NCBI GenBank assembly: GCA_000934665.2
Contig: JYFJ02001605.1
Coordinates: 1 to 64,000, forward strand
Length of the DNA stretch: 64,000 nt
DNA from: Catajapyx aquilonaris
Taxonomy: Eukaryota
Direction of reading: 5' to 3'
The notes below the pieces were generated by a model, which was given only the letters and a program-made list of their open reading frames with translations, did no database searches and was not told the origin of the DNA. Position 1 is the stretch's first letter; every line of letters begins with the position of its first letter. Positions 1-64,000 of this stretch are shown here, in pieces. Made by a program: the position numbers and the translations under genes.

Positions 1-1
1 T

Positions 2-391
2 TTTTCCTGGAGTGTATCGACCCAAGCGGTGGCACCGCTCGATCGATAAGTTGTAGTCGTTAGCAAGGACCCTGTAGTACCGTAGTGCTCGGAGTGTTTT
101 GTCTTCACACACTGCCCATGGCTCCTCTACATCTGGGCCCAGCCCGAACACCACCACATTTTTCCGTCTCGCCCTGTCCTCCATATCAGTGATCTTCGTC
201 TCCAACAAGGTCACTTGGCTGCGGACAGTGCTTAGCTCTTCGGTCATCTTAGTCATCTGGTCCTGTACCTCTTTCGTGTGGACTTGTATAGCCTCCTTGA
301 CGATCCTCGTCATCTCTGCCTTCATCCTATTTGCTATACGTTCTTCTGCCCCATGTAGTAGCCTTTCTATCTCCTCTAAAGTCACCTCCAT
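2..391 (-). mobile_element. Non-LTR retrotransposon ORF1 (L1/CR1-type coiled coil + RRM start), antisense in a HELZ intron, runs off the window
   Basis: Minus-strand frame open from ATG at 391 to the window edge: MEVTLEEIERLL...LETKITDMEDRARRKNVVVFGL...SIERCHRLGRYTPGK. Coiled coil followed by EDRxRRxNxxxFGL and IERxHRLG motifs typical of LINE ORF1p. Probably missing from the ORF track because no stop lies inside the window. Confidence 0.8.
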
Positions 392-851
392 TGCTCGGTT
401 CACTTGGCACTAGACTCTGTTTGACGGTTATCGGGAGGCACTGTTATCGGGAGGCACACGCCACACGTGCGGACTGCGCAGTAGTCAGAGGAGAAGTGGT
501 GTCCTGATCAATGTTGGATAGGGACATTTCGAGGTAGGGCATACAGGGAGCGTGCTAATATAACATGGGTTGTAGTTACTATACTCCCTATATTTCCTTC
601 GGAGGTCATTAGCATGCTCCATGTAGGTCCTACCTTGAAATGTTCCTATCTAAAATTGATCAGGACAGTCTGGGCTACAACATATCCCATTTTCAGGCAA
701 ATCGAACGGAAGGTCACTGGCCCATACATTTTGTGCCATGTCCTTTCCCAAATCCCAGGCCAAGGCTAGGACCCCATTGTAGTGACTGCTTTGATGGAGT
801 TTGTCTGTTCTCTGGCAGAAAATAAATTTCACTATGTTTATACTTTGTATA

Positions 852-1443
852 CAGGTATCATCTCGTTACAACGAAGCCCGTGGGGCCGGGCAAATCTTTT
901 CGTAATAACGGAATTTCGTTAAATTGAGATTGGTTATTTTTATTTCCCCCACAAAAATGTCAGAATCTGTCAACTCCTGGCACACCTGCACGTCGTCATC
1001 TGCCGCTACAAAATTGTGGAAGGTAACTTCATCTGGTGCATTCAGCGACAGACCTCCACACAGACAAGTCGTCAGGGTCATCTGAGTCTTCAGCGTCCTG
1101 GGCACTCCCCAAAACAGACACTGCTGACCCCTTGACAACTTTTACCCCAACATTTCACGATTGTAGACGGTGTTATGCACGACCACACACTCACTTACCA
1201 CTAGACAGTGCTGGAGCACATGTGGCAGAGCATTGCACTAGTGCATATTTCGTTATATCGGGTTCAATACTAGCCGGGGAACAACCTTTCGTATTCGTTG
1301 TACTGAAAATTTCGTAGTGACACATTTCGTAATAATGGAATTACAAATACATTGCTCTTACAGCTGGCCAACCAAAATTTTATTTTTATTGCGTTCTATT
1401 GAAATTTTGTTGTATTGGTATTCGCTAAAACGAGATTTTACTG
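852..1443. mobile_element. Tigger/pogo-like (Tc1/mariner) MITE
   Basis: TA flanks; left end CAGGTATCATCTCGTTACAACGAA versus right end reverse complement CAGTAAAATCTCGTTTTAGCGAA; subterminal TTCGT repeats. Confidence 0.7.
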
Positions 1444-1504
1444 TATAGCCATTTCCGATTATGGTTGATTTTAATTTCACCTCATTTCACAAACCACTTT
1501 TCAG

Positions 1505-2025
1505 AACCATCCATGAAGATATCGCCTCCATTGGCCCCCACCCCAGCGTCTGCCTCACCAACTCTGCACTGCTCTTACTGTGCTCTGGACTTTAACTCCA
1601 AGGCTGCATTTGCTGCGCATTGCCACTCAGCAGAACACCAGCTGGTTCTTATGTCAGATGAGGGGAGGGATTGGAGACATCGTCCCCCTCCTCGTGGACT
1701 GTCCTCTGATCCTGACTCAGAAGAACCCCCTGCTCTGTGCAGAGAATATGCAGAATGTGGTCAGTGCAGACTTGGTCCTCAGTGTGTTTGGGCTCATGGG
1801 GAGGAGGAACTGAGAGAATGGGGGGAGAGGATGGACTATCGGAGAATCCGACTCCAGAGAGCCCAAGAGGCAAGGCTGTATGGGGGGTCATATGCTGAAA
1901 GGCTTCTGGAGAGATGGTTCCAAGCAGCCAGGCCTCAGGATATTTTAGCTGAGAGAAGGGATGGAGTGCAAGTGGAATGTGGACAACCTATGGCAGTGGC
2001 TGTCGCCACAAAGAACACCGTGCAG
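1505..2025 (+). CDS. HELZ: HELZ exon with C2H2-like and CCCH zinc fingers
   Basis: Acceptor ttttcag|1505, donor CAG|gtgagg at 2026; CSYC...HCHSAEH and [28 protein letters not shown]. Confidence 0.9.
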
Positions 2026-5000
2026 GTGAGGATGTGATATGTGCCATGTGAAGAATACTTTAGTTGACTTTGTGCAATAAAGTCTTGATTATCCAGACTA
2101 AATGGAATTAAGAGATGTGAGGTAATTTTAAGATATTGGTAATACAGAAGCCAGGGTGAAGAGGGGTGGGAATGAAAAATTGCATGATGAAGGAAGTCAG
2201 GATAAGTGCAAATTAAATCCCATGTTTATCAATCTGTATGCAGCAACTACATTCACACCATACTTGTCAGTTTGCATAGCTGGAAAGTTATATGGCACAT
2301 AATTATGTACAAGCCTGCACTCTCAGAAAAAAAGAATAAAGCATATCCACAAGTCGATGTCTCTCTTGAGGCCCTTTTTTAAATGGAGCAGATGTAAGGT
2401 GTTTACTAGATGATTCATGAGCAAAATTTTGAGTTTTTTAGCTAAAATATTTGTGAAGTGCATGCATGTAACTTATCTGGGAGACTTATGAAGTTGTAAA
2501 GTTATTGATAACAGGATAACAGGGTCAATTCGATTTTCTTTTTAGGATTGGACATTCTCAATAAGTGTTGAAGGTGGCAGGCTTCGACGAGTTGCCCTTC
2601 TTTATGATACCCATCGAAACCATTTTGGCATCGAGTCTGCCTCTGACTCAACTGGTCAGCGGTACCAAGTGGAAAACCGCCAAGAATGGCAGCATCCTGA
2701 TGATGATCCTGACCCAACTCCCATTACACTTCAAGTACGAGTGACTTTCCGTACTGATATATTTGGAACTTTTCGCCAGACTGTAGTGTTTGATCCGGGT
2801 TCAAATCCTGTTGTGGTGCGGCATTTGTGTGTTGATGTTGTTCCTCTGACACAGCTGGATAAATTACAGCAAGTGCAGAATGTGACAGCATCACGAGTTG
2901 AGAGATGGGATGAAACGAACTGCCAAACTCTTGAGTTTGTTCCTAGACCGTATCCAATTCCACCTGAAGATAGGCAGTTGCTTGCATTATATCCGTCTGC
3001 CCAAGCATCACGTTTATTGCTGACCCAGAGTGTGCTTGAACCTCGTTTGACCAAAGCTAATTACAGGTCTCGCCTTCATGAGCTTCTCTATGTAGAAGAA
3101 GTTGCTCATTATGAGCAGGTGTCTCGTTACAACCTGAAGGCAAAGTTGGATCTAATTGATCGATACATGCTGATGCCATCAAGTGTGTCAACAGCCAAAT
3201 ATGCACAGGGTGGGCAACTCTTTGCACAAATGAGACTATCAACAGAGGTATCTGAGGACTCGGCTCCAGGAAGGCTAGTACTCAACAGCAGCTCTATGGT
3301 GCTCATGACTTCTTGTGAAAAGGTAAGACATTGGCAGTGTTACGCAGTGTTCATAGATTAATGTGAATTTTAAAGATGTACTTTTCTGTGGAGCTTCTGT
3401 CAATGTTTTTCCATGTTTTGTATGTCTTAAAACACCATAATGTAGATGTGCAGTATGTTTAAAAAAAATATTCATCTCGCTTTTAAAAATTAGGTGGAAA
3501 AGGCCAAGAAGGAGGGAGTCCTTCCTCACGTGTATGAAGCCCTGGTGGAGGATAAGACGAAGATGGTGGTGTATCTTCGCTTGTCCCGAGACATGGTGGA
3601 AGAGTTGGGGTTGCGGCCTGACACCACGCTGATGGCGGAGGTCCAGTTTCAACTCAATAGACTCCCGTTGTGTGAGTGGCACTTTGCCATCGACAGGGTA
3701 CCCAGTCTTCAGATCCTATTTCCGGATATGCTGGTTGAGCCAGTAATTCCATGGACACCACAAAAGTGAGTAGAAATATGAGGAACCCAGTCCAGTTAAT
3801 ATGAGAATGGCAGTTGGTGTGGCAAACTTTCAACTGAAACAAAACTAGTGCAATAGGTCTACATTGCAGGTATGACACAGCACAATGTTAAAGGGACACT
3901 CCACTCAAAATACAAGCTGGGTTCTAAAAATCGAGAAAAAAATCCTGATTCCGAGGGTATAACGAGTTTTTCTGAGAGACGAATGGTAAGGCCAGGGGGA
4001 AAGCTGGAAGTGTATCGTTCGAAAACCGCGCGAGGAGCAGGTTGGGCGCGGGTGGCGAAGCCACCAGAGAAGCGGAACTAGACCAGGGGATGGTGCTTAA
4101 CGTGCTTTCCCCCCGTCCGAGCTAAGTGATGCCTTCTCCGCACCGTTGGGGCTTCTGACTGCCTCGTTAGCCTCCGTATCAGGTCGGGCACTCTTTTTTC
4201 CCATGATATTCGGTCCAGGAACAGTCCCGTCCGTCGGTGTAGTTCCTCGTCTGGCCGCTGGAGGGATTTTCTTCCCATCACTCACTGCGCGGGAGACTAT
4301 TATTTTACGAATCTAACCGTTCGTCTCTCAGAAAAACTGCTTATACCTTCGGAATCAGGATTTTTAGCCCGATTTTTAAAGGCCAACTTGTATTTTGAGT
4401 GGAGTGTCCCTTTAAGAAGTTATTAATTTTCTTGAACATCTTGGAAGATGAAAATGTTCTCTTATGATGTGTTTTGCAAGAGAAGTGTATTCTGCACTTC
4501 TGTTTTAATGTTTAATTGGTGCCTGTTACTGATGTTTTCTTATTTGTACACACAGGCAGTGGAGTGACCGGCTGGACTCTCGCTTAAATCCAAAACAGAA
4601 GGAAGCAGTGGTGGCCATCACCACTCCATTGGACATAATTCTTCCCCCAATCCTGATTATTGGCCCCTTTGGTACTGGGAAGACATACACGTTAGCCCAG
4701 GCTATAAAGCAGCTACTCCAGCAAGAAGGGACGCGCATATTGGTCTGCACACATTCCAACTCAGCTGCCGATTTGTACATCAAGGAGTACCTCCACCCAT
4801 ACGTGCAGGACCAGAACCATCCAGAGGCCAAGCCTCTCAGGGTCTACTACCGGAATAGATGGGTGGCCACAGTCAACACCACTGTGCAACAGTATTGCCT
4901 GATTGAAACTGAAGGCGGGTCAAGGTTCTTCCGAAACCCCTCACTGCAAGAGGTATATTTTCTCTCTCAGATCATTGCTCTTAAGGTGCGTTCACATATA

Positions 5001-8000
5001 CGCGATTTTGACCAAAAGCGAGCGAATTCGCGTCTGGTCAAAGGCATTCACGTATTGGCGATTTTCTCCTAGACGCGAGCAAATTTTGGTCACTCACGCG
5101 ACTAAACTAAAAATCGTGCTCCTCTGTCAGAGCCAGAGCGAAGCGAATATTTGATGCAAGTGAATGTTGGAGCTGGTTCGAGCCACCCAGAGCCGCCACG
5201 TGGACTTGTCGGCCTTCCTTGGCCATGTTGGGAATGCGGATGCTCGAGCTCGGAAGTTACATATTTTTTTGTCGCAAACTCCCGACCCGGGCAGTCTCCG
5301 AACCACGTCCAGCTCTTGCCCCACTTGGTGCACTGTGACCTGGATGCCCTTCCGAGGTCGGTTCAGCAGCATTTTCACTGCCATGCCGGCTGCCTCCGCA
5401 GCACAGGGCTCCGCCATCTTTCTCATCCCAAGACCTCCCCCTGCCCACACGACCCCGACCCGTCCTCCCTCCAACCTGCCCTGCTGCACAGCGCATGCTC
5501 ATAACTAACGAGTAAGTTTTATCGCCTAGCTGATACGTGAATGCCCGGAAATTTTTCAAAAAATTCGCTCGCGACGTTATGTAAAAAATTGCTCGCAAGT
5601 GTTCATTCGCGTATATGTGAACACACCTTTAGACACATTTTAGATGTTGGCTGCTCAAATTGTTGAAAATTTGTTACAAAATTAACTGATAATTTACCAT
5701 CACTTGAGCTGAACTACACTGTACTCCCGATTATCCGGGTGCGGAATATCCATGCATCACCAAAAAATAATATTTTAAATTAAAAGTTCGAAAAATGGGT
5801 CAAATTTTCGTCCCACAGCTAGATACTGCTAACTAGCAGTGGGACGAAAATTCAACCCACGGACAATGTCTCGCCAAAGAAGAAATATAAAAGACCTCTT
5901 CTAGAAGCCAAAGTAAGAATCTGTGGTAAGTTGTATTATTCTGATTCAACCAAGCAGCATACATTCTGTAGCTCATTTTTATGGTGTCTATAGGATAATT
6001 TTTCTATTATTATGTGTGTTTTCCAATTATGGGAAACACCAGTGCCGCCATTAGCGCGGATAATCTGGAGTACAGTGGATTTTAATGGGGCAGATTTCCA
6101 GTTGTTTTGCAACAACCAAACTCTTGGTTCTTATTGTGCCAAATGTTTTTCTAAAAACTCAAGTCATAAATATTTTGTGCAGTTTTTTCCTATTGGAAGA
6201 ACTTGCCACAACAGCACCATCAAAGTTTTGCCAAATTGTATTTAAAGTAGCATTTAATCAGCACCAGTTGCGACCAGCCTTCATTTTCCTTATATGGTGA
6301 TTAATTTCTCAACTAGGAGATCACCACTACTTCCATATTTTTGTCCAACTACAGGTGACCTCTCACCGTGTGATAGTGGCAACCTTAAGCACTTCTCGCC
6401 AACTAGCACAGCTGGGACTTCCACGAGGCTTCTTTACCCACATCTTGCTAGATGAGGCAGCCCAGTCTATGGAGTGTGAGGCCTTGCTGCCGCTTGGTCT
6501 GGCAGGACAGTCCACTCGAGTGGTTCTGGCAGGAGATCACATGCAGCTCTCACCAGAAGTGTGCTCTCCATTTGCCAGAGAAAAGAAACTTCATGTCTCA
6601 ATGCTGGAGAGGCTGTATGATCTGTACCCACCAAACTTTCCATGCAAGATTCTCCTGTGTGAAAATTACAGGTCCCATGAAGCCATTGTCCAGGTAAGAG
6701 ATCTGCCTTACACTGTTACATGTGTTTATGGCAAGGGGTTAACCCCCCTGTCACTCTCCCTCTTTTCCCGTGAGCATAGCTGATCTCCCCCACCGAGGGG
6801 GATTGGCCACGGTTGGTGCTAGAATCACTTACCGAAATGGCGGCCAACTCTGAACCATTTTGGTTGACTCCGATTGGCTGGAGTTTTAAAATACCTCCTG
6901 TGCTCTTTTAACCGATATACTACCTCCAGCTAATCAGAGTCGACCCTAAAGGTTCAGAATTGCTTCGCTAGGTAGGATGCCACCATCTTGGTAAGTGAAT
7001 CTAGCACCGACCGTGGCCAATCCCCTTTGGTGGGGGAGATCAGCTAAGCTCACAGGGGTATCAATGTACTGGTATAGGGATTGACTGGGGGGTCGGTTAA
7101 CCACGTGACTGTAAAGTGTACACGGAGTACCAAAATTCAAGGAGTACCTGGGAGTACCACTGCAGGTGTACGCCGGAGTACCCAAGTTGTTAACCCCTTG
7201 GTTTAGGGCAGGTTATAGAAGACTCGGGTTAGGTCACTCCCCACCCACCCCCTGCCGAGGGGTTTTGCAGTGGGTGCTCACTTGAGAGCGCCATGAGACA
7301 TTTCCCAGAGCATTTATGTGGCGACCCTACCGGACTAGGCTGAACTTTATAGGTACGAAAGGGGAGGGCTACATTGGGGGGCCCAACATGGCGGCTATGT
7401 CGGGCCAGCATGTAGCGCTTCCCTTTCATTCCTATAAAGTTCAGCATAGTCCGGTAGGGTCGCCACATAAATGCTTTGGGAAATGTCTCATGGCGCTCTC
7501 AAGTGAGCACCCACTGCAAAACTCCTCGGCAGGTGATAAGCCCAGAACGTAGGGGTAGTGTCCATGGGCTGGTTTAGGGGCTTGCATTCTCCAACGACCT
7601 TGATAGTTATGCCAGTGGTAGTCTACTCTCAGGGTCATCGAAGTCAAATAGATCTTTGTGGGGGGGGAGTTTTACTAACCTAATCAGTAATAACTAATAC
7701 TAACCTAAATAAGATCCTTTACATTGTTGGATTAGGCAATGATCCAAGTGATCTACTGGTGAATTTGTGTAAAATTCAGTTCTGATATATGGGGTAAATT
7801 CAGGCTTTGTTTGCCCAATCCACATTGCCAAAATATTTCGGGAAGTTTTATTTCAGCTTGCGCAAGAGGTATTCTCTGGAGCTGGATTACAGTTACAGGC
7901 ACAGTGATGCAACCTAATTGCAACTTGTGTATCTTTTCAGTACACTTCTGAGCTGTTTTATGATCGGAAGCTGATCTGCAGTGGGAAGCAGCCTCGTCAT

Positions 8001-9722
8001 GATGAATTTTTTCCGCTAACATTTTTCACTGCCCGAGGTGAAGATGTTCAAGACACAAATTCCACTGCATTTTACAACAACTCGGAAGTATATGAAGTTG
8101 TGGAGCGAGTTGTTGAACTGAGGAAAAAGTGGCCATCTAGCTGGGGACCATTGGAACAAGACAATGGGATTGGTGTTTTGACACCATATTCTGATCAAGT
8201 AGTCAGAATCCGAGCTGAGTTACGGAAAAGGCGCCTGTATGGAGTTTCAGTGGAGCGTGTGTTGAATGTGCAAGGGAAACAATTCCGGGCAGTGTTTCTC
8301 AGCACTGTTCGCACAAGGAACACTTGCATGTCAAAGGCTGAGGCCGAAGAAGAGCTGGATTATGGCTTCTTGAGCAATGCCAGGTTACTGAACACAGCAG
8401 TCACTCGGGCTCAGTCACTTGTAGCTGTAGTTGGAGATCCTGTTGCCTTGTGCTCTGTCGGAAGGTGCCGCAGATTGTGGGAACGCTTTCTGGATCTTTG
8501 CCAGAATCAGCGCTCTCTCTATGGCCTTACCTGGTCTGGTTTGAAAGCACTGTTGGCTGGAGTTGAGCTGAGGAAACCATACTTACTCAACCCATTGGCA
8601 CCTGAGTTTGTGCCCCGCCTCCATGCAGTTCCAGCTGGTTATTATTACCAACAGTTCTGCCCAGGGGCTGCCCAAGGACCATCCATGGCCCCGCCTCATC
8701 CACCTCCACCCCAACATGCCATGGTACTTCCAGCCCACTTTGCTGCTCCTCCACCAGCAGCAGTACCATTTCCAACTGTCTACCCACCACATATAATGGC
8801 ACCCCCTGGACCTGCCCCTGGACCACCTCCAGCTTATTTGGCTTCCAATGTGCTCTACAGACCAGCTGTTGCTGCAGCAGCTGCTGCAGCCTACTACAAC
8901 CCGCAATTTGGTGGGTTTCCATACTACCCTACACCATACTGGATGAAAGTGCCACCTGCTGTAGGGCCAGCACCTGGTCCTGGGCCAGGACCTAGTCCTG
9001 GATCAGCGCCAGTTTCAACACCAGGACCACCTTTCAATCAACTGTTGGCACTGGTAAGTGAATGACACAAGGAAACTGCTTGGATCCTCCCCATCGGGTG
9101 GGTGGAAAATTATGGCACAGGTAAATTGTAGACCAGGAACTCTTTGGTGAATATTGAAAAGTAATGCCGTGCGTGCATTTTCAAGCGTTTAGTAAAAGTA
9201 GGTTACACTGTAATGCCAGTCACTTGATCTGGGCAGTGATAAGACAACATGGTTTTTGCGCCTCACTGAAAAATGCCAGCATACTGTGTGACTTGTGGAC
9301 TTCATCAATGACTTCCTGGCTTTGACATTACCTGTGATGTCATTTTCATACCCATTGCAAGGAAGCATCCAGCTACTCTCCGATTTGCATAAGTCCGAAC
9401 CTTTTCGCGTATACATACGCTCGAGGGGGTGAGCCACCACAAAATTCGTCCCCGGTATCGCTGGTTTTCTCGAAGAAACTGTGCTGCTACGTGTAATTCA
9501 AATGCCTAGTTATCATGGGCAGCCCATGCGGTAGCTGCAGCGCTACGCAAACTGCACATTTTGATGTGAGGAGCGGTATGGCCCGTCATGGTGGTGGGCA
9601 CTACTTTCGGGTGTATGGATATCCAAAAAGGTTCTGACTTATGCAAATCGGAGAGTAGTTTCATTGTTAGTAATGTGTGTTCTGACATTATTTGACATTG
9701 CAATGCTCTTACAGCAACATCA

Positions 9723-9753
<31 letters not shown>

Positions 9754-10035
9754 CAACAGCAGCAGCAACAGCAACAATTGCTGCTGCGCTCACCTGTTTT
9801 GCGCCGGTCTATCGCCAGCAAGATGCCAGTGAGTACTGCACCACCTGTGTCACGACCTGAACCTCCTGGAAACTTCATCTCTGCCCCACCTGGATTTGGA
9901 AATTCCACAATACGCCCCAACAACAATGTCATTTCCAATAACAATCGCTGTGAGCAAGCCAAGGGGCCAGTGGTGCAGTTCCTTCACAATGTTCATTTTC
10001 CAGAGGGTAGTGTTCACCAACAAAGGGCAGCAGCA

Positions 10036-10070
<35 letters not shown>

Positions 10071-10893
10071 GCAGCAACAGCAACAGCAGCAACAACAGCA
10101 GCAGCAGCAAAGGGAGCGGCCCAACTCACTGAATCAGCTCAATAATGAGGAGCCCTTATTACCACATGACATGGATGCTCGATTGCTAGCAGAATCACAT
10201 GCCCATCAGCTGCGGTGGTACACACATCTTTTGGCCACCAGGGGTTCACGAGCTGCCAATAGATTCTTGGAGATGATGACAGTTGCAAGTGAGGAAGCCA
10301 TGTCTTCTGCCTCTGGTAACTGTCAGCCTGCACTGCCAACTCCAGATGTTGTTCGTAAGCTTGAAGATTTAATTAGTGACAAGTCTCCATCAACGCCCAG
10401 TTTCCCAAATGGGGATGGTGGTGCTGCGCGGTGGCCACGAGAAGAAGATTCCGCACCAAGTTGGGCCACTATACGTAAGCCATTAACAGTGCAGGAGGTT
10501 GAGGCATCCATGATGGATTCACGCCGCCCCATCCGAGTGTCACCTGGCAATTGCTTTGAACCATCATGGATGTCTGGCAATGGTGGGTTTGAACAGAAGG
10601 CCCCAAGTCAAGCGGCATTGGCCGATGGTTTATTTGCAATCGGTCATTGTGATCGCCGTCAGGAGGTATCGCAACCCACTTACGCCAACGTGTTGCGGCA
10701 GGCAGCTCGACGTGAGCAGGTGTCTCCAACACAACCTCAGGGTTACCAGAACCAGGTTGGAGCCACTACATCGGGCAATCCTCAAGCAGGATTTGGAAGT
10801 GGCACTAGAGACAAGCCAACTTACACTGTACTGAACAGCCTGAGGGCTCGAGATTCTCAGAATGCACCTGGGTTTTACAAGTACTTTTCCTAA
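1505..10893 (+). CDS. HELZ: HELZ-like helicase with zinc finger (SF1, UPF1-like), 5'-partial; join(1505..2025,2546..3322,3494..3765,4556..4952,6355..6693,7941..9053,9715..10893)
   Basis: All six introns are GT-AG with compatible phases (0,0,2,0,0,0). CCCH finger, Walker A GPFGTGKT, Walker [35 protein letters not shown]2 motif [10 protein letters not shown] and a low-complexity tail ending GFYKYFS. Confidence 0.93.
2546..3322 (+). CDS. HELZ: HELZ exon (259 codons)
   Basis: ttttag|GATTGG to AAG|gtaaga; [13 protein letters not shown] and [14 protein letters not shown] motifs of the HELZ/MOV10 group. Confidence 0.9.
3494..3765 (+). CDS. HELZ: HELZ exon
   Basis: tag|GTGGAA to CAAAA|gtgagt (phase 2); [19 protein letters not shown]. 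Confidence 0.9.
3892..4411. mobile_element. Kolobok-like MITE (TTAA TSD, AG...CT termini)
   Basis: TTAA at 3888-3891 and 4412-4415; ~95 bp imperfect TIRs AGGGACACTCCACTCAAAATACAAG / CTTGTATTTTGAGTGGAGTGTCCCT. Confidence 0.85.
4556..4952 (+). CDS. HELZ: HELZ exon with Walker A
   Basis: cacag|G completes the phase-2 codon; [17 protein letters not shown] (4662-4685), CTHSNSAAD; donor GAG|gtatat. Confidence 0.93.
4984..5628. mobile_element. PIF/Harbinger-like MITE
   Basis: TTA TSD (4981-4983, 5629-5631); TIR AGGTGCGTTCACATATACGCG / CGCGTATATGTGAACACACCT; CpG-rich interior. Confidence 0.85.
5717..6077. mobile_element. Tigger/mariner-like MITE
   Basis: TIR CACTGTACTCCCGATTATCCG / CGGATAATCTGGAGTACAGTG; TA on the left side only; internal hairpin AATTTTCGTCCCAC...GTGGGACGAAAATT (~5802-5851). 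Confidence 0.7.
6355..6693 (+). CDS. HELZ: HELZ exon with Walker B (DEAA)
   Basis: acag|GTGACC to CAG|gtaaga; [28 protein letters not shown]. Confidence 0.93.
6732..7200. mobile_element. hAT-like MITE carrying a nested foldback element
   Basis: 12-bp TIR CAAGGGGTTAAC / GTTAACCCCTTG; 8-bp TSD GTTTATGG (6724-6731) versus GTTTAGGG (7201-7208), one mismatch; GGAGTACC subterminal repeats. Confidence 0.7.
6770..7053. mobile_element. Foldback/MITE with long TIRs inside the hAT-like element
   Basis: TAGCTGATCTCCCCCACC...GTGCTAGAATCACTTACC pairs with GGTAAGTGAATCTAGCACC...GGTGGGGGAGATCAGCTA; pairing continues inward (GATTGGCTGGAG / CTCCAGCTAATC). Confidence 0.75.
7251..7533. repeat. Long near-perfect palindrome (foldback element)
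   Basis: CCTGCCGAGGGGTTTTGCAGTGGGTGCTCACTTGAGAGCGCCATGAGACATTTCCC is mirrored by GGGAAATGTCTCATGGCGCTCTCAAGTGAGCACCCACTGCAAAACTCCTCGGCAGG; the ORF track shows near-identical peptides on opposite strands (7229-7468 minus, 7316-7552 plus). Confidence 0.9.
7941..9053 (+). CDS. HELZ: HELZ exon with helicase C-terminal motifs, PAM2 and proline-rich region
   Basis: ttttcag|TACACT to CTG|gtaagt; [44 protein letters not shown]. Confidence 0.93.
9376..9655. mobile_element. MITE with TA TSD (Tc1/mariner-type)
   Basis: TA|CTCTCCGATTTGCATAAGTCCGAACCTTTT ... AAAAGGTTCTGACTTATGCAAATCGGAGAG|TA. Confidence 0.8.
9715..10893 (+). CDS. HELZ: HELZ terminal exon (polyQ-rich tail)
   Basis: ttacag|CAACAT in phase 0; Q19 (9721-9777) and Q25 (10036-10110); ends GFYKYFS then TAA. 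Confidence 0.85.
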
Positions 10894-12462
10894 CATTTTA
10901 TTAGTGTCTGAGGGTGAGGTAAGATTAATTCATTTTTTGTGTTGTTTTTTTTGTGGGGGAAAAACAAGGGGGTACTCACTCACAAACTAAAGTGTACACC
11001 TGCATACTGCATGCCTATGTAAGTTCCGACATGTTTAAGTTCAGACTGACGTCCTTTGTTGTCATTATAACTGCAACTTGCTTAGTAATGACAACAATGG
11101 TGATATCAATCTGAACTTTTAAAAATTGGTTTATATACCTTGCATTCTTGCACATACCCTTAGTAGAGTACACCTGCATACCTGAGTGCCCCCTTGGAAA
11201 AAATATTCATTACAGAAAAACAAAAACAAAAAAAATATTGGTGAGGTATGTAGGGTAGGGTCAGTTTGAGCTTGCAAAGGTCGGGTGGTCTGAACGGGTG
11301 TCAGGATCTTAATGCACTTGTCCACCATTGTGAATATATCTATTTATAATGTAGTAACAGAGGAATTGGAACACCACTTGAGACATGCTAATGTCAAATA
11401 ACTTAAAGGATAAATTTTGAAACATTGCATATTGAGCGTGGACTTTACAGTAGCCTGTGTTAAGGTGTTTTGTGATATACTAGAGCATTATGGGGCCACT
11501 GGTTTTGTTTGTGCCATGGCGACAGTTTTAAATACAAAGCTGATCCCATAGCACTGACCATGCATTTTAATGGGAAGTCAAAACAAGCACCTTTTTATTG
11601 TATCAAAAAAATGTCGATATTTTGTTCTGCATTGCCCTTCAACCCCTTGTCTTTCCAAATGAAAAGGAAATATTATCATGAAATGCTTGTCATTGGGGTT
11701 TAGGAAGGTGAGTGCAGGTAATTGCTTGCTGGGAAAGCAGCCCTTGTCCATGGAAATTTTTATTATTGAATCTATTGTAAAGGCAACAGTGCATTGGGTG
11801 AAGGTTAGCCACATTAGTGTCATTGCAAATTTTTTCCCCAAGGCAGTTTGTTGCACTATAATGTGTGAAAGGCCAATTAATGATAGGTAAATGGCACATT
11901 TTATGTGTGGGGCAAAAATAGTACCAGAGAGGAATGCTGTGTGGATCAACCTCAGGATTTACGCTTTTTCCATTATTTTTTTTTTTTTAATCGTGATGGC
12001 CGGCTTGCAAAAAAAAAGAAACAAAAGAAACAAAAAATTGTATTTTTTGGGGGGTAGCAATTTCATGTGCGCGGTGAATCCTGTTAATCATGTGTAGCGT
12101 ATTATGTATCATAAAAATGAAAAATGCAAGCCTTTGCCATCACTTGTAAATAATACAATATTTTTAATGACATCTAGATAATATAGTAAAAAAATATTAC
12201 ATCTAAAAACAAGAGCACCTCATTTGATGGATCTTTCTTCAGTGGAATTTTGACGACAATCACATCTTTCAGTTTGCCATAAATTTCCTTGGGTTGCATT
12301 AATTTTGTGAATGGTTATTTGACAGGCATTACATGAAATGGTAATAAGTAATAACTGACAGTGAGTGCACAAATTGTACTAGATGATTTAGCCTGGTGTT
12401 TTTAAAAAGTATAGGTTCTCATGAGCCTTGTAATGGATTGTCGGAACTTTTGTAGCATCCAA

Positions 12463-12495
<33 letters not shown>

Positions 12496-14800
12496 TTGCA
12501 CCTTCTTTGTTCACTTGATTGACAATGATCCTAGCTTAGTGAGATATGAAACTTTTGCAACAAAATACACATAACAGAAAATTTTGAAAAAAATGAAAAA
12601 AATACTAATTTTGAATGGCTCAGTAGAATACATGTACAAATGGAGGGATAATGTGGAAAAACCTGATTCATATAGATAAAAATGTGTTTAAACTGTTGGT
12701 AATATTAAGGAATGTGTACCCATTTTATATCAAATGTGGACTGAAACAGTAAAAAAAAAAAGAAAAAAAAGCGACTATAAGAAAAACAGGGTCTCATGGA
12801 GAATTTTTCACTGTATAGAAAAAATGACATTGTGAAGGATTTTTAAATGGTATGTAGGGAGTTTCCTTTCATATTGAAAAATGTAAAAAAAATATATAAT
12901 ATGAAAACTGGGAGGGAGCAATGTGTATCCGATGTGGGTACATTAATATTTTATGGTGTGTGAGTGTGTGTGTGTTTTATTTTTATTTCTCATATTCTGA
13001 AGCCATCTGCTACCTGCCATTTTGAAATGACTGTTAGCAGTGATTGGAACAGTGGTCATAGATGTGTATAGGTTATTATTTTTATTGCCATGACAACCAT
13101 GAAACAAATCCTCCCTACAAAAAAAAAAAAAAAAAAACTTTGTTCTTTACATATGTTATTGCATGATGCATTAGCCCTGTCTGTTTTGCTGCTCTGGTCT
13201 AGTTCAGTACTAGTCCTTGCATCCCCCATGGTTAATTTCCTGACTGGTTATCCCAATTATTGCCAAATGGACACACTCAGGTACATCTGGCCGATAAGGT
13301 CAGTTGTGAGATTCAAAATTGGCGGAATGAGCCTTTTATTGGCTACACTGTTTCAACCTGTCACAAAATTACGCATCTTGAACACTTGCACAAGATGTTA
13401 CAGAGTACTTCCTTGCAAATTGATCCTATATATTGAAGAATTTGCCAATGTGACTCCTCTAGAATTTAATTGCATCGTGAAAATCAATGTTGGAAATTAT
13501 ACACTATTTGCTATAATGCCTGTGCTTTTTAAATAAGGGGTCCTTTGCATTTTTACCACTGACAGAATGCGAACTACTTGGCTAGTAACCTTGGGGGCCA
13601 ACAAATTCCTTGTTTTCAATATCTCTCAGCCACCCATTTTCCCTTTTGAAATTAGCATTACCTGCATTGACCACCACTTGGATTTGGCCATACCCTGATT
13701 ACACCTTCTTGGGACTTGGTGCAAGTGGTATCAGTTCCAGACTAGTCCTGAGCACCAAATGGACACACTGCTCTAGCCAGAGCCAAAAGGCCATCTGGCT
13801 ACTCAGAACCAGTCTGGAACAGCAAAATGGACAGGGCTATTATTAGGTAGTTAATGTTGCATTTATTTAATCCCTGTCTTAATTTTTGCCTTTGAAAGTA
13901 CATTACCATTTTTTTTTTTGCAGTAGTTGTGGATTCATTAGAGCTTCTTGCAGTATTAATCATATTCAGAGACTAAGTGAACACTTATTTTCATAAATAT
14001 ATAAATATGTGTACATAGCGTCTACAATGATACTTTGTACAGACTGTTTTTCATTGTGATGGTATCTGATTTTTTTTTTCTTCTTTAGAAAAAGGTTAGT
14101 GTTGTACCAGTGTCCACATTTTTTCCACACATTTCTTACAAGGACAAAAAAAAAGGCTGAAAACACAAAAAAAAGGATATAATTATTGTGTCTGACTTTT
14201 TTCTCTTCGCTCATCTGTAAGTATGTCACGTATTGTACATTTTTTTCCTACTCGCTTTGTTTTGGGGCATGGTCCCCTCCCTTTTTGGGAATGCAAATCA
14301 TGTATGCTGTACACTTCAAATATTTTATGTCTGCAATGTGTCCAGAAGAAATAATTATGTCAAGGAAAAGTCTTACAAATGTGGCAGTATGTGGAATTAG
14401 CATATTAGTGACATGTCACTGGCAACTATGACAAAAAAAAAATGAAAAGAGGTGGTGTTGATATGTGCGAAACATTATGAAATGGCCTGATTCTTCACTT
14501 TATTTGCCTTTTTTTTCAAGATTTATTCTCTGGGTCTTGGAGAATGTGAATTTTTCATGACATTATTTTTTGTACTTGGAGAAAGATTGTGTTTACTTGG
14601 AGCAGAATGGGATATAGGGGTTATGTCAAAAGGCCTGTGAGTGAGAGATGTAAAACTGATTTTAAAAAGTCTGCAATAATGTGTGGTGCAAGGACACCCG
14701 AAGAGAATTTTTGGAACCTGCAAAAGAAAAGAAAAAAAAAAAAGGAAAGAAAACATTTCAGGACATTGGGAAAAATAAAAATTATGGTATTCAGTTTCTG
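10894..14800 (+). other. Probable long AU-rich HELZ 3'UTR
   Basis: AT-rich and non-coding; the first AATAAA I found after the stop is at 14774-14779; Pumilio-type TGTAHATA at 12145 and 14010. Confidence 0.5.
12463..12494. repeat. (ATT)n microsatellite
   Basis: Read directly from the sequence. Confidence 0.9.
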
Positions 14801-15017
14801 ATTAGGGACATGTGCTGTTTCCATGTAACCCTACTTGTCTCACTTGCACGAATTGACTGCTGACAAACACACTTTGACCCAGATGTGGCGATGTGATCAG
14901 AGCCACAGCCTTCCTCCTCAGAGCTGTTGGGCAGAGGACACACTTTTGAGAATAATTTCAACAGGTTCTCTTACACTTATCAAAATGTATCCGGATGGCA
15001 ACAATTGACAAGTCTAA

Positions 15018-15144
15018 GGGCCGGTTTCACCGAGCTTGGTATATGATAAAACCAGGTTTCTTTAGGAATATCCCATACAAATAGATAGGGATTTTGAGAA
15101 AGAACCGTGGTTTTATCATATACTGAGCTCGGTGAAACCGGCCC
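15018..15144. mobile_element. Tiny PIF/Harbinger (Tourist-like) MITE, 127 bp
   Basis: TAA TSD (15015-15017, 15145-15147); TIR GGGCCGGTTTCACCGAGCT...TATATGATAAAACC mirrored at the right end. Confidence 0.88.
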
Positions 15145-15606
15145 TAAGACATTAGGATCCCATTTTCATGAGGGGACCTATTATGTTGGGGTAGACTTGG
15201 ATAGCCAAGTTGGCTTTTGGTTCATTGAACCACCATTTGACTAGCGGGGTTCTAGGGTTGAGGTGATGCAACTAGTTCTAAATGAAGTTGGGAGCTGTTG
15301 TTCTGGACTGTCTGATATTACACTGTACAGTGCCTCAATTATGACAGCCAAGATATTTTTAGGGAAACTAGGATTAGCAATAGATGACTACTGTTCTTGG
15401 CGCAGTACCGTATTAGATGAGGGCGTCCGAATGGCCCGGTACACCCGTGGCGCCCTCTGCAAATCGAAACATTCGTACGCGCCCGTTCGAACAGAAAACA
15501 ACAACAACACTGCTAGGAGACGAAGGGATAAGTAGGTGTGCGAAGCATCTGAATGTCGAAATCTGGCTGGGATTGAATCTGCAAGGGCGTTGGCTCTCAC
15601 CTGGAG

Positions 15607-18600
15607 ATGCACCGGACCACGCTCAGGCGGATCGGGCGGGACGTGTGCCTGCTCCAGAGGCCGCCCAACTTAATCGCATGGACCAGGCTCATCGGTGGGT
15701 ACCGCAAACTAGGATTAAGCAGACACGGTTACATTTCCTAGCCGTGCTTCACTTATGATCCGTGTGTTCTTTACAGAAGTGTTCCTATTCTCATTATAGG
15801 GTTGGTGTCTCTTGGGATAGGTGCACTCATGTCGGATACAGCAGGTGCAGTACATAACTTCTTTTTACCTGATTATATGTGCTTGTTTCAGTGTAATGTT
15901 GGATATAAGCCACCAATAAAATTAAAATACATATTTTATTTATTAGATGGGAATCAGTGGGTGAAGATGAGCGCCAACTGCTTCCATTAAGTCAGTTGAC
16001 ACATAATTTCGTGTATGTTATTGACAATATCTGTTATACAAATAGTAGAGATTCCTACTCGATGCAATGCAACATGCATTTCGATTTTCGTGTGGTGATT
16101 TTTTAATAAATTACCACACGAAAACCTGGTTGCTTGGCTAACAGTGAATCCAGAACAAGTTGTTGATCCTTTTTAATTGTTGATAATCATCACCATCACG
16201 ACATTTCCCATATAAGGGGTAGTCAGCGATGATGGGACGAGCTGCAAGCTAACCCAACATGTCAATAACAATATTATACGCAAAGAATAGCAAAGATTCA
16301 CTTGGACGTAGGCTGCTATTGATCATGCAACTCACCCTGAAAAGCAATTTCATTGATGCTTGTTTAGTACCTTCAAATAATTTTGTGATGAGAGATGCAA
16401 AAAGTCGACTTTTGCAAGCTTTTGCAGTCCTTCATGATATTTATAGCAGTGTTGTAACACCTTGTGTTACATATAGCTCATTTGTCAGATTTGTGCTAGT
16501 TGTGGTTTACCTCGATGCTAGTCACAATGTTTATTTGCAGATATCACCCATTGTTGACTCTGAGATCCCTCCATCCCAAACTAATTTCTTTTCCAAATCT
16601 AGAGAACTTCCTCATGAAGTTGGCTGTCCTTCTTGGTACTTCTGCTGTTGGTGTCTTCCTTCTTGGCCACTGGGAAGAATGTGAGGCTGATCGTAGAACC
16701 AAAATGATCTACCTTAGGAAGTTCAACTGGTTCAACAAGCTGAGGGGAGACAAGACGCCAAGAGGAGGCCAGCAGAGCGAGATTCCTACAGAGGATGTGG
16801 CAGATGTGCAGGTGCAGGGTCCATCTGGTCAGGCATCAAACCTACCTGTTTTGGTGGCATTGTTACAATCAGGAGATGTGGTGCCACTTCTGGAGCCTTC
16901 GATTGAAGAGACACCTCTGTCAGTATATGTTATAAGCTCATACATTTTATCAGAAGAATTTACCAGCCAGACATGAAAAGCAATATCAATAACATAATAT
17001 ATTATACTGTATCATGTTATTGATATTGCTTTTCTTGTCATGTTGTTGCTCCACAGTATCATTTCATATAGGATTTGCCTCAGAAAGAACTAGTGTGACG
17101 GTTGACCTACAGATTAGTGGGCTTCTACTTTCCAAATTGCTTTCCATGTCAGTCGGACTTACTGTTAGTGGATTTCTGTTGTATGCCCATGATATATTAA
17201 TACATCCCACACATGAAACTGACTGGCAAAGTCTCCTGATGCAAGATGTGCGAAGATAAATTATTATGTACAGTGCAGCATCGATTATCCGAACAGAGTC
17301 TGCCCAGAGGGTGTTCGGATAACTGATTGTTCGGATAACCGATCATTTTGTGGAAAAAAATTGTACCGTTGTCGTAGGCGCAATATGAAACTAAGAAACA
17401 GTGATATTAACCACAAAACTGTATATTTTCTGTCACAGGCATGCCCTTAAAATACTGTACATATACAGGGTGGGGTAAAAGTCATGGGCTGGTTTAAACG
17501 ACGCAGCATGGCGTAAGTAACGAACTATTATATTTTCATAAAATTGCACTACACAGAGAAAGATCTGCCATTTATGGATCAAGGTCCAAAAAAGTCACTT
17601 CTTGAAAACAACACCAGAGAGATGTCCACCTTTGCGGGCAACACCCCGCCAGACAAAACCCTTCATAACGCGCTGCAGCATGTCCAGGGAAATGTTTCTC
17701 ACGGCGTGTCTTATCTGATCCTTAAGATCAGCCAATGACTGAGGACGTGTGGCGAACACCAAACTCTTCAGGTACCCCCACAAGAAGAAGTCGGGGGTGG
17801 TCAAATCCGGCGGCCGCGACGGCCAAGGAATGTCCCCAAATCTCGAAATGACCCTCCCAGGAAACACTTGACTTTTAATTTGTTCCGTGTTCGCCACACG
17901 TCCTCAGTCATTGGTTGATCATAAGGATCAGATAAGACACGCTGTGAGAAACATTTCCCTGGACATGCTGGAGTGCGTTATGAAGGGTTTCGTCCGGCGT
18001 TTGGAGGAATATATGTTGCCCGCAAAGGTGGACATCTATCCGGTGTTGTTTTCAAGAAGTGACTTTTTTTGACCTTGATCCATAAATGGTATATCTTTCT
18101 CAGTGTAGTGCAATTTTTAAAAAATACAATTATTTGTTACTTACGCCATGCTGCTTCGTTTAAACCACCCCATGACATTTGCCCCACCCTGTACCTTACT
18201 GTCCTTACATGAAGTAGTCCTACAGTTTAGGGGGGAAAAGGCGTTTTTTTTTCTTCTTCTTTCTTTTCTTTCTTTTTTCTTTTTTTTTCTTTCTTTGCTG
18301 ACCCGAAAACGTTCGGTTAACCATTGGTTCAGTTGATCGGTGTTCGAATAATCGTTGCTCCACTGTATTGTAATTTTAATTTTTGTAAATTTGTTTTACT
18401 CAATATGCTCCAACTGAACTAACCAAAGGAAATTTATTTTTATTTAAAGGAGTATATTTTTCAGTGTTCTCTCTAAACATTGGTGCACTTGCCCCACTGG
18501 AAACTGAATTTTAAAATGTTTTTGTTATGGAAGCCCCTTCTTGCTCAGGGAGCCTCCACCACACATTTAACCACTTTGCCAAGTGAGAACTTTCCAGCCA

Positions 18601-19432
18601 GAGTATTTTTATTGCATGGTCAAAGAAGTAGACGCTGCTTACAAAAGCTCCATTTACAAAACTGGTAAGGACAAAGGTCACATGCAGGCGCTGGGCCAGG
18701 GGGGATGAGTGCAAGGCCTGCACACAACTTTTGTACTTGTCAGTTTTAAGACCTCCCATGTAAAACTCAACAGTGGCATAAATTATGACCCATGCAATGT
18801 AAGAAAAATGCACATCTTTTGGCCTGGGAGGTTTTGACACATTCCCTTTAGTCCTGACCTTACAACCAGTGACTTCTAACTCGGTTATCCCTGAAAAAAT
18901 GATCTGGCTGGAAAGTTATTGGAAGAAGAGGGGAAAGTTGCAGTCGTGGCTCCATGTGCAAGGAATGGCTTCCCCTCTCCAAGGGTCTTGAAAACTTAGT
19001 CGTCTGGTGGAACAGGTGCATTATTGTATCTAGAGAACATCATGAAAAATGGCAAGTATGGTGTAATTTCATTTGACTATTTCAGTTGAATCATTTTCAT
19101 TAAAATACATTTAAAAAATTAAAATCACAGTTCATAAGGATTTGTTCTGTCACTGTCTGATTTTAGATCTTTCCGAACATTTGGCATTTTTATTGTTATT
19201 ATTGCTGTTGCACAGGGAATTGCATGATTTTGCGGACCTCTTGAAGGGCTTCCTTAAGCTGAATCGCGTGGAGACTGTAACCAATTCTGGGGACGACTCC
19301 ACTTCTGAGGAAGATTTCCAGGAAGCTTCACAACATGTGGGACCAAGCAATCCAGGCAGCATCAACCAAGAGCGAGAAAGTGACCTGCTTACCACCCGTG
19401 AAACCATCAAATTGTTGTCTGATGATAACTGA
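15607..19432 (+). CDS. CYBC1: CYBC1/EROS-like (cytochrome b-245 chaperone 1) membrane protein, 221 aa; join(15607..15694,15800..15844,16603..16918,19216..19432)
   Basis: GT-AG introns in phases 1,1,2 give 666 nt in frame. Colinear similarity to the human EROS sequence as I remember it: LLQRPPNLIAWTRLIG/LHLKRAPGIRSWSLLVG; GLVSLG/GILSIG; KL...GHWEECEAD...LRKFNWFNKL/KL...EDWEEAIFD...LKTFSLYKKL; EDVADVQV/HDVRDVSV; LQSGDVVPL/LATGFSYPL; ADLLKGFLKL/AKLITSFLEL; acidic tail. The exon 2 donor (GTGCAG) is weak. Confidence 0.78.
17271..18365. mobile_element. Tigger/pogo-like MITE (outer element of a nest)
   Basis: TA|CAGTGCAGCATCGATTATCCGAAC ... GTTCGAATAATCGTTGCTCCACTG|TA; GTTCGGATAAC subterminal repeats. 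Confidence 0.8.
17466..18191 (-). mobile_element. Deleted Tc1/mariner element with ~300-bp inverted arms and a transposase C-terminal remnant
   Basis: TA|CAGGGTGGGG...CCCCACCCTG|TA; minus-strand 17595-17897 encodes FPGRVISRFGDIPWPSRPPDLTTPDFFLWGYLKSLVF, matching the WPxxSPDLxPxDFFLWG transposase motif. Confidence 0.9.
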
Positions 19433-19637
19433 ATCTTTAAAATCCACCCCCAAACAAACATTAACAAACTTGCAGATCATTAAGTGAGATGACATATATT
19501 TTGCAATGTAGGATAGACTATTTTTGTTATGTTAACATGAAGAGTTTAGCACGTTTTATGTTTAAAAAGACTGACCCTTGTTGATTGAAGTGAATATATT
19601 CACCAAATTTAAATTTTCTATATACTGTTATTGTTAT

Positions 19638-19643
19638 AATAAA
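19638..19643 (+). terminator. Polyadenylation signal of the CYBC1-like gene
   Basis: AATAAA ~205 nt after the TGA, followed by GT-rich sequence. Confidence 0.55.
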
Positions 19644-20529
19644 AGTATAAATATCCAGATGGTTGTTTCAATTGTTGGGACACTTTCACCTTTCTCTGGT
19701 CTGGCCAGGGTGAGGGGGTAACAACTTCGTGGGACCGGTGTACATGGACCCTGTGGAACTGGCCTGGAACCGGTGTACACTATTTTGGGAAGTGGTTACC
19801 CCGTTGGGCTAGTGGCATAACCACTACTTTGAAACACCAGTGAGCCCTCCCTGAGCAATATAAAGTGTAATAATAGCGAGACAATAATATACAAGTCTAT
19901 CAGATTTCAGGCATGCCTTTGAGTTGGAATTAAACTTGGGTGGCATCATAGTTCATTATGAAGGTATTCAGGGGTGTTTATATTCAGCCTCTCCTGCTCC
20001 ACATGGTAGCCATGTAGAGATCCTATGCCTCTACAGACAGCAGACTGTGTTTTATTTTTAATTAAAATATTATTAGGGTTACGACAGCATAGCGCTGTAC
20101 CTTTATCTATGGTACGGTAGTAAATCAACCCATGCACTAAAGCGCGGCTAAAGGTTACAAGCAGCTTGGTCACAATTTTTTTTTCAAGTGGTGGTGAGAG
20201 ATGCAGACATGAGGGATGGGTTTGTTCTCCAGTTACTTCATGTTCAATTGGACTGTCAAGTCCTTCTGAAGATTTCTATTTAAAATATCCGCATTTTGTG
20301 GGGAAGTGATTCGAGAAAGGTTGTCAGGCAAAGGTTGTGCAATATGGTGGGTCGAGAAAGTGTGATGAGTGTGCTGTTTCTGTGATCGTGACGGTCGTGG
20401 CTGGATTTCTGCACAATCACCACGTTTGTGGCCCACTGTTGGAAACCTTTGCGTTATTGGAGGTTTTTGGATGTGAATTTTCCTTTTGTTCCACTCGGAA
20501 GTGGTTGCGCGATCCTGTCAACTATTCAA

Positions 20530-20551
20530 ATGGCGGAATCGAGGCTTCAAG
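20530..20551 (+). CDS. Candidate first coding exon (MAESRLQ + 1 nt) of an unidentified gene
   Basis: TCAAATGG start context and consensus donor AAG|GTAAGT; no downstream exon identified. Confidence 0.35.
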
Positions 20552-23500
20552 GTAAGTTATTCCCCTTTGTTGATCGGATATGGACGTGAATGCCATAGAA
20601 AGTGACTCAGCGGGCAATTAGTACCAGGTAATTATTACGTGTAGCTTCATTAAAGGGACGGTAGGAAACGACAGTTACGCCAGCAAAACATGGAAACAAA
20701 TGTCGCCATTGCCCATTTGAAATGTCTCTCTCAAATTCGCATAGTTTACTCTCCACATGTGCGCAGGTTGCAGTACACGGTCCTTGATCCTGCGACCTAG
20801 TTTTCTTTAGCCCTGACATTAAATCCACTAGCCTGTTATCAAATTAATGCAGATCATATGGGGCTATATTTAGCACTTCCTCATTCCAGTTAAATGAACC
20901 AGGGCACCATTTCGATGCGGTAGTAATGCAGTGTAATGCCGCATAGTTTTGGTTACCCGCATAATTATTGTGAAATACATTGTTCTACATATGATTATTA
21001 TTGGTGTGGTAGGAGTCTATAGGTACGGCATGAAGCAGAGCTTGTGTGAGGCAGCCACATGTAGCACTGTAATAGGTGTATCAGCATAAATCAGTGTGTG
21101 ACACCATATAGATTGTAACATTTGTAACAGTGCTCGCATGTCATTTAGTTAGATAATTCGGATAGTGTCAGGTCTTCTAGAAAATGTCACATGAGCTCAA
21201 CAACACTGACGGAATGGCGAAAAAAAATGTTCATCTGTAGCGCGCCAGGATATTCAAATTATAAATAATTCTGCCGTACTAATCTCACGTGATTATTATC
21301 ACGGGTGCAAACAACAATCAGCCAGGCTCGTAACCACTCCGATACATGCGGGATTGTCCCCTCCATAAATTAGCTTTAGTAGTAAACTAGTAGTAAATAC
21401 GTGCATACCTCACGTAAACATACGTTAAACCACTGCAAACATATTGGTCTACTCCTACACTTGGGCAATAGGTCACCGTTTTATCTTACAGTGAGTGCGA
21501 AAAAAGTACCATCCATTACACTAGATGCACGCTCGAGGCAAGTGCCGGAGGGCAATTCTACGCGATATCTGAAAAATAGTGTCGATTTGCAAAGTGCACA
21601 ATTTGGATATTGCCAGACGTATAAATATCCCTAGGAGGAGTGCGATAAACCGGACCGTTTCCCACAATCCCCCTCAGTTTGAACATGGTACCACCTGTCA
21701 CTCATCAATCACAAGAGCGCGCTTCAAATTATAGATAATGGAAGCCAAATGGCCCGCGCTGTCCCCTCCGCCTTCCCCCACATTCCCCCCCTATGAAACA
21801 CCGTGTAAAATATCGTCACGGAATCCTGGCCAATTTGATTCCTCCTTGTGCCTTCCCTTCCTGAACCATGAGTGTTGCTTGGTACGGATCCTGGATAATT
21901 ATTGGAAAATTAACTTTTGGACTGTAGGGAACAGTCACCCGGTACTTTTTCGTGTCCAGCTCAACTCCAGTAGATCATATCCCAACCGACGTGTAACCCA
22001 CTTAAATGTGGTGTATCTACTTCCTTCGGAGCACAAATTCACTTTGCAGAGGGTTAGATTAACTTGTCAGGCACCGTATCACGCAGTTACTTACGCACAC
22101 ATAATTAGGAGATAATGAGAGGAAAAAACTTTGGGAATGGATGTTAAGCATGCATTTAATCAGCATAAAGGGGGAGAGCACATGAAACGGATCGCACGGT
22201 AATTAAAAAGTTGGCTGGTGAAATTATGCCTTCTGCTCGGTGAGGATCATGTCACACACGTTTGGCGAGTGTATGCCCATATGTCTCGAAAAGGGCTGGA
22301 CGGGTTTTAATTTGGGATAAAAATATTTGGAATTTATGGTTACTCATTTGCATTTAAATGGTTGCTTTTTTGCTTATTGCAGTTGTAAAATTTATTTTTG
22401 TATACGATATGGTCTATCATTTGATGTGTCAAGCATCAGTGTCAAATATACAGATTGGCCAAAATAATATTTGAAAATATAGCATCTAAAATTAGAGCAA
22501 TTTTTGACGGTTTTATGCTTTATGCACAACTAAGTAACACTGTACAGTACCTATTTATTCCCATGGTGAAACTTCAACTGTTACTGTAATATTTGCACAT
22601 GCCGACATATGCTTCACACGACTGAATATTACATACTGTACAAGCTGTGTAGGAATATGCAATGTCAGCCAGGGTATAGTGATCAAAGTAATAGTATTGG
22701 ATGCTGTCACTTTTTCACTGGCAGGACAAAAAGGTTTTGCTGTACCCCCATCGTAATTTGGTGTACGAGGGAGTATGGAAAAGAGGACTGTCCAAATAAC
22801 TCTCCCACCTCATAAACGTAATTAAATTTCCACACTCCTCATCATACTTCCTTAATCAAATTTGACTAGAGCCCTCCTTTTCGTACAGGAATGTGTTTTG
22901 ACAGAGGCGACAACATGAAATAATAATATCCCCTTTTGAAGTGCCGCAAGCGAAATTTTATTTATTCATACAACAAAAATGGACCCTACAGAGCTGTTAT
23001 TGATGTGAAATCCCCTTGTTCAAATATTCTAGCTGTTACAATGACTGTCTCTCATCAACCTCCCAACCACAACGACACCCGTGTGAACCAAGCTTGTTCT
23101 TGTCCACTCAGGTTGGTCAGAAGCACAGACCCCAGGTCTCTCTCTTTCAACATCCCAACCCAAAATCTCAGCAGTCAGATTTATCTCCACATGCCTCGAA
23201 ACTAGTGACTCAACCCCCATATCTCTCCAGCCAGCCATATTTTCCTTCGAGTTTGTCCACAGGCCTCTCTGCCACCCATTGTAAGGACGAGCACGTAACA
23301 TGAGTTGTGTAGCATTTTTCCTCCCCTCCTTCCCTTCCCTTCCCTCCAGTTCTTTTCCTTCCTTCCTCCACCCTCCTTTTCCTGCTTCCATGATGCAGCA
23401 GGATAAGTCCCATTTCCCCATGGCCCTTTATTTATCTCCCCCCTTTTCCCTCCACCTCCTAGGATCGGACGCAGGCGGGCAGTAGAATCCCCCTCCTTCC

Positions 23501-26500
23501 CCCACTTGGCTGTAGTCCCCATCCGGAAAGCAGGCTCATAAATTGGGGAGGGCAGGGAGGGAGACCCTCTCCTCCGGTTTGGGAATCCCGCACAGCCAAC
23601 ACGCTAAATCTGTCGTTGGCGACGACAAGAAGCTCGCAGCAGCCTAATACCCACGCCTATAACTCAAGAGTCTGCCCCTGGGCCTATTCGTACCCCCACC
23701 CACCCAAACTAACGGTCTTGTAACGGTCTTTTTTCGAATGCAAAAAAGTGGGCGAATTCAGAAAGGGGGCGAATTCATCATGGGTGTGAGAGTGTCCCCT
23801 ATGGCAACGTTTGCAACTTGTTTATGCCATCTATGTGTGAATAAGCCAGAAGAAAGGTTTAAGTCACAAAGAGTTGGAATGAAGTTCTTGCAGTGGCGTT
23901 TTGCTCCTGGCTTCACAAAACGCTTCTGAGAAAACAGAGTTAAAGTCAACAAAAGAGACCAGAAGGGCTTGGGACGGAGGGTAAACAAGCGGATGGATGG
24001 CCTGGGATCTTGGGGAGCCCTCAAGGAACACGCGGCGGCAAACGAAAATAAAAATTAAAGCTGGCTGTGCAGGTGGGCTTCTGGAGATAGGCGAACCAAC
24101 ATATCTTCGCGTATTGGCTCAGTCTCTAATTGGACAGAACCAGGAAAAAAAAGCACTCTTTCTGGTTTCATATCCGATTAAAAGTTTTAAGAATGTTGTG
24201 ACCAAGTAACGGCAAGATCCTCGTCAAATATTTAGTAGATATCACTTAAGTAGGAAAAACGCCATATCTACAATGCAAACATTGATTAAAGAGAGCAATT
24301 TTGCTCCCAGAAAGAAGTCTAAGTGTAGGACTTACCTGGCCGTGAATAAAAAGTGGAGCTTTGAAGAAAATGGGCAGCGACGTTCGTTCCTAGAAGGGAA
24401 TTATAGCTCTGTATAGTCCATGGCGTCAGCAGGAGGGCTTCGCGACTTACCTTCATGCATTTTTCATTCGTCAGCTCCAATAATTTTTGCTGCCATATTG
24501 CAATTCTTCGTGCCAACTCCCAACTTTTGCAGATATAAACGTGAAGATTATTTGGCCAGAAAAAAAAACCTTCCACTTTCCTAGAGTTCCCCCTCCATGT
24601 TGTTATAACCGGTCTGGGTTTGGCCAGATATAATTACAAGTCGTTTCCGATCCAAGCTGGCTATTGGTTGGATAAGTCTCTAACCCAATTTCAGCGGAGA
24701 AATGCTGTCAAAATAAACAAACAGCACACTTGATCTAGCTTGGGATGGGTGTGGGATGGTGTACAGTATTTGAGGGCGAAATGCATGTTCGGATGAGATC
24801 CTTGGGCCTTTTGTGTGGTGGGAAGATTTGGTGTGGCAAACGAGGCGGGTTGAGTGAGGTGGAGACAGCTCATGACGAGCCCTGGGTTTTTGTGGTCCAG
24901 ATGAGCTTGGTGCCGGATATATTTTCCGGGGAGGAGGTGAGCCCATTTAGGCCCGGCTTCAAAAAGCGGAGGAGATATTGCCTGTTTACACTGGGGCCCC
25001 CGTCGGAGCCGATGGCTAGCCAGGGAAGCCTGATGAAGAAAGGTTATGTGGCGCCTCAGACACTTCCCACCAACTACTTCTCAATGTCGCCTTCCATTAC
25101 AGGTTTAGGGGTGGGATCCGTTCAGGGTGGGGGGGATGCCATGGTTTTTCTTCTTCAATTTTGGCGAAATTAGTAGTTTTTTTTTCGGATTTTATGAGGG
25201 AGTGCAACTACGGATATGCTGGAAGGGTTATAGCTAGAGTGCGTGTGTTGTCGCTTCTTTTCAGAAATATCGAGAGTTTAGAGAACGCAATTTTCCAGAG
25301 AGTGCACTATGAATATAGTAGATTAAGGGTAAATAATGCTTGATTCATTGTGCATATCGATCGTGGTGTTTTCATTTCAGATAACTTCCGGCGATGATTA
25401 TCTCTCCATTACTTTTATTAATATAAGTTTCAAATTATACCGCACGACTATCCTAGAAGGATCTTTACTCCATTTGCAAATAAATCATACACGTCCTTTC
25501 TACGTAAGCTCTGATTTAACCAGCTGTACACTGTAGATATAATACGAGGTAGGCAGAGTAATAATAGAATAGAGCAGGAGTGACGTTGAATAGAAAGGTC
25601 AATATTACTTCTCATATTCAGTGCATAATTTGCACTACACTGGTGACAGGGTCAGCAGTGTTTGAAGCCTGATGCCTCCAGTGCTAGATTATGTACATAT
25701 CCTCCTGCCAAAAATGACCACGTAGCCATCAGCTAGTCCACATTCCCCAAGTTCTACATTCCTACTGCTAGAGTACTGCACTATTTAAAATATTCTAGAG
25801 CATGACATTTGCAGGCAGCAGTGCTGGCCCCAGTCCTTATAAATACTTGAGCAGCGTAATAAAGAGAATTATGAAGAAACGTGACAGATGAGGTGCAGCA
25901 GCAGTCACGACAAGTTAGCTGGTATCCCAGGCCAAAATCCGTCCCACAGGTCTCCGAGAAAAGCCGCCCTAGCCATGCGACACTTGAACCAATTACTCAC
26001 ATGTCAACTGTCATAATTTGTGCAAGACCTACCCGCCAGGCAACGTAGTACATGTCGAGACCAGGACAGCACACACACACTGGCACGCATACTTGAGGAG
26101 GACCTCCAGTCAAGTGTCATCTACCTTTCTGGATACATAAGAGAGGGAGGGGGGTCCTGAAAATTAATAACAATAATCAAAGTGTCGGCACTGCATTATT
26201 GATACTCTGACCGGATGTGGATCCCCGTTGATTAATGATCGGCGCCTATCACGTGTCGAAGAGGGTGACACGTACGGCGCCAGGGTACAACAGCGACCAC
26301 GCAACGCTCATTTATTATCATTATTCCAGCCAACACATGCGTGCCGGTATACCTGAAGTGGTGTCCCCCAAGAGACAGAAGGGGGGGGGGGGTATATATA
26401 AGGGGACTCGCACTTATATTCAAGAGCCTGTTACATGGGGGCTCGATATATTTAAGTGACCACCGGCGCCGTCCTGATTGGCTGGACGCCTTGGTTTCCG

Positions 26501-29500
26501 GCAGATATTGACATTCTTGCCGTTACATTTGTTCGAGTCAGAGCAAATCGTACATTAGTGCACCCCAGAGCTGCTTTGAGACTTGGGCCTCGCCAGGATT
26601 TCGGATGGAAGGACATCGTGATAAGGAATGCCTAGATTAAAAATTATCGGGTCGTGGCTATCTCTCATGTCATTTCTTTACATGCGTCTGGATGTGACTT
26701 CTCATTACTAGATGGCTGCAGATAAATCGTTGATTAGCCACTAGCTGGGGGAAAGTATAGGGGTGGCACTCGGTGAGAAGAGCTACAGGGGGTCCAAATC
26801 CTTCGTCACCACTCAAGTGCGGTGGTTTACTATAGTCATTCAGAATGGTACCAGGTACATTAATCATGCTGGAAGTCATTCAAGAGCTATGCACGGCCAT
26901 TAATTTTACCTAATTTTCATCATTGCAGCCCTGCAGTACTGTACTTACTGTATGTAAAAAAAGTGAGAAATACTCCAGAAATAATTTTTTACCATATACA
27001 CTCTGCTGTAGGCTATATATAAATGACCCAATTTAATTCCGCTTATAGGAATGTGTGATATTTGAAATAGTGTTGAGGCCTTTATTAATTAGTTTTCTTT
27101 CCCATATTATGCCTCTTTTTACGGATATAAAGTGCTATACATATGCATAAAGCAATCACGGTTATCGTACATGGTAGCAGGAGAATTTCTGAGAAGTTTT
27201 TGCCTTCCAGGCATGAAACACGGATTTGCTGACATTATTTTAATACTGCGTGACACTACATGTACGTAACACTGACAACTAGATTCATACCTAGAACAGG
27301 AAAAACCCTCCCAATCCCTTACTGTGTGTGTCCCAACCGCAATTTTTGGATCATGCAAGTATTAACAGAACACAAAAAATAAAGCAATCACTTCCGCATG
27401 ACGACGACTATACAAAAAAAAGCAGTACAGTAGCAACCGAGCAAACTCAATCGTTCCCTACAAAAAAAAAGCCTCAGCTCACATTTGATTCCCACCAACT
27501 CATAATACGTGGTCTGCAGTGCAAACCCAAGCACCGAGGCTCCTCTCTGGTGGCCCAGCCGCGAACATATCCCGAGTGGGAAGAAAACAAAGAGGGGACT
27601 AGGACTTAGCGTCCCCCGTTTAAATCCCTAGCCTGTGACATCATTCGGAACGGGAGTAAATTCATTGGACAGCAAACTTGGTAATAAGCTCTTTTGCGGG
27701 GCCTCGTCAAGTTTAATTAAAGCCCGCTAGGATTTCACTTCCGGAGTTTTATTTGTTTCTGCCTCATCTCATTCTTCGCTATGGCGCGGCACTACGTTTT
27801 TTCCCTTCCCTAAAATTTTATCCCCGGAAACATATATATAATTTTAAAACCCTCCCAGGGACCGTGTCCTCTCCTCGGGTTTTTCTTTTCAAGTGTAATA
27901 TTTACGGGTTGGAGATATAAGCCGGAATTTCCGCTCGGATTGTCTGGACTGCCAGGCAGCCCCCTTTGCTAATATAAGGATAATGTATGAGTGAGCACGT
28001 GAGTATGTGCCTCGTAGCAGCAGCAAATTTCTTTGCTAATTTTTAGCCGAACTTTATTCTGGCGCACTCGTTAATTACAGGGCGTTAATCTCTCTGGGAA
28101 TGCCTTCCGACCTGGTTGTTGTAAATGCCCCCCGCATGGCGCCAACTTACCAAATAACTTCCTGCGGAGACTGACTGCCTCACGCCTATATATTCTCCTG
28201 GTGTTGGAACCCCGGACCGGATTAATTACTCATTCATGTTTACCCCCTATATGAATGTGAATGGTTCAGGAATTGGGGTCAGGGTAGTCTAGATTTAAAA
28301 AAAATTAATTACGAAAAAATGTTATTATTTTCATATTTGCCCATGTGTACCTGTGGCCTGTGGGTGCCACTTTTTGTTTCCTGCCACGAATCTCTATAAA
28401 ATTATAATGTTCATTAACAATTTTTTGTAGCAATGTTGCGGAATAATCGCACGCTGCATATGAAGTTTTAGAAATTTTTAATAACTGGGTCTATGTACAT
28501 TGTATAATAAATGCTTTAGATCGTATAGGCCTGTTTGCACCTTCAATGTTAGTACACTCAAGGCACTTATCGGATAATTGACCTGATCCCAAGACGATCT
28601 TTGCCTATAGGCCTGTTGGTGACAAAGGCAGTACGATTGAGGTAGTATGATGATGAGATAGCAGGAAGCTGAGCAGAGGTGTTTGCATCAAGAGAAAGAG
28701 GTGTGGCCAAGGGGGTGCTGCTAGGGGTCCATTTGATGCTGGGAAAAAGAGAGGGAAGAAGAGGGCGGTGATGAGGCTTAGTCCAGCTGGGATTAGAGCC
28801 GGTGGGGAATAGATCCTTTAGGCCACCCATCCGTGCTCCGTGCGGGCTTTGCATAATTTCAATCCCATATCCCCCTCTTGCCTCACCTCACCTGCCTCCT
28901 CACCTCACTGCCTGCTACGTCATTTCACGGCTTAGTCTTGCGGGCGTGGGGAGGGAGGTTGGGGGGGTTGCTCACTTAGCACAGGTTAATGGGCGAGACT
29001 TAAAGTGCGGTGGAAAATTGGTTTACTACACGCCGGATTAGTCCAGGTGGATTGGGATGGGGCTGGTCTGTGTTCTGGCAATAGTCAAGGGTCTGACCTA
29101 GTGGAAGAATGTTTCTCTGTGGTAGGGTAGGGATTGGTGAAATTTATGATTAAAATTTTTTTGGTTTAATTTTATTCAGTAGTTGAATACTAGACCGTGT
29201 TTCAATGATTGTAATCAGCATAGTGTGGAGTGGGTTGCAAGCAAACGTCACCTGAAATTGCGTCGGACGGTGCGACACGAGCCTTGCTGCTAGCAGGCTT
29301 CCGTGACTTAATGGGCAATGTCAGAGGCCTCCTAAATAATTCCGAGCCGTTGGCAATACGAGCATCTTGATGGTTGTTACGGAACTCGGACAATTCCAGA
29401 GGGACATTTCAGTTCGGAAGTCCCTCACTCCACCCCTTCTCTATACTTACACCCATCACCCATAGTGACAATCATTTATTTATTCACCAACATGCATGGT

Positions 29501-32500
29501 TTTAGGTTCATCGGCAACTGGTCGGCAACTTATAGACAAAGCCATATGCCAAGGATCAATATGAAGGAACGAATCTGCTACTTATATTACAGATTAGTCG
29601 GACTGCACACATGTGTGTGTCCTTTTGTAACTGGAATCCGGCATCAATCATCGAGAGTCATGCGTCTTTTGATGCCGATCAGTCCCTAGCCAGGTCGTTG
29701 CGGAGCTAGAGTCAATCGGAATCAAAACCTGTTCATTCCATCTCATCTCTTTCGCAGGCAGGATCCAGAGAGGAGATTGCTTTTTGCTAATCATCAGCAC
29801 TTTTCAAATCAAAACGTCTTTTTATCCCTTTTTCGCCATTGTAACCCTTCAGGATATTCTCAGCACATTTTTGCAAAATTCGCAAGGTACCGGTATAACA
29901 TTAAATATGTTGCTGCTTTTCATTCTCTACATTGCATGTATGTATAGATGCTAAGAACTGCAGGCTTGTATAGTACTACATATATAGCAGCAGACTGTTA
30001 TGCAGCAGATTTCCCTCAGCCAGTTTACGAACTTGAATTACTTGCACGTGTGACTTTTGACTATGTTGTTTTATTCCGAGTACTGTGCAGGTTCCTTCAG
30101 GCGTTTCTAGTAGACAAATAGCAGTGAAGCATAAATGAAACAACCACACAAGAAGTTCCTGTGCTTGACCCGAGGCAAATCTTGTTAGGCGCTTTTAGTT
30201 GGGATAACATCGTCAAAATGGCAGCTGCTTTATGTGGCATTTACAGTCGAGTAGAGCAAGAGGAAGAGGTAGTAACACGACTGGATGGAGGGGATAACAG
30301 TGCTGTTTTATGCTTCAGTCAATTTTATTCCATCAGTGTCGTGCATCACTGGGGCCACAATATGTGCAGGCAGTCGATGACATGGCCGATCTATAAAGGC
30401 GGGGCAAATGTCAGATAAGCTGAGGCTGAACTATTCATCACGTGCTTATATAGTTCCGTCATTTTCTTAGGTCTTCTTCACTGGCACAATATCATCTGTC
30501 ACGTAGTCTACTATTCAGTTATTTTTTTAATGCGCATGTTCTCTCATGTGGTAAGACCAGAGTTTGCATCTACGAGGCATCATCTCGTATCATCATGTAT
30601 GAGAGAGCATGTCCACATTACGACTACTTTTTTCACGGTCTAGCACCTACCTGACCTAGAAGAAGCCAAAGCACTGAAGCCAGAGTTACCAATCTCTGAT
30701 TGTGGTAGGTCATAGCTGGGAGACTCAGGAGGTCAGGGGGGATGGTCCGTCGAATCCAATTTTAAATCACTTTCATACCCATTCTTTCGGGATTAGTCTG
30801 TTCCGTTACCTGGCAACGGATGGAAGGAGGAGAGGTGAATAAGGAGCGGAGAGGAAGGCTGGGAAGGAGCAAGTCTAGATGCTTTTCTTGTTTCTGTCAG
30901 TGTGCCTGAGAAGTAGTGAAAATTCAGTTACCCTGATCAACATTAAATGGGGTATGCCCACACTTCTGCTTCATCCACTGTCAGCAGAAAGAACCCAGTA
31001 AACCGTAGATTAATAGGGATGAGAACGTGGTTTATGGTTCTTCTGGGTGGCACCGAATGGTTGATAAATTAATGATTGTCTAGAAAAGGACATGGCTGCT
31101 AAAATTACTTGCGTCATACCCTGCCTTGACACTGTGGGTTCATCACTCTGTTCACAAAAAAAGCTGTCAGTTTTAAGAAAATGTACGAAATGTCCCCTGA
31201 ATTGTTCAGCATTCCACTATTTGCACTAATTCTGGAAATGCCAACCGATTCACAAAAAGCAGCAAAATTAAATGAACCGTGTTGGGTCACAAGCGCAAGT
31301 AGACCTTAATGCCATACCTTTCTTCCCACGTTAGCATTGTTATATGTTCCTGTCATTTAAATTATTCACAGCATCAGTGAATCGAACAAAAGACGTCAAT
31401 CGCAAGCCCAAGAAACCTCACAAGAAACTCCACGTGCTAAATGCATGTAGGAAACTACATCAAGTGTGACTTGAGGCAGAAACGCACCCAGACGCACCGT
31501 AGTACAATAATGAAATTAGTTGTTGCGGTTATAGTTAAAATGTAACTGTCGCAACTGTCTGCGGGGGTGTGATGCAATTAAGAGCAACGGGGGGAAATCG
31601 TAAAGTGTACTTGTACTGATGAAGATTGAAAGGCGAGGTGAAGGGAGACGGTATTGTCACGTCTGAATGCTCCATTAGTGCTGAGAAAATCCATGGGAAT
31701 GTGGTTGTGGCGATCAACAACCTTTGCTTTGCTGCGAAACGGAGAAAATTTTCTCACTCCTTATATACAGTTGAAGCGACACAATCGCAACTTGGGTCTG
31801 TAGAGAATGAATCTATACGCAGTGGTGGTGGAGGAGAGGGTAGCACATTTGCTGAGGGGGGACTATAGAATGGTTGGAAGAGGAGAAGGAGGAGGGAAAG
31901 GGTTCGGAATAAATTATGGAATTTCGATAAGTCGAAGCGAGGCAGCCAGAATAAAGGGACGTGATTGTGAGGTCTTTGTAAGGAAAAAGGAAAGGTTTGA
32001 ATGAAGGTTGATTAGGTGTGGAATTTCCTGCTTCCTCTCCTTTTTGGTAAAACGTACCCCTGTTCCGCTTCATTGGGCAGGACACACACGATGCATACAT
32101 ATAGTTACTCACATGCGCTTGTCAATTCGATAGTCCTCCCCCCACATAGCCCCAATGACTGTTTATCACGTGTTGCGCAGGTATTAAGATAGGACGGAAC
32201 ATGAAGGCTCGTAACGATATGTGGCGCAATTTATGATCGCTAGCACTCAGCCCTTGCTAACTACATGTCGCATTGGATTGCTGCGATGCTCCCTAATGCA
32301 TGTGGGCTACGTGCGTTCATGTGACCCTTCGGTCTCTCCAAAAAGCGCCATTCCCTTTTCCCCCCGCACCCCTGCCCAAATGTCACCCGAGTACAATTCA
32401 TCAGTTTTTTAATAGGTCTAAACGACGTGATCGACAATTCGATTTGCTTTTAAATGGCACGAAGGTCGCGTGCCGCCCTGTAATATGAATGAATGCGTAT

Positions 32501-35500
32501 GAATGCATGGACAATATTGCAGTGTGTACCAAAGTGCTGAGAGTACAATCCAGAGGCAATGAAGCACATTTTTTTCTACCTCTCTATTGAGTCATGGTTC
32601 GCGAACTGTGACTACAGTCCAGCATTGATCCACCTGGAAAAATTAGTTTGCGGTGGGATGGACATATACAGTACCAACAGTAATTAGCCTATTTTATTAA
32701 TTATGACGATTTTTAAATCCCGATGCAGTCGGACGTATTGTGGCGGTGCATGATTCTGGAAACCATTGCGGACCATGTTAAGCGTACAGATCTCTCGGAT
32801 TTCACGTATTTGCTGTTGTGTTAAAATGGCGTTGCAAATGACTTAAATGGAAAGCTGTGCATGACCTTATGAAGCCACACGTAGGCGTTGAAACTGATTT
32901 GTAACCTTGGCATAAAAGAATTGCGATCGTGAGAAATTGTATAATGAGAAGCTCTAGAATACCTTAAGAATATTAAATCAGAAATTGTTGTGCAAGTTCT
33001 ACCTACACACAGGATTTATTCAGCAGAAAATATTTGAGATTATTATTAGTAAGCATTTGAAAATCTATGCGTAGGACTGGTAGGAGCAAGGGTAGGAGTA
33101 ATAAAAAGCTTACGACCACTATTATCCATCTATCTTGGAAATTGAAAGCTCTCAGTACTGTATGCCTGCCATGTTACAGTAACTTCAGCTGTTCGTTCGG
33201 AACAGTGGGATAAGCCTTCCTTAGAAAAGATTTATTATTCTTTTTTTTTGCAAAATCTTCTTAATCCCTTCTATTGTCTGCGAAGAAACTGCATGAGGCA
33301 CGCTACCAGTTGCTCATCATGTGCCTAGTTACTTATGATCATATTATGGGAGGATAATTAAAGCGCTTTTTAGGCTAAACTGTAATAATTCTTCGGCGTT
33401 ATCAACTTACGCTGTACAGTTGATCTCAGTTTTGTGCTGTCAGCAGCATCATGCTTTCAACATGATCATTCGATTGCACTGTGACTGTTCGATGGCCTTG
33501 AGGGTATCCTGGAATCATAGCAACCCGTGGAGTTGCCATGCTGTTCATATTGCTCGGTTTCAAGGTGCCATCGCCACCTTACTCGAGCAGTAACCCCAGT
33601 AATTCACCAAGTATTGTACTTACATCATGGTGGGAAAATATGTAGCCTTTCAGCATCCAGATTAATATTTAAAAATAATAATTCACTATTTAAGTACAAA
33701 ATTTACATTACGATTAACAACCTTTTCTCAACGAACTTGTCCAACTCTTCCACAAACTCTGCAGATCTGTCAGGTTTGCCCGAGTTTCCTCTGGTGAGTG
33801 CTAGATGGTTCATAGCAGTTTGCGTTGTCACTAAGCTGTTGTTGAGTGGTTCATGCGTACCAGATGTTAAGCCTGCTTATTACGCTTCCATTTCGTCGCA
33901 CACTGACTACGTAATTTCTCTCAATGTAGTAATTACTTACAAATTCCGCCTCAACAGTTTATGCCAACTGCAGACTGATGACACTGCATATACACGACTG
34001 AGAATTGATGTTTCGTACACTGCATTCAGTGCGTTTATAAGGGATAACGGCAGGGTCGAAAATTATTATTAGTGTGAAACGAGCCTGCAATAAAAATGTA
34101 AGCATAGCATCGAGTTGTGTATCGCAGTTTGTGACCTATATATCAAACCTTACCCGATGCCATTTAGACCTTGTATAGTGAAGCGATTGTGAAAAATGCG
34201 GACCAGAGTGATAGCTTGACATTCTGAACGGTTGCTATCACAAGGCTATCAAAATCAATGGGCCAGAGAGTGTGTGGGAGGAACACAACTCATATGGGAC
34301 GTCTGCCACAATGCCAAAACAGGAGCATGTATACATGCATGTGTCAAATTGTTATTGGATCCATTTGCATTTTTGTCTAGGGAAAGAGAATGCAGTACAT
34401 CCATGCCACCGGACTGCTGCACTGCTGCCCAGAGTTATAGAGTGAAACAATGCGTGGCTATGGTTATTCAGAACATCAAGTCAAAACACCATCATGATGC
34501 ATTGATAGCATCATACCTCAGGAAAAAAAGCAGGTTAGCTGAGGGTATGTGCCCCATTGCTTATTCATGAACAAGGAAAGGCCAGTCTGAGGTGCGGGAG
34601 TGCAAACCGCCATGGGCCCTTGCCCCCACCGTGCGCTTCCTTATCGTCACGCCACCCTGCTCCCTTAGTAACATTACAAACTATACATTTGCTTTCACGT
34701 TATACCGTATCAGCAGGTAATAATTAAGTAATGAATTGCGTTGGACTTCCTACATAATTCAGGTGGCTACGAGCATGGGCCTAAAAGAGCGTGAAACTAT
34801 TAAGATATTATAATGTACCAGGTGACTGCGCAGATCCTGCTCGATATTCCGACCCCATCACTGTTGCGAGTAAGTGTCACATATCCGGTTCTCCCCTTCC
34901 CATATTTTTTTGGGGTCATCCAGTCCGTGTCAGGAAAAGAAAAGCGACAAGTTGACAGGTGGTCCGTTTCCCTAGCTTCCACTGGCAAGTCATTTTCCAT
35001 GACGCCTTCCATGTTTTTTCCCAGGGAAAAAAAGAAGGGGGGGGGGCAATCTTATTTGCTTCCCTCGTGCGGATAACCTGTAATTCTTTCCCCCCTTGGT
35101 TTCCTACCAGTTGCAAATTAAACAACATTGATTTCTTGTTGTTGCACGACATTCATGCCCTGCCACCCCGGACGATATGGGGACGCGTGTGTGTACGTAG
35201 CTATAGAAGCCCTGGCCCAAACTTCCCTCACGGTCACTGGGGTGATAGTCGCACACACATTTGCCTCATTTATTTGGCGGTAACGCCGTTTAGTCACACA
35301 ATTTCACAGGTGGGGGACGTCACGATGGGGGCTGATTATTTTTTATTTTTTTTAGGCGAAGGGTGGGTGGGTGGTATATATGGCGGTGGGCTTGCAGCCA
35401 AAGCGGACATGGTTATAAAACAAGTGCAACGCGGCGGGACGATATTTATGATCTGCGAATTGATAGGTACGGGCGCAGATAAAAAGGCAGGAATCAGCTC

Positions 35501-38500
35501 TGGTCGTTGTGGCCGATAAATCAGAGGTGATAAACGGGGTAGTGCGTCTCCATGACAAGCCGGGGGGACGCCACACACATACTCACACATGCTGGGATGC
35601 AGGTGGAACCGAATTATGGGGCACAAATAGCGGTGGGGAATATAACGGAGGAAGCTGCTCTTCGACAACACTATTGCGGATTCTCATTATCCAAGCGTAT
35701 CTCTTCATCGCTTGTCACTCATTCCGCTTATCAAAATGTGTTGGACAGTGTGTACGCGTGCATTGCATTAGCCAGGCATTGAAATAGGGGACTGCCACAG
35801 CGTGTATTGTAGCAATGCAATTGCTTATTTTTTGAGCCTATATCAAAGGGAAACGCGAGGCTCGGGTGGTCAATTAATATGTTCATTAATTTACTGACAT
35901 CCAGTAATGACAGAATTTTGAGCCAGTGCCCCGCAGGCAGTGCGGTCGTGCAAAAATAGCAGCAGAATTTTATAAGGTCCGGAGTATAAAATAATTACGG
36001 CGTTCATCAAACTAGTGTGCTGACGTTCCAATCGCAACAACATGGCCCCTGTAACAGTGTCAACGAAGCGAGAACACTAGCTATTCATCTCCTCTTGTAA
36101 TTTTTCGGCACAATAATCACACGCTCACTTGTTACCGATTTGTTGCACACAGCGTAAAAATGAGGAATTTTGGAAACTTCCACCACATTGTTCCTGTCAC
36201 CAGCCTCTGATGTTAAAAATAAAGTAGACGTATTCCACATGCAAATAATCAAGAGATAGTACCACAGCAGGACAGGAATGCATTATGTGCTGGAGAGATG
36301 GTGAAATTCCCTACCTTTCAATTTCCTGTTCCAAGCAACCGTATGATGTAGCCGGTGCCATATGTGTACGAAGCTGGAGAGATCAAAGTGATGGCCTGGA
36401 GACCTCCTGGCTGTGCAATCTGCCAGTCCAAGCTGCTCCTGAGGCTGCTGGACACAGGTTCGGTGAGGCCTGCATTTTCTTTTCCTCTATCTTCCCATTG
36501 GAAACCGGTAATGAGCTCTGTGTCCACTCGGTGTTATTCTCCTGCAGTCATTCCGCCAGATGACTTTGGGCCGATTATATATAAGTTGATATGAACCGCT
36601 GAAAGGGGTAGTAGGCTGGAAGTTGACGGATCCAATATAAAAAAAATTGTCGAAAAGTGGAAAGAAGGAGGGGAAATGGATCGGTTTAGAACCCCGAAGG
36701 AAGGTAGTTCATTTTCTTTTGCACGCCTTGGGGCAATTCTTCCATTCTGTAATTTCCTTGCCTTTGTTTACCTCCCGTACTTTAAGTCCATTAGGTAATG
36801 ACTTTTGGGCCGTCAGGATGATTTTGGGAGAGTTTGAACCAAGTTTGGTGGAGGCCCCCTGTGCAATCCCCACGAGGGTCTGTTCCTTTACAAAAACAGA
36901 GGTCAAAGCCATCTCAGTGTTCTTAATCCCGCCGCACTTCTCCCGACAAAATGAAACGCCTGCTGAGAACCGAATCAAACTCAGCTGGGAGTCCTCTCTT
37001 TCCATAAATGTCCTCTTTCTTCTTCTTCTTTTTCTCATGCTTTCAGGACCAGCAGCCCCAGACGACGAAGAGAAGGGAGGGGGGGGGAGGAGGAGGGAAA
37101 CTCCGCCCAAAATGCATTCAGATTGCCAAGATGAAAGTGACGAGTTTCAACTCGAACAAAGAGACCGATATTTTATTGAACTTTTACCTACTTTTGGGAA
37201 GAAAACGCGGGGTTCGTAACTGGTTTTTTTCACTTATCAAATCAAGTTGGATAAGACCAAAATTTGCCAATAATGGTTGTAGAAATTGGGTTTTTTTGAG
37301 ATGGAAATATGGCGTCAGAATTTATTACCGGTTTTTAAAAATTCACAATGGGAGTAATAACTACAGTACAAAGGGTTCTGCCCTCGAGTGATTATATTTT
37401 TCTCTATTTACTTCCACTCTTTTGCCAACTACCCTCCCCTTTTCCCTTGTCCTCCTTGGTAACCGCTTTATGGAGCCCAATTGGCCACACGCACACTGCA
37501 TTAACATCCAACGCCAGCCAGAATTTATGACTCATATTTGCAAAAGTCGCATTTCGATGATCTTCTAAGAAGCTAATTTCATCTCAATTCCGCTGAATAT
37601 TGGAGCAGGATGGGTGGGAAAATAACATTGGAGTATATCTCGCCGGAATTAGACGAGTTTGAAAATATTTTGGTGCCAAAATTTGAGTGTGAAAAGATGT
37701 AATCGCGTGGCTCAAAGGTGGCGTGTTTTACGCACCTATTATGTGCCATGTATACGATAAGAGGGTACGTATCGGGGTCGTAAGGTTAGCATAGCACTAT
37801 TAAAATGATTTTTCCATATTCTGATTTATGTAGGAAGTTATACGTAATTTTTTTTAGTAACAATGGGGGCAATTTTCTGACTCAAGAGCAGGGGTCTTCT
37901 GAAGTTGACACTCTCCCGCTGGTTACTGTTAAGACGTTAAGTGTCATTTCAGTTAGCTGAGCATCCCTGCCGTTTCAAAGTTGAAGAAAAGTCAGTGAAA
38001 AGCAAAGGGTAAAAAAATAAGTCCCAGGCAGCAGCGACAAGAATACTAGTTGTATCTGCCGACTGAGGACAATAAGAGAGGAGGACATTCCTTGGGACAG
38101 TAGTTCTCAAGGCTTGCAGTGCACCCCAGGGAATCGTTTATCGGTGGATTTGATCGTCTAGGCAGCTTGGTTTGTGTTGGCGAAGAATCCCTTGCCGACC
38201 AGCCAGGTAGCCAGGACACACAATTTCGCTTTTCTACTCTTTGCTTTTTTTTCTCTCTTTTTTGTTTGTTTCCTTGCCCCTCCTTCACTTCTTGGTAGTA
38301 GTACCTTATCCCCCCTCCATATCCACCTGGGCCGTCTTGATACTGCAATGCAGGTATCGTTTAATGCCGCCGGAGAGACGGCCGAGGGCGGGGATGGAAT
38401 TAAAACCTAATGGACTCTACGGATTGGGACTCTCCCCGACCCTTCTATGGATTTCTCTCCGCCAGCCAAGGGAATCGGGCATTATACCTCGATGTAGCAA

Positions 38501-41500
38501 CTCGGGGTTAACACACTCAGGGTCAGGAGGGTAAAGCTGGGGTAGTTAAGTAGCATTTCAGGATTATGAGGTGGTGGGGAGGGCCCTAGGCCACAGGGGC
38601 ATGAATGGGACAAGGGGTGTTTTGAACTGGAATTGATCTTAGCATCACCCTATTGCACATTACCGCTGAAAAGCATGTACACTTTGCTTTTGTTACCTTT
38701 TGTTGCATAATAATGCAATAACAAGTACTATAGGAATTCTACGACCATATTCAGCACAATAGCCTGTATGCTAAGTGATAATGATTGCCATAAACACGAT
38801 GTTGTAATGGTTAAAATATTCCCTTCTGACTATTTTAAACACAACCTTTGTCAGGTCATATCATAGACATCGATATGCTTATGTCAAAAATACCATTGTG
38901 TCATAATCATCAAAGGATCGCTCGAGTTGTTATTTGGTCTCAACAATGCTGTAATAAACGCATGCCATTATCAGCTCAAGTAATGTACAGAAGGATACAA
39001 TCGACTGCCAAGTGCATACCACAGGAGCAGAGAGACATATCTGAAGTGGATCATCGTGATCCAAAGGTTCTATATTCTTGTGTCCTTGGTTGTGTGCTTA
39101 CAAGTCGAAGAGAGGCCCGGAGAATATTCGGGCTCCCAGCTCATGTGGGCGGATGTAATCTTTCCTGGTTGTGTTATCAAGAGAATATCCATTTGCAGAA
39201 GTATCAAACGCATGCGTTACAAAAAGCATTTTCCCACTGGGTTGAAGTCAAACATTGCGAGGGAAAAATAGTAAAATACATACGAGTAATCCGCAGTGCA
39301 ACTTTAGCTGTGAAGTAGGCCTAATATTTGTAATTAATGCATGTAGGCCTACAGTCCCGATGCAATTTAAAAAAATAACCACACTTTAATTTTTTCTCTC
39401 CAGTCATACATGTTGAAAAAGTAGAAACACCTTACGGCAACAGTTTCAAATAGAATATATGTTATATTTTATGATGAACTATAATATACTGCATCCGCAA
39501 AGCGAAGACAACAATAGGTATTTTGGTGCTAACGAGTAAATAAAAAGAGACCTATACCGGTACCTGCTAAAATATAGTATTTCAGACGACAACGTGCATT
39601 TGTAAAGTAGGCTAATTGCTCGAGAGATCAAATTCGAGTGATACTTTTTATTGTATGACAGGTCGCTGAGTCGTAAAATGATACCAAAACCAGGTGTATG
39701 TGGGCGATAAGTAAGACATGCCTACTAATTTTTGAAACGCGGAAACGTTTGTTCTCGCTATACAGCTTACAATGAGGCATTTTTAGTTTCAATAAATTTG
39801 CATTTGATCATACTTTTCTTTTTATTGTAGGAAGGCCTGCTATGCAAACTGTGCTTGTCTACTTCCAGGGGCACGTGCCGCTGTTTCAGAGCTGTAGATA
39901 CACAGCACATGACTGTGTCAAAGTCGAGCATGGTTAGTCGATTTAAGTGTTCATATTCGCATGATATCATTATGAGATTATGAACACTTGTCCTGCAAAA
40001 TGTCATATTTTGCAGGACAAGTTTGTACCGATGCTATGTTTCCAAGTATATATAAGTCGCCAGACAATCATATTGTTGTCTAAACTCCAAAAAAAAATTA
40101 TTACGGAACAACATTGTAGTTCTTTCTGATCGGTATATAATTATACAGATATACTACACTGTATAAGCCAGGGGGAAAACATGCAGTGTACTTCGATTAT
40201 TAACTGTATCCCTCTGACCCCTTGCCTTCAGTGGATATTCTTTTGTATTTTTAGCGGTGAATTTAAAATATATATATATATATATATATCTACTGTACAT
40301 AGGTGTTTTTTTATTTAAAAGAAGCTTAATTAGTTTGGCGAGATCAGTGTACCGTGTGTATTAAAAACGAATATGCTTATAACCATTGTTTTATTTCAGA
40401 ATAACATAGTGAGTTTTATCTGGTTGAACATGCAACCGATCCAATAGGAAAGCCTGACGCTGTAATGTACTGCAAGTGTTGTAATTGGTATTACACGGCA
40501 ATTTTAGTGCCATTATTTTGCTCTGGACTTCCCAATATCAAGCCCTACAATTGAAAAACCATATTATGCACAGCACATGTAACTTGACAAAGTTAATGCT
40601 AATAAAGTTAATTAATGAAAACAAAATACAAAATCCCTACCAGAGGTACATCCGCACTACATGTTATTGGCGCAGGATCCGTGTACACCGGATTAGTTCA
40701 TATAGGTATAGCCCCGGCTAGAGAAGAGGCATTAGTTTTGTTTGTTATAAATAAACGGAGTGTTTATTTAACTGGAACTCTGGCTGGCAGCCGAAGCGCA
40801 TAAAAGCCCAGCCATGGATTATTATTTTCCTCTAAAGAGCGATTATCATAACAATGCTTCGTTTTGCGAATTGTATCAATCGACGGTTCGGTCCCTATAA
40901 ATGCGTTGATGCCAGATTAACCCCTCCAATCCCCTCATAGTCCCCCCCCCCCTCTTCTATATCTATCTGCCAACCCTCTTTTCTCTTCCTGTCTAGCCTC
41001 AGCCAGGAAGGGGATTGATTCACGCCTTGTTTAGCACTGGGAAGGCTGTTGGACTTGATGGCTGCCTGGACAAGCTCGACAAAAAAAAAAAAAGACAAAA
41101 AAATCCGTCGTGCTTGTTGGGCGTGGTTGTGTTTGTGCTGGTGGTGTTCGAAGTGGTTGCTTCGTAGCCCCCAAAAATACGGGCTGGCCATGACATTACA
41201 CATGGTACAGGGATTCCACCACTCAGGATTCAGCTTTGTTGCAATTAGCGGTGGGATCCAGGCTAAAGTGATTCACAATGGGGGGAGAGAGAGCACACCT
41301 CTGTGAGATTGTAATATTATTATCGTTTATTAAATTGCACACTGCATATTATTTTATTTAAAACGCGTTGCAGCGGAGCGATGTGTGATGCTGGGCAGTA
41401 TTGTTGCAGTGCGTTGCGATGCAAACTCGAAAAATTAATTTCCCGTTTGGAAAAACGCTGTCATTAAATAGTGCATAGGTTTGATGTGAATTATTCATTG

Positions 41501-44204
41501 CCTGTCACTTTTAACTTTATCATTGGCGGCATATTTTGATGCACAAGGAAGCATGACGTCCTGGTCTACCTGTGGCCAATCTGCAAAAACCGGATTGTCA
41601 GTCAACCGGGACAGGTCTAAAGCAGATGGTGTCTGTTAATCATTTTGATCCCAAATGACCACCATGTCCAGCGGCTGATTATACACGAATCAAAAGGTAT
41701 CAGCAAAAAAAAAGTCTGCAAAGAGGAAGTATAGAGTGGTATAGACTGTAAGTTTAGTGCACATGTTTGCTACAGTTAAATATTTTATTGCGGATGACGT
41801 CTCACTCTCTTGCAGGTTAGCAAACTTTAATAAAGCAACTGTACCCCTGAGTAAGAGTCGCTTATAAAAGACGTCCTGCGTACACAGAGAAGACATAACA
41901 AAAAGTTTCCACATCACAGAAATTGTAAGATCTTGCGAAGAGGCAATCACGAACTGTAGACTCTTCAGGCAGAGAGGAAAATGTCAGATTTTTCTTTTCC
42001 TCAAGCGCATCTTGAAAGTGCAGCCGGCTATACAATATAAGAAAAAAAATCATTCTGAAAAGTCCATTTTAAAATTAAATTATATTTTACATGCTTATGT
42101 CAGCTAAATGCTACTGGTTTTCTCCAGGGAGTACCCCCAAAAAGCTATTTCATTTTTATATAGTTATTACAATTGTGCACTGCAGTATTTTGCTTCATAT
42201 ACCAATAATGCAGAAGGCCATTGGCTCCAGCAAAGTTCATGATATTTGTTGTTTTTTTCCAAACCCGGACGTCCTCCAGTCGTCCTCCACGTCCCTCTTC
42301 GATGAGGCTGAAAATATCCGTCTTCGCGTGTTTATCTCTCCTTTCCGGACTTGCTTCTGGTAATTGAGGCCTAATTACCTGCAAATTTGAATCCGGTAAG
42401 GCGCCGCAACTTTGCCTGCGACCCGGCTGTTTGGATCGCCCAGAAGCTGATACCTTATGATTATTTTTTCCCCTTCTCTCCGATCGGAATTTATTTCTGA
42501 CACGCGTTCCGTGTTACCGTCGCCAGAAGGAGGAGGAAGATTATCGTCCACATTTGATCCCCCCCCCTCCCCTCACTATGGACTAGATAATACACTAAGG
42601 GGGATCTTGCTTTCCTTCCTTGACTAATTAACTGTCTCAGGTTGTCAGCAGTAACTTGTTTAGCGACGGATCATAATATGTTTTTTTTTGCGAAAGAAGG
42701 AATTTAAGTGGGCTTGTAACTGTTTTTCTGGTGCTGGAAGCAGGACGTCAATGATATTTTTCGCCAGTCGTAAACAAGGTGGGAACGAAAGTAAGAGTGG
42801 AAGCTACAACCGGAGGGGTGGAGTTTATTATCCCACATCACGTATTTAGTTACGTTGTCGAACCAGTTTCTCAAAGTAGGTTGAACTACTGACGATGGGT
42901 GGGTGTTGATATAATATTATGTCAGGAACTAAGCTGGTTGGGACTTAACTGCAGCGTGCCTTTGATCATACGTTAGTATGGGTTTAAATAATAATGGGGT
43001 TGACTCGGTGCTTTGCTCATGGCGAAGCCCGCTTTAATGTACATGAATCCTCTTCAAAAAATGAGAGGAATAGCTGAAGTGAAGGTTAAACATGGTCTGA
43101 CAAGTATTAAACTGCCATTTTGCAATATTTTATAACTTATTTATGGTGCATTAAAGCATTTTTGTTCAGATAATCAAAAGGTGGGTTTAGAAGGTACTAT
43201 CTCTGCAGTTTTGAAACCAATAGTGCTTTATCAGAAAGCTTGTAATTGTTTAAAATCCTGTCACGTATGCTTGGAAACTCATTGATTTATGTAAATCCAG
43301 AAATATTCGATTGTAATCCTCACGGGAGGGACAGGTTACCCGGAATACCTGTCCAGCTCCATTTTAGTAGAAAAAAGTTCTAGGTTTTAGTTGTTGAAAA
43401 ACCCTGCAAGGGATGCAGATGATCACCATAGAGCAAGTCTCCTTGTTGCCTCAAGCATAGGGTCGACCTCTATCCAAAGTTATCCAAAGCAGGTCCTTAC
43501 TCTTCCTTAACTTCTTTTAATAAAGCTGCCAGCTCTAATGAAAGCGAGTCGGTTATTCCCCTGCTCTTTTTACGGGCAGATAGCAAGTCATAAGGGCCGA
43601 GATTTTCCCTACACTCCAGTTTCGGGCGCTTCATCTTGATATAGTGGAGAAGCTGTTCCTCCCCCGGGAACAGAAGACTTTGAGGCCATCGCGCTGCTGC
43701 ACCAGCCTCTAAGTGGCGAATTTTGCTCCTGACGCGATCCTCGTTTGTTGTGCTTAAGCGAAAAAGGGCCACGCTTTGCGGGACTAACTTATTACTATGG
43801 CCCCGTCTGCTCTTATACCGCTCCTTGTAAACACGACTAGCCCCCAAATCACCGTCCCGAGGGATGAACACCAATATGGGGTCACGGCGCTCGGTCCGAC
43901 TCGGAGCAGCGGGTGGCGGGATGCGCGATTTTTGAACCGAGTGGACCGATCTGGCAGGGAACAGACGACGGAGCGTGTCCAACCGCCCCTTGTAGGTCAG
44001 CCACAGATTAGGGGCGGAGTGTGCAAAGGGCCGGGGGTTGAGTTGTTGGCTGGCGCAAAGAGATTTGTGAGAAGGGTCGGGTAGAGCGTGGCGAAATTAG
44101 GCAAAGGAGGCCCGTGCGAGGTGGGCTACTAAATCTTGGCCGAGAATTCCTTCGGGAGGCGTCCGATTTGTTATGCGCTAATGAATGGTGGGTTGGGACC
44201 GGCT

Positions 44205-44249
44205 GGAAGGAAGGAAGGAAGGAAGGAAGGAAGGAAGGAAGGAAGGAAG
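44205..44249. repeat. (GAAG)n microsatellite
   Basis: Read directly from the sequence. Confidence 0.9.
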
Positions 44250-47200
44250 GGATGCTCCCTCCTCCCCTTTATCGGGATGATGTAAAGATTTGATTAAGAG
44301 AGCCTGGGAAGCTGCGGGAGGAGCCCACTCTGTCATCGCACAGATTATTATCTTCATTTTTTGGGCGCCCCCGGTTTTTTGGAGCATCCTGCTTCAAGGG
44401 GCTGTGACTTTACATGCCGGGGAATTTAACAGTTGCGCTACAAACATTGTATATTTGGACGTAATAAAAAATAGGACCAAGTACCGAATGCAAACTGCGG
44501 CGCGCGTAAAACTGGCGTAACGCTGCGGGCGTTCTTTACGACGCTCTGTATGACGGTCAGGAATGTTTCAGAGGCTGTAAATGCGTGTCCTGGGATAGGT
44601 TGTAGCCGTCCACTGGAAATATGTTTGGAAATCTCCATTTCTGCCCGTAAAAAGACAGAAGTGGGGGACGCCAATGCATTTTGCCTACCAGTCCTCACAC
44701 CTCACATGGCACGCGCGGGACTCCCACCACACCCATGAGGATTTTGAAATATCGTTTCTGCGATAATGCTGCAGCAACCTACCTCCTCTCAGCAAGCCTT
44801 CCTTTGTTCAGGAAACTAGCACCTCTGCTGCTGCTACTGACGGTGATCATAATAACAAGGCGATATTTCCTGCCACGTTAGTCGGCTAAGCGCTTATGGT
44901 TGGCTGGGGACTCCTCTCGCCCAGGGGATTGTGGGAATTCCGGACCCAACGTGCCGCAAAATCCGGACTTTGCCTGCACCCAGACCGGATAGGCATATTT
45001 TTTAGGGGACCAACGCTCTTCCTAGCCTCCTAGATAAGTGGAGGGCGATGGTGTTTCCAAGTATTGAAACCGTATTATCGATGTGAGAAGGAACATGTTC
45101 CGGATGGCGACGTGGCACGCACGCTCATTCTGTGCCCTATATACTGTATATGCATCGAGGCCATTTTTCCGCTCTCACGGGTATGCCGGTTTTTTTTAGG
45201 TGCGGCTATAGCGAGCGTCATCAGCAGCAAAATAAAAGCGATTCCTTTGGGTTTTAGTCTGGTTGATGCCGAGCACGTCCACCCCATTAATGCGCCACTC
45301 ATCATTACACATTAATTTCATGGCGCAAGGAAACCCTGGGCCACATGCTCTCTTCGGGACACAACATTGCCATTCAAATAATTATCGGATGGTTAATGGA
45401 CTGATGAACTTGCGGGGGCTCAGTTACACCTACATACCATTGTTGAGAGCATGTGTGAAAATATTTCCCTTCAATGCTCGACCTTTTTTAACTGTTGGTC
45501 ACAGGGTAGTGCGGAGATTTTCCGTTGGGCTGCTATGGCACAACTACCCTGTAATATCACGTCGTATAGCAATTAAAAGCAAGTGGAGCGGATTTATAGG
45601 GCGCAAGAAAGCATAGCCAATGCTTTCTCGGGTTCCTTGCATTTCGCGGCACGCAATCAATAATTGTAAAATTTATAACGAGAGTGTCTTAAAAGCAGGA
45701 GGTCGATCCCACTTTGCCTACTGCGGCAAGTGCAAGACTCATGTTATTACTTGAGTTCAACAGTTAGCTGGCCTTTGCAGGCCACGATTTTTATTGTCGC
45801 CAACTGCAATTTGGCTCTATGTGGGCTATATAGTAATGTTAATAAACGGTGGAAGGGAATGGGCGAGTTACTTGTGCGGAATGTGGCGGACCAGAAAATG
45901 TTAGTGCCCTACGCATGCTGATTTAATAATAGGCTTGGACCTGCAAAAAAAGAGAAGAACTTTGATGAAAGGCAGAATTATGCCTGCAGTCAGTAGCGTG
46001 AGTTCCTAACTGGCTCCGTGTGATTAGCATGAGCATGTTAACTAGTTGTTTTAAATAATTGAATGCCTTAGAGCTACGCAATGCTGGTGAACCAATTTTT
46101 AGCCTAATAATTTGGAGGCAAAATATTGTAAAATGTTCTCTGTAGCTTACATGAAAGAGACTCTTCAGATTTTACTGCATGTATAAATGCAGTGTAATTA
46201 CTCGAAGCAGCGTGTCAACGTGCTACAGAATATTTAGCAATATAAAAATAGCTACAAAGGCCCCGCATCATCAGTTAAGTGGCATCGAGGAAGGTAATAA
46301 AAAAATGGCAGCCGCAAACTCTCTCGGAACGTATATATACCAGAGGGAGTTGCGCGTCAACTTGATCAAGTTTTTATTGTGTATGGTACGCACGACATCG
46401 TCCGGGGGCCGTTGTGGCCAAGAGATATCCTGGCCGGTCACGTCATCCCCACTGCAAATAAGTTTCCATGTGGCAGGCCAGAAAAATTGAAAGTGAGAAT
46501 ACGTAAGGAGGAAGTTTTAAGAAGGAAATATTGGAATTCGTGGTAGAGAATCTGAGATGACGTGACCAGATCTAAGGCGGACTTTGGTCCCGTGGGGGGG
46601 TTAGGAGAATTATTACTGTATGAAACGATTGGGTTTTATGACTAGTTGGCGAGGCCTTAGCGTGCGCGATTAAGTCCTGAGCTGCTCACCTTCTCTATGG
46701 CGCTTAATCATACACCCATAGAGCTATAGAATTGTATGGAACTTGTGGGTTGGATGGCAGGCAGAGAGAGAGAGAGAGAAGGATCTGATGGGGTTGGGGG
46801 AAGGGAGGGGTATTGCTCTCGATTAATCACCTCCTTATTTGTAGAATTATGGCTTGGTTTGGGCTCAGTATACGTGTAAGGGGGAGGGGAGCCTTTTTTT
46901 AGCATCTTGTTGCTGGAGAAAACAACCTTTTTTCAGGCGATGGGTATATCTTATGTGAAAGAGGCGTTTAGTAATTTGTGCATGGAAAAAGGTCTATTGG
47001 TCACGACTCTTATTTGGATGCATGAAATTTAAAATATACAAATTGTCATTCACTACACCGAACAAGTATCGAGTAGCTTGAATGTGTTCAGAGGTGATGT
47101 TAGACAACAGTCACCGGAAATGCCCACAGGTTGTACTATCTGTTATATTATAGTCATTGTTCTTTCCAGATGAGCTAACAACAGAAAAATATCCTGCACT

Positions 47201-50200
47201 TGCCTCTGTATGGCTATTTTTTATTTTACCATGTAATAAAACCTTGTGGATTTAATGTTGGCATTGATGGCGAGATAATAGGAGAAACTCATGAATGAAT
47301 TGCAGTGCATATTTTGGAAATGTTCAAGCTGGCTTGCATCACATGATATAATTATAAGGAATCAAGACAATAGTTAAAAAATGGCATGTGGCTGTTATGA
47401 ACACGTCAGATAGCTGTGCAGCCGGCATGAAAGCTGTACCACACCATTCTCTATTTTGCTACTTTATCTCCAACACGATGCAAATTTCCATCGAATGTTT
47501 AATTAAAACCAGTTAAAGGCAGAGTTTCAGGTATAGAAATGTCAATTATTCATTTTGATTCAACGACAAACATTATAGAATCGATTTCGCGTACCAGTGA
47601 AACTTCCATTTAAGCAGAGTTAACCAGTGTAGAATTCGAATCAGTAAACGGAAGATTCGCAACAGCCAGACAGATATTGTCAGCACCATTGGCTATATCT
47701 AGATAGTGTATTACAATAACCCAAGTTTCTGCATCAGTTTCACGTTAATTTTCAAATATTAAGCCTGACTGCATTGCCAGAATAGTTCTGCTAATGATCA
47801 TGGTACTACTGTACAGTACATGCATCGCAATTATTATTTCATTAGAGGAATAGTATTATCAGACACTGTAAAATCGTGGATTAAATAAACACTTCGCCAG
47901 TGCCAAACCACGAGCCAGTTAATTGATGATGTCCGGTTAATTTGCATGCATAATAAACGTATTGTTTTTATAGGCTCTACTCCTTTATTTAAAGAGTAAT
48001 ACCTTTAATCGACCTATTGCATCACACGAGTATAAAATTAATAACTCTAGGACAAATCTTTGAAAGGCTGAAATCACATTATGACAATGAAGATAAGTCA
48101 TGAACAAGAGTTTACTGGCCATATCACTAATAGGCCGCTTTAAAAAAGAACATTTTTGGTCAAGTTTTTTTTTTTGCTGCCGGACACTGAGGACACCCAA
48201 CAATGCCTCCAGAAGATCTTATTTGCCAGGATATATTACCTTGTCGCAAAATTCGATTCATTCTTGTCATCCGCAAAATAAGGGAAGAGAAAAAATGGCC
48301 ATTCCATTAGCAAGTAATCAGGATTGCGTCTCACGCTTGTTGTGGCCAGAAATCCCGTCCACTTATTTCGTATTACAGGCAAGAAGTGACCAAAAAAAAA
48401 GTGTAGAGGCATCCAAAAAAAAAGAAGCATGGAAGTGGGCCCTGGCGCCAAATCCTTTCCCTAAATCCCGGAGGAAAAGGACAAAAGAAGGAATAGAGGA
48501 GGGAAGAGGGGGGGGGGCAACCAACCTATCCTGGAAGGGGATATGGGCTTAGCCTGTCAGAGACAAAGTGTCCTCCCATAAAGATTTGTCCTCGGAATCC
48601 GCCGAGGAGGAGGGAAAAAGCCTCCGGGATTATTATCAATAATGCCATTGTTGCGTGAGGAACAAAAAAAATGTAGGGGGGAGTAGGGAGGGCTTACTAA
48701 TGGCAGAAAGGGGGGAAGAATTTCTCCCTCCCCCTCCTGCCCCTTCCCATTTTATTATTATTATTTCGGGCTTTGACAACACTGGAACGGAGAGAAAGGG
48801 CAGTGGCATTTATTGTAAAGTGGAAAATAAACGATCAAGTTGTTCCAACTGGGGGAAGGCCACCTTCGATTTGGCCAAAAAATGTTAATAGGTTTATGAC
48901 TATTGCAACTGCGAAATGCGCCATAAAGAGTACTTGGCTAGAAAATTGATTGAACCTTACACCAGTTGGTTAAACGTGTAACTCTGGGAGCTATGAAACA
49001 TCATCTTGTATACTGGCCGACATTTGATTAACTCCGGACTAAAGTGTAACCCCGTGTAATGAATTCGGATTCGCCCAACCTCCAATGAATCATGGTGTAG
49101 CTGCATGTGCAAAATATCTTTTTAACCAGTTGGTTTGCGGATATATACACAGCCAGGTATATGGAGCCTATGCCGCCAATCTGTGGACAAGTGGGCTGGG
49201 AATTCATTAACGAAGTCATTAATTTCTAATGAAACTGAATTGCAAACTGCGGTAATAAGGATAACTTACGATTCCCAGCGCTTAATAGCACTTCGGATGA
49301 TGACAACTGTAGCATCTCAACCACAAATATGGTGTCGGGTATAGTGGAAAGGTAGAGTTGGGAGGGGAATGCGGGTTAGGGAAGGGAGGGAGAGGAGGGG
49401 GCAATTACCCTCGTGCTTAACGCAATGGTTATCACAATTCCAAGCCGGATTATAATTTGTCGGCAGCGGGAGCGTAACGAGCCAGGAGTAAATAGCATGC
49501 GAGTGGGGACGACATGATGTTGCCTGTTATCAGGTCGGCCTTTATCTGACCACTTTGTGACTTTTTCCCCCCCCCGCTCGACCTGGATGAAAATGACGTT
49601 ACATATGGGATTTGGTGGAATAGCCCGATTGGTTCCTAAACGATTACTTATGCAATAAAACTAGTTGTGGTCACACACCACAGTGTAGGGTGTTAAAAAA
49701 AAAGCGTCGTAATTGTTCTGGTCGAGAGAACCTGCAAACAAATCGAGGCATGACTGGTGCGAATAAGTGCGAGGGGTATACAATCCTAGAAGCATGCGAT
49801 CCTTGGGCTTGAAGGGAGCCTGCAAAGTTAGTTATGGCTCGGCGGCAAGTTCCAATTAGGATAAGATAATAGCTGGGAGAGTAATTAGCCTGCGTGATTT
49901 ACAACTTACTTATAATTGTTGTAATGCGCCTCTATTTCTGCAAAGCGGATGAAGAAAGTTAGGCCGCCTAGGGGGGGCCTACACCTAATTTCCTTTCTCC
50001 ATCAAAACTGCCGAGAAGTGATTCCATCGAACTTACAAGTCTTCACTTTTGCCCCCGGATCGAGTAATCCGGATCACTATTGGCCTCCGGACCACTCAAC
50101 CTACTTTGCTATCAAATCCAATGATAATGTCTGCCTGTATTGCGGGCAAGCTTTTATACAGTTCAATTTTTGGTCACCAGGAGAGGCACAGGAGCGTCAT

Positions 50201-53200
50201 GCTGTGGTCAAGAAGCGAACCTTGATGTCTGTCCGCAATAATATGTGGGTAAAGCAGCTGTTCCCTCTGTACTCATTGCAGGCGTGTAATTATGCCTGGA
50301 ATAGCTGTGGCATCGCTTTTATTTCCACTGTTGACATAACTAACGTGAAAACTGTTCGTAAAATAAACCAAAATCTATGACCTGTGCAAACTGTGCCTGT
50401 GCTTTCTGCTCTTCCAACTCTGCAACTAGGAATGTATTTTATGGAGCGGGAGAGGGGAGGGCACTATGGGGGAGGAAGGGGGGGGTACAATTATTGATGA
50501 GCGGCGCCAGAGTTAGCTCTATAGACTTATTGGCAGCAATTCGCATTCGAACGGCAGCTGGCAAAGCTGGCCGCGTTAAAACGAGCGGTTTTCATCCGTC
50601 ACGTTGTGATCATTACCTGTCGACCCATCATGGGATTGAAACCACCGAGAAATCAAGCGTGGAGGTCCTTCAATACAGCTAAAGACACTCATGATTTTCA
50701 CGCACTACCGATAATCGATTTTGTATTATTGTTGGTCGACTGCACCCAGCCTCAAAGAGAAATCGAATTCCTATACAATTTTTTTAAAGATCAAACATTT
50801 TTTTTTTACCTCCACTCAAAAAAGTGCAACGGCAAAATTTTAAGGTCCATATCATTAAAAAAGTTTGAACCTTCCAAATGGGTCCCTTTACAGTGTTGAT
50901 ATTTTTCCCTGCCGACACTGCGCCTTAAGTTGCAATTAAGGGGGCCCTGGGACAAACTGGATCTTCCTCCTAAATTTTTAGCAATGATTCTGGGCTTCTG
51001 CTCGCAGTGCTGCGGGTTTGTATATACGCTGTTAATTGAGGCTCTGAATTGCGCGCCGGAGCGGAAGAAAAAGTAGAGAGAAAGAAAAAATGGCGGCTCC
51101 AAGGACGTGATGCGAGTGGGAACGACCCATAAACAGGAAAAACGGAAAAGTTTCCCTGGTCAACCCTAATTAGAATGGAGGACCACGGGGTTGCATAAAA
51201 CTACTCCAAGTGAGGCGCGCTGCTTTTTCCGAGGGTGTAATTCATCCCTGTGTGTGTATGAGCATTTCCCAACGGACATCTTTGGAGTCGTTTGTGCACT
51301 CGGCTTGGGCTTGTCTCAACAAGCCAGAAATATGCATAAGCATCTTGCAAGGGGAAAAAACAACAATGTGTCAAGTCCTACGAAACGTTTGAGGGTCTTT
51401 TTTTTGGTTAAAAAAATTCTTGCTCCCCATACAATCATTTCTAGTAATCTAACAGAGACATTTGAGGAAGAGGCTGTGCTCGGAAAAATAAGTTGGGACT
51501 GAGGGAAGGAGAAGAATACCGAGAAGGAGGGTTTGGACCCACGAATTATCGCCTGGAAAAGGTGCTTCCAGACAAGTCATAAAAGCCAGCGGAGCCTGGA
51601 GAAGCACAAGTCGGGGAATTGAGCCTGGCTTCGGGTTGTTATAGTATCCCTTTCTATTCCCTTATGATTGTCCAACACTTTTGCTGTTTACCACCTGCAC
51701 TTACTACAGCTCCTCTGCTGCTCGGACAACGACTTAGTAGAAATCAATAGTACCTGAGTCTCGCCTATTGAAATCGAATCTTGGAAATTCAATCTCGACT
51801 GGGCTCGGGATTATTACCCCTCTAAGATATGCGCATATTTCAAGTTGAATCATATAATGACAATCTGGGAATGGACTGTAATAATCTAATAACCACACCA
51901 GCAGTTAATAGTATACTTGAGCTACAGTGCCTGTACATGAAGGCGAGCAGCAATATACTGAATCAGTGAGACAAATGAGGTGTATACCTTGGGTATAACC
52001 TCGTAACAAAGGTCATTTCTCATGGCCCTTCCGCTGCTCTATTGCGCTGTAATATGAACTACTAGTGTACTGCATAAAACGAAATCGTAATAATTGAACT
52101 GGCACTACCACATATTTTGTTAAAAAAATTACAGGCCAACATAAAAACCGTTCTGCCTATAGGCATCCACTTTTCAACACAGTTACTGTAAAATATCATC
52201 TCTAGTGCGTGATAGCTATTTAAAGCAATAAAAGGCCCAACGGTGTTTTTAAAATGACCACTGTCAACTGTAACAAGCTCTAACCATTATTGTTTCTGTC
52301 CTCGTTACCTCTTTGTACTTCACTAAAACAAGCAGTCCACGGCCAGTAAAAAAATGAGTTCCGACTGACATATCGATGCAAAGGTCGCGATACCATCATG
52401 TCTGTCTGTCCCCTTAATTAGGGGCTATACATATACCCTCCGACCAAAGGACTAATTGAATCCGATCCTAATTGCCAGGTAAATATAGGAACCATAGTTC
52501 CCCTCTACCTTTCTCTGTCCCTGAGCTCAGGTGGAAAGTGTCACCCCACTCAGCCCATGTCACCAACTCCATGTCAGCAAAGTCTGAGCAAAGCGCACTT
52601 TGTAGCAATTCGAGCCGCAAATCTGCTTCCTCTCTACGCTGATAAAATTTATGACGTTTCTAATTAGGAAGGGGTGCTTTACTACCAGTTTGATACCGCC
52701 TTCTGCCTTTGCGACTCCTCGATGGAACTTCGGACTGGACGTAATCATACATTGTTGTCGAGATTTACGATCTCCCTCCCACTAGTAGCCAACACCCGCA
52801 ACGACTTCTGCACCCGAGCTGTAATTGAAAAAGAAGGAAGGGAAAAATAGAAGCCGAAGTAATAATAAAAGGCAAGCTGCAAGGTGTGCTGATGGCTTCC
52901 GGGGATTGGGGCTGGCATGATGGCAACTTGCAATTTGGCTGGCCCTTGTATTGTATGGCGTGGACTTGGGTGGGCAGAGTCGGAAAATAATAGGTTGGTG
53001 TACGCACTAGTGTCCGGTTGGGGACCCTGGAGCAAATTGTGGTTCTAAGTATAGCCCTTGCGATGACCCTCTTGCAGTAGCTCATTCCATGGAAGAGATC
53101 CGACTGTTAAACGGAAGCAGCTTCGGACTACGTTGGTACTTACCCACACTCAAGTAGTACTGGAGGTTGTAAATTTCATGTTCCCTCGACCGCGTTGCGT

Positions 53201-54578
53201 TTTATTCGTGCTGATAAATCAAAAAGTGGCTTACTGCACTGGGAGACTTGAGAGTCTAATTGCGGTTGTAATTATGGAGAGGAAGAGTTGTTGGCTGTTG
53301 CATTGCCCGCTTGTGATACTATGTCCTTTTTAGCTCTACCAGAAACATGGGGGAGGTTTGATGGGCTTGATCAAGTGCGCAGGTACACGTATTCATATAC
53401 CTGCATTAGAGTGTATAGGACGCGGCACTTGATCCGGGATAATCGTTGATGGAACGTGGGATAATTGTCAACCCCCCTGTGCAGTAGTTCTCTTAAACCG
53501 CTATACATTTAGTGATGGTTGGCTTCCAATGAGCCATTGAGTTGAATGGTCAATAAATTATCTCCCTTATTGTATCAAAAAATGAATGAGCGATCCGTGC
53601 AGAACCGGATTCTGTGAACCAACCCAAGTGGATTTGATCCAAACGGGGGACAAGAGAGGATTTCGCTTTAAACGCTGCAAGCCCATAATGGAGTAGGCTA
53701 TATCCGCCGGATTACGTCTGTTGCAGTAATCCTTTGGCTGGTAGAATATCCCATTTCCTTCTGGGCGTCCTTTCAAGATGAAATAGTTGTGTACAATGCT
53801 AAATGTACAGAATACTCAAACAGGAATTAAATATACAGGGTGTGTAAATGTGTAATGAACTGTACTGCAGGGAAATCGAAATGTCGCTAATATTTATACC
53901 ATCGCGTTCATTGACTAGCCATGGATTATAAGCCACCAATAACTTCGATATTGCCTCGAATATTTGAACATTATTTAGCTCCGCCAAACTAATAAGCAGT
54001 TGCGGCGATGGCAATGACATTGATAATGTTCATTACAGCAATTAGCGTCATTTAGCCCGCGTTTATTTTCCAATTAAACTGATGGCGGAAACGTAAGTGA
54101 AAGGCAAATTTCCGCGTCACAAGCATCACGGAACCCCGAGCCATGTCAATTCCAACCCAAAACATGAAATCCATGTTGGTGGACTTTACCACCCCCCCTC
54201 CCCCGGTCCTATTTTTCCCTACCCCCCCCCCCCAAAAAAAAAAAATCATCCCACACATCGATTGTCAAAAAAAGCAAGGCAGCAGAGGGCAGATGTGTCA
54301 GTAGCAATATTTGTGGAGAATTCCTAACTCAGAAGGTTCCAAAAAGGAAAGAGCAGGGGAGCGCAATATTCCATCCTGCATCCCCTTAGCCCCCCTCCAT
54401 AAGTAGGTGGGATAGGTACTGCAGGCAGGTAGGCGAAGTGTAATATAATTGGTCGGCGGCCGGATATAGCACAGAGGAAGGAAAAGGTAGCTGCTGCAGC
54501 ACCAGAAGCTGCAAACACCACTGTAACTCTTTGACCCTGCGCTCCTCCCTTTGGCCCCCTCTGCTTAATAATGGATAT

Positions 54579-54581
<3 letters not shown>

Positions 54582-54612
<31 letters not shown>
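54582..54612. repeat. (AG)n microsatellite
   Basis: Read directly from the sequence. Confidence 0.9.
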
Positions 54613-54614
<2 letters not shown>

Positions 54615-57291
54615 GCAGATCAATAAAACACAAGGGCGTACCTGCTAGCCTACCTGCTGCCTATACAGGCAGGCCACCTGTACTATTCGAGCAGGCAGCA
54701 CAGGCTATATACACTGCAGTTGCAGCACAGCCCCATCCCCAGCTCTAATTATATGGCACACATCTCCCCACCGCCTATTGTTTCGCCCCCAGGAAGCGTG
54801 TATGGGGCCTCGGATTAACTCCGGATCCAGTTTTAGGGGGGGGGGGGTGCTTGGTAGCTAGGAGGAGGAGGGTTGTTGTGTAGCTCTCTCCACCCCCTTT
54901 TGCTCATTATGGCTCAAATGAACGGAGGGGAGATTGATTGTCTTCAGCTAAGTGCCAACACGGCTGCTTAATGCCGCTTGGGGAAAAGAGCGGTACGATG
55001 CTGCATTGTAGTTACTAAAGGAAAACAAGCACTGATGTTTGGTTACCTGGGAAAATCAGATGGTTAGTAATCAATTATTTTCATGGAGGTAGGCTACTTG
55101 GTATTGTCCAAAACGGATAAGATTTCCTTATCGTGGTCCGGAGCCCTCATCCGCAGAACGCAGAAATCGGATTATCGGAATCCTATTGCGTGCTATGAAA
55201 GGCATATCCCAAAGTCCGTCTGGTTGGCCGCTGCTGCTGTGATGGAAATGCGGTTCTATACTCAGGGTCTTAACTCTGGTCCAGAGAGGAGCGCTGATCT
55301 CCAGAATTACGGGAGACCCACGTCTAATTGGTTACAAATCGCACTAATTTCCAGCACCGCGCCGGGCCATGGTGCCATTTGAAAATGTCCCCCGTCGCCT
55401 GACACGGCTCACATTATGTTCCGTCCGGTACAAATTGCCGCCCCTTGTTCCGGCCCGGAACAAGCCGGCCCCAAAAAACGCACAAACATATACAGCACCA
55501 GGCAAGCCTCAGGGGGCAAACATCCACCAAAAAAAATAGGGGAGAGAATTAAATAGTAAAGTGGATGTTGTGAGACGTGAAGCAGAACTGAACGGGCTAA
55601 TTGCTGTTACATAACGGGACGCAAGTTACACCACTATAAAAAAACACTGACCTTTATTTTCGGTGAAATTGGATATTTATGCGATAAACCAATCCGCTTT
55701 CTTTTGATTCTTTTCTCTCTTGGAAACAAGAAATCGAACCGGGCTTAAAGAGCTGGAACCGGCGCTGCTGGGGAGGGGCATGCAAAAGCGGCTCAAATCA
55801 AGCTTGGAAGCTGTTCGATTAGTCTGTGGGATCAATGAAGCAGGAAGGAGCCGTTTGTGTAAAATATAATTGGGGCACAATTCTGTGTGAAAGGCGAGTC
55901 GGGGTCATATAGTAATGAAGTGTCGTAAATAATATAGGGGTTCCGGGAAATCGGATTTAGTTGGATTATCATGATGTAATGAAGGTGACGTAAGACAAGT
56001 GGAAAGGGGGATGTTATTGCCACTTACCATTAACTGCCAAGGGACAAAGTGCGGCAATACAACTCTAATCTCGTGCCTTTCTCGCGTATGCACATACACT
56101 CACAAAAAAAAAGGTGGGGCAAAAAAAATTGTAACGGTATAGTGCTTGACCACCAAAAAATTTGCGTGGCTATTTTCGTCCCTGTTTTGCACCTTCATGG
56201 TCTTCATATCCGGATTAGGTACATGTGCATAGATGGAGATTCGCCTCACGAGCAATGAGATTTTCATCATTTTGTAAAGGCCATGTTCAAGTATTTTTGG
56301 CCGAGTTTTTGAATGAGCTAGAAAAATCTTGATTATGGAATTTGGCGTCGTATTAATGAATGCTGGTTTTAAAAAAAAACTAACACGGGCAATAATCTGG
56401 TTAAAAGTTGTTAGCACGTTCAGTATCAACTTTCCGTTTCGACGATTTTGTAATCACAGGCCATAGAGTTGTGCAATTTTCACGGATGACAACTTAATTT
56501 TGCAGTAGGCAGTGCGTTATTTAATGAAAGCAATATAAGCTCGCTTGCAGTATATGAAACCACTCTCACTTTTTAGTACCCGCGAATGATTTGCAAATAA
56601 GGTATACAATGAAAGGAAAATAGAATTACAAATATGCAAGCTGCATTTAGTCACTGGCACAGTTTTTTTAAAAAATGCGCTTGGACGTAAAACGGCAATA
56701 TTTTTTCACGTTGTAGGTGTGCCTTTTGGGTCGGGCTGTTTATGAATGCATTATCATTCCCACATGTGCATGCACCGCGTTTCATGTCATATGCCTTATT
56801 TTTCAAACTGCAAGGCTTGTTTCGACACCTCCGCCTGAATTAAAACAGAATAATCAGAATATGAAATGCGCTTCTTGTGCTGCCCAACACCACACATATA
56901 TGTTTCATGATGTTCACATATTATGTTCCCCGGAAAGCCCAAATTAATTTTTCTTCAGGTACAAAAAAAATATGAAAAGTACACTTTAAGCCAAAATACG
57001 GTCCAAAGTGTGAAACTTCAAGATTTGGCCATAAATGTCCCCATAACCCGTGCCTGTCTGCTTGATTCGCGACTGACGTAAGGTAGTAAGTGAGTGAAGG
57101 AAAGAATCTTGGTAGAGTTCCAAAGGCTGACTTTCGAGATCATGGTCCCGCTCCTTATTCCCACCCACCCACCTTTCTTCCCCACCGAAGGAAGGATTGG
57201 AATGGGGGAAACTGGGGCTTCTGGAGCTGTTGTTTGTTATGTCCCTGGAATTCTTTGGTTGGCTACTGGAAGCAGGTAGCCATCCAGCCAG

Positions 57292-57334
57292 TATAAAAGG
57301 TGGTCACTCGCCCTAACAGATCACAGTCCAGTTT
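57292..57334 (+). promoter_or_regulatory. TATA box and initiator-like sequence of the cuticle protein gene
   Basis: TATAAAA at 57292-57298; ATCACAGTCCAGTT ~30 nt downstream; ATG at 57390 in CAAACATG context. Confidence 0.75.
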
Positions 57335-57389
57335 CGGAGCTCAACTTCTCTTCTTATCACAGCTCGTTACCTAGTCCAACCCGCCAAAC

Positions 57390-58651
57390 ATGCAGGCCGC
57401 TAAGGTAGATTAACTTTCAATTAAGTGCTGTTTTTTTCAATAAGTGTTAGTGACTATACATATTTGGTTTCTAGCTGCTCATTGTCCTCCTTGGCCTCGT
57501 GGCCCTCTCTTCTGCCGTACCCGTGAAGGTCTACGATTACTACGTAAGTATCGACCCTCCCTTGTGACGTTACCTTCCCAAAAATTTTTATTCTGCTGCA
57601 TTCACTTAGAGTTGGGAGTTGGGGGGTCTAGAGAGGGGGGGCTACCTCCTCCCTGCTCTCTATAATAGATGGTCCTTTGCACCACATTCTGTGGGGGTCA
57701 CGACCGCTTTGCATGTCGGGACTTGGGGGTGGGGATTGAGGGGCTAAACCTTCCAGGATCTTGTAATTCCTCCCCCTTTGGGCCCCGTGAGAAGAGCCGC
57801 ACCTGACGCTTTTCTTGACGTGGGGATTTATTTTCACGAGCTACTAGGGGAGGTAGAGAGGATGGAAAATAAGCGGAGTTAGCCTCTGTGAAGCAACCAG
57901 CCTAAATCACATTGTTACATATAGAGGATGGCCAGCTATCTCACGAATATTTTGATCAGAGTCACCTGAGCGAAAGTGTCCAAAATTTCGGCCTAACTAA
58001 CCGAGGAAAGCACTTTCGCGGTTCCTTCCCAAAAGACTAGGAGGGACCACGGGAGTGCCGGAAGTTTTCGTAACAAAGTGGAAGAAAGAAACCGAAAGGG
58101 ACGTACTTGTTTCCTTTTTTTTTTCACGTAGCTAGGGATAAAAATGAGGCGGTTGCGGTCGGTGGCGGGAAGGAAGGAAACCGGAGGGAGGGAAGGGCGG
58201 GGAGGGAAGAAAGTCGTGAACTTGTCCCTGGAGAGAGTTGGTTTTGTGGGAGGTCGGGGTAGAAGGAGTGAAAGTGGGTGAGGAAGGAAGAGTCAACACA
58301 AGCGTTTTTTTGCAGTCGGTACCTCACTACTCGTACAAGTACGGAGTTGAGGATAAGCATACCGGAGATAAGAAGACAGCATGGGAGACCAGGGAAGGCA
58401 AGGTGACCAAGGGAGCTTACAGCCTGGTTGAGCCTGATGGCACCATCCGTGTTGTTGAGTACCATGATGATGGACACAGTGGATTCAACGCCGTCGTCAA
58501 GAAGATCGGACATGCCCACCATCCTTCTCACGGACATCACCATGAGTGAGTATTACCTGACCACAGCATTGTTGGACCAAATTGCTGAACCGTGTTCTTG
58601 TTTAGTGGCGGTGCCGGTGGTGGATTCGGTGGATTCGATGGTGGATTCTAA
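57390..58651 (+). CDS. RR-2 cuticular protein (Chitin_bind_4), 119 aa; join(57390..57404,57475..57543,58316..58545,58606..58651)
   Basis: Signal peptide [76 protein letters not shown] matches the extended Rebers-Riddiford RR-2 consensus; His-rich then GGF-rich tail; GT-AG introns in phases 0,0,2. Confidence 0.93.
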
Positions 58652-61600
58652 ACCAGCTAAGCTCGACATCTGGACCTCTGCTCATCACCTGATCACCTCT
58701 TCTCTTCTGTTGCGCCCTCCTGCTGTTCCTACACATCATCAACTAAGAAACAAAAATCTACAAAAAAATGTATAAAATTATATAAATATGAGCCAAAGTA
58801 TTAAGTATTAAAAATATTGAAAAAATAACTATTTTGTGTTATGCTATTCCGGCCATGTGTGACCTGCTTCCCCGTTTACAGCTGATTAACACATTAGAAA
58901 CTTTCGTGCACTTTCATTTTCTGATTCATCGACTATTATACGGTAGCAAATTAATTCCCCCCTCAAATTGCCTAGGCTGTTATGACCACGCTTTTTGTGC
59001 AATGTGGATGATTATTATTTTGCACCGGTACATTGATCGAGGAGGGAAATAATTTGAGAACGCACGAGCTACTGGACTCGGCAAAAATGACCTTTACGCG
59101 CCATTAATAACTAATAGGATGGTGCGAAATGGGAAAAGTGGCGACAGCTTCATTCCAGAGAGGAAATAGCACATTGTGTGTCGCCGCATAGACCCATTTA
59201 CATTATTCAAGTTTTCTGTGGCAGGGTTACCTCCTCCCCGTTCCAAATTTTATCCGCACTATTTTTTATTCCGAATCTACTCCCAATTTTTTAAATAGGA
59301 TAGTGCTTGGCTCACTGATACATAGATTAGAGCCAGGACTGGCTTAACCTCTTCCGCCCAAAGAATGAGATCATATCGACTAATCGAAATGAATGCAGGT
59401 GACGCCAAAATAAATGAAAAGAGTAGCAGAAAAAAGTGATCGAATATAAAAAAAACTTGGCTGTGGAACAATCCCTGGCGTCCGGAATGCAAATTGGAAA
59501 TTCCCACAAGATCCCGGAATTTTTCAAGCAACACGAGTTGGCAATAAAGCCCTTTTAAATAATGGCAAACGCGGAGAGATGATTTGCAAATGGCAAATTG
59601 AATACCAGAAATCCTTCGGGCATTATTACCTTTGGTGGGAAGTATGGTTGAAAAAAAAGTACTAGACTGCGGCACAGAAAAGCATATCATTCGTTGCAAC
59701 CCCTGTAGTGAATCCCATATTTTGTTGATGGCTAGAGTGTACGTATGCGCAACTGAATTAGCAGTTTGGCGTACCAGTTAAAATTTGCAGGGTTCATGCA
59801 GAGTTCAGTGCAGCACAATTACGCAAACATCCCTTTGACTTTTTATTGGCACAGAGAATATTTTACATAGCAGAGTGTTTCAAGCCAATGAAGGATACAT
59901 CAGCACTGATGTCACTCGCAGTAATTACTGCCGTGTTATTTTTTTAAAGACCACTGTTGCGATTCACAATTGCTTCAAAAGTAAACAGCAAGCTATCAGA
60001 GATTTTGCAATGCAATATAAATTAGCTCCAGATTGTGGCTGGTATGAGCCTTGCTCATTGATCACCTGTGCTAGCGCAATTTCTGCCATGTTCAGGTATT
60101 TTCATATAAAAAATTTAATCGCAAAATCTCTTGCTTCTTGAGCCAGCGCAACAAGATGGTTTAAGAGCGGAGCTTCCAGGGAGTTGAAGAGATGAAACAT
60201 TCAGTGGCCGCCATAACAAGCAACCTAATTTCTGCTCCCCGTATTGAATAATAGTGAAAGGTATGAAGCGGGCGGCAAAGTGAGCAAAGTTTTCGACTAA
60301 TATTTCAAACCAGAGTTACCTCAAGAAAAGCCATCCTCTTCCATATGCATGCAAAGCCTGGAATTTCCAACCCAAATCAATTAACCAAAAATGACGCTAA
60401 TTTCCAAACAAAACATATTGACGCTGAAATTTGCAGCTACCATGGTGCAAAGCTCGAGGGTGGAAAAATGGTCCAGGAATGAAATATAAATGAGCCATAG
60501 GAAGTATGTACGTAATTTTTTATTTCCTTCCCTTTTGCTGTCCCAATGTCCAAATGAATTCCCACTGGTCTGATGGTAGACGGTCAAAGGAGCAATTATT
60601 CAGGAGAATGTTTGCTGCTGAAATTTGTATCCGTTTGGGTGGCGGCCTGGACCAGAAAGTGTTCAATTATCCAGATGCGTATGTCCCGCTGTCCCGCCAA
60701 CATTTTCCTTCCCTTTTTTTGTCCAGAGTTCAATTTTAATCGGGACTGGGTGGTGGTACTGGTGGAAAGAGGCAGGCGATGGTGTGTGGTAGGGTGAGGG
60801 TATAGAGTGGTGGTTGGGAAATTGAAACTTTGATACGGGGAGCCTACATGAAGGCCCACGCGCCAATAAATATAATGTGGTATGAAGCTTTCACATTTTA
60901 TAGCCCCTGGTATTAGCGTAGATCGGCCATTATTTGCCGCGTAAATTAGCCTTTGTAAAAACGCACTCTCGCTCCTACTGGTGCTTGGAAGCCCCCTGGC
61001 TTAATATGCGGGTCACTTCTCTTATTTTCTTGGCCCGGGTTCATTTCCGACCCCGACTGCTCCTCAGTTCTTGCTCCTGCGGACAACGGTGTTTGCCATG
61101 GAAGTCAGGGCTAGCCTTGCCCAGTTTGAACAGTTAGTGACTTTAGTTATTCCGAGCAGCACTGGAGAGATGTGATTGGACATCGTGTCACAGTGCTGGG
61201 TCCGACCCGGAATCGAATAGATCAAGAAGTGTGGCTCTTTCGAAGGCACAGTTTGCTCGTGAAGGTGTTGAAGCTCACAGAAAATATCATTTAGTGATCT
61301 GTTGAATATGATTACAATTTTTAAAATGCTAAAATGGTGCTAAAATCCAATTTAAAACAAAAGTGGGATTCGTCACATTCAAATAAACAGCTTAAATATT
61401 CACGAAGAAGAAATTTTAGAATTCATCATTTTCGCCCCCAAAAATATTTTAGCTCTGTATTTAATATACAGCAATAACATGGGACACCAGATTTGTCAAC
61501 AAAATTGTGGATGGGAATGTGTGACTTACTCCACTAACGTATACTGTAGGTGTATACATTATTTGCAACATCAGCTCCTGTCAGCTTGACATTATCAATA

Positions 61601-64000
61601 ATGCTGTTTCGAACGAAACGCCTATAGTTGCGTGATTTAGTTATCAAATAATTATGCGAAAGAGGTCACTCAAAAGAGTCAGCGGTGCATATATAGAGTT
61701 ACAACTGCACCGGTTGTGTCGGACGGCAAGTTGGAACAGACACAGGTGACTTGCAGGCATTGAAAATGAATGGTAACTGTCCCAGAGAATTACTGATCTA
61801 ACAGACTCGTAACTTTGGGATCTGTCGTGATTGACTCGACATAACAATTGTTTTATTGGCCTTCTAAATTAACAGCTGCCATTTTAGATCCGGAAATGGA
61901 ATACTGATCACATGATTGATCAATTCAGGGTTTGGTTAGCACCTAACTGACCATATTTAATCGGCCACAAAGGGTGTTAAACCGTAGTTCAAACTGTCAA
62001 AAATTATGCGGCAGCTGCAGGGGCAACTGAGGCTGCCTGAAAAATTCTGCGGCTGCTAGTGTTCACACCAAAATGGTTTCATTTGACATTATTAATTATT
62101 AGAAGTAATGATTAACTGTGACGTTTTAACTATAGTCAGACTTCTCCAGGTATGTTTTTTTTATTTTTTTTAAAAAATCCCCTGTCCATTCCCCCAACTT
62201 TGACTCGTGTGTCAAATCCGGCAGGATGCTTTCCAGGCTGAGAGGGTCCAAAACAAGCTGCATAAGCCTGTGGTGACATGACGTGGGCAGGTTATGCGGC
62301 GCAGTTTCAGGCTATACGTAATGGACGTTGGCGGAAAGCCTGGTAGGCCATTAGCGGATAAGCAGCACGGTTCTGGAGAGGAAAAGTGTGGCCGCTGGGG
62401 AGAGGTCATCGGAATGGTGCAGCTCGACTAATACATCAGATGGCGAACAAAAGGAGGCAGGGAATCCCCCGGATGCTGCCTCCGCCGTTTATTACTGGGC
62501 CCTACCTCGGATGCGGCCATCTCTCACGTTTTATTTGGGGGCTCCCCTTTTATTCCCAACCCGGAGGTCCACGACTGACCTGCCTCCCAGCCATGTCTCT
62601 TGGTATGCGCTGATGGCCTCTCTTGAAAATTCCCTGCACCACCTGTATATTTATATGGCTAGTGCTGCAGCTTAGGAGCATCCTTTAGGCTTGCAGCTGC
62701 AGTACCCCCCTATGGTTGACACACGGACAGTCACACGATCCTTTGATCAGTGCACGGCGGTGCACAGTCAACAACAGCCCAGTTTCATCAGCAAATATTT
62801 GCACGGCCCCCTGTGGAAAGAGAGAGCCGATGCTGCCCAACACCTAGTCTCTTCTGACAGTTCCTGATGTGCTGTTGCTGCAGGAGGGACATTGGGGGAC
62901 TCTATGGAGAGAGAGGGGGGGGGGTTACACGTGTGTGCGCATTAACTTGTCCCCAGCGACACATAGCCAAGGCTTTTGTGGGTACGCAACCAGCATGACC
63001 GATACCATAAAATTGCCCAGATAAACATACGCCAGGCATTAAATGGGCAGTAAACTGAATATCACTGATTTGGACATCTTTATGAGGGATGAGTGTCGGT
63101 GGTTGGTTGGTGGTTGGGGAGGTAACAGAACCAGGGGGGAGGGATATATGTAATAGAGTAGGGACATTCTTCTCTTTTCGTTGTGTCTATTTTAGCGCTT
63201 GGAATTGGCGGCAGTTGGCCGTTCATTGATTAGCTTCATAGTCATATCGATTGGCTTTTTAATGTGATTAAATTACGTAAATGTATTCGCTGTGTTGTGT
63301 AAATTGGAGAGAAGAGAGGGTGGGGAAGGGGCGGGGAGAGAGTTTTAACACTATTGTCCGCTGCACTCGAAATAATGACATCGCCCGGAATAAAATGTTC
63401 ATCACAACTCAGTGACGGACTGAGAATTTTTCCACTCTGACGCGTTTTCACAGAATGGGGTCTTCTCATCTCAGGCAGTGTTTGAACTGGGTTTTGTCCA
63501 TGCAGGTAGATGCAGTAAACATCCGAATGTTACAGGGCTGCATATTTTTTTCATGCCCTCCTCGCTCCACCCCCTTGGGCCTTTCAAATTTCCCGCCCGT
63601 CGGCAACTGCATACAATGTCTATTGGTAAATCCGTCACTGTCACAACTGATGCAATAGCCTGCAAGTTATAATTTCGCTTCCTGCTCTTGCCTGATGCTC
63701 ATGCACCAGGCAACCAGAAGAGATTGGGACATTCTATTCCTACCTCCCACTCAGAATTCACAGTACAAACTGTCAGACGTGAAACCAATCTCGGCATAAT
63801 TTCGTGTGACGTCACATGAGACAAGCTGCAACTGCTCGCGACAAATTTGATGCACTAGTTCGGAAAAGTTTGAGGGGGAAAGGATCATGAAAATATAATG
63901 TCAGAAGATTTGTTGCAAGTGTTGGTCACGCACATTTTTGTGTCAGAAGACAAATCAGCACACTTGTGACCAGGGCAAAGGAAATTCGGTGAGGTCTACA

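What the first reader, a model, noticed from the sequence alone, without database searches (positions are those of the whole stretch)
15607..19432. Hidden four-exon EROS/CYBC1-like gene in an arthropod
Seen: four exons splice in frame to a 221-aa protein with two N-terminal hydrophobic segments, a WEE motif and an acidic tail; the ORF track shows only fragments of it. Established: mammalian EROS (CYBC1) is an ER chaperone needed for gp91phox/NOX2-p22phox and also affects P2X7 levels, and Drosophila lacks NOX2, p22phox and P2X receptors. Inference: this lineage either retains a p22phox-dependent Nox or P2X client, or uses EROS for an undescribed client. The sequence is very divergent and could easily be left unannotated.
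Basis: partly seen in the sequence, partly recalled or inferred. Interest (0 to 1): 0.8.

Follow-up and report, generated by a model that had tools for sequence, protein, structure and literature searches.

The report
Arthropod EROS chaperone without NOX2 client
A real, spliced gene for a distant relative of the human membrane-protein chaperone EROS sits in an arthropod genome where its classic partners (NOX2, p22phox) were not found but two ATP-gated P2X channels and a NOX4-type oxidase were, which suggests that EROS has an older job helping one of these to mature.

Summary
The gene is real. Four GT-AG exons give a 221-aa protein. One public run shows junctions 15694/15800 and 15844/16603, and a contig that starts exactly at acceptor 19216; the donor at 16918 is not covered. 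Exon 3 hits only human EROS among 177,635 PDB sequences (8kei_D, E 0.07-0.11, 28 of 96 columns identical). The Atlas ranks Ycf4 (0.93) and EROS (0.89) above TMEM249 (0.84). Intron 2 matches a human CYBC1 splice junction in codon and phase. Against: Pfam and large homologue searches found nothing, and the fold prediction failed. The genome shows no p22phox or NOX2 (weak negatives), but holds two tandem P2X genes and one NOX4-art-like gene. Only 2 of 15 NOX2-contact residues are kept. Best reading: a vertically inherited EROS orthologue (about 0.88) acting as an ER chaperone, with P2X the likelier client and NOX4-art the runner-up. No binding was shown. It is a new member of a known family, useful because it separates EROS from NOX2/p22phox.

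The parts
15479..15606 (+). 5' untranslated region, at least this long
   Evidence: X1 contig covers 15479-15660 without differences; in-frame stop 11 codons upstream of the ATG
15607..15694 (+). Coding exon 1 (codons 1-30): N-terminal segment and start of TM helix 1
   Evidence: junction seen
15695..15799 (+). Intron 1, 105 nt, GT-AG, phase 1 in codon 30
   Evidence: skipped in an X1 contig
15800..15844 (+). Coding exon 2, 45 nt: rest of TM helix 1 and the short loop
   Evidence: both flanking junctions in one X1 contig
15845..16602 (+). Intron 2, 758 nt, GT-AG, phase 1 in codon 45; equals human codon 43 / c.127 in register
   Evidence: register +2; c.127 lies at an exonic splice junction (PMC6202333)
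16603..16918 (+). Coding exon 3: TM helix 2, WEE, most of the PH-like domain
   Evidence: only PDB hit is 8kei_D; Atlas Ycf4/EROS; 16601-16764 covered in X1
16614..16898 (+). Stretch aligned to human EROS residues 47-141 (28 of 96 columns identical)
16671..16679 (+). WEE motif, residues 68-70, identical to EROS W66-E68
16919..19215 (+). Intron 3, 2297 nt, GT-AG, phase 2 in codon 150; donor inferred; holds a TA-flanked inverted-repeat element
   Evidence: acceptor supported by the contig start at 19216
19216..19432 (+). Coding exon 4: predicted counterpart of EROS helix H4, then an acidic Ser/Thr-rich tail and TGA
   Evidence: X1 contig 19216-19538 at depth 53; helix equivalence inferred from the +2 register and H4 = R147-L161 (PMC11161758); no PDB hit on its own
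19638..19643 (+). First AATAAA after the stop, candidate polyadenylation signal
   Evidence: use not shown

Best explanation
The gene is the single-copy, fast-diverged arthropod orthologue of EROS/CYBC1 (about 0.88 for orthology alone). Shown: spliced transcript, two-helix hairpin, WEE, collinear similarity to EROS 47-141, one shared intron. Inferred from the mammalian protein: it sits in the ER membrane by its hairpin, with the split PH-like domain in the cytosol, and binds a newly made multi-pass client to protect it from degradation until it is glycosylated and assembled. NOX2 and p22phox are not found here, so the client must be another protein. The likeliest is the pair of P2X channels on contig C737, because mammalian EROS binds and stabilises P2X7 and raises P2X1, and because the residues that grip NOX2 are mostly not kept. 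The confidence given is for the whole chain including the P2X client.
For: Splicing. Sole PDB hit 8kei_D at E 0.11 and 0.074, conditional E 8e-7 and 5e-7 for a target named in advance. Atlas: Ycf4 0.93 with 185 of 256 features, EROS 0.89 with 169, TMEM249 0.84 with 130 (one source). Intron 2 in codon 45 phase 1 against human c.127/codon 43. Single copy. Two P2X genes, 7 exon matches of 7 candidates, best E 1e-52, long open exons, W.KGYQ, KVKG, NFRYA and RRTLHKV.G motifs in both copies; best hits are arthropod P2X at 39-44%. EROS binds P2X7 directly and raises P2X1 (PMC9767466). 2 of 15 listed NOX2-contact residues within 47-141 are identical (Q99, G133), and R118/Y119 of the heme-contacting loop are not kept. 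NOX2-like genes and p22phox are reported absent from arthropods (PMC5372347; PMC11721785).
Against: No Pfam hit for 3 of 3 exons tested or the exon-3 ORF; PF15169 found 0 candidates in this genome. 0 of 50 candidates scored in the word-based search; the HMMER scan of 1.84 billion proteins gave only 2 hits, both repetitive and unrelated. Exons 1 and 4 give no PDB hit alone. The database-wide E-values (0.07-0.11) and the Atlas EROS score (under 0.9) are lead-level on their own. Mammalian EROS did not affect P2X4, and the arthropod channels are annotated P2X4-like. The contact-residue depletion (13% against 29%) rests on 15 sites and a low-identity alignment and is not significant by my estimate. 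EROS also binds NOX4 in yeast two-hybrid, and a NOX4-like gene is present. Co-occurrence across species was not tested: this is one genome.
Confidence: 0.45

Rival explanations
1. True EROS orthologue whose main client is the p22phox-independent NOX4-art on contig C2249. EROS would supply part of the stabilising role that p22phox plays for vertebrate NOX4.
For: C2249 holds a compact NOX with no EF-hand or peroxidase part seen in the stretch read, both heme-His pairs, an E-loop SHNPGC with a second Cys (human NOX4 THPPGC, PMC5372347) and a C-terminal E-x-F. Human EROS binds NOX2, NOX3 and NOX4 but not NOX5 in two-hybrid tests and raises NOX4 on co-transfection. PMC5372347 proposes an unidentified protein acting on NOX4-art.
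Against: EROS knockout did not change nox4 in mouse kidney and heart. NOX2-contact residues are mostly lost (2 of 15 kept). NOX4-art is active in Aedes cells; that mosquitoes lack EROS is my recollection and was not tested. The NOX4 label rests on motifs, not on a tree.
Confidence: 0.25
2. True EROS orthologue with a client not known from mammals, for example one of the expanded divergent DUOX-like proteins or another ER multi-pass protein.
For: The genome has 9 divergent DUOX-like loci besides two ordinary DUOX; strong sequence divergence; a longer tail than human EROS (221 against 187 aa).
Against: DUOX has its own maturation factor, and DuoxA matches lie on 11 contigs here. Two known client classes are already present.
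Confidence: 0.15
3. Not an EROS orthologue but another member of the Ycf4/EROS/TMEM249 split-PH superfamily, with a different role.
For: The Atlas ranks Ycf4 and a bacterial cluster above EROS and lists TMEM249. Earlier scan notes report this fold widely in bacteria (unchecked here). No Pfam hit.
Against: The only sequence-level hit is EROS, with WEE and the DVxDVxV pattern. The intron-2 position is shared with human CYBC1. TMEM249 scores lower (130 against 169 features).
Confidence: 0.08
4. The lineage has kept a p22phox and NOX2-like pair that the searches or the fragmented assembly missed, and EROS does its textbook job.
For: The own-genome search is insensitive: it missed this very gene with PF15169 and missed C2249 with PF08022. 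The assembly has 20,583 contigs.
Against: Three NOX-domain searches gave no NOX2-like locus; PF05038 gave 0 matches from 1 candidate; p22phox was found in no arthropod genome of a 95-genome survey.
Confidence: 0.04
5. The 3' part of the model is wrong: exon 4 belongs to another transcript, or exon 3 ends elsewhere.
For: Exon 4 depth in X1 is 53 against 3-7 for exons 1-3, and junction 3 was not seen; donor 16918 is weak.
Against: Contig depth is a poor measure of expression; the frame is continuous only through donor 16918; exon 4 starts with the helix expected at that point in EROS; no Pfam hit for the other long ORFs tested nearby.
Confidence: 0.03

Closest known systems
Human/mouse EROS (CYBC1, C17orf62; Pfam PF15169; PDB 8KEI chain D)
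   Same: Two short N-terminal TM helices, WEE, beta-rich PH-like part, C-terminal helix, Ser/acidic disordered tail; 28 of 96 columns identical over EROS 47-141 at a constant +2 offset; an intron at the same codon and phase in the loop between the helices.
   Different: 221 against 187 aa, from a longer tail; below Pfam's cut-off exon by exon; 13 of 15 NOX2-contact residues differ, including R118/Y119; no intron between codons 45 and 150; no NOX2 or p22phox found in the genome.
Ycf4 (photosystem I assembly factor, PF02392)
   Same: Top Atlas neighbour (0.93, 185 of 256 features); reported homologue of EROS (PMC5379978).
   Different: Plastid and cyanobacterial; no sequence hit to it in Pfam or PDB here; this is a spliced nuclear animal gene.
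TMEM249 (PF15158)
   Same: Listed among Atlas neighbours (0.84).
   Different: Fewer shared features (130) than EROS (169); no Pfam or PDB sequence hit.
NOX4-art system of arthropods (PMC5372347)
   Same: The genome has a NOX4-like gene and no detectable p22phox, as described for arthropods.
   Different: That study proposes an unknown partner; EROS did not appear in the passages and sections I read.

Membership tests
EROS/CYBC1 | Match to Pfam PF15169 above the 27-bit cut-off | tested here: inconclusive
   No hit for single exons or the exon-3 ORF and 0 candidates in the genome; the full spliced protein was not scanned.
EROS/CYBC1 | Best sequence similarity is to EROS | tested here: met
   Only hit of 177,635 PDB sequences at E <= 10; weak in absolute terms (16 bits); no reciprocal search.
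EROS/CYBC1 | Two N-terminal TM helices with a short loop (human H1 21-40, H2 47-61) | tested here: met
   Hydrophobic windows 22-44 and 46-68 (PMC11161758); hydropathy only.
EROS/CYBC1 | PH-like domain split by the hairpin (fold) | tested here: inconclusive
   Single-sequence model of exon 3 had pLDDT 45.7; Atlas neighbours are Ycf4, EROS, TMEM249 and PH-type families.
EROS/CYBC1 | Shared intron positions with CYBC1 | tested here: met
   1 of 3 introns could be checked against print and matches (codon 45 = 43, phase 1). Human boundaries after c.85 and c.443 are recalled, would match introns 1 and 3, and were not confirmed.
EROS/CYBC1 | Ser-rich/acidic disordered C-terminal tail | tested here: met
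   25 of the last 51 residues are D, E, S or T; feature described in PMC5379978. Low specificity.
EROS as NOX2 chaperone | Conserved NOX2-contact residues and a NOX2/p22phox client in the genome | tested here: not met
   2 of 15 contacts identical; no p22phox or NOX2-like locus found (weak negatives).
EROS/CYBC1 | ER localisation and client stabilisation | not testable with these tools
   Needs expression and binding assays.
TMEM249 | Closer to TMEM249 than to EROS | tested here: not met
   Atlas 0.84/130 against 0.89/169; no PF15158 hit.
NOX4-art (gene on C2249) | No EF-hands, four heme His, E-loop H-x-x-G-C, VxGPFG, C-terminal E-x-F | tested here: met
   Read against PMC5372347 section 7; VxGPFG appears as VDGPFA; no tree built, the PDB gave only DUOX1 and NOX2 hits.

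The most novel reading that the evidence does not exclude
EROS is older than, and independent of, the NOX2-p22phox system. In arthropods, which lost both, it survives as the unidentified partner that matures p22phox-less NOX4-art, as well as or instead of P2X, and EROS loss across arthropods tracks the patchy loss of these clients.
Probability: 0.25. Interest if true: 0.75.

Novelty: new member of a known kind. Interest (0 to 1): 0.52.

Why it matters
EROS is known as the chaperone whose loss causes one form of chronic granulomatous disease, and its second client class (P2X7, P2X1) is poorly understood. An orthologue in an animal without NOX2 and p22phox is a natural experiment on its ancestral client. 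It yields two cheap tests. One is whether the EROS-P2X link predates vertebrate P2X7. The other is whether EROS is the missing NOX4-art partner proposed in PMC5372347. The residues shared across this distance (WEE, the DVxDVxV strand, G133, P137-L138) mark the fold core, while the NOX2-specific contacts vary. The gene escapes Pfam exon by exon, so other arthropod orthologues may be unannotated.

Tried and rejected
Pfam scans of single exons and the exon-3 ORF: no family. PF15169 on the own genome: 0 candidates, and no control genome rang. Word-based homologue search: 0 of 50 candidates. HMMER over 1.84 billion representatives: 2 hits, both repeat-rich and unrelated, rejected; human EROS itself scores only 16 bits, so this blank says nothing on arthropod orthologues. 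PDB searches with exons 1 and 4: nothing. AlphaFold2 on exon 3 without an alignment: pLDDT 45.7, discarded; no fold search was run on it. No complex prediction was run, because only exon fragments of the candidate and of its clients were available. No RNA holder was listed as such; X1 is judged to be RNA from its GT..AG skips. The gap at 16765-16918 in X1 is not evidence either way. Two small in-frame exon candidates in intron 3 (18553-18582, 18584-18664) have no X1 cover and were not adopted. 7tm_6 search for lineage: 2 weak matches of 15 candidates, inconclusive. The HELZ tree puts the window outside the neopteran insects on a long branch and cannot place it further; no named crustacean, myriapod or wingless-hexapod rows were in it. 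Searches for printed human exon boundaries beyond c.127 failed. One search was too loose (113,231 papers; none of the 15 listed held the chaperone term).

Full report
Observation. Introns fall in codons 30 and 45 (phase 1) and 150 (phase 2). Two hydrophobic segments (22-44, 46-68), WEE at 68-70 and an acidic Ser/Thr-rich tail are present. One public run holds the stretch (kind not on record). Its contigs skip introns 1 and 2 exactly at GT..AG, cover 128 nt upstream of the ATG, and one begins at the first base of exon 4. So 2 of 3 junctions are seen, and the third is supported at its acceptor only. Donor 16918 is the only 1 of 4 nearby GT sites that keeps the frame but is a weak site. The higher contig depth on exon 4 (53 against 3-7) is unexplained; 3' bias is my guess. 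The gene is single-copy at the sensitivity.

Identity. Exon 3 alone returns one hit among 177,635 PDB sequences, human EROS 8kei_D (E 0.11). The ORF around it aligns to EROS 47-141 with 28 of 96 columns identical and the same +2 offset at both ends (E 0.074, conditional E 5e-7). These E-values are weak for a blind search, but EROS was named before any search. The ESM Atlas ranks Ycf4 (0.93) first, EROS at 0.89 with 169 of 256 features and TMEM249 at 0.84 with 130 (one source, and under 0.9 is a lead only). Ycf4 is the reported homologue of EROS (PMC5379978, passages). The helices match the human structure, H1 21-40, H2 47-61 and H4 147-161 (PMC11161758, parts 1-2 of 5); the start of exon 4 falls where H4 is expected. 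An independent line is gene structure. Human c.127 (codon 43, first base) lies at an exonic splice junction (PMC6202333, passages) whose loss retains the intron after exon 4 (10.1101/331454, passages). At the +2 offset this is codon 45, phase 1, exactly intron 2 here; the five residues between the intron and the aligned stretch are assumed ungapped. I recall human boundaries after c.85 and c.443 that would match introns 1 and 3, but searches did not confirm them. Against the identity: no Pfam hit, no relatives in two large searches, no hit for exons 1 or 4 alone, and a failed fold prediction. The full spliced protein was not scanned. I put orthology at about 0.88.

Lineage. The window holds a Chitin_bind_4 cuticle gene (E 4e-14) and a HELZ gene 47-49% identical to both spider and insect proteins. 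In a 41-row tree HELZ lies outside the neopteran insects on a long branch. It is an arthropod outside Neoptera; the group was not determined.

Clients in the genome. PF05038 (p22phox) gave 0 matches from 1 candidate. Three NOX-domain searches (11 of 12, 13 of 25 and 10 of 14 candidates matched) gave, by my reading of motifs with recalled family labels and no tree: two DUOX (C19, C28), one NOX5 (C428), nine divergent DUOX-like loci, and one NOX4-like gene (C2249). None looks like NOX2. These negatives are weak, because the same tool missed the EROS gene itself and one search missed C2249; it did find DuoxA readily. They agree with print: NOX2-like genes were lost in Ecdysozoa and p22phox was found in no arthropod (PMC5372347, passages and sections 7 and 11; PMC11721785 and PMC9421330, passages). 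C2249 has the features listed there for NOX4-art. Two tandem P2X genes lie on C737. Their best hits are spider, horseshoe crab and ostracod channels, and a dragonfly protein is also in the list, so they are arthropod-type and not obviously a contaminant. Papers describe P2X as lost in insects but kept in Daphnia, shrimp and tick (PMC7016195; 10.1101/2020.11.20.392001; passages).

Mechanism. Mammalian EROS binds immature NOX2 in the ER and shields it, binds P2X7 directly, raises P2X1 but not P2X4, binds NOX4 in two-hybrid tests and raises it on co-transfection, but does not control nox4 in mouse kidney or heart (PMC9767466, passages; PMC13296129, passages). Of 15 NOX2-contact residues listed for EROS 47-141, 2 are identical here, against 29% overall, and the R118/Y119 pair that reaches the inner heme is gone. 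This is suggestive only. I infer an ER chaperone for a non-NOX2 client: P2X 0.45, NOX4-art 0.25, unknown client 0.15, not an orthologue 0.08, hidden NOX2/p22phox 0.04, wrong 3' model 0.03. No binding, localisation or cross-species co-occurrence was shown.

Novelty. EROS orthologues are reported in all vertebrates, sponges and sea urchins. I found no paper on an arthropod EROS (listings only; one search was too loose to count for much), and the term EROS does not occur in the two recent NOX/ROS evolution papers I searched. The library lacks most subscription papers, automated database annotations in other arthropods could not be checked, and the supplements of the evolution papers were not read. 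The scan's own notes hold no arthropod EROS with P2X; they report the EROS/Ycf4 fold in bacteria, which lowers the weight of fold likeness alone.

Verdict. A real gene and a new, divergent member of a known family, expected by vertical descent. Its value is that it isolates EROS from NOX2/p22phox and offers two concrete, testable clients. Interest 0.52; the NOX4-art-partner reading would merit 0.75 at probability 0.25.

Noticed in passing
G000:C737:33879-43098 (L001-L007, L043, L044): Two tandem P2X receptor genes on the minus strand, with a short duplicated segment after exon 1 of each; most invertebrates are described with one P2X gene. A dragonfly (Ladona fulva) P2X protein appears, although papers state that insects lost P2X.
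   Followed up: partly
G000:C2249 (L042:3867-6365, minus strand): NOX4-art-like gene with E-loop SHNPGC and C-terminal E-x-F; missed by the FAD_binding_8 search, found by the other two.
   Followed up: partly
G000 contigs C2148, C5764 (2), C3471, C5623, C3423 (2), C4589, C2062 (L010, L011, L013-L018, L027): Nine divergent DUOX-like loci with altered NADPH-binding glycine motifs, plus DuoxA matches on 11 contigs: the oxidase paralogues and their maturation factor seem to have expanded together. Earlier notes cover the DUOX paralogues; the DuoxA expansion was not in the 8 of 13 notes shown.
   Followed up: partly
window 17466-18191: 726-bp TA-flanked element with terminal inverted repeats and a transposase-like remnant (Tc1/mariner type by recalled motif; no Pfam hit) in intron 3. 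An X1 contig at depth 153 skips it, so it is probably inserted in another repeat whose other copies lack it.
   Followed up: partly
window 1429-10893 (+): HELZ orthologue with CCCH finger, SF1 helicase, PAM2 motif and long polyQ tracts, 4.7 kb upstream of the EROS-like gene on the same strand. Human HELZ and CYBC1 both lie on distal 17q (HELZ position recalled), many megabases apart; possibly an old linkage, possibly chance.
   Followed up: partly
window 58220-58549 (+): Chitin_bind_4 cuticle protein exon with a His-rich end.
   Followed up: partly
window 19216-19538: Exon 4 and 3' UTR contig has depth 53 in X1 against 3-7 for exons 1-3; a low-depth contig also covers intron 3 at 18915-19178. 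Unexplained.
   Followed up: no
window 20000-58000: No Pfam family among the long ORFs tested here: a gene-poor stretch or a large intron.
   Followed up: partly
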